From Alphaproteobacteria bacterium (GTDB lineage Bacteria; Pseudomonadota; Alphaproteobacteria; SP197): 41,708 nucleotides of DNA. Both the position numbers and the translations under genes were made by a program. Within the stretch, counting starts at the first letter, position 1. Every line of letters starts with the position of its first letter. A model generated the notes under the pieces. It was not told where the DNA came from and did not search any database. It saw only the letters and a program-made list of their open reading frames with translations. Shown here piece after piece: positions 1-41,708 of this stretch. Location of the stretch: assembly GCA_040905845.1 (NCBI GenBank), contig JBBDQV010000046.1, positions 8,958 through 50,665 on the forward strand, read 5' to 3'.

Positions 1-275
1 CGCTGGGCAAGCCAATCCATGACGCCGCCCGCGGCGTCGAGTCCGAATGCGGAGCCGCCGCTCAGCACGACCGCGTCGATCGTATCGACTAGGCAGCTCG
101 GGTCGAGCACGTCGGTCTCCCGCGTGCCCGGCGCGCCGCCGCGAACGTCGCACCCGGCGACGCACGGCCGGTCGAGCAGCACGACCGTGACGCCCGTGCG
201 CACGACCAGGTCGTCGGCGTTGCCGACGCTGACGCCCGCGACGTCCGTGATCAAGTTGCGAGAGCCCGGCTTCAC
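1..275 (-). CDS. P1/S58 (DmpA-like) aminopeptidase/D-esterase, 5' part only (runs off window start)
   Basis: Not in the ORF track; translated by hand from GTG at 275: MKPGSRNLITDVAGVSVGNADDLVVRTGVTVVL...DVRGGAPGTRETDVLDP...DAVVLSGGSAFGLDAAGGVMDWLAQ. NxITDVxG, GGAPGTRET and SGGSAFGL are typical of this family. The start overlaps the upstream stop (GTGA). Confidence 0.85.
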   Translation of the reverse strand, partial: MKPGSRNLITDVAGVSVGNADDLVVRTGVTVVLLDRPCVAGCDVRGGAPGTRETDVLDPSCLVDTIDAVVLSGGSAFGLDAAGGVMDWLAQ

Positions 276-778
276 GGCGAGCCCCCGCGTCGCGCCGCCT
301 TCTCCTGCCGCTCGTTGCGCCTCTGCTCGACGAACTCGTCGTGCAGCCCCCACAGCTCGATCATCGCGAGGTAGGTGTAGGAGTCGGACCAGCCGATGAG
401 CAGCAGGCCGTTGATGGCCTCGACTCCGGCGACCAAGCGCAAGCCTCCGGTCGGGTAGAGGTCGCCGTAACCGAGCGAGCTGTACGTCACGGTCGAGAAG
501 TAGACGTAGTCGTGCAGCACGACCGGAACCTCGCCCTTGAACCCGCCGATGTCGATCAACCGATCGAGAACCAGGTAGGCGCCGCCATAGACCCAAACCT
601 CGACGGTGTGCGCGGCGAAAATGGCGATGAGGACGGCGACGAGGCGCTGGCGTGGCGTGAATGCCGTCAGCCTGGGCAGCGCGCGCGACGTCACGCGCAG
701 CGCCTCGTAGTGGATGACGACGGTCGCGAGCACCAAGAGTGTCGCGGCGATCATGCCGGGAATCATGCCCGCGACCAT
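272..778 (-). CDS. Small potassium-channel-family (Ion_trans_2) membrane protein
   Basis: Hydrophobic helices flank the pore motif YFSTVTYSSLGYGDLYP; no cytosolic RCK domain. Confidence 0.85.
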   Translation of the reverse strand: MVAGMIPGMIAATLLVLATVVIHYEALRVTSRALPRLTAFTPRQRLVAVLIAIFAAHTVEVWVYGGAYLVLDRLIDIGGFKGEVPVVLHDYVYFSTVTYSSLGYGDLYPTGGLRLVAGVEAINGLLLIGWSDSYTYLAMIELWGLHDEFVEQRRNERQEKAARRGGSP

Positions 779-855
779 AGCGGGGCGTCGGTGGAACGCC
801 TAGCGGGCCATCGGGCATGGCCGCGGCTAGCCGGCTCGGTTAGTGTGGCTCAACC

Positions 856-2586
856 TTGAGGATGCGAGGCGTCATGTCGGGATGGATGTCGCCGGTTGTC
901 GGGCTCGTGGCGCTCGCGGCCGCCGTGGCGCCGGTCCGCGCCGAGGTGACCGATCCGGCACGCGCGGCGCGCATGATGGTCGTTGCGGCCGATCCGCGCG
1001 CCGTCGAGGCGGCGCTCGACGTGCTGAGGGAGGGCGGCGGCGCGGTCGATGCGGCGATCGCGGCGCAGATGGTGCTCAACGTCGTCGAGCCGCAGTCCTC
1101 GGGCATCGGCGGTGGCGGATTCCTGGTTTACTACGACGCCGAGACCCACGCGGTGACCTCGTATGACGGGCGCGAAACCGCGCCCGCCGCGGCCGGTCCG
1201 GACCTGTTCCTGAAGCCCGACGGTACGCCGATGGAGTTCCTCGACGCGGTCGTCGGTGGGCGCTCGGTCGGCGTGCCAGGCCTGCTCAGGATGCTCGACC
1301 TGGCGCACCAGGACCACGGTTGGCTCGACTGGGAGCGCCTGTTCGAGCCGGCCTACGGCCTCGCCTATCGGGGGTTCGAGGTCTCGCCCCGCTTGGCGGC
1401 GTCGATCGCCGAGACCGAGCGCATGGACGCCGACCAGGGGACCGCCGCGCTGTTCCTGACCGCCGATGGCACGCCTGTTCCGGCGGGCGCCACGATCAAA
1501 GCCCCGGATCTGGGCAATACCCTCTACGACGTCGCCAAGAACGGCGCCAAGGAGTTCTACGACCGAGCCGTCATCCCGCTCGACATCGTCCGATCGGTCC
1601 AACGGTACGAGCCGAACCCGGGCGCGCTCTCGCTTGACGACATCGCCGCGTACCGTGCGGTCCGGCGGCCGGCGGTATGCGGGCCCTACCGGGTCTGGAT
1701 CGTCTGCGGCATGGGCCCGCCGAGCTCGGGCGGCGTCGCCGTGCTGCAGATCCTGGGCGCGCTCGAGCGCTTCGACCTGGCCGCGCTGGGCCCCGAGTCG
1801 CCCGCGGCCAACCACCTGATCGCCGAGGCGAGCCGGCTCGCTTTCGCCGACCGCAACGCCTACGTCGCCGACCCGGATTTCGTGCCGGTGCCCGTCGCTG
1901 GGTTGATCGACCCCGGCTACGTCGCCGCGCGCTCGCGCCTGATCGATCCGGCGCGCGCCATGGGCGAGGCCGCGCCGGGCGAGCCGCCGGGCAAGCAGGG
2001 CGGGCTCGCGCCGATGGACGGCGGCGAGGGTCGTGCCTCGACCACCCACATCAGCGTCGTCGATGCCGACGGCAATGCGGTCGCGCTGACCAGCAGCATC
2101 GAAGGGCCCTTCGGTTCCCGGCTCATGGCCTGGAGCTTCATGCTCAACAACGAGCTTACGGATTTTTCCTTCGAGCCGGAGATCCACGGCGTCCCTGTCG
2201 CCAACCGGGTCGAGCCGGGCAAGCGGCCGCGCTCCTCCATGGCCCCGACCATCGTCATGACCCGCGACGGCGCGCTCGTGCTCGTCATCGGCTCGCCCGG
2301 CGGCTCGCGGATCATCGGCTACGTCGCTCAGGCGATCGTCGCGATCCTGGATTGGGGGCTCGATCCCCAGGCGGCGGTCGCGCTGCCCCACGTGCTCAAC
2401 CGCAACGGCGCGACCGAGCTCGAGTCCGGTACCCGCGCCGAGGCGCTCGCCGAACCGCTCGCGGCGCTCGGCCACGAGATCGGGCTCAAGCCGATGGCGA
2501 GCGGGCTCAACGTGATCCTGGTCACGCCCGACGGGCTCCTGGGCGGCGCCGACCCGCGGCGCGAAGGCGTGGCGATGGGTCAGTGA
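856..2586 (+). CDS. ggt: Gamma-glutamyltransferase (Ntn hydrolase, probably exported)
   Basis: GGGAVDAAIAAQ, EPQSSGIGGGGF, YDGRETAP, cleavage-site Thr in STTHISVVDADGNAV, PGKRPRSSMAP, GSPGGSRII and C-terminal DPRREG. Signal-peptide-like N-terminus. Start uncertain (TTG 856, ATG 862/874/886). Confidence 0.93.
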   Translation: MRMRGVMSGWMSPVVGLVALAAAVAPVRAEVTDPARAARMMVVAADPRAVEAALDVLREGGGAVDAAIAAQMVLNVVEPQSSGIGGGGFLVYYDAETHAVTSYDGRETAPAAAGPDLFLKPDGTPMEFLDAVVGGRSVGVPGLLRMLDLAHQDHGWLDWERLFEPAYGLAYRGFEVSPRLAASIAETERMDADQGTAALFLTADGTPVPAGATIKAPDLGNTLYDVAKNGAKEFYDRAVIPLDIVRSVQRYEPNPGALSLDDIAAYRAVRRPAVCGPYRVWIVCGMGPPSSGGVAVLQILGALERFDLAALGPESPAANHLIAEASRLAFADRNAYVADPDFVPVPVAGLIDPGYVAARSRLIDPARAMGEAAPGEPPGKQGGLAPMDGGEGRASTTHISVVDADGNAVALTSSIEGPFGSRLMAWSFMLNNELTDFSFEPEIHGVPVANRVEPGKRPRSSMAPTIVMTRDGALVLVIGSPGGSRIIGYVAQAIVAILDWGLDPQAAVALPHVLNRNGATELESGTRAEALAEPLAALGHEIGLKPMASGLNVILVTPDGLLGGADPRREGVAMGQ

Positions 2587-2623
2587 CGTTCTCGCACGTC
2601 GCATTATGTGTTGGATTCGCACG

Positions 2624-3586
2624 TCAAGTAGCGTGATCAATCGCCGGTGATGTCTTCCGAGTTCCGGGCGACGCCATGGCGACGCACCCGGCTGCGCCGA
2701 TCAGGATCATGCCGGCTAGGGTCGCCAGGTCCGGTATGTCGGCGAAGAACACGAAACTCCAGATGCCGGCAAAGATCAGGTAGCTGTAGTCAAAGGTCGC
2801 GATGATCGTCGGCGGACCTGACTGATAGGCCCGTGCGACGCCCGTGCTGATGGCGACAATAAGCACTGCCATCAACGCCATGAGCCCCCATTCGCGGGCT
2901 CCCATCGGCAGCCATGGGCCGAGCAGGAACGCGTGCGACCCCGGCACCAGTGCCGCCGACGTCAAGATCGTGATTGCCATGGTTCCAAGAACTCCCGCGC
3001 CCAGGAAGAAGACATTCAGGGCCAGGGAGAGCGAGAGGGAAGAATCACGGGCGCACTTGGCCCGCGTCACGATCGCCGCGAGCGCGTAAAAGATCGCCGA
3101 GGCGATGGGAAGCAGCGCCAACCAGGAGAACGCCTGAGTGCCCGGTCGCAAAATGATCACGACCCCGACGAATCCGAGCAGGATCGCGAACCAGCGCCTT
3201 GCCCCCACGGGCTCGCCGATGATCCACGCGGAGAACAGCGCGATAAAGAGTGGCCCCGTGTAATACGCGGCGGCGACGACGGGCAGGCTTAGTTCCGCCA
3301 AGGCGGCATAGAAGGCGATCCACATCGCGATCAGCAGGGCACTGCGCACAAGGGGCCAAAACCACGAAACCGGCGACCGCGAGGCGCTTGGACCGCGGAC
3401 ACGGAGCAAGGCCATGATCAGGGGGATGGCGATCAGTGAACGCGCCACGAAGATCTGCCAGACCGAAAACTCGGAGCTCAGGGACTTCACCAAGGCGTCC
3501 CCGAACGCCATCGTCATCGTGGTCGCCACCATGACGACGACACCGTGCCAGGTGCCCGACAGAAGGCGAGCCACTGGTGGCCTCAT
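2624..3586 (-). CDS. DMT/EamA family transporter
   Basis: About 10 TM helices with EamA motifs (IIGEPVGARRW, GFVGVVIILRPG, FDYSYL). Start placed at ATG 3586, which overlaps the GFA stop (ATGA). Confidence 0.88.
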   Translation of the reverse strand: MRPPVARLLSGTWHGVVVMVATTMTMAFGDALVKSLSSEFSVWQIFVARSLIAIPLIMALLRVRGPSASRSPVSWFWPLVRSALLIAMWIAFYAALAELSLPVVAAAYYTGPLFIALFSAWIIGEPVGARRWFAILLGFVGVVIILRPGTQAFSWLALLPIASAIFYALAAIVTRAKCARDSSLSLSLALNVFFLGAGVLGTMAITILTSAALVPGSHAFLLGPWLPMGAREWGLMALMAVLIVAISTGVARAYQSGPPTIIATFDYSYLIFAGIWSFVFFADIPDLATLAGMILIGAAGCVAMASPGTRKTSPAIDHAT

Positions 3587-4032
3587 GAACTTTTGAATCG
3601 CGGCATCTCGTCCAAGCTTGGCTGCTGCCTGAACGCGACGTCCTCGTCCGTGAAGCGAATCCAAGGCTGGGCGTGTTGCGTCCAGACGTGGCACCCTGGC
3701 CGAACCCAGGTCGTGTCGTCGAGCGTCCCGGGCTTGATGCTCAGGAAGGGATAGTCGCCTTCGTCGGTGAACCACTGGTGGTAAATCCGCGAGCCGCAAG
3801 CGGGGCAGAAGTAGCAGCGAAATCTCCGGCCGTGGCCTTGGCGAACGAAGTGTGAAGGCTTCGCGCCAGTCAACTTCAGGGCGCTCCCCGGAAACACTAC
3901 GGCCATGCCGAAGGCGCTGCCGGATTGTCTCTGGCAGATCGTGCAGTGGCAGGCGTAGATCATGATCGGATCGGCGCCGACCTCATACCGCACGGCACCG
4001 CATTGGCATTCGCCTCGATGGGTTCGCGTCAC
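3583..4032 (-). CDS. GFA/CENP-V family Zn-binding protein
   Basis: HRGECQCGAVRY, ACHCTICQRQSG and FCPACGS Cys pattern; SD-like AGGAG before the GTG start. Confidence 0.9.
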   Translation of the reverse strand: MTRTHRGECQCGAVRYEVGADPIMIYACHCTICQRQSGSAFGMAVVFPGSALKLTGAKPSHFVRQGHGRRFRCYFCPACGSRIYHQWFTDEGDYPFLSIKPGTLDDTTWVRPGCHVWTQHAQPWIRFTDEDVAFRQQPSLDEMPRFKSS

Positions 4033-4111
4033 AAGCTGTCTCCTGCGCGGCGCTGATGGGGTGCTCCGGAGGCGCCATGCGGGAGATAGATCCGCTCGAT
4101 TGATCGTGCTA

Positions 4112-4151
4112 GTCTTATTTATTCGAACAGATTAGTAAGTTTCTCATAACA
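4112..4151. promoter_or_regulatory. AT-rich divergent promoter with LysR-type T-N11-A box
   Basis: TAAGTTTCTCATA (4136-4148) fits T-N11-A and lies in an AT-rich patch immediately before the divergent lysR start. Confidence 0.5.
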
Positions 4152-5048
4152 ATGAGCCGACTGCCGATCACCGGACTGGAGACGTTCCTGGCCATCGCAG
4201 AGTGCGGGTCGCTTCGGCGCGCCGCCGCCGCCCTCGGCGTTCAGCCCCCTGCGGTCAGCCAGCACCTGCGCAACCTTGAGGATCGGCTCGGAGTCGCCGT
4301 TTTCACGCGGACGACGCGTTCGGTCCGGCTGACCGACGCGGGCCGCGTCCTGTTGGCGCGCATTCAGCCCGCATTCCTCGAATTGAGGTCTGGGCTTGAT
4401 GAAACGAGCGTTATGGGCAGGCAGAAGAAGGGCACCGTTCGCGTCACGCTGCCCTACATTGCCTACCAGATCGCCATTGCCGACAGGCTCGCCGAGTTCC
4501 GCGAGACATACCCAGAAATCGAGCTCGAGCTGTCGTTCAACGAGGCGTTCGTCGACATCGTCGCGGAGGGGTTTCATGCCGGAGTCAGAATGGGAGACCA
4601 CATCCAGGAGGACATGATCGCCGTGAGGCTGACGCCGGCACTCACGGAGGTCCACATTGCGTCCCCGTCGTACTTTGCGCGGCGAGGCCGGCCGGCCGAA
4701 CCCGCCGAATTGTTGGGGCATGATTGCATCCGGTACAGGTACATCGGTTCGGGGCGCATCGCGGAGTGGAGTTTCCGGGGCGCCGAAGGTGCCATGACCG
4801 TTGCCGTGAAGGGTAGCCTGATCGTCAACAGCACGAGCGCGGTTATCGATTCCGCTCGGGATGGTCTCGGCATCGGCTGGCTCTTTCGCCCGAACGTCGT
4901 CGACGATCTGCGGTCAGGGACCTTGGAAAGCGTCCTCGACAAGTTCGCCATCGAGCGACCCGGGTTTTTCCTCTACTTTCCGGGCGCGCTCCGTCGGCTC
5001 GAAGTCTTGCGGGCCTTCGTCGACTTCATGCGCATGCGCAAGTCGTGA
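4152..5048 (+). CDS. LysR family transcriptional regulator (CrgA-like)
   Basis: N-terminal HTH (GSLRRAAAALGVQPPAVSQHLRNLEDRLG...FTRTTRSVRLTDAG), DIVAEGFHAGVR, ~298 aa; divergent from GFA-DMT. Confidence 0.93.
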   Translation: MSRLPITGLETFLAIAECGSLRRAAAALGVQPPAVSQHLRNLEDRLGVAVFTRTTRSVRLTDAGRVLLARIQPAFLELRSGLDETSVMGRQKKGTVRVTLPYIAYQIAIADRLAEFRETYPEIELELSFNEAFVDIVAEGFHAGVRMGDHIQEDMIAVRLTPALTEVHIASPSYFARRGRPAEPAELLGHDCIRYRYIGSGRIAEWSFRGAEGAMTVAVKGSLIVNSTSAVIDSARDGLGIGWLFRPNVVDDLRSGTLESVLDKFAIERPGFFLYFPGALRRLEVLRAFVDFMRMRKS

Positions 5049-5165
5049 TGGTACGCGGCGCCTGAGTCGAAGGCGCGGGTTTCGCACGGGTTCGAAGCGA
5101 CGAGAATGCTGGTTACAGTCACTTCCAACGAATCGCACTTGCCCTCATCCCAAAGGGAATCGGAC

Positions 5166-6377
5166 GTGATTGCTTCTGAGCGAACTGCTCGTGCCGACCG
5201 CCCGACGATCCGGCTGCTGGCGGGCCACAGCAAGCGGTTGCGCGGCGGGCATCCGTGGGTGTTCTCCAACGAGATCGCCATGGACGAGGCGGCGCGCGCC
5301 ATCGCGCCGGGCACGGTCGCGCGCATGGTCGACGCCGGCGGCGAGGCGCTGGCATGCGCCACGTTCAACCCGCATTCGCTGATCACGGCGCGGGTGCTCG
5401 ACGACGACCCCGAAGCCGCGTTCGATGCGCCGGAGATCACGGCGCGCATTAGTGCCGCGCTCGCGCTCCGCGAGCGGCTCTACGATTCGCCATTCTACCG
5501 GCTCGTCCACGCCGAAGCCGACCGGTTGCCCGGTCTGGTCGTCGACCGCCACGGCGACGTCGTCGTGGTCCAGGCCAACACCGCCGGCATGGAATGTTGT
5601 CTGCCCGAGGTGCTGGCCGCGCTGGCCCAGGTGCTGGGTCCGGTCGGGGTCGTGCTCCGCTGCGATGCGTCCGTGCGCAAGCTCGAGGGGCTCGAAAGCT
5701 ACGTCAGGCAGAAGGGCGCGGTGCCGTCTGGCCCGATCGAGGTCATCGAGGGTGGCGTCCGGTTCCGCGCCGATCCGACGGGCGGGCAGAAGACGGGCTG
5801 GTACTACGACCAGCGCGACAACCGGGGGTTTGTCGCCGGGCTCGCGCGCGGGCTGGACGTGCTCGACGTCTACAGCCACGCGGGCGGGTTCGGGTTGCGC
5901 GCGCTCGCCGGCGGCGCCGAGCGCGCCGTGCTGATCGACAGTTCCGACGCCGCGCTCGAGCTCGCGCGCATCGCGGCCGAGGCGAACGGCTTCGCCGGCC
6001 GCGCCTCGTTCGTCCACGCCGAGGCGTTCCGCGAGCTGGAACGTCGGGGTGTCGCGGGCGAGCGCTGGGGACTCGTGGTCGCCGACCCGCCGTCGTTCGT
6101 CAAGTCGCGCAAGGACCTGGGCTCGGGCGCGCGCGGCTATCGCAAGCTCGCGCGGCTCGCCGCGGCGCTCGTCGCGCCGGGCGGGTTCCTCGCCATCGCG
6201 TCGTGCTCATACCACGTGGACACGGCCCTGTTCGCCGAGCAGGTGCGTCGCGGGCTCGGCGACGCCGAACGATCGGGCCGCATCCTGCGTTCGGCCGGGG
6301 CGGCGCCGGATCATCCGGTGCACCCCGCGCTGCCCGAGTCCGCCTATCTCAAGTGCCTGGTGCTGCAGCTCGATTGA
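5166..6377 (+). CDS. rlmI: RlmI/RlmK-family class I SAM-dependent rRNA methyltransferase (23S m5C1962-type)
   Basis: PUA-like GHPWVFSNE, HAEADRLPGL, GQKTGWYYDQRDNR, DPPSF, SCS and terminal YLK. Start taken as GTG 5166; the ORF extends to ATG 5106. Confidence 0.85.
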   Translation: MIASERTARADRPTIRLLAGHSKRLRGGHPWVFSNEIAMDEAARAIAPGTVARMVDAGGEALACATFNPHSLITARVLDDDPEAAFDAPEITARISAALALRERLYDSPFYRLVHAEADRLPGLVVDRHGDVVVVQANTAGMECCLPEVLAALAQVLGPVGVVLRCDASVRKLEGLESYVRQKGAVPSGPIEVIEGGVRFRADPTGGQKTGWYYDQRDNRGFVAGLARGLDVLDVYSHAGGFGLRALAGGAERAVLIDSSDAALELARIAAEANGFAGRASFVHAEAFRELERRGVAGERWGLVVADPPSFVKSRKDLGSGARGYRKLARLAAALVAPGGFLAIASCSYHVDTALFAEQVRRGLGDAERSGRILRSAGAAPDHPVHPALPESAYLKCLVLQLD

Positions 6378-6384
6378 GCTGCGC

Positions 6385-6496
6385 CTAGAGCAATATCCGA
6401 TCGGATGAAATTGCTCGGAATTTCAAGAATCTAGAGCAGCTTTATCCAGGCGATGGATCGCCGAAGGCGATTCCATCAGACCGGATGCTGCTCTAG
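6385..6496 (-). repeat. CTAG-bounded double-hairpin intergenic repeat, copy 1 (inverted relative to copies 2 and 3; internal deletion in one arm)
   Basis: Reverse complement CTAGAGCAGCATCCGGTCTGATGGAATCGCCTTCGGCGATCC...GGATAAAGCTGCTCTAG aligns with 13330 and 19821. The terminal CTA supplies the kinase stop codon. Confidence 0.9.
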
Positions 6497-7896
6497 TCCT
6501 GGCGCGCGTACGGCTGCGGCAGGGTGAAGGAGAACCGGGTGCCCGACGGGCCGGTCTGGTCCAGGACCAGCTCGCCGCCATGAGCGCGGACGAGCTCGCG
6601 CGCGATGGCGAGGCCGAGTCCCGTGCCGCCGGCGCGCGCGCCGCCGGCGAACGCCTCGAACAGGTGCTCGCGGGCCTTGGCCGGCAAACCCGGACCGTCG
6701 TCAAGCACGGCGACGCGCAGCCCGCCGTCGTGAGGCGCGGCGGCGACGGTCAGCCGGCCGCCGGTTTTCATGGCCTCGACCGCGTTGCGCCCGAGGTTCA
6801 TGAGGACGCGGAAGATCTGGTCGCGGTCGGCGCGCACGAAGCTGTCCTCCGGGACGGCGTTGTCGAGGACGAAGGAATCCGTCGCCCGCGGCCCGAGCGC
6901 CTCGCCCACGTCGGCGACCAGGGCGCGTAGGTCGAACCGCGTCAGCCTAAGCTCGGGCTCGTCGGCGCGGGCGAAGCGGAGCGCGTCCTCGCACAGGACG
7001 ACCGCGCGATCGATCGTGCCGATCAGCACCGTCGCCTGCCGCTTGACCTCGGGGTCACCGCTCATGGCGAGGCGGTCGGAGACGAGCGATGCGGTCGACA
7101 GGATGTTCTTGAGGTCGTGGCTGATCTTGCTGACCGCGGCGCCGATCGCGGCGAGGCGCGAGCGCTGGCGGAGCGCGCCGCGCAACGCCGTCTGCATGTC
7201 GGCGACGGCGCGCTGGCCGACGCCGACCTCGTCGGCGCGCGTGCCGGGAACCACGGTGCGCGACTGGTCCTCGGGCGCCGCGCGGAAACCGGCTAGGTCA
7301 TCGATCAGCCGGCGCAGGGGCCGCACGAACAGCCATTGCAACGCCAGGAAAACCAGGGTCGCCGCGATGAGCGAGATGATGATCGACAGCACCAGGATGC
7401 GCCACGAGTAGTCGAGCATCGCGGCGTAAAGGTCATTCTCAGCGAGGGTGACTTCGACCTCCACGTCGGCATCGGTGGGCGAGGGTGCCGAGACCAGGAT
7501 CGTCCGCCGGCCGTTGACCAGGGTGTCGGCCGCGTCGCGGATCAGGATCAGGGGACCGTCGTCGGCGAGTTCGAACCGTTCCTCGATGGGGTCCGGCTCG
7601 CCGAGTATTTGGTACGACGCGTTCCGCCTGCGCAGCGCGACCGAGGCGACCCTGGCATGCTCGAGCAGCTTAGCCGCCAGCTCCGGCGCCAGGCGGCCGC
7701 CGGGTGCCGCCTCGACCGCGAGCGAGGCCTGGTAGGCCGCGGAAATTCGCTCCTGAAGATAGACGTAGCGGAAACGCGAGATCGACGGCACGTAGATCAG
7801 GACCTCGCCGACCATGACGAAGAGAATCGTCAGGACGAGCAGCCTGGCGGACAGGCTGCGCGAGGGTGTTGGCAGGGCGAGGCGGTGGTTCTTCAT
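6493..7896 (-). CDS. Membrane HAMP-domain sensor histidine kinase (orphan in this window)
   Basis: Two TM segments, HAMP domain, H-box SHDLKNIL, N-box NLGRNA, G1 DDGPG, F-box LFEAF, G2 GGTGLGL. Confidence 0.92.
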
Positions 7897-7934
7897 GGCG
7901 CGCGAAAGGGCACGAGACCCGGCCCGGCCAGCGG

Positions 7935-7963
7935 TTGACTCGCCGCGGGGGAGGGCCTATACA
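7935..7963 (+). promoter_or_regulatory. Sigma70-type promoter of the rpmH operon
   Basis: TTGACT (7935-7940), 17-nt spacer, TATACA (7958-7963); ~55 nt upstream of rpmH. Confidence 0.6.
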
Positions 7964-8018
7964 CCGGGCCTTCGGCGCGCCCGTGGTCGCCGCCGAATCG
8001 ATAGTCCGAGCGAAGCCC

Positions 8019-8153
8019 GTGAAACGCACATACCAGCCGAGCCGCCTGATCCGCAAGCGCCGTCACGGCTTTCGCGCCCGCATCAAGACTGTCGGGGGCC
8101 GCGTCGTGCTCGCGCGTCGGCGTGCCAAGGGTCGCAAGCGTCTGTCCGCCTGA
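8019..8153 (+). CDS. rpmH: 50S ribosomal protein L34
   Basis: GTG start; [44 protein letters not shown] (44 aa). Confidence 0.97.
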
Positions 8154-8535
8154 GGACACCGAGCGTGTTCTCGCGCGCCTGCGCCAGAGGCGGGATTTTC
8201 TCCGTCTTTCAGCGAGCCGTTCCAAGGTGGTGACCCCGGCCTTCGTGCTCCAAGCGCGGGCGCAGCCCGATGCAGCGTCGTGTGAAGCGCGCGTCGGCTT
8301 CACCGCGAGCCGGCGCATCGGCGGCGCCGTCGTGCGCAATCGCGCCCGTCGCCGCCTCAAGGCGCTGGCCGCGCGGGTGCTCGCGGCACGCGCCCGGGTG
8401 GGCTGGGACTACGTGCTCATCGCCCGCGCCGAGGCCGTGACGCGGCCGTGGCCCTCGCTCGTCGCCGATCTCGAGGACGCGCTCGCGCGACTCGAGCGCG
8501 GACCGGGTCCGGCGGCGTCCGGTGGCACGCCGTGA
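8122..8535 (+). CDS. rnpA: Ribonuclease P protein component
   Basis: [31 protein letters not shown] (RNR motif), DYVLIAR; located after rpmH. Start uncertain. Confidence 0.93.
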
Positions 8536-8768
8536 GCCCCTTCGCCCACGTCCTGACCGGCCTGGTCCGGCTCTATCGCCTCGCGGTCGCACCTTACCTG
8601 GCGGGGCGCTGCCGATTCGAGCCGTCATGCTCGAGTTACGCGCTCGACGCCCTGTCGGATCACGGTGCCGCGCGTGGCGCCTGGCTGATCCTCAGGCGGC
8701 TCGGCCGTTGCCACCCGCTCGGCGGGTGGGGCTACGACCCGGTGCCGCCGCCCGGTCGCGGCGCCTGA
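8532..8768 (+). CDS. yidD: Membrane protein insertion efficiency factor YidD
   Basis: CRFEPSCSSYA...RCHPLGGWGYDPVP; GTG start overlaps the rnpA stop (GTGA). Confidence 0.93.
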   Translation: MSPFAHVLTGLVRLYRLAVAPYLAGRCRFEPSCSSYALDALSDHGAARGAWLILRRLGRCHPLGGWGYDPVPPPGRGA

Positions 8769-8783
8769 GGCGGCCGGCGCCCC

Positions 8784-10523
8784 ATGGAGCAGAAGAACCT
8801 CATCCTCGCGGTCGCCGTCTCGATCGCGATTCTGCTCGCCTACCAATTCCTGTTCGAGCTGCCGCGGATGCGGGAGCAGGCGGAGGTCGCCCAGCAGCAG
8901 GCCGAGCTTCAGGCGCAAACGGGCGAGGTCGGCACGGCCGCGCCGGCTCAAGGCGGCGAGGCGCCCGCCGCGCCGGGCGCCGAAGCCGTGCAGGAGGTGC
9001 GGGAAGCGAGCCGCGCGGAGGTGCTGGCGCGCTCGTCGCGCGTCGTGATCCGCGCGCCCGAGGTCAGGGGGTCCATCGCCTTGATCGGCGCGCGCATCGA
9101 CGACGTGACGCTGCCGGGCTACCGCACCGAGGTGGAGCCGGCCAGCCCGCCGATCGACCTGTTGAGCCCGCCCGGCTCCCCGGCTCCCTATTTCGTCGAA
9201 TTCGGCTGGATCGCCGAGCCCGGCTCCAAGATCGCGCTGCCCGGCGCCGACACGCTCTGGCAGGCGGACCGCGCGACGCTCGACCCCGCCCAGCCGGTGA
9301 CGCTGGTTTGGGACAACGGCCAGGGGCTGCGCTTCGTCCGCCGCATCGCGATCGACGAGCACTTCCTGCTGACCGTGACCCAGCGCGTCGAGAACACGAC
9401 CGGGGCACCGGTGACGCTCTATCCCTACGGGCTCATCGCGCGCCACGGCGAGCCCCCGACGCTCGGGTTCTGGATCCTGCACGAAGGCCTGCTCGGCGTG
9501 TTCAACGGCACGCTCGCGGAGGTCGACTACAGCGAGATCCGCGACGAGGGGACGCGTGAGGCGACGACGACGGGCGGCTGGATCGGCATCACCGACAAGT
9601 ACTGGCTCGCCGCGCTGGTGCCCGACCAGTCCGTGCCGTTCACCGGACGTTACAGCCATGTCGCCAAGGACGGTCAGGATCGCTTCCAGGTCGACTTCCG
9701 ACGCGAGGCGGTGACGGTGCCCACGGGCGGGGCGAGCGAAGTGACCGATCGCCTGTTCGCCGGCGCCAAGGTCGTCAAGGTCATCGACGGCTACCGCGAC
9801 GCCTTCGGCATCGTGCGCTTCGACCTGGCGGTGGACTGGGGCTGGTTCCCGTTCCTGACCAAGCCGCTGTTCATGCTGCTCGAGTTCTTCTTCCGCCTGG
9901 TCGGCAACTTCGGCATCGCGATCATGCTGCTGACGGTGGTGGTGCGGACGCTGTTCTTCCCGCTCGCCAACAAGTCGTACCAGGCGATGAGCAAGCTCAA
10001 GAAGCTGCAGCCCGAGATGATGAAGCTGCGCGAGCGCTACCCGGACGACAAGGCGAAGCTGCAGCAGGAGATGATGGCGCTCTACAAGCGCGAGAAGGCG
10101 AACCCGGCGGCGGGCTGCCTGCCGATCCTGGTCCAGATCCCCGTGTTCTTCGCGCTCTACAAGACCATCTTCGTCACGATCGAGATGCGTCACGCGCCCT
10201 TCTACGGCTGGATCAGGGACCTCTCGGCGCCCGACCCGACGACGCTCTTCAACCTGTTCGGAGTCATCCCCTGGGATCCGCCGCGGTTCCTGATGATCGG
10301 CATCTGGCCGCTCGCCATGGGCGTGACCATGTGGCTGCAGCAGAAGATCAACCCGCAGCCGCCGGACCCGACCCAGGCCAAGATCATGATGATGCTGCCG
10401 ATCGTCTTCACGTTCATGCTGGCGGCATTCCCGGCCGGCCTCGTGATCTACTGGACGTGGAGCAACCTGCTTTCGATCGCGCAGCAATGGATCATCATGA
10501 GGCGCATGGGCGTGAAAGCCTGA
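8784..10523 (+). CDS. yidC: Membrane protein insertase YidC
   Basis: N-terminal TM, periplasmic domain, VDWGWF, GCLPILVQIPVFFALY, WIRDLSAPDP, GLVIYWTWSN. Confidence 0.97.
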   Translation: MEQKNLILAVAVSIAILLAYQFLFELPRMREQAEVAQQQAELQAQTGEVGTAAPAQGGEAPAAPGAEAVQEVREASRAEVLARSSRVVIRAPEVRGSIALIGARIDDVTLPGYRTEVEPASPPIDLLSPPGSPAPYFVEFGWIAEPGSKIALPGADTLWQADRATLDPAQPVTLVWDNGQGLRFVRRIAIDEHFLLTVTQRVENTTGAPVTLYPYGLIARHGEPPTLGFWILHEGLLGVFNGTLAEVDYSEIRDEGTREATTTGGWIGITDKYWLAALVPDQSVPFTGRYSHVAKDGQDRFQVDFRREAVTVPTGGASEVTDRLFAGAKVVKVIDGYRDAFGIVRFDLAVDWGWFPFLTKPLFMLLEFFFRLVGNFGIAIMLLTVVVRTLFFPLANKSYQAMSKLKKLQPEMMKLRERYPDDKAKLQQEMMALYKREKANPAAGCLPILVQIPVFFALYKTIFVTIEMRHAPFYGWIRDLSAPDPTTLFNLFGVIPWDPPRFLMIGIWPLAMGVTMWLQQKINPQPPDPTQAKIMMMLPIVFTFMLAAFPAGLVIYWTWSNLLSIAQQWIIMRRMGVKA

Positions 10524-11167
10524 CGCCCCCCGACGCCGAGGCGCTCGCGGCCGCCGAGCGGCTGTTCGCCCGACCCTGCCGATTCACGATCTCGGCCGCC
10601 AAGGAGTCGGACCTGCCGACGCCGACCCTGCCCGAGATCGCGTTCACCGGGCGATCGAACGTCGGCAAGTCGAGCCTGCTCAACGCGCTGGTCGGGCGGC
10701 GCGACCTCGCGCGCACGTCCCAGACCCCGGGCCGCACGCGTATGCTCAACCTGTTCGATCTCGACGGCCGGCTCGTGCTCGTCGATCTGCCGGGCTACGG
10801 CCACGCGAGCGCGCCGCGAGCCGAGATCAAGGCGTGGACCGGCCTCGCCGAGCGCTACTTGCGCGGCCGGCCGACGCTCAGGCGTGTTCTCGTGCTGATC
10901 GACGCCAGGCGCGGCGCGATGGCGGGCGACCGGGCGGTCATGGCGGCGCTGGACGCCGCGGCGGTGGTCTACCAGGCCATCCTGACCAAGGCCGACGCGG
11001 TCAAGCCGGGGGCGCTCGCCCAGCGTCTCGCGGCGCTCGAGGCCGAGCTCGCGCGGCGGCCCGCGGCCTACCCGGTGGTGATCGCGACCAGCGCGCGGAC
11101 CGGCGCCGGCATCGCCGCGCTGCGCGTTTCGCTCGCCCGATTGGCGGGGGAGCCCGACCTCGCGTAG
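10487..11167 (+). CDS. engB: Ribosome biogenesis GTPase YihA/YsxC/EngB
   Basis: G1 GRSNVGKSS, G2 TPGRT, G3 DLPGYG, G4 TKAD, G5 TSA. Start is either ATG 10487 inside yidC or CTG 10520. Confidence 0.93.
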   Translation: MDHHEAHGRESLTPPDAEALAAAERLFARPCRFTISAAKESDLPTPTLPEIAFTGRSNVGKSSLLNALVGRRDLARTSQTPGRTRMLNLFDLDGRLVLVDLPGYGHASAPRAEIKAWTGLAERYLRGRPTLRRVLVLIDARRGAMAGDRAVMAALDAAAVVYQAILTKADAVKPGALAQRLAALEAELARRPAAYPVVIATSARTGAGIAALRVSLARLAGEPDLA

Positions 11168-11179
11168 AGTGCGGCCGCC

Positions 11180-12088
11180 ATGAAGGTCAAGGACATCGGC
11201 CAGACCAAGCACTGGCTCAGGACCGCGGCGACGCTGACCGAGGCGTTGCCCTACATGCAGCGCTTCGCCGGGCAGACGTTCGTCATCAAGTACGGCGGCC
11301 ACGCCATGGGCGAGGCCAAGCTCGCCGAGAGCTTCGCCCGCGACGTGGTGCTCATCAAGCAGGTCGGCATCAATCCGATCGTCGTCCATGGCGGCGGCCC
11401 GCAGATCGGCCAGATGCTCGACCGCCTCGGCATACGCTCGACCTTCGTCGACGGCCTCAGGGTGACCGACGCCGACGCGGTCGAGATCGTCGAGATGGTG
11501 CTGTCGGGGTCGATCAACAAGCAGATCGTGACGGCGATCCACGAGGCCGGCGGCAAGGCCGTCGGGCTCAGCGGCAAGGACGGCCGGCTGATCGAGGCGC
11601 GCAAGCTCCGGCGCACCATGCGCGACCCGGACTCCAACATCGAGAAGATCCTCGACCTCGGCTTCGTCGGCGAGCCGGCGCGGGTTCATCCCGACGTGCT
11701 GCGCGTCTTCGCGGGCTCGGACATCATCCCCGTCATCGCGCCGATCGGCGTGGGCGCGGCCGGGGAGACCTACAACATCAACGCCGACACGGCCGCCGGC
11801 GCGGTCGCTCGCGCGGTCGGCGCGCGCAAGCTCATCATGCTGACCGACGTGGCCGGCGTGCTCGACGGCGACGGCGAGCTCGTGTCGAGGATGACCGCCT
11901 CCGACGGTCGCGCCATGATCGGCGGCAACGCCGTGACGGGGGGCATGATCCCCAAGCTCGAAACCTGCCTCGAGGCGGTCGAGGGGGGCATCCCCGAGTC
12001 CCACATCATCGACGGTCGGGTGCCGCACGTCCTGCTGCTCGAGATCTTCACCGAGCACGGCACCGGCACGATGATCGTGCGCGGCTGA
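11180..12088 (+). CDS. argB: Acetylglutamate kinase
   Basis: [46 protein letters not shown]. Confidence 0.96.
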
Positions 12089-12092
12089 CGCC

Positions 12093-13313
12093 CTATCCGA
12101 TTCGCGACAGGTACCAGCGGACGAAGCCCTGGGTTCCGGCTTCGCGCATCGAGTAGGGGCCCGGCCCGTAGCGGCGCGAGTTCACGCCGAGTTGGTTGTC
12201 GCCGATGATCTTGGTGTCCTCGATCGTCGTCACGTCCCACATCCAGGTGATGCGGTCGACGTCGTAGTCGCGGCCCTCGATCGCGTCCGCGCGCACGAGC
12301 CAGATCAGCACCACCTCGGTGTGCGTCGGCGTGACCGGGGTGAAGCGGAACAGCGTCGCGTGGTCGTTGGCGAGATAGACGTAGAACAGGGGCCCGAACA
12401 TGACGAGCGTCTCGCCGCCGTCGTACTCGTCGAGCTCGCCCATGAGCGGCGCCACGGGCTTGCCGTCCTGGGACAGGGTGAGCCAGCCCTCGCGGATCGG
12501 CTGGCGGAAGACCCCGTGCGGCTGGCGCCGGTCGGTCGTCTCGGAATCGAGCCGCTCGACCGGGCGGCCCTTGGCGGCCCAAACCTTCGCCCAGGCGTCG
12601 GTCACCTTCTGGTACGAGCCGGGCTCGTCGTCGCCCGCCTTCACGTACGCGTTGACCGTGGTGTATTCGGGGTGCGCCGGCGCGCAGTGGTAGCACTCAC
12701 GGAAGTTCTCGACCGCGAGCTTCCAGTTGCCGTCGGTCGGGTAGACCTTGCGCGCGACGATCTTCGCTTCGTCGAGACGGTAGAGACGGAGGTAGCGGCC
12801 GAGGCTCTCGGCCAGGGGCTCGAACGGCATGACGTCGGGATCGCCGGCCCGGCCGAGGTTGATGAAGATCATGCCTTCCCACGCGCGCACCTGGCACGGG
12901 TGCAGCGGCCAGGCCTTCGGGTCGAACCCCTCGGGCATGTTCTTGGCGCGGATCAGTTTGCCTTCCAGGTCGTAGACCCAACCGTGGTAGGGGCAGGTCA
13001 GGGTGCGTACCTTGCCGGTGGGCTCCAGGCACACGCGGCTGCCGCGGTGCCGGCAGACGTTGAAGAAGGCGCGCACGCTTCGGTCGCGCCCGCGCACGAG
13101 CACGATCGACTCGCCGGCGATCTCGTAGAGCAGGGTGTCGCCCGGTTCGCCGAGGCGCGAGGCGTGATCGACGAACAGCCACTGCTTCGTGGCGATACGC
13201 TCGAGGTCGCGCTCGAACACGGCGCGCTCGAGGTAGAACGGTTGCTCGAGCGAATGACCGGGCTTCTGGCGCGCGGCCAGGGCCTCGATCGTCGTCCCGT
13301 TTAGACCGCTCAT
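12093..13313 (-). CDS. Rieske non-heme iron oxygenase alpha subunit (GbcA/Stc2-like quaternary-amine oxygenase group)
   Basis: Rieske motif NVCRHRG...CPYHGWVY; mononuclear Fe motif NWKLAVENFRECYHCAPAHPE; C-terminal ED ligand region. ATG 13313 is preceded by GGAGGA. Confidence 0.9.
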   Translation of the reverse strand: MSGLNGTTIEALAARQKPGHSLEQPFYLERAVFERDLERIATKQWLFVDHASRLGEPGDTLLYEIAGESIVLVRGRDRSVRAFFNVCRHRGSRVCLEPTGKVRTLTCPYHGWVYDLEGKLIRAKNMPEGFDPKAWPLHPCQVRAWEGMIFINLGRAGDPDVMPFEPLAESLGRYLRLYRLDEAKIVARKVYPTDGNWKLAVENFRECYHCAPAHPEYTTVNAYVKAGDDEPGSYQKVTDAWAKVWAAKGRPVERLDSETTDRRQPHGVFRQPIREGWLTLSQDGKPVAPLMGELDEYDGGETLVMFGPLFYVYLANDHATLFRFTPVTPTHTEVVLIWLVRADAIEGRDYDVDRITWMWDVTTIEDTKIIGDNQLGVNSRRYGPGPYSMREAGTQGFVRWYLSRIG

Positions 13314-13329
13314 GAGTTCCTCCATCAGG

Positions 13330-13467
13330 CTAGAGCAGCATCCGATCGAGTGGAATCGCCTCCGGCGATCCGCCGATCGGATAAAGCTGCTCTAGACGTT
13401 GAATCTAGAGCAATTTCATCCGATCGGATTGAACTACGTGGTTCAATCCGGTCGGATATTGCTCTAG
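13330..13467 (+). repeat. CTAG-bounded double-hairpin intergenic repeat, copy 2
   Basis: Arm 1 CTAGAGCAGC...GCTGCTCTAG (13330-13395), short linker, arm 2 CTAGAGCAAT...ATTGCTCTAG (13405-13467). The last CTA is the stop of the flavoprotein gene. Confidence 0.92.
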
Positions 13468-15518
13468 GCGCGGGCCGCGATGACCACGCGATCGCGCATG
13501 GCCTCGACGTCGTTGGCGCCGAGCTCGCGGGCGTAGCGGTGGCCGGCGAAGGTCGCCGCCGCGATCAGCCCCGGCGCCGCGCAATCGCCGATCCGGCGCA
13601 GGGTCCCGATGCCCGCCGATCGCAGTCGATTCTCGTCGCCGGCGAGGTCGCGATAGAGCGCTTCGTTGGGCTCGCGCGAGGTGACCGGGACCAGGGTCGC
13701 GCAGGCGCGCGTGACCTCGCGGCCACCATAGACGTTGGCGAGGCGCGAGCCTTCGGCGCCGAACGCGACGACCTTATGCGAGACGAGGATCTCGACCCCG
13801 AGCTCGAGCAACCGCGCCTGGATGCGGCCCTGGTCGAGCGTGCGCAGGGCTTCGGGCGAGACCTCGCCCGAGGTCGTCACGAGAAGGACGTCGTGGCCGG
13901 CCGCGCGCAGCTTCTCGGCGATGACGCCGCCCATGTAGAAGTGGTCGTCGTCGTAGACCACGACCGGGCCTTCGACCGTCGCGCCGTCCATGACCTCGTC
14001 GACCGTGACCACGCCGGCGCGCTTCCAGCCGTCCAGGGGCGTGTAGCTCGACCGGCCGGTGCCGTCGCGCCGCCACGTCGCGCCGGTCGCGATGCACACA
14101 TGCTCGAAGCCGAAGTCGAGGATCTGGCGCGCGTCGAGCCGGCTGTCCTTGAACACCTCGACGTTGGGCATCTTGTTGATTTGCTGCACCCGATAGTCGC
14201 GCACCCGCGCCCATTCGGCGAGCCCGGGCAGCCGGCTCTCGCGCGTCACCCGGCCGCCGAGCTCGATGCCCGCCTCGGCGAGCGAAACGCGATAGCCGCG
14301 CGCGCCGAGCGCACGCGCGGCTTCCAGACCGGCCGGGCCGGCGCCGACGATCAGCGCCCGCTCGTCCGCGTGGCGCCGGGCGATGCGCTCCGGGTGCCAG
14401 TCGCGCCGCCATTCCTCGCCGCGCGTCGGGTTCTGGGTGCACGCCAGCGGCACCGCATGCCCGTTCGACCAGATGCAAATGTTGCAGCCGATGCATTCGC
14501 GGATGTCGTCGATCCGGCCTTCCTCGATCTTCCTCGGCAGGAACGGATCGGCGATGGAGGGGCGCGCGGCGCCGATCATGTCGAGGATGCCGCGCCGGAT
14601 CTGGCCGACCATGGTGTCCGGGCTGGTGAAGCGTCCGACGCCGACCACCGGCTTGGTCGTCACGGTCTTGACGAAGGCGACGTATTTCTCCTGCGCCGCC
14701 TCGGGCGCGAACCGCGAGGTGCGCGCGTCGGCCATGAAGTTGGCGATGTTAACGTCCCAGATGTCGGGCAGCTCGGCGACGTACTCGACCAGCGCGCGCC
14801 CGTCGCCGTCGCACGTGATGCCGAACGCCTGATCCAGGTTGTCGACCGCGAAGCGGAACGCGACCCCGCAGGTGGCGCCGACCGCTTCCTTGGTTTCCTC
14901 CAGGAGCTCGCGGATCAGACGGGCGCGGTTCTCGAAGCTGCCGCCGTACTCGTCGGTGCGCGTGTTCTGCACGGGCGACAGGAACTGCGCCGGCAGGTAA
15001 CCGTGGGCGGCATAGACGTAGACGATGTCGAAGCCGGCCCGCTTGGCCCTGAGCGCCGCGTCGCGGTGCCAGCGCCTGAGGTTGCGGATGTCGGTCTTGT
15101 CCATGGTCATGGTCTGCACCGGAGACTGCCAGACCGGCATGCTGCCCGGCGCGAGCGAGGGCTCGCGGGTCAGCGCGTTGCCCGTGGAGAACCCGCCGTA
15201 CCACAGCTCGACGCCGGCCAGCGCGTCGTGGCGATGGACGCGCTCGACCATGTCGCCGAGGGTGCGCACGTCGTCCTCGTCCCACAGCGTGCACTGGGGG
15301 TAGGGGTCATCGTTGGCCGAGGGGTGGATCGAGCAGTACTCGGTGCAGACAACGGCCCAGCCGCCCTCGGCGTTGGTCTCGCGCATGCGGTGCAGGGTCT
15401 GGGGCCGCGTGTAGCCCATGCCGCTGCAATGGGGCACCTGGTAGAAGCGGTTCCGCGCGGTGACCGGCCCGATTCTCACCGGCTCGAACAGCACGTCGTA
15501 GCGCGGGTCGCGTGCCAT
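13464..15518 (-). CDS. Trimethylamine/histamine dehydrogenase-type iron-sulfur flavoprotein (OYE barrel + 4Fe-4S + ADP-binding domain)
   Basis: The N-terminus MARDPRYDVLFEPVRIGPVTARNRFYQVPHC retains the Cys that binds FMN covalently in TMADH. Also YAAHGYL (Tyr/His), NTRTDEYGGSFENRAR, CIGCNIC-x12-C cluster motif and GAGPAG. Confidence 0.88.
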   Translation of the reverse strand: MARDPRYDVLFEPVRIGPVTARNRFYQVPHCSGMGYTRPQTLHRMRETNAEGGWAVVCTEYCSIHPSANDDPYPQCTLWDEDDVRTLGDMVERVHRHDALAGVELWYGGFSTGNALTREPSLAPGSMPVWQSPVQTMTMDKTDIRNLRRWHRDAALRAKRAGFDIVYVYAAHGYLPAQFLSPVQNTRTDEYGGSFENRARLIRELLEETKEAVGATCGVAFRFAVDNLDQAFGITCDGDGRALVEYVAELPDIWDVNIANFMADARTSRFAPEAAQEKYVAFVKTVTTKPVVGVGRFTSPDTMVGQIRRGILDMIGAARPSIADPFLPRKIEEGRIDDIRECIGCNICIWSNGHAVPLACTQNPTRGEEWRRDWHPERIARRHADERALIVGAGPAGLEAARALGARGYRVSLAEAGIELGGRVTRESRLPGLAEWARVRDYRVQQINKMPNVEVFKDSRLDARQILDFGFEHVCIATGATWRRDGTGRSSYTPLDGWKRAGVVTVDEVMDGATVEGPVVVYDDDHFYMGGVIAEKLRAAGHDVLLVTTSGEVSPEALRTLDQGRIQARLLELGVEILVSHKVVAFGAEGSRLANVYGGREVTRACATLVPVTSREPNEALYRDLAGDENRLRSAGIGTLRRIGDCAAPGLIAAATFAGHRYARELGANDVEAMRDRVVIAARA

Positions 15519-15653
15519 GGGGACTCCTCGGGCCTGTCCTGCTTGTATGCATTGTGTCTGGTTCGCGGTGGCGCCGCAACGGGGCCTCGGGGACCCGTCC
15601 CCAGGGCGCGGCGTTTACCGCTTGTCAACCGGTGCGGGCGCAAGAAGGCGGCG

Positions 15654-16502
15654 ATGACCGCACCGCTCGTCGTGCCGGCCCAGCCGCGCTCCGGAGCCAG
15701 CCCCGACCCGACCGTTCGCGCGATCCAGGTCGCCGCGGCCCGGTCGGGCGTGGACTTCGGTTTCATGCTGGCCCAGGCCGCCCTGGAAAGCGGGTTCGAC
15801 CCCGAGGCCCAGGCGCCAACCTCGTCGGCGCGCGGGCTCTATCAGTTCACCGACGCGACCTGGCTCGCCATGGTCCGCGACCACGGCGCCGAGGTCGGGC
15901 TTGGCGCCGAGGCGGCCCACATCGGCACGACCGCCGACGGCCGGCCGGTCGTCGACGACGCGGCGGCGCGCCGGCGCATCCTCGCGCTCAGGGACGATCC
16001 ACGCCTTTCCGCCGAGCTCGCGGCGCGCCTCGCCAAGGACAACCGGAGGGCGCTCGAGACGGCTGGGGGCGTCGGCGCGGTCGGCGCGACCGAGCTCTAC
16101 CTCGCCCATTTCCTCGGAGCCGGCCAGGCGACCAAGTTCCTGGCCCGCCTGACGGCCACGCCCGACGCCGATGCCGCCAACCTGTTCCCGGTCGAAGCGA
16201 AGGCGAACCAGGACGTGTTCCACGACGCGTCCGGGCGGTCGCGTTCGCTCGCCGAAGTCTATGACCGGTTCGAGGCGCGTCTGAGCGCGGCCGTCCGCGA
16301 CATCGATGTCGCATCGGGCACGCTGACCGCCATGGTGACGCGGTCCGTCCCAGGACCGTCCGCCATGCCGGCGCGTCCGTCGTGGCAACCCGGGCATCGC
16401 TATGCCGCGCCGCTCGACCCGTTGGTCGTGCTGGTGCTGGCGAGCCTCGATGCCCCGGCCCCCGCCGACATCAAGCGGGCCGAACCGGCCGCTCGGGGCT
16501 GA
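15654..16502 (+). CDS. SLT-domain lytic transglycosylase
   Basis: ALESGFDP (catalytic Glu), SSARGLYQF..TW, LYLAHFLG. This is the real gene at the end of the artefactual 1050-aa ORF; ATG at 15654. Confidence 0.85.
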   Translation: MTAPLVVPAQPRSGASPDPTVRAIQVAAARSGVDFGFMLAQAALESGFDPEAQAPTSSARGLYQFTDATWLAMVRDHGAEVGLGAEAAHIGTTADGRPVVDDAAARRRILALRDDPRLSAELAARLAKDNRRALETAGGVGAVGATELYLAHFLGAGQATKFLARLTATPDADAANLFPVEAKANQDVFHDASGRSRSLAEVYDRFEARLSAAVRDIDVASGTLTAMVTRSVPGPSAMPARPSWQPGHRYAAPLDPLVVLVLASLDAPAPADIKRAEPAARG

Positions 16503-16527
16503 ACGCAAGAGTTTCATCACTTTGCCT

Positions 16528-16556
16528 TTGACGGCAACGGCGCGGCGTCCTAAGGG
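16528..16556 (+). promoter_or_regulatory. Possible sigma70 promoter of the ADH-enolase-dehydrogenase operon
   Basis: TTGACG, 17-nt spacer, TAAGGG; ~55 nt upstream of ATG 16611. Confidence 0.4.
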
Positions 16557-16610
16557 GACGCTGCGCCGCGCTTTTCCCTGCCCGATGGCGCCGGGCGAGG
16601 AGTCTCGGAC

Positions 16611-17690
16611 ATGAAAGCCGCCGTCTGTCACGCGTTCAACACGCCGCTGGTCGTCGAGGACGTGGTTCTCGCCGCGCCCGAGGCGGGCCAGGTCGAGGTC
16701 AAGCTCGCCGCCTGCGCCATCTGCCACAGCGACATCCACTTCATGGAGGGCGCCTGGGGCGGCGCGCTGCCGGCGGTCTACGGCCACGAGGCGTCGGGCG
16801 TCGTCACCCGCATCGGCGCGGGCGTCGGCAACGTGACAGTCGGCGATCACGTCGTCGTCACGTTGATCCGATCGTGCGGCCATTGTCTGCCCTGCGTCCA
16901 GGGCGAGCATGTGCTGTGCGAGACCAAGTTTCCGATCGACAAGAAGGGACCGATCGCCTTCGCGGACGGCCGGCCGATCAAGCAGGCGATGAAGACCGGC
17001 GCGTTCGCCGAGGCGGTCGTCGTCCACGCCTCCCAGGTGGTGGCGATCGCCAAGGACGTGCCACTCGATGCGGCATCCCTGCTCGCCTGCGGCGTCATCA
17101 CCGGGCTCGGCGCGGTCGTCAACACGGCCAGGGTGCCGCCCGGATCGACCGTCGCCGTGATCGGCGTGGGCGGCGTCGGCCTCAACAGCGTTCAGGGTGC
17201 CAAGATCTCGGGCGCGCTCCGCATCATCGGTGTCGACCTCTCCGACTCGAAGCTCGAGGCGGCACGCTCGTTCGGCGCGACCCACGGCGTCAACCCAGCG
17301 CGGGAGGACGCGGTCGAGGCCGTGCGCGCGGCGACCGACGGCCGCGGCGCCGACTACGTCTTCGTCGCGGTCGGCGCTAGAAGCGCGATCGAGCAAGGCT
17401 TCGGCCTGATGCGGCGCGGCGGCACGCTGGTCATCGTCGGCCTGCCGGCCAACGGCGTCTTGGCCTCGTTCGATCCGACCAACTTCGTCGACGGCAGCCA
17501 GCGCGTGCTGGGCAGCAAGATGGGGTCCTCGCGCATCGCCGTCGACGTGCCGCACCTGGTCGAGCTCTACCGGCAGGGCCGGCTCAAGCTCGACGAGCTG
17601 ATCACGGCCCGCTATCCGATCGCGCGCATCAACGAGGCGATCGAGTCGGTCAAGCGTGGCGAGGCGCTGCGTAACGTCATCGTCTTCTAG
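16611..17690 (+). CDS. Zn-dependent alcohol dehydrogenase (MDR, class III-like)
   Basis: CHSD, GHEASG, structural Zn motif CGHCLPC-x7-C, ACGVITG, GVGGVG; SD GAGGAG. Confidence 0.92.
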   Translation: MKAAVCHAFNTPLVVEDVVLAAPEAGQVEVKLAACAICHSDIHFMEGAWGGALPAVYGHEASGVVTRIGAGVGNVTVGDHVVVTLIRSCGHCLPCVQGEHVLCETKFPIDKKGPIAFADGRPIKQAMKTGAFAEAVVVHASQVVAIAKDVPLDAASLLACGVITGLGAVVNTARVPPGSTVAVIGVGGVGLNSVQGAKISGALRIIGVDLSDSKLEAARSFGATHGVNPAREDAVEAVRAATDGRGADYVFVAVGARSAIEQGFGLMRRGGTLVIVGLPANGVLASFDPTNFVDGSQRVLGSKMGSSRIAVDVPHLVELYRQGRLKLDELITARYPIARINEAIESVKRGEALRNVIVF

Positions 17691-17699
17691 GCGGGTGCC

Positions 17700-18893
17700 G
17701 TGAAGATCAAGGACGTCGAGACGTTCGTCGTCGGCAACCCGCCGCCCCACTTCGGCGGGCGCTACTTCATCTTCGTCAAGCTCGTCACCGACACCGGCAT
17801 CGTCGGCTACGGCGAAGTCTACGTCGCGACGTTCGGCCCGCGCACCGTCGCGCGCATGATCGAGGACGTCTGCGCCCGCCACGTCGTGGGCCGCGATCCG
17901 TTCCGCATCGAGACGATGTGGCGCAACGTCTACGGCCGAGGCTATTCGCAGCGCCCGGACATCTCGCTCGTCGGCGTCCTGAGCGGCATCGAGATCGCGT
18001 GTTGGGACATCGTCGGCAAGGCCTTAGGCAAGCCGATCTACGAGCTGCTCGGTGGCAAGGTCCACGAGCGGCTGCGCTCGTACACGTACATCTACCCCGA
18101 CCACGACCGGGGCGAGGACGCCGGCATCTACGCCGACCCCGACCTGTCGGCGGCGCGCGCGGCGGAATACGTGGCGCAGGGCTTCACGGCGGTCAAGTTC
18201 GACCCGGCCGGCGCCTACGGCACGTTCGATCCGCGCCAGCCGAGCCTGGAGCGGCTCGAGCTCTCGGCCCGCTTCTGCCGGAGGATTCGCGAGGCGGTGG
18301 GCACCAAGGCGGATCTCCTGTTCGGCACCCACGGCCAGTTCACGGCCTCGGGCGCGATCCGGCTCGCCAAGCGGCTCGAACCCTACGACCCGCTCTGGTT
18401 CGAGGAGCCGACGCCGCCCGAGATGCCCGAGGAGATGGCGCTGGTGGCGCGCCAGACTTCGATTCCGATCGCGACCGGCGAACGGCTGACGACCAAGTAC
18501 GAGTTCGCGCGCGTGCTCGAGCTGAGGGCGGCGTCGATCCTCCAGATGGCGCTCGGGCGCGTCGGCGGGATCCTGGAGGCGAAGAAGATCGCCGGCATGG
18601 CCGAGGCCCACTACGCCCAGATCGCGCCGCATCTCTATTGCGGGCCGATCGAAGGCGCGGCCAACGCCCAGCTCGCCGCGTGCAGCCCGAACTTCCTGAT
18701 CCTCGAGAGCATCCAGTCCTGGGGCGGCTTCCACTCGGACATCTTGAAGAAACCCATGCGCTGGGAGGGGGGCTACGTCATCCCGCCGACCGAGCCGGGG
18801 CTCGGTGTCGAGCTGAACGAAGCGGTGGCGCGCGCCCACCCCTACGACGGCGACGAGCTGCACCTCGAATCCGCCGAAGTACCGATCGACTGA
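17700..18893 (+). CDS. Mandelate racemase/muconate-lactonizing enzyme (enolase superfamily, galactonate-dehydratase-like)
   Basis: GIEIACWDIVGK..GKPIYELLGG, WFEEP, ATGER, APH, PGLGVE. Confidence 0.9.
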   Translation: MKIKDVETFVVGNPPPHFGGRYFIFVKLVTDTGIVGYGEVYVATFGPRTVARMIEDVCARHVVGRDPFRIETMWRNVYGRGYSQRPDISLVGVLSGIEIACWDIVGKALGKPIYELLGGKVHERLRSYTYIYPDHDRGEDAGIYADPDLSAARAAEYVAQGFTAVKFDPAGAYGTFDPRQPSLERLELSARFCRRIREAVGTKADLLFGTHGQFTASGAIRLAKRLEPYDPLWFEEPTPPEMPEEMALVARQTSIPIATGERLTTKYEFARVLELRAASILQMALGRVGGILEAKKIAGMAEAHYAQIAPHLYCGPIEGAANAQLAACSPNFLILESIQSWGGFHSDILKKPMRWEGGYVIPPTEPGLGVELNEAVARAHPYDGDELHLESAEVPID

Positions 18894-18903
18894 GAGACGA
18901 GCG

Positions 18904-19824
18904 ATGCGCTACGGGTTCATCGGCCTCGGCAACCTCGGGGCCCACCTCGCCGCGAGCCTAGCGCGCGGCGGTTTCGCCGTGACAGTCTGCGATCTCGACA
19001 AGGCGCGGGCCGCGCCCTTGATCGCGGCGGGCGCCGCGTGGGCCGCGACGCCGAAGGCCGCGGCGCAAGCATCCGACGCCGTGATCACCTGCCTGCCGTC
19101 GCCGGCCGCCGCAGCCGCGGTGGGCGCCGGCCGCGACGGCATCCTTGATGGTCTCGCCGCCGGTGGCGCCTGGATCGAGATGAGCACCAACGACGGGGCC
19201 GAGATCAAGCGGCTCGCCGCGCTCGCCGAGGCCAAGGGGATCGCCACGCTCGAGGCACCCGTGACCGGCGGCGTTCATCGCGCCGCGGCCGGCGCGATCA
19301 CGGTCCTGGTCGGCGGCGACGACGCGGTGTTCGCGCGCCACAGGCCGGCGTTCGAGGCCATGGGCGGCGCGATCTTCCACATGGGACCGCTGGGCAGCGC
19401 GTCGGTGATCAAGGTCATCACCAACATGCTTGCCTTCATCCACCTGGTGGCGGCGGGCGAGGCGCTGATGCTCGCCAAGCGAGGAAACATCGACCTCGCC
19501 CAGGCGTTCGCGGCGATCAAGGCGAGCTCGGGCACCAGCTTCGTCCACGAGACCGAGAGCCAGCTCGTGCTCAACGGCAGCTACAACATCGGCTTCACCA
19601 TGGACCTGGCGCTCAAGGACCTCGGGTTCGCCATGAAGCTCGGCCGCGACTTTGGCGTTCCGCTCGAGCTCGCCAGTTTGACCGAGCAGACCTTCGTGCG
19701 CGCGAAGTCGCAGTACGGCGGCGGCGCGTGGTCGACCCAGGTGGTCAAGCTGCTCGAGGACGCGCTCGGCACCGACCTGCGCGCGCCCGGCTTCCCCGCG
19801 GTGCTCGGCCCCGAGGACGCCTAG
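18904..19824 (+). CDS. Beta-hydroxyacid (3-hydroxyisobutyrate) dehydrogenase family protein
   Basis: GFIGLGNLG, EAPVTGG, catalytic Lys in KVITN, FTMDLALKDL. The stop TAG belongs to repeat copy 3. Confidence 0.88.
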   Translation: MRYGFIGLGNLGAHLAASLARGGFAVTVCDLDKARAAPLIAAGAAWAATPKAAAQASDAVITCLPSPAAAAAVGAGRDGILDGLAAGGAWIEMSTNDGAEIKRLAALAEAKGIATLEAPVTGGVHRAAAGAITVLVGGDDAVFARHRPAFEAMGGAIFHMGPLGSASVIKVITNMLAFIHLVAAGEALMLAKRGNIDLAQAFAAIKASSGTSFVHETESQLVLNGSYNIGFTMDLALKDLGFAMKLGRDFGVPLELASLTEQTFVRAKSQYGGGAWSTQVVKLLEDALGTDLRAPGFPAVLGPEDA

Positions 19825-19960
19825 AGCAGCATCCGGTCGAGTGGCATCGCCTCCGGCGATCCGCCGACCGGATAAAGCTGCTCTAGCCTCTTGAAAACTA
19901 GAGCAACTTTATCCGATCAGATGGAACCCGATGGTTCCATCTGATCGGATGTTGCTCTAG
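19821..19960 (+). repeat. CTAG-bounded double-hairpin intergenic repeat, copy 3
   Basis: CTAGAGCAGCATCCGGTCG...CGACCGGATAAAGCTGCTCTAG, linker, CTAGAGCAAC...GTTGCTCTAG; lies between convergent genes. Confidence 0.92.
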
Positions 19961-19964
19961 CCGA

Positions 19965-20708
19965 TCAGGGCGCCGCGAGCAAACCGCCGTCCGCCACCAG
20001 CGAGACGCCGTTGACGAAGCCGGCGTCGTCCGACAGCAGGAACGCCACCACCGAAGCGATGTCCTCGGGCGTGCCCAGGCGGCCCAACGGGTGGCTGCGG
20101 GTGAAGGTCGCCTCGAGCGTGGTGTCCGCTTCGAAAAAGGGCTGTAGCATCGGCGTCCGGACGTAGCCGGGATGGACCGCGTTGACGCGAACGGGCAGGT
20201 TCCGGCGCGCGCAATGGAGCGCGGCGGACTTCGTGAGCAGCCAGACGCCACCCTTGCTCGCGCAGTACGCGACGGCATCGGCATCGCCCACATTGGCGTT
20301 GATCGACGCGATGTTGACGATCGACCCGCCGGCCGTCATCCGCGCGATGCCGTGCTTGGTGCCGAGAAACACGCCGTCGAGGTTGACGCCCATCACGAAG
20401 TCCCAGACCTCGCGCGTGCAGCGTTCGAGGGTGTCGTCGGCGTGGGCGACCCCGGCGGCGTTGACGAGCCCGTCGATCGCGCCGCGTCGCCGTTGGGTGG
20501 TATCGAGCGCCGCCGACCACGCCGCCTCGTCGCGCACGTCCAGGCGCTGGAAATCGGCGGACTTGCCGATCTCGGCGACAACGGCGCGACCTACCGCCTC
20601 GTCAACGTCGGCGACGACCACGCTGGCGCCCTCGGCGGCCATGCGCCGCGCGCAGGCGGCGCCGATCCCTGAGGCGCCGCCGGTGACGACGATGACCTTG
20701 CCCTCCAT
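19965..20708 (-). CDS. Classical SDR oxidoreductase (likely NAD-preferring)
   Basis: TGGASGIG, NAAG, YCASK, NAVHPG; Asp at the end of beta2 (VADVD). Confidence 0.92.
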   Translation of the reverse strand: MEGKVIVVTGGASGIGAACARRMAAEGASVVVADVDEAVGRAVVAEIGKSADFQRLDVRDEAAWSAALDTTQRRRGAIDGLVNAAGVAHADDTLERCTREVWDFVMGVNLDGVFLGTKHGIARMTAGGSIVNIASINANVGDADAVAYCASKGGVWLLTKSAALHCARRNLPVRVNAVHPGYVRTPMLQPFFEADTTLEATFTRSHPLGRLGTPEDIASVVAFLLSDDAGFVNGVSLVADGGLLAAP

Positions 20709-20724
20709 GTCCGCCCTTCCCGAC

Positions 20725-21492
20725 TCAGGCCGTCGCCGCGCCGTCGACGACGTACTCGGCGCCGGTGACCAGCGCCGAATCGTCCGAGACGAGGAACGCG
20801 ATCATCGCGGCCACGTCCTCTGGTTTGCCGAACTCACCCGTGGGCTGGCCCTTGCGCCAGGCGCGCTCGACCTTCTCCGGATCGTCCCGTTCGGCGAAGT
20901 AGTTCCTGACCATCGGCGTCTCGATGACGCCGGGATGGACGGAATTGCAGCGCACCTGGGGCGTGCGCCGGGCACCTTCGAGCGCGATCGCCTTGGTGAG
21001 CGAGCGCACCGCTCCCTTGCTCGCGCCATACGACATCAGTTCCGGCGTGCCGACCAAGCCGGCGATCGACGAGATGTTGACGATGGCGCCGCCGCCGCGC
21101 GCCATCGCCGGCATCGCGACCCGGCAGCCCAGGAACGTGCCGTAGAGGTTCACGTCCATCATGCGGCGCCAGCCGGCGAGCGTCGCGTCCTCGATCGTGT
21201 CGTGGGCGAGGACGCCGGCGGCGTTGACCAGGGCGTTGAGCCCGCCGAACCGCTGCTCGGCCAGCGCGACCGCGCCGTGCCACTCGTCCTCGCGGGTGAC
21301 GTCGTGGACCATGGTGACGACGGCGAGGCCCGCTTCCTTGGCCAGTCCGGCGAGGCCGCGCCCGGCGACGTCGGTCGCGACGACCCGAGCGCCTTCGGCG
21401 ACGAGCCGCAAGGCCGTCGCGTGGCCGATGCCCGAGGCCGCGCCGGTCACCAGCACGACCCGATCGACGAACCGGTGCTTCGCGCTCGCCAC
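20725..21492 (-). CDS. Classical SDR oxidoreductase (likely NAD-preferring)
   Basis: TGAASGIG, NAAG, YGASK, NSVHPG; GTG 21492 preceded by GAAGGAGG. Confidence 0.92.
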   Translation of the reverse strand: MASAKHRFVDRVVLVTGAASGIGHATALRLVAEGARVVATDVAGRGLAGLAKEAGLAVVTMVHDVTREDEWHGAVALAEQRFGGLNALVNAAGVLAHDTIEDATLAGWRRMMDVNLYGTFLGCRVAMPAMARGGGAIVNISSIAGLVGTPELMSYGASKGAVRSLTKAIALEGARRTPQVRCNSVHPGVIETPMVRNYFAERDDPEKVERAWRKGQPTGEFGKPEDVAAMIAFLVSDDSALVTGAEYVVDGAATA

Positions 21493-21573
21493 CCCGCCTC
21501 CTTCGCCTCGGGCGCACATTGCCGGATCGCGCACGCGACGGGAAGAGGTCTAATGGTAATCTTATTTGTAAAC

Positions 21574-21694
21574 CCGTTCGTCCTGAGTAGGCCGTAAGGG
21601 CGGTGTCTAAGGGCTAACGGCGTCACGAACTCCGTTCGTGGAACCCTTCGACCGCCGCTTCGCGGCGCTCAGGGCGAACGGATTTCGTGACGCC
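21574..21694. repeat. REP-like inverted dyad (CCTGAG/CCTTCGA family)
   Basis: CCGTTCGTCCTGAG (21574-21587) and CTCAGGGCGAACGG (21668-21681) match 13/14 as inverted repeats. 21619-21638 and 21675-21694 match 19/20 as inverted repeats. Inner hairpin CGCCGC-TTC-GCGGCG. Confidence 0.75.
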
Positions 21695-21809
21695 TTACCA
21701 AATGCGATCGCCCTGGAAGAGGTCTCTGCCGGCTTTGACTTCGTCGAGCGAGTCGTCGATCCTCGCCGCCGACTGAACGACACATCCTCGGCCGGTACGG
21801 GACCCCGCG

Positions 21810-22211
21810 ATGATCGATGCCGGCGCGGCGATCCGCGCCTACTGCGCCGCGTTCGCCGCGCGCGACGCGGACTCCATCGTGGCTCTGTTCGCGGAGCGCG
21901 GGCTTTACGAGATGCCGCTCCTGCGCACGCGCATGGTCGGGTCCGCCGAGATTGCGGCCGGCCTCGCGCGCGCCTTCGCGATCATGACGGCGTGCTCGAT
22001 CGAGCTCCAGCGGGTACGGGCGAACGGGGCAACCGCGCTCGCCGAGGGCACCATGACCGCCACGGTCGCGCGCGAGCCTAGGCCGATGACCGCGCCGTTC
22101 GCGCTCGTCGCCGCCATGGCGGGCGATCGCGTCGGCCGGCTTTCGGTCTACCTCGACGCGCGGCCCCACCGGCTGTGGTCGGACGGGTCCGTGCTGGCGC
22201 TCGGTCGATGA
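21810..22211 (+). CDS. NTF2/SnoaL-like protein
   Basis: 133 aa with the SnoaL-type pattern RAYCAAFAARDADSIVALFAE...G...AEG...GDRVGRLSVYLD. Confidence 0.8.
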   Translation: MIDAGAAIRAYCAAFAARDADSIVALFAERGLYEMPLLRTRMVGSAEIAAGLARAFAIMTACSIELQRVRANGATALAEGTMTATVAREPRPMTAPFALVAAMAGDRVGRLSVYLDARPHRLWSDGSVLALGR

Positions 22212-23698
22212 GTCCCGCCGATCTCCTGCGCGCCTACTGCAGGGCTTTCGCCGCGCGCGACGTGGCGACGATCGAGAGTCTTTTCGCCGAGGACGCGGTC
22301 TGCGACATACCCTTGCTCGACGAGCGGCTCGTCGGCCGCGCCCACGTCGTGCGCGAGATCGCGACCGCGATTCGGGGCCTGCGGGGCATCCGGGTCGAGC
22401 TCGGCGCGATCGTCGAGGGCGACGATGACGCCATGGCCGAGGGCCTGTTCTTCGGCGCACTCGTCGGGCACCCGGCCCAGGTGGACGGCACGCCGGCGCG
22501 CACCGACTTCCGGTTCGTCGCGGTCGTCGAGGCGCCGGACGGCAAGATCGCCCGCCTGTCGGAGTACTTCGACACCAAGCCGCTCAAGCCGTGGCAGCGG
22601 CAGCGGCTGTTCAACCACGCGGTCCGCCAGTCGCCCTACTGGGAAAGCTCGGTCCGCGCCGGGGCGGTCGAGTTCATGGCCTACAACCACATGACGTTTC
22701 CGATCGTCTACGGCCGCACGATGGCCGAGGAGTACGTCGCGCTGACCGAGCGGGTGACCTTGTGGGACGTCGGCTGCGAGCGTCAGACCGAGCTCCGCGG
22801 GCCGGACGCGCTCCGCCTCGCCGACTACCTCGCGAGCCGCGACCTCTCGAAGCTCGAATTGGGCGCGTGCCGCTACGCCTACGTCTGCGACCCGGACGGC
22901 CGGATCATCTGCGATCCGGTCATCCTGCGCCCCTGGCCGGACGTCGTGTGGCTGTCCCACGGCATGGCCGATCTGACGCTGTGGGCCAGGGGCATCGCGC
23001 TCGAGGGCGGCTGGGACGTGGCGGTTTCGGAGCCCGACGTGGCGCCCCTCCAGGTCCAGGGGCCGCACTCGGCCGACATGCTGCGTGGCCTCGTCGAGGC
23101 ACCGATCGACGCGCTCAAGTTCTACCGCTGCACCGTGACCAAGGTGGCGGGCATCGACGCCGTGGTCTCGCGCACGGGCTGGAGCGGCGCGCTGGGGTTC
23201 GAGATCTTCCCGCTCGGCTCGGCCCGCGCGATCGAGCTGTGGGACGCGCTGATCGAGGCCGGTCGGCCCCACGGGCTGGTCGTCACCGGGCCCGTGGTCC
23301 ACCGGGCCGTTGAGCGCAATGTCACCGACACGGCGTACGCGACCAACTCCGGCATGAACCCCTACGAGGCCGGCGGCGAGCGCATGGTCGATCTGGACGC
23401 CGGCGACTTCATCGGCCGCGACGCGCTCGCGCGCATCAGGCGCAAGGGCGCGAGGCGCCGGACGGTCGGGCTGTTCATCGACGGCGACCTGCCACGACTC
23501 GAATGGCACTGGCCGCTCACCGACGCGCGCGGCAAGCCGGGCGTCGTGCGCTGGGCCGCCCACTCCTTCGCGCTCGACCGCGCCGTCGGCATCGCGCTGG
23601 TCGACGCGGCCGTCGCCGAGGGCGAACGGGTCCGCATTGATCATCCCGGCGGCGGTGCATGGGCATCAGTCACAACCCTGCCGTTCGTCGAGGCCTGA
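22208..23698 (+). CDS. Fusion of an N-terminal NTF2/SnoaL domain to a GcvT/DmdA-like THF-dependent (amino)methyltransferase
   Basis: ATGA overlap with the upstream stop. Residues ~1-125 are SnoaL-like; these are followed by [61 protein letters not shown] and C-terminal LPF. Confidence 0.85.
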
Positions 23699-23762
23699 GC
23701 CGAAGGACTCGGCTTTCGGCCCGTCCCGTGCTACCGGAAGGCGATCCGCGGAGCTCCAACTC

Positions 23763-25175
23763 ATGCCCCGTCGCCCGCCCAAGGTCGGGATCGTCAGCCT
23801 CGGCTGCCCCAAGGCGCTGGTCGATACCGAGCGCATCGTCACGCACCTGCGCGCCGAGGGCTACGCCTTTTCGGCCGACTACAGGGGCGCTGACGTCGTT
23901 CTCGTCAACACCTGCGGGTTCCTCGACAGCGCGCGCCGGGAATCGCTCGATGCCATCGGCGAGGCGCTGGCCGAGAACGGCCGCGTCGTCGTCACCGGCT
24001 GCCTGGGCGCCGAGGCCGACCTGATCCGGCGGCATCATCCGGGCGTGCTCGCCGTGACCGGGCCGCACCAGTACGAAGCGGTCGTGGCGGCGATCCACGC
24101 CGTGCGCCCGCCGGCGCACGATCCGTTCATGGACCTGGTGCCGCCCGAAGGCATTAGGCTCACGCCGCGCCACTACGCCTACCTCAAGATCGCAGAGGGC
24201 TGCCACAACCGCTGCACCTTCTGCATCATCCCGAAGCTGCGCGGCGACCTGGTCAGCCGGCCGGCGGCCGAGGTCGTGCGCGAGGCCGAGCTTCTGGTCG
24301 CCGCCGGCGCCAAGGAGCTGCTCGTCGTGTCGCAGGACACCGGCGCCTACGGGCTCGACTTGCGCCATGCGTCGAGCACCTGGCGCGGGCGCGAGATCCG
24401 CGCCCATGTGGTCGACCTTGCGCGTGCGCTAGGGCGTCTTGGCGCTTGGGTCCGGCTGCACTACGTCTACCCCTATCCCCACGTCGACGACCTGATTCCG
24501 CTGATGGTCGAGGGCGCCGTGCTGCCCTATCTCGACATCCCCTTCCAGCACGCGAGCCCGCGCGTGCTCAAGGCCATGCGGCGGCCGGCCAACACCGACA
24601 AGACGCTCGCGCGGCTCGCAGGCTGGCGGGCCGCGGTGCCCGACCTCACCGTGCGCTCGACGTTCATCGTCGGGTTCCCCGGCGAGACCGACGAGGACTT
24701 CGAGACCTTGCTCGCGTGGCTCGAGACGGCCCGGATCGATCGGGTCGGCTGCTTCAAGTACGAGCCCGTCGCCGGGGCCGTCGCCAACGACCTCGCCGAG
24801 GCGGTGCCCGAGCCGGTCAAGCGGGAGCGCTACGATCGTCTGATGCAGGCGCAGCAGCGCATCAGCGCGGAGCGGCTCGCGCGCAAGGTCGGCCGCGTCG
24901 TCGACGTCATCGTCGATACGGCCGGGCCGGAGGGAGCCAAGGGCCGCACAATGGGCGACGCGCCCGAGATCGACGGCACGGTTCACCTCGCGGTCGGCGC
25001 GCGCCTGAGGCCGGGCGCCGTCGTCAGGGCGCGCATCGAGCGCGCCGACGCCTACGACCTGTGGGGCGCGCTCGCGGGCGACGCGAAATCCGCCTTCGAA
25101 GTCGCCACCAGTCAGCAGGCGGCCGCGAGGTCTCGCTCGTCGGCTCGAGGCAGGGCCGAGAGGTCGTCAAGGTAG
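23763..25175 (+). CDS. rimO: Ribosomal protein S12 methylthiotransferase RimO
   Basis: [19 protein letters not shown], radical-SAM [25 protein letters not shown] domain (DAPEIDG). ATG at 23763. Confidence 0.95.
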
Positions 25176-26518
25176 CGCTCGCGCCAAACATCGACCGTGT
25201 TGGCCTCGAGCCTCGCCAGCATCGCGCGCCAGCGCTCGCGCCGATCGACGATCGGCATGGACAACGCATCGTGCAGAGCGTTTCCGACCGCGTCGATGTC
25301 GTGAGGGTTGACGATGATGGCGCCGGTCAGCTCGCGTGACGCGCCCGCGAAGCGCGATAGGACCAATACGCCCGGGTCGGCCGGGTCCTGCGCCGCGACG
25401 TATTCCTTCGCGACCAGGTTCATGCCGTCGCGAAGAGGAGTGACGAAGCCCACCCGCGCCATGCGATAGAGCCCCGCCAACGTAGTGCGCGGCAGGCTGC
25501 GGTTGAGGTAGTGGACGGGCACCCAACCGACCTCGCCGAACTTCCCGTTGACTCGGCCCGCCGCGGCGTCGATCTCGCGCCGCAGCGCTCTGTACTGCGC
25601 GACCTCGCCGCGCGACACCGGCGCGATCTGCATGAACGTGATCTTGGCCCGATGCTCCGGGTGCGACTCGAGCAACGCACCGAACGCGGCAATCTTCTCG
25701 AACAGCCCCTTGCTGTAGTCGAGCCGGTCAACGCCGAGGATGAGCGAGCGCTCGCCCAAGCTGCCCCTTAGCCGCACGACCTCAGGGCCGCCGCGCGACT
25801 TCTTCGCCATCGCGACGAACGATGCGGTGTCGATCCCGACCGGGTGCGCCGCCACCTTGACGCGCCGCTCGAACGCGACGCAGTTGCCGCCGGGGCCCAT
25901 CACGCCGCCCAGCTCGTCGGTGATGTAGCGACGGAACGAGCGTACGTCGGCGGGCGTTTGCAGCCCGAGCAGATCGCTGGCGAACAGCCCACGCACCAGA
26001 TCGGCGTGGTGCGGCGCCATGGTCAGGATCTCCGGCGGCGGGAAGGGGGTATGCAGGAACTGCCCAATCCGGTTGCCGACGCCGATCCGCCGAAGCTCCT
26101 CGGCGAGGAAGAGAAAGTGATAGTCGTGGACCCAGACGTCGTCGTCGCTTCGGAGCAGGGGCTTGAGCGCCTGGGCCATCGCCCGGTTGACGCGTCGGTA
26201 GCCCTCATAGGTTTCGGGGCGGAACTCGGCACGCCCGAGACGGTAGTGGAACAGTGGCCACAACGTGCCGTTGGCGTAGCCGATGTAATAATCGGCATGG
26301 TCCTTCGGTGTCAGGTCGACGGTCGCGTAGCTGATCGCTCCCGACTTGACCACCCGTGGCTCGAACCGAGCGTCATCCGCAACCTCGCCGCTCCAGCCGA
26401 ACCACAGGCCGCCATGCCGCTGCAGCGCCTCGCGCAGCGCGATCGCGACTCCCCCGGCCTGAGCGGTCTGACCGCGCGGCATCGCAACGCGGTTGGAAAC
26501 GATCACCAACCGCGCCAA
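25112..26518 (-). CDS. otsA: Trehalose-6-phosphate synthase (GT20)
   Basis: [55 protein letters not shown]; TTG start at 26518 preceded by GGAGGA. Confidence 0.95.
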
Positions 26519-28290
26519 AACGCTTCCTCCCAGCTCCTGCTCACTCGCATCGCGCTGTTGATCAATCCGACCAGTATGTAGCTCTGGGGAAAGTTCCCCC
26601 ACAACTCACCGCTCTCCGGGGCGATGTCCTCGGACATGAGCCCGAGATGGTTGCGGCCGGCGAGAACGCCTTCGAAGATCGCCCGCGCCTCGCCGCGCCG
26701 GCCGATCGCCGCCAGCGCGTCAACGTACCACAGAGTGCAGACGATGAACGAGGTTTCGGGCACGCCGAAATCGTCCGCGGCAGCGTAGCGCAACAGATGA
26801 TCGCCGCGCCGGAGATGGCGCGTAACGGCATCGACCGAGGCGATGAAGCGCGGGTCGGTCGGTGCGATGAAGCCGATCTCGGGCAGCAGAAGCACACTCG
26901 CGTCGACGTGTCCGCCGTCCAGCCCATCGACGAAGGACCGCTCCGTCGGGTCCCACGCGCGCGCCGAGATGGTTTCGTGCAGGCGTGACGCCTCGGCGCG
27001 CCAGCGCGTCGCGCGTTCCGGCAGGCCGAGAACTTCCGCGATCTTGGCGAGCCGGTCGCAGGCGGCCCAGCACATGACCGCGGAGTGCGTGTGCGCGCGG
27101 CACCGCGTCCGATACTCCCAGAGCCCCGCGTCGGGCTCGAGCGCGCAGGCCACAGCCCGCTCGCCCAACGTTTCGAGGCGGGTGAACAGGGCCGCATCCC
27201 CTTGCCGCGGCAGCCGCCGATCGAAGAACATCTGGGCCGCGGCCAGAACGACGTTGCCATAGCTGTCGTTCTGAACCTGGTCCTCGGCCGCGTTCCCGAG
27301 GCGTACCGGGCCCATGCCCCGATACCCGGCCAGCGCGGCCGCCTCGCGCTCGGGCAGGCGTGCCCCCGGCACGATAGGATAGACCGGACGAAGGCGCTCG
27401 CCCGGCTCGACGTCCGCAACGTTCGTCACGAATCGGATGAAGTCCTCCATCGTCCGCGTCGCGCCGAGGCGGTTGAGCGCTTGGACGACGAAATAGGCGT
27501 CGCGCAGCCAGCAATAGCGATAGTCCCAATTGCGACCCGAACCCGGCGCCTCCGGGATCGACGTCGTCAAGGCGGCGACGATCGCTCCGGTCTCCTCGAA
27601 GCTGCACAGCTTGAGCGTGATCGCCGCGCGGATCACCGCCTCCTGCCATTCGAAGGGTACCGATAGGTAGCGCACCCACTCGCGCCAATAGTCGCGCGTC
27701 TGCTCGAGGAATTGCGCCACCGTCTCGGCGATCGGGCGGAACAGGGTCTCGTCGGGGCCGAGGATCAAGGACAACCGGCGATCGAGGACGAAGGGCCTCT
27801 CCTCGGCGATGTAGCTGACCGGGACCTCGGTCGTGAGCCGTAGCGCCTGGCGTGGCCCGACGTAGCGCAAATGATTGCTGCCAAGCGTGACGGTCGCGCG
27901 CACAGCGCCATCCTCGAACACCGGCCGCAGCCTGAGCCGCACGCGGCATGCGCCGAGCACCGGCTCGAGGACGCGCACAACCATGGGCGGCCGGAAGATT
28001 CGGTCGAACTGCTTGAACCGAGGAGAGAAGTCGGTGACGTGCATGCGGTTGCCGTGCGCGTCCTCGATCATGGTCGCGAGCACGGCCGTGTTGCGGTCGT
28101 AAGCCTGCTCGCTCCGGGCGGCGCCCTGCACGTCGACCGCAAAGAACCCCGCGTCGGCGCCGTTGACGAGCGAGCAGAACACCGGGTCGCCGTCGAGACG
28201 GGGATAGCAGGCCCACACGATCCGCGCCCACCGGTCGATGACGGCGGCGAATGCCGAATTTCCGATGACGCCGAGGTTCAAATCCTGCAT
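26503..28290 (-). CDS. Glycoside hydrolase family 15 (trehalase/glucoamylase-like)
   Basis: GAIVAALTTSIPE, RNWDYRYCWLRD, GLWEYR, SEDI...WGNFPQ; positioned between otsB and otsA. Confidence 0.92.
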   Translation of the reverse strand: MQDLNLGVIGNSAFAAVIDRWARIVWACYPRLDGDPVFCSLVNGADAGFFAVDVQGAARSEQAYDRNTAVLATMIEDAHGNRMHVTDFSPRFKQFDRIFRPPMVVRVLEPVLGACRVRLRLRPVFEDGAVRATVTLGSNHLRYVGPRQALRLTTEVPVSYIAEERPFVLDRRLSLILGPDETLFRPIAETVAQFLEQTRDYWREWVRYLSVPFEWQEAVIRAAITLKLCSFEETGAIVAALTTSIPEAPGSGRNWDYRYCWLRDAYFVVQALNRLGATRTMEDFIRFVTNVADVEPGERLRPVYPIVPGARLPEREAAALAGYRGMGPVRLGNAAEDQVQNDSYGNVVLAAAQMFFDRRLPRQGDAALFTRLETLGERAVACALEPDAGLWEYRTRCRAHTHSAVMCWAACDRLAKIAEVLGLPERATRWRAEASRLHETISARAWDPTERSFVDGLDGGHVDASVLLLPEIGFIAPTDPRFIASVDAVTRHLRRGDHLLRYAAADDFGVPETSFIVCTLWYVDALAAIGRRGEARAIFEGVLAGRNHLGLMSEDIAPESGELWGNFPQSYILVGLINSAMRVSRSWEEAFWRGW

Positions 28291-29084
28291 CGCCTGTCCT
28301 CGCGATCGAGTCTATCGACCACAGAACGCAGCCAGCGGCGCACGCCGTCGGGCCCGGGGACCCAATGTGCCGAAAGTGGCGTGCGGCGGGGCCCGACCTG
28401 GATCGCACTCCCGCCGTGATCGAGGGCCGCCTGGAAGGCGTCCTCGTCCGTTGCGTCGTCGCCGACGACGACGGGGACGCGACCCTGAAACGGCGGTTCG
28501 GCCATCAGTGCCCGCAGCGCCGCGCCCTTGTCCGCTCCGCGCGGCCGCGCGTCGACGACGCAGCGCCCGTGCAAGATTTCCAGGGCTTCGCCGGAACACT
28601 CGACCGCGCGGGTCATCGCGGCGAGGACGTCGTCGCCTCTCTCGGGCACGCGCCGGTAGTGTACGGCGATGGTGACGCCCTTGTCCTCGACAAGTATCCC
28701 GGGATACTCCATGGCTACGTGCCGCGCGGCCACGCGAACCGAATCCAGCGCCGCCGCCCCGGTCTCATTGAGCCGGGCCACGCCGCGATACTCGGCTCCG
28801 TGCTGTCCGATGATCGGCAGGGCGAGCGGCGCGAACAGGCGGCCAACGCAGTCGGTCGTGCGCCCGCTGATCAGGGCCACTGCACCTCGCAGGGACCGAT
28901 CGAGTCGGGCCAGGAGCGGGGCCAACTCCGAAGGAACGACGACGGCTTCGGGCGTGGCGGCGATATCCAGGAGGGTCCCGTCGACGTCGAGGAACAGAGC
29001 CCATCGCCGGCTCGGGCGCGGCATGAACTCGCCAGCCGAGCCGACGCAACCGTGATTGATCTCCCGCGTGCTGACTTGAACCAT
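28278..29084 (-). CDS. otsB: Trehalose-6-phosphate phosphatase (HAD)
   Basis: LFLDVDGTL, ISGR, GQHGAE, EDKG..HYR, DKG, GDDATDEDAF. Start uncertain (29084 or 29024). Confidence 0.92.
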   Translation of the reverse strand: MVQVSTREINHGCVGSAGEFMPRPSRRWALFLDVDGTLLDIAATPEAVVVPSELAPLLARLDRSLRGAVALISGRTTDCVGRLFAPLALPIIGQHGAEYRGVARLNETGAAALDSVRVAARHVAMEYPGILVEDKGVTIAVHYRRVPERGDDVLAAMTRAVECSGEALEILHGRCVVDARPRGADKGAALRALMAEPPFQGRVPVVVGDDATDEDAFQAALDHGGSAIQVGPRRTPLSAHWVPGPDGVRRWLRSVVDRLDREDRRCRI

Positions 29085-29145
29085 CGGCCATGGGCCCTAC
29101 CGGTTCGATGGATCATAACCAACCCGACGCTCCACGTCGCGGCGG

Positions 29146-30705
29146 CTACAGCCTCGTGGCATTGTCGCCGGCAAACCCTTGCGAATCGACGAACGCGAGC
29201 AACCCATCGAGTAGGCTACGGTCGGCGATCAAACGCGGCACCTTGTGCTGGCCGCCGAGCTGGCCACGGCTCGCGAGCCAGGACGCGAACGCGCCGGGCG
29301 CGACGGCGAGGACGCGCGGCGGCTCCATGCCGACGCCGCCCGCTCGGTGCGCCTTGTAGTCGTCGTTGGTGGCGGCGAGCGCGTCGTCGAGCGCTAGTGC
29401 GAAGGCGACCAGGGCGTCGCGCGTGGGCAGGCTCGGCGCGAACTCGACGACAAATCGATGGTGGCCGAGCTCGCCGGCGCGTTCGGGCACGACCGCGCCC
29501 ACGACGTAGTCGACGACCGTGAGCCCGGCCGCAACCGCCGCGACGGCGACCGAGTCCTCGACCTCCTCGGCGATCAGGTGCTCGCCGAACGCCGACAGGC
29601 TGTAGGACGTCCGGCCGCTGACGACGAGTCGCGCCGGGTCGCGTCCGACAAGCCGCACCGTGTCGCCCAGCACATACGCCCACAGGCCGGCCGAGGACGT
29701 GACGACCAGGGCGTAGTCGATGCCGACCTCGGCGTCGGCGATCCAATGGCGCGTCGGCCGGGCGGCGCCGAGGTCCGCGACCGGGACGAACTCGAAGAAC
29801 AGCCCGTTGTCCAGGATCAGCCGCATGCCCTCGCCGTCGCTCCGGTCGGCCACGGCGATGAACCCCTCGCTCGCCGCGTAGACCTCGCGCGTCTCGGCGC
29901 GGCTGCCCTCCAGCAAGCCATGGAACTGGGCGCGGTAGGGCGCGAAGTTGACGCCACCATGGACGACCAGCTCGAGGTTCGGCCAGAACACCGCGAGCCG
30001 TCGCCGTGCCTTCGGAGCTAGCGTATCCATGCGGTCGATGAGCACGAGCAACCACGACGGCACGCCCGAGACCGAGCGGACGTCCCGCGCGAGCCCGTCC
30101 CGCGCCAGGCGTTCGATCTTGCGCTCCCAATCGGCCTCGAGCGCGAGCGCGCGAGCCGGAAACTGCCAGGGCCGCGCCCACCACGGGGCCGTCGCCGCGG
30201 CGATGCCGCTGAGGTCGCCGCTCGCCACGCCCGGCGCGAGCCGGGTCAACGCCGTGCTGCCGCCGAGCAGAAGGCTCTTACCGCCGAGCACGCGGCTTCG
30301 GGGCTGGTTGGCGAGGTGGTGGATCAGGACATCGGCCGCCGCGCGGCGGTTGGCGCGGACCATGTCCCACGAGCAGGGGATGTACTTGGTGACTCCGGTC
30401 GTCGTGCCCGAGGTGACCGCGAAGAAGGGTATCCGGCCAGGCCAGGTCACGTCGCGAAGGGTGGGGAAGCGCGCCTTCCAGTACGACGTCCAGAAATCGT
30501 CATAGCGGCGCAACGGGACCGTGGTGGCGAAGTCCCTGGGCGTCGCGATCCGCTCGAAGCCGTGCTCGCGCCCGAACGCGGTCGCGCGCGCGCGGCGGAT
30601 CAGCGCCGCCAAAGTCCTCGCCTGGGCGGCCACCGGGTCCTCGCGGACCAGTCGCGCGAGCCGGCGTCGTGCGTAGACGCGGAACAAGGGCGTCACGTCG
30701 AGCAT
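29146..30705 (-). CDS. GH3 family (auxin-responsive GH3-like) acyl-acid amido synthetase
   Basis: Adenylation motifs TSGTTTGVTKYIP, YAASEG and YVLGD; C-terminal GGQHKVPRL; SGVPSW. Start ATG 30705 overlaps the acylase 3' end. Confidence 0.88.
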   Translation of the reverse strand: MLDVTPLFRVYARRRLARLVREDPVAAQARTLAALIRRARATAFGREHGFERIATPRDFATTVPLRRYDDFWTSYWKARFPTLRDVTWPGRIPFFAVTSGTTTGVTKYIPCSWDMVRANRRAAADVLIHHLANQPRSRVLGGKSLLLGGSTALTRLAPGVASGDLSGIAAATAPWWARPWQFPARALALEADWERKIERLARDGLARDVRSVSGVPSWLLVLIDRMDTLAPKARRRLAVFWPNLELVVHGGVNFAPYRAQFHGLLEGSRAETREVYAASEGFIAVADRSDGEGMRLILDNGLFFEFVPVADLGAARPTRHWIADAEVGIDYALVVTSSAGLWAYVLGDTVRLVGRDPARLVVSGRTSYSLSAFGEHLIAEEVEDSVAVAAVAAGLTVVDYVVGAVVPERAGELGHHRFVVEFAPSLPTRDALVAFALALDDALAATNDDYKAHRAGGVGMEPPRVLAVAPGAFASWLASRGQLGGQHKVPRLIADRSLLDGLLAFVDSQGFAGDNATRL

Positions 30706-32933
30706 CGCCGGAGCCCCTGGTCCGGAGGCGTCAGGACCGTGACGTGCGGGAAGCTCGTAGCGGCGGTTTCGGGCCGCAGCGGAATGCGCACCAGACGGCC
30801 GCTCCGCCACAAAGCGACCTGGTCGAGCAGGGTGTCGCTGCCGAGCCAGCCGTCCTGGCCGCCGAGCAGCACGACCTCGTTGGCGTCGGCATCCGCGAGG
30901 TCAGAAATCCAGCGGGCGTTGGCGCCGTAGTTGACCGAATGCCGGGCTTCGACCAGGCCGTGGGCCGCCTTGGCCACCGTCTCGTCGCTGCCAGGTGACG
31001 GCAGGTCCGCCATGGCCCAGCGCCGGCCGACAAGGGGCAGCCGGCTCAAGGGGTGGGCGAGGCGCAGCCGGTGCATCGCGCCCCAGGTCGGGGTGCGGGC
31101 GGCGCGGCGAGCGGCGTCGGGCAGCGCGCGCAGGATGGTCCCGGCGACGATGCCCGGCGGCGCCTCTCGCATGTCCGCGAGCAGCCGCTGGCGAAAGCGC
31201 CAGCCCGAGCGATACGCCGCCAGGCGCACTTCGTCGAGAAAGCCGCGGGCGAAGCGCGCGAGCAGGATCTCGAACGCGGGCGCGCCGGTCGATTCGACCG
31301 GGTAGCTGCCGTCCCAGGCCGCGAGCCGTGCGACGAGCGACCGCTCCGTCTTGCCGAGCCCCGCGGGATCGCCGATCGCCGCGAGCAGCGCGGACTTCAG
31401 CTCGCGCGAGCTCGCCATGAGGTCGTCGCGCTGGATGCGAGCCAGATCGGCCGCCGTCAACGCTGTCGCGACGTCCAGCAACTCCCTCAGCCGCTCGGCC
31501 CTCGTCGTCGGCGAGAAGAAGAGGCCGATCAGGATTTCGCTCCGCGGCGGCGGCTCGTTGGCGGACACGACGATACCGTCCGGCGGATCGATACTTTGCG
31601 GCAGGTCGCGGGCGGTCGCGAATGCGTCCCAATAGTCCGCTTCGCGCGCGGGCGTGGCCAGGTTCATCGATGCCTCGGGCTTTCGCCTCGGCAGGTGGGC
31701 GGCGATGGCGCGGCCGACGCGGCCCGCTGCGTCGGCATAGACGAATGTCTGGCCGGGCACGGCGAAACCTTCGAGCGCGGCGCGGAACGTAACCCAGTCC
31801 CGCGCGCGGTTGAGCGCGAGCATCGCGCCGAGCTCGTCGCTTGGCCGGTGCCCGACCCAGCGCAGCGCGAGCGTGCGCCCCGTCGGGATCGCGATCAACG
31901 GCGCATCGTTCAGCACGGGGCCGAACGCGGTTTCGCGCACGGTGATCGTCTCGGGCCGGCCCCAGCGGACACGGATGATCGCCGCGCGCGGCGCGAACGA
32001 CGAAGCAGGCTCGTCCGTCACGTCGATCAGCTCGCTCGACAGCGCGTGGAGATTGGTCCCGCCCCAGGCGATCCACCGGTTTCGGCCGATCGCGACGAAT
32101 GGTAGGGCGGGCAGCATCAGGCCGACGGCGTTATGACCCGGCGACGTCATGCCGGCGACGATCCACAGGCCGGGGACGTGCAGGCCGAGGTGGGGATCGC
32201 TCGCGAGAAACGCGTTGCCGGCCGCACGGGTGCCCGCTACGGCGAAGGCGTTGCTGCCGTGCCCGGTGGCGCCGAGCACGGCGTCGAGCGGGTCCGCGGC
32301 GCGCCCCGCGTCGCCCATCGCGCGCCACAGCGCGGCGAAATCGGGGTGCCCGGCGAGGCGTAGGCCGGCGACCATGGCGAGCCAGCTCACGTCCCAGCTC
32401 GCCAGCCGTCCGATCGCGAGGACATCGGTCGCGTGCCACGGCGCGCGATCGAGGCCGAGCAGAGGGAACTCCGGCGGCATCAGGCGCGCCTTGTCGACGA
32501 CGTGGTTGATCCCGGCGACGAAGCCGTCGAGCCAGGCCCGCGTCGCCGTTGGCATCGCGTCGAGAATGCTGGGCACGGCGCGGGCCAAGTCGAGCACGCG
32601 CAGGCTGCGGTCGAGCGGCAGCGCGATTCCGCCGACCAGCTCGGCCGTACGGCCGTGGGCGATGTGGCGCAGCACCTCCATCTGGGCCAGCCGGAGATGA
32701 GCGTGGACGACGCCGAGGCCGACCGCGAGGTCCGCGTCCCGCTCCGCCTCGAGCCACGGTATCTGGTTATCGTTCCACCGTACCGTGACCGGCGACACCA
32801 CGGGGGCGCCGCGCAGCGGCAGGTTCGCGAGCCGCTCGGCCAGCGACACCCGTCGGGGCGGGGGATGGCGCAGCAGCGACCAGGAGAGGCGCGCCGCGAG
32901 CGCGGCGAGCATGGCGGTACGCCGCAGGTTCAC
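30693..32933 (-). CDS. Penicillin acylase / Ntn amidohydrolase (S45) family protein
   Basis: Alpha-subunit IPWLEA...GLGVVHAHLRLAQME; beta-subunit N-terminal nucleophile in G|SNAFAV...ASDPHL; GRNRWIAWGGTN, VSANE, WGAMH, GGQDG. Confidence 0.88.
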   Translation of the reverse strand: MNLRRTAMLAALAARLSWSLLRHPPPRRVSLAERLANLPLRGAPVVSPVTVRWNDNQIPWLEAERDADLAVGLGVVHAHLRLAQMEVLRHIAHGRTAELVGGIALPLDRSLRVLDLARAVPSILDAMPTATRAWLDGFVAGINHVVDKARLMPPEFPLLGLDRAPWHATDVLAIGRLASWDVSWLAMVAGLRLAGHPDFAALWRAMGDAGRAADPLDAVLGATGHGSNAFAVAGTRAAGNAFLASDPHLGLHVPGLWIVAGMTSPGHNAVGLMLPALPFVAIGRNRWIAWGGTNLHALSSELIDVTDEPASSFAPRAAIIRVRWGRPETITVRETAFGPVLNDAPLIAIPTGRTLALRWVGHRPSDELGAMLALNRARDWVTFRAALEGFAVPGQTFVYADAAGRVGRAIAAHLPRRKPEASMNLATPAREADYWDAFATARDLPQSIDPPDGIVVSANEPPPRSEILIGLFFSPTTRAERLRELLDVATALTAADLARIQRDDLMASSRELKSALLAAIGDPAGLGKTERSLVARLAAWDGSYPVESTGAPAFEILLARFARGFLDEVRLAAYRSGWRFRQRLLADMREAPPGIVAGTILRALPDAARRAARTPTWGAMHRLRLAHPLSRLPLVGRRWAMADLPSPGSDETVAKAAHGLVEARHSVNYGANARWISDLADADANEVVLLGGQDGWLGSDTLLDQVALWRSGRLVRIPLRPETAATSFPHVTVLTPPDQGLRRCST

Positions 32934-32953
32934 GACGACCTCCCGGAAGACGA

Positions 32954-32984
32954 AGGGGGCGGGATGCCCGGCACCCCGCCCCCT
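32954..32984 (-). terminator. GC-rich hairpin downstream of the substrate-binding protein gene
   Basis: AGGGGGCGGG / CCCGCCCCCT forms a perfect 10-bp stem; only a weak pyrimidine tail on the minus strand. Confidence 0.5.
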
Positions 32985-33008
32985 GGAGCGTTCGAAGCGA
33001 CGGCTCGG

Positions 33009-34157
33009 TCAGAGACCGGCCTTGACCTCCTCGTACATCGCCTGGAGCGTCGGCTCGTTGCGGATCGTCGCCTGGAAGATGCCGCCCGCGATGTAGGCGT
33101 CGAGCTTGTCCGGCGTGGTCAAGCCACGCATCGCCAGATCAGCCTCGGAGAAACCTTCGAACCCGCCTAGGTTCGAGTGCCCCATGCCGAAGTTCTGGAT
33201 CCAGTTGTGCCCGGCATCCTTGCTGAGGTACGCGTTGAGCAGATCATAGGCGCGCGCTTCCATCTCCGGGGTGACCCACGTCATCAGGCACAGCCCGCAC
33301 GTCCAGGTCATCGCGCCCTCCTTGGGCTGCATGAAGGTCGCCGGGATACCCTGGTTCGAGAGGTTGAGGATCGTGTCGTTCCATGAATCCGCCGCGATCA
33401 ACTCGCCGCTCGCCAGCGCCTGCTGCCAGCCCGTGTTGTCGTTGGAGTAGAAGCGCAGCAGCGGGCGCTGCTGGACCATCAACTCCTTGGTTTTGGCGAC
33501 CTCGGCCTCGGTCATGTCGAAGGGGTTCTTCGCGCCGGAATAGATCGCGGCGACCATGACGCCGTCGATCAGGCTGTCGATCATGGAGAGCCGCCCGGAG
33601 TACTTCTCGTCCCACAGGATGCCCCAGGTGTGGTTCTCGACCCCGACGTATTCGGGCGCCAGGTCGTGGCGGAAGGTCACCGAGGTCAAGCCCCACCAGG
33701 CGGGAACCCACAGGCGCTTCCCGTCGATCACGGTGTCGGGAACGTTGTAGAGCGCCGGGATGATCTCGCCCCAGTGGCTCAGCCGGCCGATGTCGATCTC
33801 CTTAAGAAACCCCAGGTCGTTCCATTTGACGACCTTGTAGGAGCACGGCATCGACATGTCGGGATGGAAGCCGGCGCGCATCTTGGCCTCGGCTTCCTCT
33901 TCGTCGCCCCAGTTGGAGTAGTTCGGCGCCTCGCCGTACTTGGTGAGGTACTCCTGATTGTATTCCGGCGCCTCGTAGCCGGCCCAGGTGAACAGCGTCG
34001 GGTGATCGTCGCTGTCGGCGCGGGCGCCGATGCGTCCCGTGGGCAGGATGACCGTCGCAAGGCCGACCGAGGCCATGGCGCGCTTGAAGTCGCGCCGCGT
34101 CACGCGGCCGTACTTGATCTCGTCGATGAAGCGTTCGATGTCGCGTTTGGTTTCCAT
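33009..34157 (-). CDS. ABC substrate-binding protein, PotD/PotF (polyamine-type) family, Tat-exported
   Basis: Twin-arginine TRRDFK plus hydrophobic stretch; FTWAGY, WGILWDEKYSGR, PKEGAMTW; SD GGGAGG. Confidence 0.85.
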   Translation of the reverse strand: METKRDIERFIDEIKYGRVTRRDFKRAMASVGLATVILPTGRIGARADSDDHPTLFTWAGYEAPEYNQEYLTKYGEAPNYSNWGDEEEAEAKMRAGFHPDMSMPCSYKVVKWNDLGFLKEIDIGRLSHWGEIIPALYNVPDTVIDGKRLWVPAWWGLTSVTFRHDLAPEYVGVENHTWGILWDEKYSGRLSMIDSLIDGVMVAAIYSGAKNPFDMTEAEVAKTKELMVQQRPLLRFYSNDNTGWQQALASGELIAADSWNDTILNLSNQGIPATFMQPKEGAMTWTCGLCLMTWVTPEMEARAYDLLNAYLSKDAGHNWIQNFGMGHSNLGGFEGFSEADLAMRGLTTPDKLDAYIAGGIFQATIRNEPTLQAMYEEVKAGL

Positions 34158-34322
34158 GCGCGCGCCTCCCTCTTTCTTGGGTTGAATTCGGCCTGAACCG
34201 GCCGATCAGCCGTGCATCCTGGCCCAACCGGCCCGCCACCGCAAGAATCGGGTGGCCGGCTCCCTGGCCTCGGCCCCGCCGGCCCGGCTAGAGTACGGCC
34301 AAGGCGAACGAAGGGGCCCGGC

Positions 34323-35981
34323 ATGGCGGCTGCAACCACTTACGATTACGTGATCGTCGGCGCGGGCTCGGCGGGGTGCGTGCTGGCGAGCCGCTTGAGC
34401 GCGGATACCACGATCCGCGTCCTCGTGCTCGAGGCCGGACCCGAGGACCGCGGCTGGAAGATCCACATGCCCGCCGCGCTCGCCGAGCCGCTCAAGGACA
34501 CCAAGTACAACTGGTGGTACGAGACCGAGCCCCAGATGCACCTCGACGGACGCCGGGTCTACTGGCCGCGCGGGCGCGTGCTGGGCGGCTCGTCGTCGAT
34601 CAACGGCATGGCCTACGTGCGCGGCCACGCGCTCGATTACCAGCGCTGGGCCGAGGATGGCGCGCGCGGCTGGTCCTACGCCGAGGTGCTGCCCTATTTC
34701 CGCCGCGCCCAGGCGCACGCGTCGGGTGCGGACGCCTACCGGGGCGGCGAAGGTCCGCTCCGGGTGCGCACCGGCACCATGGCCAACCCGCTCTATGAAG
34801 CGTGGCTCGAGGCCGGGCGTCAGGCGGGCTACCCGATTACCGGGGACATGAACGGTTATCAGCAGGAGGGGCTTGCCCGCATGGACATGACCGTGCATGT
34901 GGGCCGGCGCCAGAGCGCCGCGGTCGCCTACCTGCGCCCGGCCATGCAACGCCCGAACCTGACCGTGGTGACCGAGGCGATGACGTTGCGCGTGCTCGTC
35001 GAGGGCCACCGCGCGGTCGGCGTCGAGTACGCCCGCCGGGGCGAGACGGTCACGGCGCGTGCCGAGCGCGAGGTCATCGTCGCCAGCGGCGCCATCAACG
35101 GTCCGCAGCTCCTCATGCTCTCAGGCGTCGGCGACGCCGACGAGCTGCGCCCGCTCGGCGTCAACGTGGCCCACCATCTGCCGGGGGTCGGCAAGAACCT
35201 CCAGGACCACCTGGAATGTTACGTCCAATACGCCTGCACCCAGCCGGTCACGCTCTATCCCGCGCTCAAGCCGCTCGGGCGGCTGCGCGTCGGCATCGAG
35301 TGGCTGCTGTTCAACACCGGGCTCGGCGCCACCAACCACTTCGAGGCCGGCGGCTTCATCCGCAGCCGCGCGGGCGTCGAGCACCCCGACCTGCAGTACC
35401 ATTTCTTCCCGATGGCGATCACGTACTACGGCACCGCGCCGGCCTCGGGCCATGGCTTCCAGGCGCACATCGGGCCGATGCGCTCGCCGTCGCGAGGCTT
35501 CCTCAGGCTGCGCTCGACCGATCCGCGCGAGCACCCCGTGATCGAGCCGAACTACATGTCGCACGACGCGGACTGGCAGGAGTTCCGCGCCGGCGTGCAC
35601 CTGACCCGCGAGCTCTTCGCCCAGAAGGCGTTCGATGCGTTCCGGGGCGAGGAGCTCCAGCCCGGCGCCGCGGCCACGTCCGACGCCGCCATCGACGGCT
35701 TTCTCAGGAAGCACGTCGAGAGCGCCTATCACCCGTGCGGCACGTGCAAGATGGGCACCGACCCGATGGCGGTGGTCGACGCCGAGTGCCGGGTCCACGG
35801 GCTCGATGGCTTGCGGGTGGTCGACGCCTCGATCATGCCCTCGATCCCGTCGGGCAACCTCAACGCGCCGACCATCATGATCGGCGAGAAGGCGGCCGAC
35901 ATGATCCTCGGTACGACGCCCCCGCCGCCCTCGAACGCGCCCTACTGGGTCAACCCGGACTGGCGCACGCAGCAGCGGTGA
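34323..35981 (+). CDS. betA: Choline dehydrogenase (GMC oxidoreductase)
   Basis: YDYVIVGAGSAG, PRGRVLGGSSSINGM, GKNLQDHLE, NHFEAGGFIRS, ESAYHPCGTCKMG, GNLNAPTIM. Confidence 0.85.
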   Translation: MAAATTYDYVIVGAGSAGCVLASRLSADTTIRVLVLEAGPEDRGWKIHMPAALAEPLKDTKYNWWYETEPQMHLDGRRVYWPRGRVLGGSSSINGMAYVRGHALDYQRWAEDGARGWSYAEVLPYFRRAQAHASGADAYRGGEGPLRVRTGTMANPLYEAWLEAGRQAGYPITGDMNGYQQEGLARMDMTVHVGRRQSAAVAYLRPAMQRPNLTVVTEAMTLRVLVEGHRAVGVEYARRGETVTARAEREVIVASGAINGPQLLMLSGVGDADELRPLGVNVAHHLPGVGKNLQDHLECYVQYACTQPVTLYPALKPLGRLRVGIEWLLFNTGLGATNHFEAGGFIRSRAGVEHPDLQYHFFPMAITYYGTAPASGHGFQAHIGPMRSPSRGFLRLRSTDPREHPVIEPNYMSHDADWQEFRAGVHLTRELFAQKAFDAFRGEELQPGAAATSDAAIDGFLRKHVESAYHPCGTCKMGTDPMAVVDAECRVHGLDGLRVVDASIMPSIPSGNLNAPTIMIGEKAADMILGTTPPPPSNAPYWVNPDWRTQQR

Positions 35982-35985
35982 ACCG

Positions 35986-36978
35986 TCAGGCCCGCCACGT
36001 CTCGGTGGCGACGCGCAGGAAGTTGGCGCCGAGGATGCCCTTGACGTCGCCCTCGCCGTAGCCGCGCGCGAGCAGGCCCTCGGCGATCTCGGGCATCTGC
36101 TCGGGCTGGACGAAGCGGGTGGGGCCGAGGCCCTGGCCGCCGTAGAACTGTGGCGGCCACCAATCGCTCCGTACCAGACCCAGGGGCGCGTCGTCGATCG
36201 GCAGGAACTCGAAGTCGAGACCGATGCCGACGTGCGCGGGCCCGACGCGTTGGGCGACGTAGTCGATGTGGTCGAGCACGAGTTCGGTCTCGGTCCGGTT
36301 CGCGCCCAGGAACATGCCGATCCCGGTAATGCCGACGACGCCCCCGGTCGCCGCGCAGGCATCGATCTGGTCGTCGCGCACGTTGCGCGGGTGCGCCCGG
36401 AGCGCGTGGACGCAGGTGTGCGAAAAGACGACCGGCTTGGCCGAAATCTCCATGATCTTGAGGCTCGAGCGGTGCCCGGTGTGCGCGCAGTCCATGATCA
36501 GGCCCAGCGCGTTGACCTCGGCGACCAGCCGGCGGCCGAACTCGGTGAGCCCGACGTCCGCGCCGTGGCAGCCGCCGCCGACCGCGTTGTCGCGGTTGTA
36601 GGCGAAGTGAATCTGGCGCACGCCGAGGTCGCGGTAGAGCCTCAGCATGTCGAGGTCGCCGTCGAGCATGTCGGAGCCTTCGAGGTCGAACGCCACGGCG
36701 AGCCTGCCCTCGCGCTTGGCGCGCGCGACGTCGGCGGCTGTGTCGACCAGGACGTAGTCCTCGGCGTGGCGCTGGAGGTGGGCGCGGAACGCGGCCAACA
36801 CACGCACGCAGTCGGGCCACGGGTTGAAGTCCATGCCGACGTTGATCGAGACGAAATCGATGCCGGCGGCGCGATGGCGCGCGAGCACGCCCATGTCGAT
36901 TCCCGGCTTCAAGGGCAGGCAGCTGTGGGCGTCCCACACCAGCGCCTCGGCGTAGAGCTTGCGCGCGGCCTCGTCCAT
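35986..36978 (-). CDS. Membrane (renal-type, M19) dipeptidase family protein
   Basis: DAHSC, DLEG, GLTEFGRRLVAEVN..G.IMDCAH, FSH, RNVRD, HVGIGLDF, ILGANFLR. Confidence 0.88.
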   Translation of the reverse strand: MDEAARKLYAEALVWDAHSCLPLKPGIDMGVLARHRAAGIDFVSINVGMDFNPWPDCVRVLAAFRAHLQRHAEDYVLVDTAADVARAKREGRLAVAFDLEGSDMLDGDLDMLRLYRDLGVRQIHFAYNRDNAVGGGCHGADVGLTEFGRRLVAEVNALGLIMDCAHTGHRSSLKIMEISAKPVVFSHTCVHALRAHPRNVRDDQIDACAATGGVVGITGIGMFLGANRTETELVLDHIDYVAQRVGPAHVGIGLDFEFLPIDDAPLGLVRSDWWPPQFYGGQGLGPTRFVQPEQMPEIAEGLLARGYGEGDVKGILGANFLRVATETWRA

Positions 36979-37046
36979 CGTCGGGCTCCTTCCCTTCGGG
37001 GCGCGCCAGACTGCGCGCGCGCCGGCGTCCGTTCAAGCCTCGAAGA

Positions 37047-37526
37047 CTATTCGGCACCGATGCCGTGGGCCGGGGCGGCCGCGCCGATCGCTCCGACCAC
37101 GACCTCGACCACGACGGGCCCGGCCTTCCGGAAGCGCAACGTCAGGTCGAAAGTCTCGCCTTGCTTCAGCGGCCGCGTCAGGCCCTTGAGCATGAGGTGG
37201 AGACCGCCGGGCTCGAACACGACCGGCACATCGCGCGGCAGCTCGACGGCCTCGACGGCGTGCATCGATATCACGCCGTTGACGGTTTCGTTGACGTGGA
37301 ATTCGATCCGTTCGGCCGCCTCGGACTCGGCGCCGATCAGCCAGTCGGCGAGCGATGCGCGGTTCACCACGACGAGGTAGGCCGCGCCGTTGCGCGCCGA
37401 GCCGGCCGTGGCGCGCGCCCACGGATGATCGATGGTGAGGCTGCCGATCTGGTACTCATGGGCCCTAGACATCGGGCCGCCGAGCAAGACGAAACCGGCA
37501 AGGAACCACGCGAGGAACCGAGCCAT
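37047..37526 (-). CDS. Periplasmic copper chaperone PCu(A)C
   Basis: Signal peptide, PWARAT, GAAY, Cu motif H-x10-M ... PGGLHLM. Confidence 0.9.
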   Translation of the reverse strand: MARFLAWFLAGFVLLGGPMSRAHEYQIGSLTIDHPWARATAGSARNGAAYLVVVNRASLADWLIGAESEAAERIEFHVNETVNGVISMHAVEAVELPRDVPVVFEPGGLHLMLKGLTRPLKQGETFDLTLRFRKAGPVVVEVVVGAIGAAAPAHGIGAE

Positions 37527-37571
37527 GGCGATCCCCGGACCTTGAGTTGGACGCGCGATCTAGGTACGAGG

Positions 37572-38337
37572 ATGTCGATGGCCACGCAAGATGCGTCAGT
37601 GAGCCCGGACCTGGACGCCGAGGCCCTGCGGGCGGCGCTTGCGCGCGCGCGCAACGCGGTCATCTTCACGGGCGCCGGCATCTCGACCGAGTCGGGGATC
37701 CCCGATTATCGCAGCCCGGGCGGCGTCTGGGACAAGTTCCGCCCCATCGACTTCGAGGAGTTCCTGTCCTCGGACGCGGCCCGGCGCGAGTTCTGGCGCC
37801 GCAAGTTCGCCACCCACGGCACCGTCGCGGGCGCCCAACCGAACCGAGGGCACCGCGCCGTCGCGGCGCTGGTCCGGCGCGGCGCGATCCGCCGAGTCAT
37901 CACCCAGAACGTCGATGGTCTGCACCAACGCTCCGGGCTTACCGACGACGAGGTCATCGAGCTGCACGGCAACACGACCTACGCCGTCTGCCTCGACTGC
38001 GCCCGGCGCTTCGAGATCGAGCCGATCCGGGCGCGCTTCGAGGACGAGGGCGTCCTGCCCGTCTGCGGCGCGTGCGGCGGCCTGGTCAAGACGGCGACGA
38101 TCTCGTTCGGCCAGGCCATGCCCGTCGTTGCCATGCGGCGCGCGCAGGAGGCGACGCTGGGCTGCGACCTGTTCGTCGCCATCGGCACCTCGCTCGTGGT
38201 GCATCCGGCGGCCGGGTTCCCCGTCGCGGCGAAGCGCATCGGCGCCACCCTCGCCATCGTCAACCGCGAGGGGCCCCCCCGACATCGTGATCCGGGCCGA
38301 GATCGGAGCTCTGCTCGGAGCGATCGCCGGCGTGTGA
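37572..38337 (+). pseudogene. cobB: Sir2/CobB NAD-dependent deacylase, frameshifted near the 3' end
   Basis: TGAGISTESGIPDYR, QNVDGLH, ELHG, CxxC...CxxC, GTSLVV.PAAG and IVNRE are in one frame. The natural C-terminus DIVIRAEIGALLGAIAGV* is in the +1 frame after GGGGCCCCCCC (38270-38280). Confidence 0.8.
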
Positions 38338-38354
38338 CGATGACGTGTCGCGGT

Positions 38355-38900
38355 TCAGCGGGCGGCGCGCAAGGCCCGATTCCACGGCGCGAGCCGCAGG
38401 AGCCGCGCCATGCCGCAGAAGCCGGTGACGCCGGCGACCATGAGACCCGCCCCGACGACGCCCGGCACGACCAGGAACCACGGCGAGACCAACGCGGCGA
38501 GCAGCGTGCCCAACAAGGCCAGGGAGCCCGCGCCGATCTGGACCTGGCGCATGAGGTCGATCGGCATGCGGCGGTCGAGCAGGATCGGCAGGCCAGCGCG
38601 CTTCCAGGCTTCGTTCCCGCCCTCGAGCAAGTAGGCTTGCTCGGGCCACTTGGCGGCCAGCATGCCGGCGTTCGTCGCCGTGCGCGCGCCGCTCCGGCAC
38701 GTGAAGATCGCCGCCTTGTCGGCCTCGATCGCCAGGTCCCGGGTCGCGAGGCCCGACAGCGGAGCCGACCGCGCGCCCGCGACATGCTCGCGCGCGAACT
38801 CGGCCGGCTCGCGGATGTCGATCATGACCGCGCGCCCGTCGTCGAGCATGCGTTTCGCCGCTTCGGGATCGATACGAGGCATTTGGACGCTCGCGTTCAT
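38355..38900 (-). CDS. Membrane rhodanese (YgaP-like, rhodanese + DUF2892)
   Basis: IDIREPAEF, active-site CRSGAR, LEGG..AW, RQVQIGAG, GVTGFCGM. Confidence 0.9.
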   Translation of the reverse strand: MNASVQMPRIDPEAAKRMLDDGRAVMIDIREPAEFAREHVAGARSAPLSGLATRDLAIEADKAAIFTCRSGARTATNAGMLAAKWPEQAYLLEGGNEAWKRAGLPILLDRRMPIDLMRQVQIGAGSLALLGTLLAALVSPWFLVVPGVVGAGLMVAGVTGFCGMARLLRLAPWNRALRAAR

Positions 38901-38938
38901 GTGCGCTTCACCGGTTCGGGCAGACCGCCAAAAGGCGG

Positions 38939-38968
38939 CTGCCTATAAATTAGGCAGTTCTTATATAG
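38939..38968. promoter_or_regulatory. AT-rich palindromic operator between the divergent rhodanese and persulfide dioxygenase genes
   Basis: CTGCCTA-TAAAT-TAGGCAG (38939-38957) overlaps TATAA-N12-TTATA (38944-38965). Confidence 0.55.
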
Positions 38969-38998
38969 ACTTCAAGATGAGACCTCGGGAGACAAGAC

Positions 38999-39859
38999 AT
39001 GCCGCTTGCGGTCACGGGCTTCTTCCACGAGCCGACGTTCACGGTCTCGTACTTGGTCGCTGATCCCGGCTCGGGGCGCGCGGCGATCATCGATCCGGTG
39101 CTCGATTTCGACGTGAAGTCGGGTCGGACGGCGACGCGCTCGGCCGAGGTGATCCTGACCGCAGCCAATGAACGAGGCCTCTCGGTAACCTGGATCCTCG
39201 AGACCCACGCTCACGCCGATCACCTGAGCGCGGCGCCCTTCTTGAAACGGACCACCGGGGCGCCGATCGCGATCGGCGAGCACATCTCCGTGGTCCAGGC
39301 GACCTTCCGCGATATCTTCAACGTGCCCGACATGGCGATCGACGGATCGCAGTTCGACCGGCTGCTCGCCGACGGCGAGTCAATCGAACTCGGGTCGCTC
39401 GCGATCGAGGTGATGCACACGCCCGGCCACACCCCGGCGTGCGTCAGTTACCGGGTCGGCGACGCCGTGTTCGTCGGCGACACCCTGTTCATGCCCGACT
39501 ACGGCACGGCGCGCTGCGATTTCCCCGGCGGCAGCGCGAGCCGGCTCTACCGGTCGATCCGGCGCATCCTCGATCTGGCGCCCGAGACGCGGCTTTTCCT
39601 GTGCCACGACTACAAGGCGCCCGGGCGCGACGTGTTCGCGTGGGAGAGCACGGTCGCGGCGCAGCGCACGGCCAATCTGCACGTCCATGACGGCGTCACC
39701 GAAGCCGCGTTCGTCTCCATGCGCGCAGCGCGCGACGCCACGCTCGACATGCCGGCGCTGATCCTGCCGTCGATCCAGGTCAACATGCGCGCCGGCCAGC
39801 TCCCGCCCGCGGAATCGAACGGCGTGGTCTACCTCAAGTTGCCCGTGGACCGCCTCTGA
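38999..39859 (+). CDS. MBL-fold persulfide dioxygenase (ETHE1/Blh/PDO family)
   Basis: IIDPVLDF, LETHAHADHLS, TPGHT, GDTLFMPDYGTARCDFPGG, CHDY, QVNMRAG. Confidence 0.9.
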   Translation: MPLAVTGFFHEPTFTVSYLVADPGSGRAAIIDPVLDFDVKSGRTATRSAEVILTAANERGLSVTWILETHAHADHLSAAPFLKRTTGAPIAIGEHISVVQATFRDIFNVPDMAIDGSQFDRLLADGESIELGSLAIEVMHTPGHTPACVSYRVGDAVFVGDTLFMPDYGTARCDFPGGSASRLYRSIRRILDLAPETRLFLCHDYKAPGRDVFAWESTVAAQRTANLHVHDGVTEAAFVSMRAARDATLDMPALILPSIQVNMRAGQLPPAESNGVVYLKLPVDRL

Positions 39860-39918
39860 CGCCGTTTGACCCCTCGGCGGACCGACCCTAACGTCCGGCC
39901 CGGACCGGGGAGGGAACC

Positions 39919-40350
39919 ATGGCCGGCTGGATCGAGACGTACCGGGGCATGGTCTATCCCTGGCAGTGCGACCACCAGGGCCACATGAACGTCATGCACT
40001 ACGTGGGCATGTTCGATCAGGCCGGCTGGCATCTGCTGAACGCCTGCGGTTTGGGGTCGGAGACGCTGGCCGCCACCAATCGTGGCTTCGTCAGCGCCAA
40101 GGATACTCTCGAATATTTCGCCGAGCTGCGCGCCGGCTCGCTGGTCATGGTGCAAAGTGGCGTCGGCCGCGTCGGCACCACGTCGTTCATACTGCTCCAG
40201 CGCATGAAGGACGCCGCCACGGACGCGCTGGCGGCCCGTCATGAGTCGGTCGGCGTCCACTTTGACCTCAAGGCGCGTGCCAAGCTGCCGATACCGGACG
40301 GCGATCGCGCCCGTCTGGCCGCCCACATTGTCGATCCTTCCGTGGACTGA
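39919..40350 (+). CDS. Hotdog-fold acyl-CoA thioesterase (4HBT family)
   Basis: VYPWQCDHQGHMNVMHYVGMFDQA motif; SD GGAGGG. Confidence 0.85.
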   Translation: MAGWIETYRGMVYPWQCDHQGHMNVMHYVGMFDQAGWHLLNACGLGSETLAATNRGFVSAKDTLEYFAELRAGSLVMVQSGVGRVGTTSFILLQRMKDAATDALAARHESVGVHFDLKARAKLPIPDGDRARLAAHIVDPSVD

Positions 40351-40360
40351 GGAATAATTC

Positions 40361-41563
40361 ATGACGACCGTCTACGACCGGCTCGGGGTGCGCACCATCA
40401 TCAACGCCAAGGGGCCGTCGACGCGGCTTTCGGGCGGCCTGATGCGCCCTGAGGTCGCCGAAGCCATGGTCGAGGCCTCGCGCCATTGCGTCGACACCGC
40501 CGAGCTCCAGGCGGCGGCGAGCCAGGCGATCGCGGCGGCGACGGGGGCCGAGGCCGGGCTCGTCACCTCGGGCGCGGCCGCGGCGCTCCTGCTCGGCACC
40601 GCCGCCTGCGTCGCCGGGCTCGATCCCGCGCGCATGAGCCGCCTGCCCGATACCACCGGCATGAAGAACGAGGTTCTCATCGCGCGCAGCCAGCGCAACT
40701 TCTACGACCACGCGGTGCGCACGGCGGGGGTCCGGTTGATCGAGGTCGGCTTGCCGGACCGCCTCAGCGGCGCCGGGGTGCGCGACGCCGAACCGTGGGA
40801 ATTCACCGCCGCCGTGACCGAGAAAACGGCCGCCGTCCTCTACGTCGCCGCTGGGCACGCTCGGCCGCCGTTGGCCGACGTCGTCCGCGTCGCCCACGCG
40901 GCCGGCGTACCGGTGCTCGTCGATGCGGCGGCCCAGCTGCCGCCCGCCGGCAACCTGCGGCGCTTCATCGCCGAGGGCGCCGATCTAGTCGCGTTCAGCG
41001 GCGGCAAGGCGATCGGCGGGCCCCAGGCCTCGGGCATGCTGTGCGGGCGCCGCGACCTGGTCATGTCGGCCGTTCTGCAGATGCTCGACATGGACGTGGT
41101 GTTCGACCTGTGGTCGCCGCCGCCGTCCCTGATCGACAAGACGCGGCTGGTCGGCGCGCCCCAGCACGGCATCGGCCGGCCGTGCAAGGCGGGCAAGGAG
41201 GAGATCGTCGGGCTGATCACCGCGCTCGGCCTGTTTGTCGCCGAAAGCGACGGGAATCGCGCCGGGCGCCACCGCGCGCTTGCCGATCGGCTGGCCCAGG
41301 CGCTGCGCGGCATCAACGGCGCGAGCATCAGGATGCTCGACGACGCCCCAGGAGTCACCGCTCCCACGATCGAGCTCACGCTCGCGGGCGATGCCGGAGT
41401 AACGGCGCACGACCTGGCCAAGGGTCTTCAGGACGGTCGGCCCAGCATCGTGGTCGACCCGTTCCGGCTCGACGACAACGTGGTGTTGTTCGGAGTCACC
41501 TGCCTGGAAGACGACGCGCCGCCCGTCATCGGGCAGCGCGTCCGCGAGATTCTGGGGGCCTAA
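40361..41563 (+). CDS. SelA-like / DgaE-like PLP-dependent enzyme
   Basis: IINAKGPSTRLSG, VTSGAAAA, VLVDAAA, PLP Lys in FSGGKAIGGPQ, GIGRPCKAGKEEI. Confidence 0.82.
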   Translation: MTTVYDRLGVRTIINAKGPSTRLSGGLMRPEVAEAMVEASRHCVDTAELQAAASQAIAAATGAEAGLVTSGAAAALLLGTAACVAGLDPARMSRLPDTTGMKNEVLIARSQRNFYDHAVRTAGVRLIEVGLPDRLSGAGVRDAEPWEFTAAVTEKTAAVLYVAAGHARPPLADVVRVAHAAGVPVLVDAAAQLPPAGNLRRFIAEGADLVAFSGGKAIGGPQASGMLCGRRDLVMSAVLQMLDMDVVFDLWSPPPSLIDKTRLVGAPQHGIGRPCKAGKEEIVGLITALGLFVAESDGNRAGRHRALADRLAQALRGINGASIRMLDDAPGVTAPTIELTLAGDAGVTAHDLAKGLQDGRPSIVVDPFRLDDNVVLFGVTCLEDDAPPVIGQRVREILGA

Positions 41564-41594
41564 TACCAAGGGTCCCCGAGATTGACTCGTAGCC

Positions 41595-41704
41595 CGTCCT
41601 TCGAGACGCGCCCTTCGGGCACTCCTCAGGACGAGGTTTTTCCCTACAATAACAACCCCTTGCCTCATGCTGAGGAGCCGGCGAAGCCGGCGTCTCGAAG
41701 CACG
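41595..41704. repeat. REP-like inverted dyad (CCTTCGAGACG...CTCCTCAGG family)
   Basis: Left arm CGTCCTTCGAGACGCGCCCTTCGGGCACTCCTCAGGACGAGG (41595-41636). Right arm CCTCATGCTGAGGAGCCGGCGAAGCCGGCGTCTCGAAGCACG (41663-41704) is its near reverse complement, separated by an AT-rich spacer. Confidence 0.85.
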
Positions 41705-41708
41705 AGGC

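Follow-up and report, generated by a model that had tools for sequence, protein, structure and literature searches.

The locus lies on the forward strand of the window (the whole stretch of DNA analysed, 41,708 nucleotides) and is best read as a self-contained operon of two genes. The first open reading frame (21810..22211) encodes a small NTF2 protein of 133 amino acids with a Pfam SnoaL_2 match of 59.5 bits, and the second (22208..23698) encodes a fusion protein of 496 amino acids, in which Pfam recognises SnoaL_2 (residues 8-116, 59.1 bits; the cut-off is 27 in both proteins), GCV_T (residues 155-361, 111.4 bits, cut-off 25.6) and GCV_T_C (residues 417-494, 32.8 bits, cut-off 25.9). Read directly, the junction (...ggtcgATGAgtcc...) places the ATG of the fusion at 22208, overlapping the TGA of the small gene in an ATGA (22208..22211), as the original prediction had reported, and translational coupling at this overlap would tie the production of the small protein to that of its large partner. 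The ORF list also offers a GTG at 22175 as a start of the fusion, but 22208 is favoured because homologues begin there too (M-S/T-P...). The fusion comprises an N-terminal NTF2 domain delimited by Pfam and alignment (residues 1-125, 22208..22582), a short linker (residues ~126-137, 22583..22618) with a KPLKPxER motif and an arginine, R131, invariant in the homologue alignment, and a putative THF-binding domain of the DmdA-type GcvT fold (residues 138-496, then the stop codon, 22619..23698). Its AF2 model is confident (pLDDT 90.4, pTM 0.88) except in the linker, where residues 126-131 and 133-135 have a pLDDT under 50.

The intergenic region 5' of the small gene (21535..21809) is common to a divergent SDR gene and contains a palindromic element with inverted repeats (21618-21694). 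Four further partial copies are found on contigs C146, C152, C132 and C130; because of this recurrence the element was rejected as an operon-specific operator and is taken as a dispersed repeat. An Rfam scan of the upstream region returned two sub-threshold sRNA matches only (E 0.47 and 0.78) and no family, which argues against a riboswitch there, and no match to the sigma-70 promoter or terminator consensus was seen in the same region.

At the sequence level, the NTF2 parts of the two proteins are paralogues, since 42 of 124 aligned residues are identical (34%, BLASTP E 2e-18), and the motifs quoted in support of this paralogy by the original prediction, which extended it over the first ~125 residues of the fusion, fall within the alignment. 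An alignment of 22 sequences gives the small subunit 14 invariant residues and a conserved C-terminal motif (Y-L-D-A-R-P-x-R-L-W-x-D-G), and the NTF2 domain of the fusion has a conserved loop (VDGTPxRxDFRF, about residues 92-103) and the invariant residues E78, F101, E119 and D122 (alignment A2). E119 is invariant in fused-type NTF2 proteins, free-standing ones included, and lost in the small type. The two proteins are predicted to associate: modelled together, small subunit and fusion reach an ipSAE of 0.68 (0.68, 0.75 and 0.68 in separate runs) against 0.00 for the best of three controls, a score to which the large number of known NTF2 homodimer structures may have contributed in part; the ipSAE mark applied is attained by 116 of 157 complexes of known structure, compared with 2 of 215 mismatched pairs. 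Agreement of the contacts between runs is 82% or higher, the partner has a pLDDT of at least 80, and the predicted interface occupies residues 35-38, 67-78, 101-106 and 118-124 of the fusion, where most of the residues common to both NTF2 types are also found. The model thus supports a sheet-to-sheet heterodimer of the small subunit and the NTF2 domain of the fusion, in keeping with the hetero-oligomeric NTF2 pair originally proposed.

The AF2 model of the small subunit (pLDDT 89.5) is an NTF2 fold and superposes on NTF2-fold structures with TM scores of 0.70-0.81. Its structural neighbours, which share 13-27% identity with it, are of a generic sort: hypothetical proteins, KSI and LEH. Ketosteroid isomerase (KSI) catalysis relies on Tyr14 and Asp38; the former aligns with Y11 of the small subunit, which is Y, F or H across orthologues, and the latter with Met35, so the catalytic pair is not preserved, and neither the alignment to KSI nor that of the orthologues revealed a catalytic motif of known NTF2 enzymes in the NTF2 parts. 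Substrate opening or C1 channelling by the NTF2 head, as originally suggested, has no such motif behind it, although the fused-type domain may have a functional pocket, the invariant E119 being specific to that type. A profile search with the small subunit was uninformative, the other architectures retrieved (MFS, Zn-ADH and tandem NTF2) being generic SnoaL_2 matches with weak E-values.

The arrangement is recurrent. Of the 120 top-ranking database clusters, 118 have the same architecture, at 51-100% identity, and it is also present in 21 loci of reference genomes, all of which carry the small gene directly upstream of the fusion (21/21), so that both the recurrence of the fusion and its constant pairing with a free SnoaL gene hold. 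The spacing between the genes in these 21 loci ranges from -4 to about 43 nt: the 4-nt overlap recurs in L001 and L013, and the other 18 fused loci have gaps of mostly about 2-43 nt, the junctions of L016 and L018 depending on the start chosen. Genes were called with a GC3-based filter, because greedy longest-ORF calls picked antisense ORFs at 70% GC. Two Actinomycetes loci have a split form in reversed order, with GcvT followed by a single NTF2 gene; a related NTF2 gene was seen near none of 57 unfused DmdA-like genes within the flanks retrieved, and longer fused forms (869-2480 aa) were sought and none was found, which is weak evidence. In a draft genome of 218 contigs and 81% completeness one might have suspected that a stop codon had been lost, that the contig was chimeric or that the small ORF was spurious, but the recurrence of the fusion in clusters from several sources and in reference genomes that include the isolate Aminobacter anthyllidis LMG 26462, the synteny of the locus in a same-genus genome, the confident fold of the whole chain and dN/dS values well below 1 for both genes (0.13-0.48 in 10 pairs for the small subunit) already refute an artefact, to which we allow next to no probability. 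Both genes are under purifying selection, and the family is rare and patchily distributed, with record names and sequencing-data sources pointing to soil, sediment, cave and freshwater habitats; none of the listed sequencing runs that contain it is an RNA run.

We found no paper describing the NTF2-GcvT architecture in a literature search in which the listed papers on betaine and DmdA homologues were judged by title and abstract, and the sources name the protein only 'NTF2 family protein' or 'aminomethyltransferase', in line with the original prediction, which knew of no characterisation of this architecture. The proposal of a candidate new system stands as regards a new architecture and subfamily; 'new system' is an overstatement, since the locus lies inside the DmdA/GcvT kind.

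Both Pfam domains and the three-domain T-protein fold place the folate domain in the GcvT/aminomethyltransferase superfamily, and within it DmdA is the nearest relative in sequence, profile and fold, as the original prediction had it: the top PDB sequence match is DmdA of P. ubique (3tfh, E 4e-46), Foldseek ranks 3tfh_A first (TM 0.92, compared with 0.90 for 1woo), the top NCBIfam model is DmdA (NF009133), and the motifs YNHM, WDV..ERQ and DPV(I/V)L match 3tfh at each aligned position. Residues W186, D187, V188, E191, Q193, D236, W325 and E332 are invariant, the acidic pair of the putative folate site (D236 and E332) across 44 sequences; D236 aligns with the D108-type Asp of DmdA (the Asp of NDPV/DDLV), E332 with DmdA E204, and W325 with DmdA W197, numbered W171 in PMC7487153 (mapped to 3tfh by an offset of 26). 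In that paper this Trp is named as key for the interaction with DMSP, the Glu as a folate-site residue, and 5-methyl-THF as the product of direct methyl transfer (PMC7487153). On the other hand, the score of 237.7 bits falls well short of the equivalog cut-off of 410, which five of the 36 unfused homologues scored do pass (412-550 bits), and a quick IQ-TREE phylogeny of 89 rows unites the NTF2-linked GcvT domains (15 fused and 2 split rows) in one clade (SH-aLRT 99, stem length 0.83) apart from those five. By sequence, then, the domain belongs to the DmdA branch without being DmdA. A functional DmdA isozyme, acting on DMSP or a close sulfonium analogue with the NTF2 pair as a mere oligomerisation scaffold or ligand-sensing regulatory module, would agree with this kinship, with the conserved W325 and with the mapping of most residues common to both NTF2 types to the predicted interface. 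We nonetheless consider it distinctly improbable, given the sub-threshold score, the long-stemmed separate clade, the soil, sediment, cave or freshwater sources, and the 14 invariants of the small subunit and the fused-type-specific Glu, which exceed the needs of a scaffold.

In the relatives, the genes around the pair suggest a substrate of the betaine or onium type. An OpuAC-type betaine-binding protein occurs with its ABC ATPase and permease in six loci, LuxR regulators in eight loci and TetR regulators in eight, besides a BetI-type TetR, and amino-acid permeases adjoin the pair in three loci; an MTHFR-like gene lies 39 nt downstream in L002. A 5-formyl-THF cyclo-ligase is found in L003 and L004, BKACE in L008, and an S/N-oxide reductase and aldehyde dehydrogenases adjoin the pair in L017 and L002. 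The window itself has a Rieske protein resembling GbcA and, like it 6-10 kb upstream of the pair, an OYE/Fe-S flavoprotein. Other contexts point elsewhere, namely an agmatinase-family gene in Dongiaceae loci, a CoxMSL-type Mo-hydroxylase and a TRZ/ATZ amidohydrolase in loci of Actinomycetes, and the S/N-oxide reductase of Aminobacter. In the window and in the closest relative only SDRs lie upstream and rimO downstream. The MR_MLE, Zn-ADH, HIBADH and SDR neighbours in the window were rejected as pathway partners because they are common only to the closest relative (L001/G001) and resemble a sugar-acid cluster. The neighbourhood is not conserved across the family, which we count against our preferred reading, as we do the fact that methyl transfer to THF is chemically harder from a quaternary ammonium than from a sulfonium.

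That reading, which we place just on the probable side, is of a heteromeric THF-dependent methyl or C1 transferase whose NTF2 pair serves as a substrate-binding or second-site module. The DmdA-branch GcvT-fold domain in the C-terminal 360 residues would bind THF and accept a one-carbon unit, most likely by methyl transfer from a small onium compound of the betaine or sulfonium type, as DmdA does with DMSP. At its N-terminus, on the short linker, would sit a pseudo-symmetric pair formed sheet to sheet by the NTF2 domain of the fusion, which retains the pocket Glu (E119), and its small paralogue, which has lost it; this pair would most likely recognise or gate the substrate, or contribute a second site. 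A bolder version, which we regard as rather unlikely, has the heterodimer, docked on a folate domain of the DmdA type, act as a new module that works without a cofactor to catalyse the reaction or activate the substrate, with the small subunit as a degenerate partner minus the pocket Glu; the operon would then represent an unrecognised class of two-subunit THF-dependent demethylases acting on a soil or plant onium metabolite without a known folate-linked route, such as a trigonelline-like N-methylpyridinium betaine, S-methylmethionine or an N- or S-oxide.

It is similarly doubtful that the enzyme has two sites in the manner of Tdm. The NTF2 pair would then be the actual catalyst, releasing a formaldehyde-level C1 unit from a compound such as a carbinolamine, N-oxide or hemiaminal, and the GcvT domain would do no more than capture it as 5,10-methylene-THF. 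GcvT domains are fused to C1-generating modules in Tdm, DMGO, DMGDH and sarcosine oxidase, whose PDB entries match the folate domain, and PMC12560246 describes in Tdm two N-terminal DUF1989-type domains that parallel the NTF2 pair and that its authors inferred from calorimetry to form an intra-protein homodimer. The retention of E119 in the fused type, the S/N-oxide reductase and aldehyde dehydrogenases of L017 and L002, and the Rieske protein and OYE flavoprotein of the window are likewise consistent with it. Against these stand the missing catalytic constellation of known NTF2 enzymes, the generic structural neighbours of the small subunit, the DmdA-type WDVxxERQ of the folate domain and its Trp linked with the binding of DMSP, and the MTHFR-like neighbour in L002, which suits 5-methyl-THF better than 5,10-methylene-THF. 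As the family is present in the cultured A. anthyllidis LMG 26462, it is directly testable, and the identity of the substrate would clarify the contribution of an NTF2 heterodimer to methyl transfer and could bring to light a missing folate-linked pathway for some methylated metabolite of soils or plants.

Adjacent paralogous NTF2/KSI-fold proteins forming a heterodimer with one partner more active are known from phenazine biosynthesis (PhzA/PhzB), although these have no folate domain and their chemistry is unrelated. Among GcvT-fold proteins, the aryl O-demethylases LigM and DesA also transfer methyl groups to THF, but lack an NTF2 module and match only weakly (E about 4e-10, TM 0.60; 56.3 and 54.4 bits, where the cut-offs are 580 and 800). 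Dimethylglycine oxidase/dehydrogenase and the alpha subunit of sarcosine oxidase match the folate domain better (E 1e-17 to 6e-24) and share the fusion of a GcvT-type folate domain to a C1-generating module, whereas here there is no DAO/FAD domain, only SnoaL-type Pfam matches precede GcvT, and the folate domain, having WDVxxERQ in place of FDVSHMG, is DmdA-type and not T-protein-type. From DmdA the family differs by the extra N-terminal NTF2 domain, the obligatory-looking NTF2 partner gene and its non-marine hosts, and the flanks that were annotated showed no neighbours of the dmdBCD type. Tdm (DUF1989 + DUF1989-like + GcvT) likewise has a DmdA-related GcvT domain after a pair of like-folded N-terminal domains, and its model is the second NCBIfam match of the fusion (162.7 bits, far below the cut-off of 1100); Pfam finds no DUF1989 in the fusion, however, and the N-terminal module here is NTF2 rather than metal-binding DUF1989, with one copy on a separate polypeptide. 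Since THF-dependent demethylases (DmdA, LigM/DesA, Tdm and DMGO) govern how the methyl groups of osmolytes, lignin and amines enter C1 metabolism, this family would add to the GcvT scaffold a fourth kind of N-terminal partner module, and the only one among those compared to be split over two polypeptides.

The small NTF2 gene lies at 21810–22211 on the forward strand and encodes 133 aa that exceed the Pfam gathering score for SnoaL_2 (59.5 bits). The longest reading of the large gene, on the same strand, is 22175–23698; because its homologues begin at the methionine of the ATG at 22208, the large protein is taken to have 496 aa, with SnoaL_2 (residues 8–116), GCV_T (155–361) and GCV_T_C (417–494) all above their gathering scores. 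Read in the window sequence, this ATG lies over the TGA of the small gene (ATGA), and alignment of the small protein with residues 7–130 of the large one (34% identity, E 2e-18) bears out the paralogy previously noticed through shared motifs, so the coupled small NTF2 gene and NTF2–GcvT fusion of the original prediction are confirmed in full. Both genes are under purifying selection, with dN/dS of 0.13–0.48 (small gene) and 0.06–0.19 (fusion) across 10 locus pairs.

It had been conceded that a fusion unique to this assembly would speak against a real system, but the same architecture recurs widely. In a collection of 5.8 billion proteins, PF01571 and PF12680 occur together in 118 of the 120 best clusters (about 495 aa, 51–100% identity), the other two being short pieces with GcvT only; source names include 'aminomethyltransferase', 'glycine cleavage system T/ketosteroid isomerase-like protein' and 'nuclear transport factor 2 family protein'. 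Scanning 185,579 species, each represented by a single genome, yielded 169 relatives; 80 loci were retained and searched by tblastn with the three parts of the pair. The full fusion was found in 21 of them (L001–L021; cut by a contig end in three), and a gene of the small NTF2 type stands immediately 5' of it in all 21, the point that had been singled out earlier for checking. Junctions are 4-nt overlaps in L001 and L013 and otherwise gaps of about 2–43 nt, those of L016 and L018 depending on the start chosen. An artefactual fusion or pairing was rejected on these counts. Longer fusions did not turn up when looked for, which is weak evidence. Literature searches returned no paper on the NTF2–GcvT architecture, in agreement with the earlier statement that it is not known to have been characterised.

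Occurrence of the fused form is rare and patchy: 5 of 41 genomes of close relatives (G000 counted) have it, in genera g1 and g2 only, and at E ≤ 1e-120 none of 400 further genomes sampled evenly across the class does. Carriers are labelled in their records as Rhodospirillaceae, Dongiaceae, Hyphomicrobium, Aminobacter, Parvibaculaceae, Steroidobacteraceae, other Gammaproteobacteria and one Candidatus Acidoferrum. DNA of the stretch turns up in sequencing runs labelled as sediment and soil metagenomes, and only one of these runs contains at least half of the sampled words.

Each NTF2 type is closest to its own kind (small versus small 33–63% identity, small versus fused 28–36%), and the duplication is therefore older than the spread of the family. 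The small subunit is modelled as a standard NTF2 cone (pLDDT 89.5) with generic structural neighbours at 13–27% identity (hypothetical proteins, KSI, LEH, TerC). In the alignment to KSI, whose catalytic residues are Tyr14 and Asp38, these positions are not kept: the former varies and the latter is Met35. When the whole fusion and the small subunit were modelled together, ipSAE was 0.68 (runs 0.68, 0.75 and 0.68), whereas the best of three controls gave 0.00. Of 157 solved complexes 116 attain this mark, as do 2 of 215 mismatched pairs; contact agreement between runs is at least 82% and partner pLDDT at least 80. The model thus supports binding, as first proposed, although the test covered heteromeric pairing only and, since many NTF2 homodimers have been solved, the pass may partly reflect likeness to them. 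The predicted interface is pseudo-symmetric and sheet-to-sheet, formed by fusion residues 35–38, 67–78, 101–106 and 118–124 and small-subunit residues 36–37, 68–81, 96–102 and 112–116. Residues invariant in both types (E34/D33, P36, G44, E79-G80, R110, Y114 and D116) are mostly in or beside it. E119 is invariant in the fused type only, the small type having V, I, T, L or F, as would be predicted for a pair in which one member retains a functional pocket while its partner is degenerate.

Two Actinomycetes MAG loci (L022 and L023) carry a split form: their GcvT, which shares 53% identity with the folate domain in the window, is unfused, and a single NTF2 gene lies about 20 nt downstream of it. 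This NTF2 is of the fused type, since its ending (AEYFDTK) contains the glutamate that is invariant as E119 in the fusions, and it lacks the VDGTP loop. Free-standing fused-type NTF2s in the representative library (P0172 and P0189, ending in EYFDTDPLL and EYLDTKPLL) suggest, from their sequences, further split versions. The library also has a second and more divergent small-type group (P0159, P0166), which keeps the C-terminal R.W.D motif. Where DmdA-like genes are of the ordinary, unfused kind (57 loci), the fetched flanks contain no related NTF2.

For the folate domain, the proposed DmdA/GcvT-type assignment holds in so far as DmdA is the best model and structure, but not as DmdA proper. The top NCBIfam model of the fusion is the DmdA equivalog at 237.7 bits, below its 410-bit cut-off, followed by Tdm, GcvT, SoxA, LigM and DesA, all far below theirs. 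The nearest solved sequence is DmdA of P. ubique (3tfh, E 4e-46), ahead of T-proteins, Tdm (9q59), DMGDH, DMGO and sarcosine oxidase; 3tfh_A is also the top fold match (TM 0.92) of the AF2 model (pLDDT 90.4, pTM 0.88, poor only at linker residues 126–135). Among 36 unfused homologues, five pass the DmdA model (412–550 bits), 30 score 307–393 and the actinobacterial split form 229. In a quick IQ-TREE search of 89 rows, which raised a long-branch warning, 15 fused and two split sequences group in a single clade (SH-aLRT 99, stem length 0.83) that excludes the rows passing the DmdA cut-off. W186-D187-V188, E191, Q193, D236, W325 and E332 are invariant in 44 fusions, W325 and E332 corresponding in a gap-free alignment to DmdA W197 and E204. 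In a paper on DmdA (PMC7487153) this tryptophan, numbered W171 there, is named as key for DMSP and the glutamate as a residue of the folate site; the offset of 26 between its numbering and that of 3tfh is our own mapping. On this evidence the domain belongs to the GcvT superfamily as a folate-binding member of DmdA type, in a distinct subfamily that is not DmdA itself. As a separate observation, Thermoplasmata/'Methanobacteriota' archaeal MAGs hold three DmdA-like paralogues at one locus (L026, L029, L030, L031, L033, L036, L037, L041 and L042), each in its own tree subclade and, among those scored, just below the DmdA cut-off (347–379 bits).

Two divergent SDR genes and rimO flank the pair in the window, where it stands by itself; the genome of L001 (same genus) is syntenic. 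Another genome of the genus, G002, keeps beside rimO only the last 133 fusion codons (L081, 2892–3290; 73% identical), and a family-III CoA-transferase gene precedes them. What is left in this sister species is the remnant of an operon that has decayed by natural deletion, which shows the module to be dispensable. Upstream of the small gene, an intergenic palindrome of about 70 nt (21618–21694; 20-nt arms, 95% complementary) recurs at 91–96% identity on four other contigs (C146, C152, C132 and C130) and looks like a REP/MITE-like dispersed repeat. On the reverse strand lie a trehalose cluster (otsA-like GT20, GH15/trehalase-like gene and trehalose phosphatase; 25112–29084) and, after it, a bacterial GH3-family (acyl-acid amido synthetase-like) protein of 554 aa (29149–30810).

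No single pathway is conserved across the neighbourhoods of the relatives examined. Six loci have an OpuAC-type betaine-binding protein, ABC ATPase, permease and EutQ-like cupin; eight have a LuxR-type regulator directly upstream and eight a divergent TetR. Others have a BetI-type TetR and 5-formyl-THF cyclo-ligase (L003/L004), an MTHFR-like gene 39 nt downstream (L002), aldehyde dehydrogenases (L002, L017), amino-acid permeases (L005, L018, L020), an SBP_bac_5 ABC system with PhyH dioxygenase (L006, L008, L009) and BKACE (L008). Dongiaceae loci carry an OYE/Fe-S flavoprotein, saccharopine dehydrogenase and agmatinase-family gene, and Actinomycetes loci an aminotransferase, TRZ/ATZ amidohydrolase and CoxMSL-type genes. 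What they share is a theme of taking up and breaking down small charged compounds with N- or S-methyl groups, along with folate recycling. In Aminobacter anthyllidis (L017, 9687–12017) an aldehyde dehydrogenase and then a BisC-family molybdopterin S/N-oxide reductase (915 bits against a 1017 cut-off) lie 3' of the pair, which hints at a link of N- or S-oxides to the pathway there. A third, unrelated SnoaL_2 gene (L015, 2530–3009; L016, 1760–2311) adjoins Amidohydro_3 just upstream of the LuxR–pair unit. In the window, 6–10 kb upstream of the pair, a GbcA-like Rieske oxygenase (320 bits against a 670 cut-off) and an adjoining OYE-FMN/Fe-S/pyridine-nucleotide flavoprotein (684 aa) at 12096–15518, reverse strand, resemble in their pairing the genes of betaine or N-methylproline demethylases; they may be functionally related to the pair, but they are not conserved beside it.

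The best-supported reading is that the pair is a heteromeric THF-dependent methyl/C1 transferase, whose two subunits would be made in step through the overlapping ATGA. The DmdA-type domain would carry out the folate chemistry, and the NTF2 pair, made up of a fused and a free copy, would contribute substrate recognition, gating or a second site. A 'generate and capture' mechanism like that of Tdm is a live rival, but the DmdA-type motifs, the conserved tryptophan and the MTHFR-like neighbour speak rather for an onium donor that hands over its methyl group directly.

Follow-up and report, generated by a model that had tools for sequence, protein, structure and literature searches.

A conserved gene pair joining an S45 Ntn acylase to an OlsH-like GH3 synthetase, with a possible role in acyl-amide metabolism

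In the window, a 41,708-nucleotide stretch of alphaproteobacterial DNA, the gene for an S45 acylase overlaps the gene for a GH3 acyl-acid amido synthetase, and across genomes the adjacency of these two genes is far above chance. The evidence supports a conserved functional unit, although linkage is not obligatory. Both open reading frames are confirmed in the window sequence, on the minus strand at 30693-32933 and 29146-30705, and the locus is laid out as follows.

30693..32933, minus strand: S45 (penicillin-amidase family) Ntn-hydrolase precursor gene, 746 aa; start GTG 32933, stop TGA 30693-30695 (ORF reading)
29146..30705, minus strand: OlsH-like GH3 acyl-acid amido synthetase gene, 519 aa, signal sequence absent; start ATG 30705, stop TAG 29146-29148 (ORF reading)
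30693..30705, minus strand: 13-nt overlap of the acylase stop region and the GH3 start (translational coupling), with the GH3 ATG, 30705-30703, inside the acylase gene
32939..32944, minus strand: Shine-Dalgarno-like GGGAGG, 5 nt ahead of GTG 32933 (direct sequence reading)
32954..32984, minus strand: GC-rich 14-bp hairpin in the gap that separates the upstream binding-protein gene from the acylase start (folding)
29125..29139, minus strand: weak terminator-like hairpin immediately 3' of the GH3 stop, only a hint

The assignment of GTG 32933 as the acylase start is supported by the GGGAGG element, and the GH3 start common to the orthologues is ATG 30705, not the upstream GTG 30810 (alignment A1). 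The 75-nt spacer 5' of the acylase folds at -40.3 kcal/mol (z -1.9), and the count of terminator-like sites in the region is not above that of shuffled sequences. A first-pass annotation of this DNA had described the 13-nt overlap and the retention of catalytic motifs in both proteins; the sequence and the orthologue alignments confirm both.

Co-inheritance of the two genes

The presence of GH3 and acylase orthologues is concordant in all 41 related genomes: 17 carry both genes intact and adjacent on one strand, one has had both destroyed by a single deletion, and 23 carry neither. Two further GH3 carriers were found among 400 phylum-wide genomes, each with the acylase directly upstream. In public genomes, the acylase adjoins 16 of 25 close GH3 loci versus none of 55 distant ones. 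The spacer between the two genes ranges from -13 to +56 nt at the 24 other loci with an assignable start, with overlaps at seven, five of them in the form ATGA. Apart from the pair itself, no neighbouring gene is conserved across about 30 lineages. Distance matrices of the two proteins correlate (r 0.87 for 33 pairs and 0.63 for 24 representatives, a level reached by none of 2000 permutations), and their trees agree for the most part, with the main starred groups common to both. The first-pass annotation had called for a neighbourhood survey and a co-phylogeny, and the adjacency in 17 of 17 intact carriers among the relatives, together with the matching matrices and trees, bears its expectation out. 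We found no paper in the literature that describes the pair.

The link can be broken. Of five tested genomes in which GH3 is non-adjacent, no orthologous acylase was found in three and the acylase is unlinked in two, and the complete genome G092 has an acylase orthologue without GH3. Even so, acylase orthologues are seldom seen outside GH3-bearing genomes: all 17 in the relatives and two of the three in the phylum sample occur together with GH3. It would be very surprising if the two were unrelated enzymes that travel together, as might be argued from the cases in which either gene stands alone or unlinked, and from evidence made up of sequence and context. The complete concordance in the relatives, the fixed order, shared strand and limited spacing at 24 loci, the persistence of the pair while all other neighbours change, and the congruent trees all speak against this.

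The GH3 synthetase and its relation to OlsH

The window GH3 matches the domains PF03321, PF23571 and PF23572 at 98.2, 46.1 and 64.8 bits, against a Pfam cut-off of 23.6. Three nucleotide-binding motifs (TSGTT.G..K.IP, YxxSEG and YxxGD) are invariant across 10 orthologues, the invariant residues of the first being T98, S99, G100, T101, T102, G104, I109 and P110. In the window they are placed by the sequence and the orthologue alignment.

30376..30414, minus strand: motif 1, TSGTTTGVTKYIP, residues 98-110
29863..29880, minus strand: motif 2, YAASEG, residues 276-281
29662..29676, minus strand: motif 3, YVLGD, residues 344-348

The nearest characterised relative, which shares these conserved motifs, is OlsH, described in 2025 as the planctomycete lyso-ornithine-lipid synthetase; it uses ATP and Mg2+ to join ornithine to fatty acids of C14-C18, enzymes of its type require free fatty acids rather than acyl-ACP, and its motif-1 serine, S115, is essential (PMC12493201). 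S99 of the window GH3 probably corresponds to S115. The sole NCBIfam match of the protein is NF052613 (OlsH), at 592.2 bits against a cut-off of 620; on the same model, acylase-linked orthologues score 521-606, planctomycete OlsH controls 689-912 and Bacteroidota proteins 394-409. In the GH3 tree, where Isosphaeraceae relatives take the place of S. acidiphila's own OlsH, 42 proteobacterial rows form a clade of their own (support 99), whose sister is the five-row clade of planctomycete OlsH (support 99), and the Bacteroidota lie outside. The window GH3 is 45-49% identical to the planctomycete OlsH-clade proteins (L072-L076, L092), and plant GH3 structures match it at E 5e-14 or weaker. As judged from its sequence, the window GH3 is OlsH-like and not hormone-type. 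An equivalog identity with OlsH was rejected on the score under 620 and the position outside the planctomycete clade. Because the score lies below the OlsH cut-off, the amine, or even the acid, used by the window enzyme may differ from that of OlsH.

The genomic setting differs from that of OlsH as well: the operon partner here is an S45 amidase, exported in most orthologues, and the words acylase, penicillin and amidase have 0 occurrences in the OlsH paper (PMC12493201). OlsG is not adjacent to the window pair. With the OlsI model NF052614, none of the 41 genomes yields a match above the cut-off (best 73 bits against 385), and an alpha/beta hydrolase that adjoins the pair at locus L030 scores 65.8 bits. 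Where Bdellovibrionota GH3 loci lack the acylase, a fatty-acid desaturase gene follows GH3 in the same orientation, immediately in L050 and after two ORFs, one of them a FUR-family regulator, in L048; the desaturase gives these GH3 genes a lipid context. Every one of the 24 same-family relatives, all the GH3 carriers among them, has an OlsB-type gene (PF13444); the genome that contains the window is 81% complete and gave no match. Since all 24 relatives have this gene, the pair is not needed for basic ornithine-lipid synthesis.

The same distribution of OlsB could be accommodated if the GH3 were instead a head-group ligase for ornithine lipid, for example joining taurine to the ornithine carboxyl (cerilipin), with the acylase as the reverse enzyme. 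One review describes the transfer of taurine to ornithine lipid as ATP-dependent and its gene as unidentified (PMC12971839), the reaction is of the kind that GH3 enzymes carry out (adenylation of a carboxylate, then attack by an amine), and some carriers bear the label Acetobacteraceae. However, the identity to planctomycete OlsH-clade proteins and the near-cut-off OlsH scores make a fatty acid the likelier acyl substrate, and no taurine-related gene is linked to the pair; we give this assignment hardly any weight.

The acylase: fold, cleavage site and compartment

Against Pfam PF01804 the acylase gives a full-length match (E 9e-139; positions 1-672 of the 675 in the model). Its AF2 model (pLDDT 87.7, pTM 0.89) has 86 PDB matches at E <= 0.001, and pLDDT falls below 50 in two segments, residues 210-224 and the C-terminal tail 740-746. 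The best solved relative is D-succinylase 7ea4 (TM 0.80, profile E 1.6e-78, identity about 25%). In alignments with the solved beta chains 4hst_B, 35sz_C and 1fm2_B, residue 227 falls opposite their first residue, and the motif G-S-N-A-F, in which the cut would fall after G226, is present in the window copy. S227 and N228 do not vary across 26 acylase orthologues, and G226 shows conservation of 90% or more. By alignment and model, then, the window acylase is an S45 Ntn hydrolase with predicted self-cleavage between G226 and S227.

32253..32255, minus strand: Ser227 codon, predicted N-terminal nucleophile of the beta subunit (cut between G226 and S227, followed by N228; alignment)
32256..32306, minus strand: spacer or linker ahead of the self-cleavage site, residues 210-226 (low pLDDT, beta-chain alignment)
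32871..32933, minus strand: N-terminal segment, residues 1-21, MNLRRTAMLAALAARLSWSLL, a degenerate export or anchor signal in which the lipobox Cys is absent (orthologue alignment)

The nearest solved S45 structures are those of D-succinylase (Cupriavidus sp. P4-10-C, PDB 7ea4/7eby) and class III glutaryl-7-ACA acylase (4hst/4hsr; profile E 6.9e-54). Both share the Gly-Ser-Asn cleavage and nucleophile site with the window acylase, and we came across no GH3 partner for either. Unlike the fatty-acyl substrate proposed for the window pair, their substrates are amides of small or short acidic acyl groups. PvdQ-type acylases, which are periplasmic and cut off a fatty acyl chain added in the cytoplasm, have the S45 fold in common with the window acylase. 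Their chains rank below D-succinylase and the cephalosporin and penicillin G acylases among its structure and profile matches, with a PvdQ profile E of 2e-17 against 1.6e-78 for D-succinylase, and the siderophore/NRPS context of PvdQ is absent around the window pair. Identity as an AHL acylase or PvdQ was rejected (NF051460, 31.1 bits against a cut-off of 950). We note that the short acidic preference of the nearest solved acylases, with the fatty-acyl enzyme PvdQ much farther away, weighs against a fatty-acyl reading.

The N-terminus of the window acylase (MNLRRTAMLAALAARLSWSLLRHPPPRR), modelled as a helix over residues 3-21 (pLDDT 65-74), aligns with the lipoprotein signals of its orthologues. 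Characterised S45 enzymes act in the periplasm or are secreted. Of 34 orthologues, 21 have a strict lipobox, six more a lipobox-like Cys by eye, and seven, including the window copy, have no Cys. As lipoprotein signals occupy the position of the odd N-terminus of the window copy, the family is predicted to be exported and, in most orthologues, lipid-anchored, the window copy having lost its Cys. The first-pass annotation had described this N-terminus as basic or amphipathic without a clear signal, which holds for the window copy and fails for the family, about 27 of 34 members having a lipoprotein signal. Its suggestion that the two enzymes share a compartment is unlikely on the same count, the GH3 being signal-less. 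Genome G030 has acylase and GH3 in one open frame behind a lipobox, an arrangement that, if real, would be hard to fit with separate compartments.

Possible roles of the pair

We tentatively favour, at somewhat less than even confidence, a two-gene operon whose enzymes act on amides of fatty acids with amino acids on either side of the inner membrane, with ligation in the cytoplasm and hydrolysis in the periplasm. The acylase precursor would be exported and would cleave itself between G226 and S227, making Ser227 the amide-hydrolysing nucleophile, while the translationally coupled GH3 ligase in the cytoplasm would yield a product of the N-acyl-ornithine or lyso-ornithine-lipid type. The acylase, working in the periplasm or on the membrane surface, would split amides of the same type, and the freed fatty acid would return to be re-ligated by GH3, completing a cycle of making inside and breaking outside. 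Here we infer both substrates, a compound common to the two enzymes, which way material flows and where the window acylase resides. The substrates would be membrane-soluble, which would fit the lack of a dedicated transporter. Hydrolysis and re-synthesis alone would waste ATP unless they served remodelling or control.

The broader idea of the first-pass annotation, that an amide-forming and an amide-cleaving enzyme act on one class of acyl amides, stays the best reading. Its comparison with hormones or signals carries less weight than one with lipids, the GH3 clade being sister to OlsH and the acylase far from PvdQ-type AHL acylases. In plants, GH3 conjugation is opposed by deconjugation by ILR1/IAR3-type amidohydrolases. 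The window pair likewise sets an acyl-acid amido synthetase, with GH3 domains and motifs in common, against an amide hydrolase; unlike the plant enzymes, its hydrolase is an Ntn S45 enzyme and not an M20 peptidase, its genes form an operon, and the likely acid is a fatty acid instead of a hormone. In the LplT-Aas repair of lysophospholipids in E. coli, encoded by adjacent genes, a lipid altered on the periplasmic side regains its acyl chain in the cytoplasm, at the expense of ATP. The logic proposed for the window pair is alike, and in logic only: the protein families are unrelated, and LplT-Aas includes a flippase, of which the window pair has none.

By sequence, a cycle, an acyl swap and a two-enzyme synthesis are indistinguishable. 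The acyl swap would amount to salvage or supply, with the enzymes acting in sequence on different amides: the exported acylase would cut fatty acids off acyl amides of foreign or envelope origin (acyl-homoserine lactones, lipopeptides or the aminolipids of other cells), and GH3 would trap them as N-acyl-ornithine, which an OlsA-type enzyme of the host may convert to ornithine lipid. The need of OlsH-type enzymes for free fatty acid, not acyl-ACP (PMC12493201), suits such a scheme. So do the upstream position of the acylase gene, the export of its product in most orthologues, and the OlsB-type genes of all 24 same-family relatives, which probably have the rest of the ornithine-lipid pathway too. 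A self-contained module of patchy occurrence (2 of 400 phylum-wide genomes, with matches in several classes) is what an accessory scavenging trait would look like, and the lone acylase of G092 implies usefulness without GH3. Yet near-restriction to GH3 carriers is unexpected of a general scavenger, the acylase is distant from PvdQ-type AHL and lipopeptide acylases, and the pair has no linked gene for uptake (FadL, FadD or the like). We regard salvage as unlikely.

A further scheme takes its logic from PvdQ, which removes an acyl chain in pyoverdine maturation to release the mature product. GH3 would acylate an amine inside, the product would cross the membrane, and the periplasmic Ntn enzyme would deacylate it or pass its acyl chain from Ser227 on to an acceptor in the envelope. 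The topology agrees, with acyl-adenylate chemistry inside and an S45 enzyme outside, the two genes are tightly coupled, and S45 enzymes such as penicillin acylase form a covalent acyl-enzyme from which acyl transfer is possible. No conserved transporter, NRPS or acceptor-related gene was found near the pair, however, several genomes have GH3 without the acylase, and nothing in the sequence points to a transferase over a hydrolase; the scheme is improbable. We hold out little more than a slender chance for its relay form, in which GH3 would use up cytoplasmic ATP to build an N-acyl-amino-acid lipid whose amide bond is the acyl donor in the ATP-free periplasm and the anchored Ntn enzyme, through acyl-Ser227, acylates or re-head-groups an envelope molecule. 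If a milder version of that relay were true, the acylase would be the first enzyme known to strip the head group from ornithine-type aminolipids, allowing head-group or chain swapping. If the favoured reading of ligation inside and hydrolysis outside is true, the pair would set the level, the head group or the acyl chain of an aminolipid.

Organization and location of the acylase and ligase

Within the window, where the GC content is ~70%, two minus-strand genes encode an Ntn hydrolase of family S45 (the acylase) and a GH3 ligase resembling OlsH, the lyso-ornithine-lipid synthetase of planctomycetes.

Features of the gene pair
32933-30693, minus strand: acylase open reading frame, 746 aa, GTG start
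30705-29146, minus strand: GH3 open reading frame, 519 aa, ATG start
5 nt upstream of the GTG at 32933, minus strand: GGGAGG box, read in the sequence
32954-32984: strong 14-bp GC hairpin, between the upstream binding-protein gene and the acylase gene

The GH3 ATG lies 13 nt within the end of the acylase gene, and the coordinates thus bear out the 13-nt overlap described in the first-pass annotation, which had also quoted catalytic motifs for both enzymes; these are present in the window copies and are invariant, or almost so, in the orthologues. The hairpin stands only ~10 nt ahead of the acylase ribosome-binding site, in a 75-nt spacer with a folding energy of -40.3 kcal/mol; this leaves scant space for a promoter and suggests that transcripts of the binding-protein gene read through or are attenuated here. 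The hairpin directly after the GH3 stop is weak, and a sigma-70 promoter scan of 28800-34400 (0 sites versus 0.2 expected) is uninformative at 70% GC.

The 746-aa product is a full-length member of the penicillin-amidase family (PF01804, E 9e-139). Its AlphaFold model, built with 26 orthologues as input, reaches pLDDT 87.7 and pTM 0.89, the lowest-confidence segments being residues 210-224, directly ahead of Ser227, and the C-terminal tail 740-746. In alignment, Ser227 falls at the first residue of several beta chains of solved structure, and G226|S227-N228 is conserved among the orthologues, so the enzyme appears to be a self-processing member of the Ntn hydrolases. The nearest solved relative is D-succinylase (profile E 1.6e-78, TM 0.80), with class III glutaryl-7-ACA acylase also among the nearest; these structures give no direct substrate clue. 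The fatty-acyl acylase PvdQ is remote (profile E 2e-17; 31 bits versus 950 for the NCBIfam PvdQ model), which leaves an assignment as acyl-homoserine-lactone acylase unsupported. A second PF01804 paralogue in the window's genome (G000:C176:6494-8686) has 32% identity, and most relatives carry paralogues of this kind without GH3 linkage.

The N-terminus of the window acylase, MNLRRTAMLAALAARLSWSLLRHPPPRR, is without a lipobox, the Cys-containing lipoprotein signal motif, and possibly represents a Sec- or Tat-type signal, or else an anchor that stays uncleaved. A strict lipoprotein-signal script is passed at the same N-terminal position by 21 of 34 acylase orthologues; visual inspection adds 6 with a lipobox-like Cys, and in the other 7, among them the window copy and most members of its subclade, the hydrophobic segment lacks a Cys. 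These N-terminal signals across the 34 orthologues argue for a family that is exported and mostly lipid-anchored. A shared compartment, as proposed for the two enzymes from the first reading, is not upheld, most orthologous acylases being predicted to be exported and the GH3 enzyme requiring ATP and having no signal sequence.

Relationship of the GH3 ligase to OlsH

All three GH3 domains score above their Pfam cut-offs in the 519-aa product, and its sole NCBIfam match is the OlsH model NF052613, at 592.2 bits versus a curated cut-off of 620.

Scores of GH3 groups against NF052613 (OlsH), for calibration
Planctomycete homologues (n=5): 689-912 bits
Proteobacterial homologues linked to an acylase: 521-606 bits
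Unlinked proteobacterial and Bdellovibrionota homologues: 496-610 bits
Bacteroidota (n=2): 394-409 bits

From public genome records we examined the best 80 GH3 loci among the matches listed, 25 of the close type and 55 distant. A tree of 58 proteins (quick search, SH-aLRT support only) combined 42 of proteobacterial type with 16 of the 55 distant loci, six at >=40% identity and ten of Bacteroidota type as outgroup; two duplicates (L049 and L063) and a frameshifted copy (L065) were dropped. The proteobacterial-type proteins form a single clade (support 99), whose sister is the planctomycete OlsH clade (support 99), and plant GH3 structures match the window protein with E 5e-14 at best. Because of its sub-threshold score, the sister-clade placement and the remoteness of the plant structures, the GH3 enzyme is a near cousin of OlsH, yet outside OlsH by the NCBI threshold.

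Kinship with OlsH suggests that the ligase would use a fatty acid for the acyl group and a basic amino acid for the amine. OlsH-type ligases were recognized as lipid enzymes only in 2025 and their non-planctomycete roles are open (PMC12493201; PMC12971839), and in the planctomycete pathway the alpha/beta-hydrolase OlsI attaches the second acyl chain after OlsH has acted (PMC12493201). An alternative to which we give almost no credence is that the ligase attaches a head group, for example as the as yet unassigned ATP-dependent taurine transferase of cerilipin synthesis that a 2026 review (PMC12971839) mentions.

Two acylase-less GH3 loci in Bdellovibrionota-labelled MAGs are followed, in the same orientation, by a fatty-acid desaturase gene (PF00487), immediately at L050:6631-7593 and with two ORFs in between, one of the FUR family, at L048:7876-8766; these neighbours are a lipid context for this GH3 clade. 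A class-III aminotransferase (PF00202, to which the ornithine and diamine aminotransferases belong) adjoins GH3 in two lineages only: genus g3 (L040:9816-11204, L039 and L041) and, beside a second GH3 copy, genome G027 (L046:8471-9781).

Conservation and co-inheritance of the pair

Of 41 related genomes, the window's own among them, 17 have an intact GH3 orthologue at E <= 1e-150, and in each of these the gene immediately upstream, in the same orientation, encodes an orthologous acylase (E <= 1e-160; 42-61% identity). One relative, G014, retains remnants of both genes; the other 23 have neither and carry only ~33%-identical paralogues. In the G014 remnant (L045, G014:C1:2305820-2319146), acylase residues ~50-188 abut GH3 residues ~187-506, with two stops, which looks like one deletion across the junction. 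The window's taxonomic order has GH3 in 18 of 33 genomes, and a phylum-wide sample in 2 of 400, both with the acylase directly upstream. The adjacency that the first-pass annotation proposed to survey is therefore conserved, in 17/17 carrier relatives and 2/2 phylum-wide carriers.

Among the 80 public loci, the acylase lies upstream of GH3 in 16 of the 25 close-type loci and not in 9, although upstream DNA is missing altogether at one of the 9 and is shorter than 2.6 kb at two; it occurs in 0/55 distant loci. The spacer ranges from -13 to +56 nt over 24 loci, the start being unassignable by the script in 9 further loci, and the genes overlap in 7 of the 24, five times as ATGA. Carriers are labelled Alphaproteobacteria, Acidithiobacillus and, in one MAG, Bordetella, and cultured, non-pathogenic ones include records titled Paracraurococcus lichenis and Stella vacuolata; the GH3-adjoining acylase of an Acidithiobacillus-labelled MAG (L058:1546-3762) has an in-frame stop ~89 codons after the match begins, as a result of pseudogenization or of a sequence error.

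The linkage has exceptions. Five genomes with a non-adjacent GH3 were searched, and an orthologous acylase lies elsewhere in two (G442 and G444) and was not found in G441, G443 and G445, GH3 carriers whose completeness is not established. G027 has an extra GH3 copy without an acylase. G092, a complete genome, encodes an orthologous acylase (43% identity) and has no GH3, nor any ligase near the acylase gene:

L131:5959-8169 (G092): lone acylase orthologue, PF01804 E 4e-131, no lipobox Cys

It is surrounded by genes for a flavin reductase, an acyl-CoA-dehydrogenase-like protein and a SnoaL-like protein. In genome G030 (L030:5866-9828), a single 1320-codon open frame, preceded by the clear lipobox LLAGC, spans acylase and GH3. 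With a TAG in a different frame 37 nt upstream of the GH3 ATG, a single indel could explain this arrangement, which is either a real fusion or an assembly error. No fused form was found at E <= 1e-20 among longer proteins searched with GH3, which is weak evidence.

The main starred groups are common to the GH3 tree and the acylase tree (34 rows), and the G442 acylase, unlinked from its GH3, still falls in the matching clade; L030 and the G444 acylase (L130) are placed at odds. Pairwise distances correlate with r = 0.87 over 33 genomes and r = 0.63 over 24 representatives, with 0/2000 permutations as high in either case. Co-phylogeny, which the first-pass annotation proposed to test, is seen in distances and main groups, with some placements differing, and shared descent alone could explain much of the correlation. 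That the two genes have no functional link at all seems to us very improbable. Since the carriers' labels span several classes and no more than 2 of the 400 genomes sampled across the phylum are carriers, the pair has likely moved as a unit or been lost many times.

Neighbouring genes and proposed function

Two neighbours, betA and the gene for the PotD-like binding protein (33009-34157), recur only in the same-genus genome and were rejected as members of the system, as were the trehalose genes, which even that genome does not share. The latter (25112-29084, minus strand: otsA, a GH15 trehalase-like gene and otsB) lie between GH3 and a MiaB-like radical-SAM gene; because the radical-SAM gene directly abuts GH3 in the same-genus G001 (L029), they represent an insertion/deletion difference. 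All-against-all clustering of flanking ORFs at 43 loci gave no conserved third gene past 3 lineages, the widest cluster (3 lineages) being generic ABC ATPases.

OlsI was considered as a hidden partner, and 0/41 genomes pass its cut-off. The OlsB-type domain PF13444 is present in 24/24 same-family relatives, which argues against the pair as an OlsB replacement; the window's genome, at 81% completeness, gave no match to this domain. Because of both results, the pair is probably neither the OlsHI pathway nor an OlsBA replacement. Planctomycete OlsH has the biosynthetic partner OlsI, whereas its proteobacterial sister clade has an exported amidase in its place.

We tentatively favour, at somewhat below even chances, a module in which GH3 would make an N-acyl-amino-acid lipid inside the cell and the acylase would break its amide outside. 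Salvage, in which fatty acids are recovered from foreign amides, is unlikely, and export-and-unmask or an acyl relay is distinctly improbable. The words acylase, penicillin and amidase do not occur in the OlsH paper (PMC12493201), nor do acylase, amidase, degradation, turnover or catabol- in the 2026 review (PMC12971839). Full-text searches for penicillin acylase or Ntn hydrolase together with GH3 or acyl acid amido synthetase, with subscription journals outside their coverage, returned nothing relevant. N-acyl-ornithines and lyso-ornithine lipids are of interest as biosurfactants, according to the review (PMC12971839). The module is small, comprising two genes and no accessory genes, and an exported amidase in place of OlsI, in hosts with OlsB-type genes, suggests that aminolipids or N-acyl-amino acids are turned over, remodelled or salvaged.
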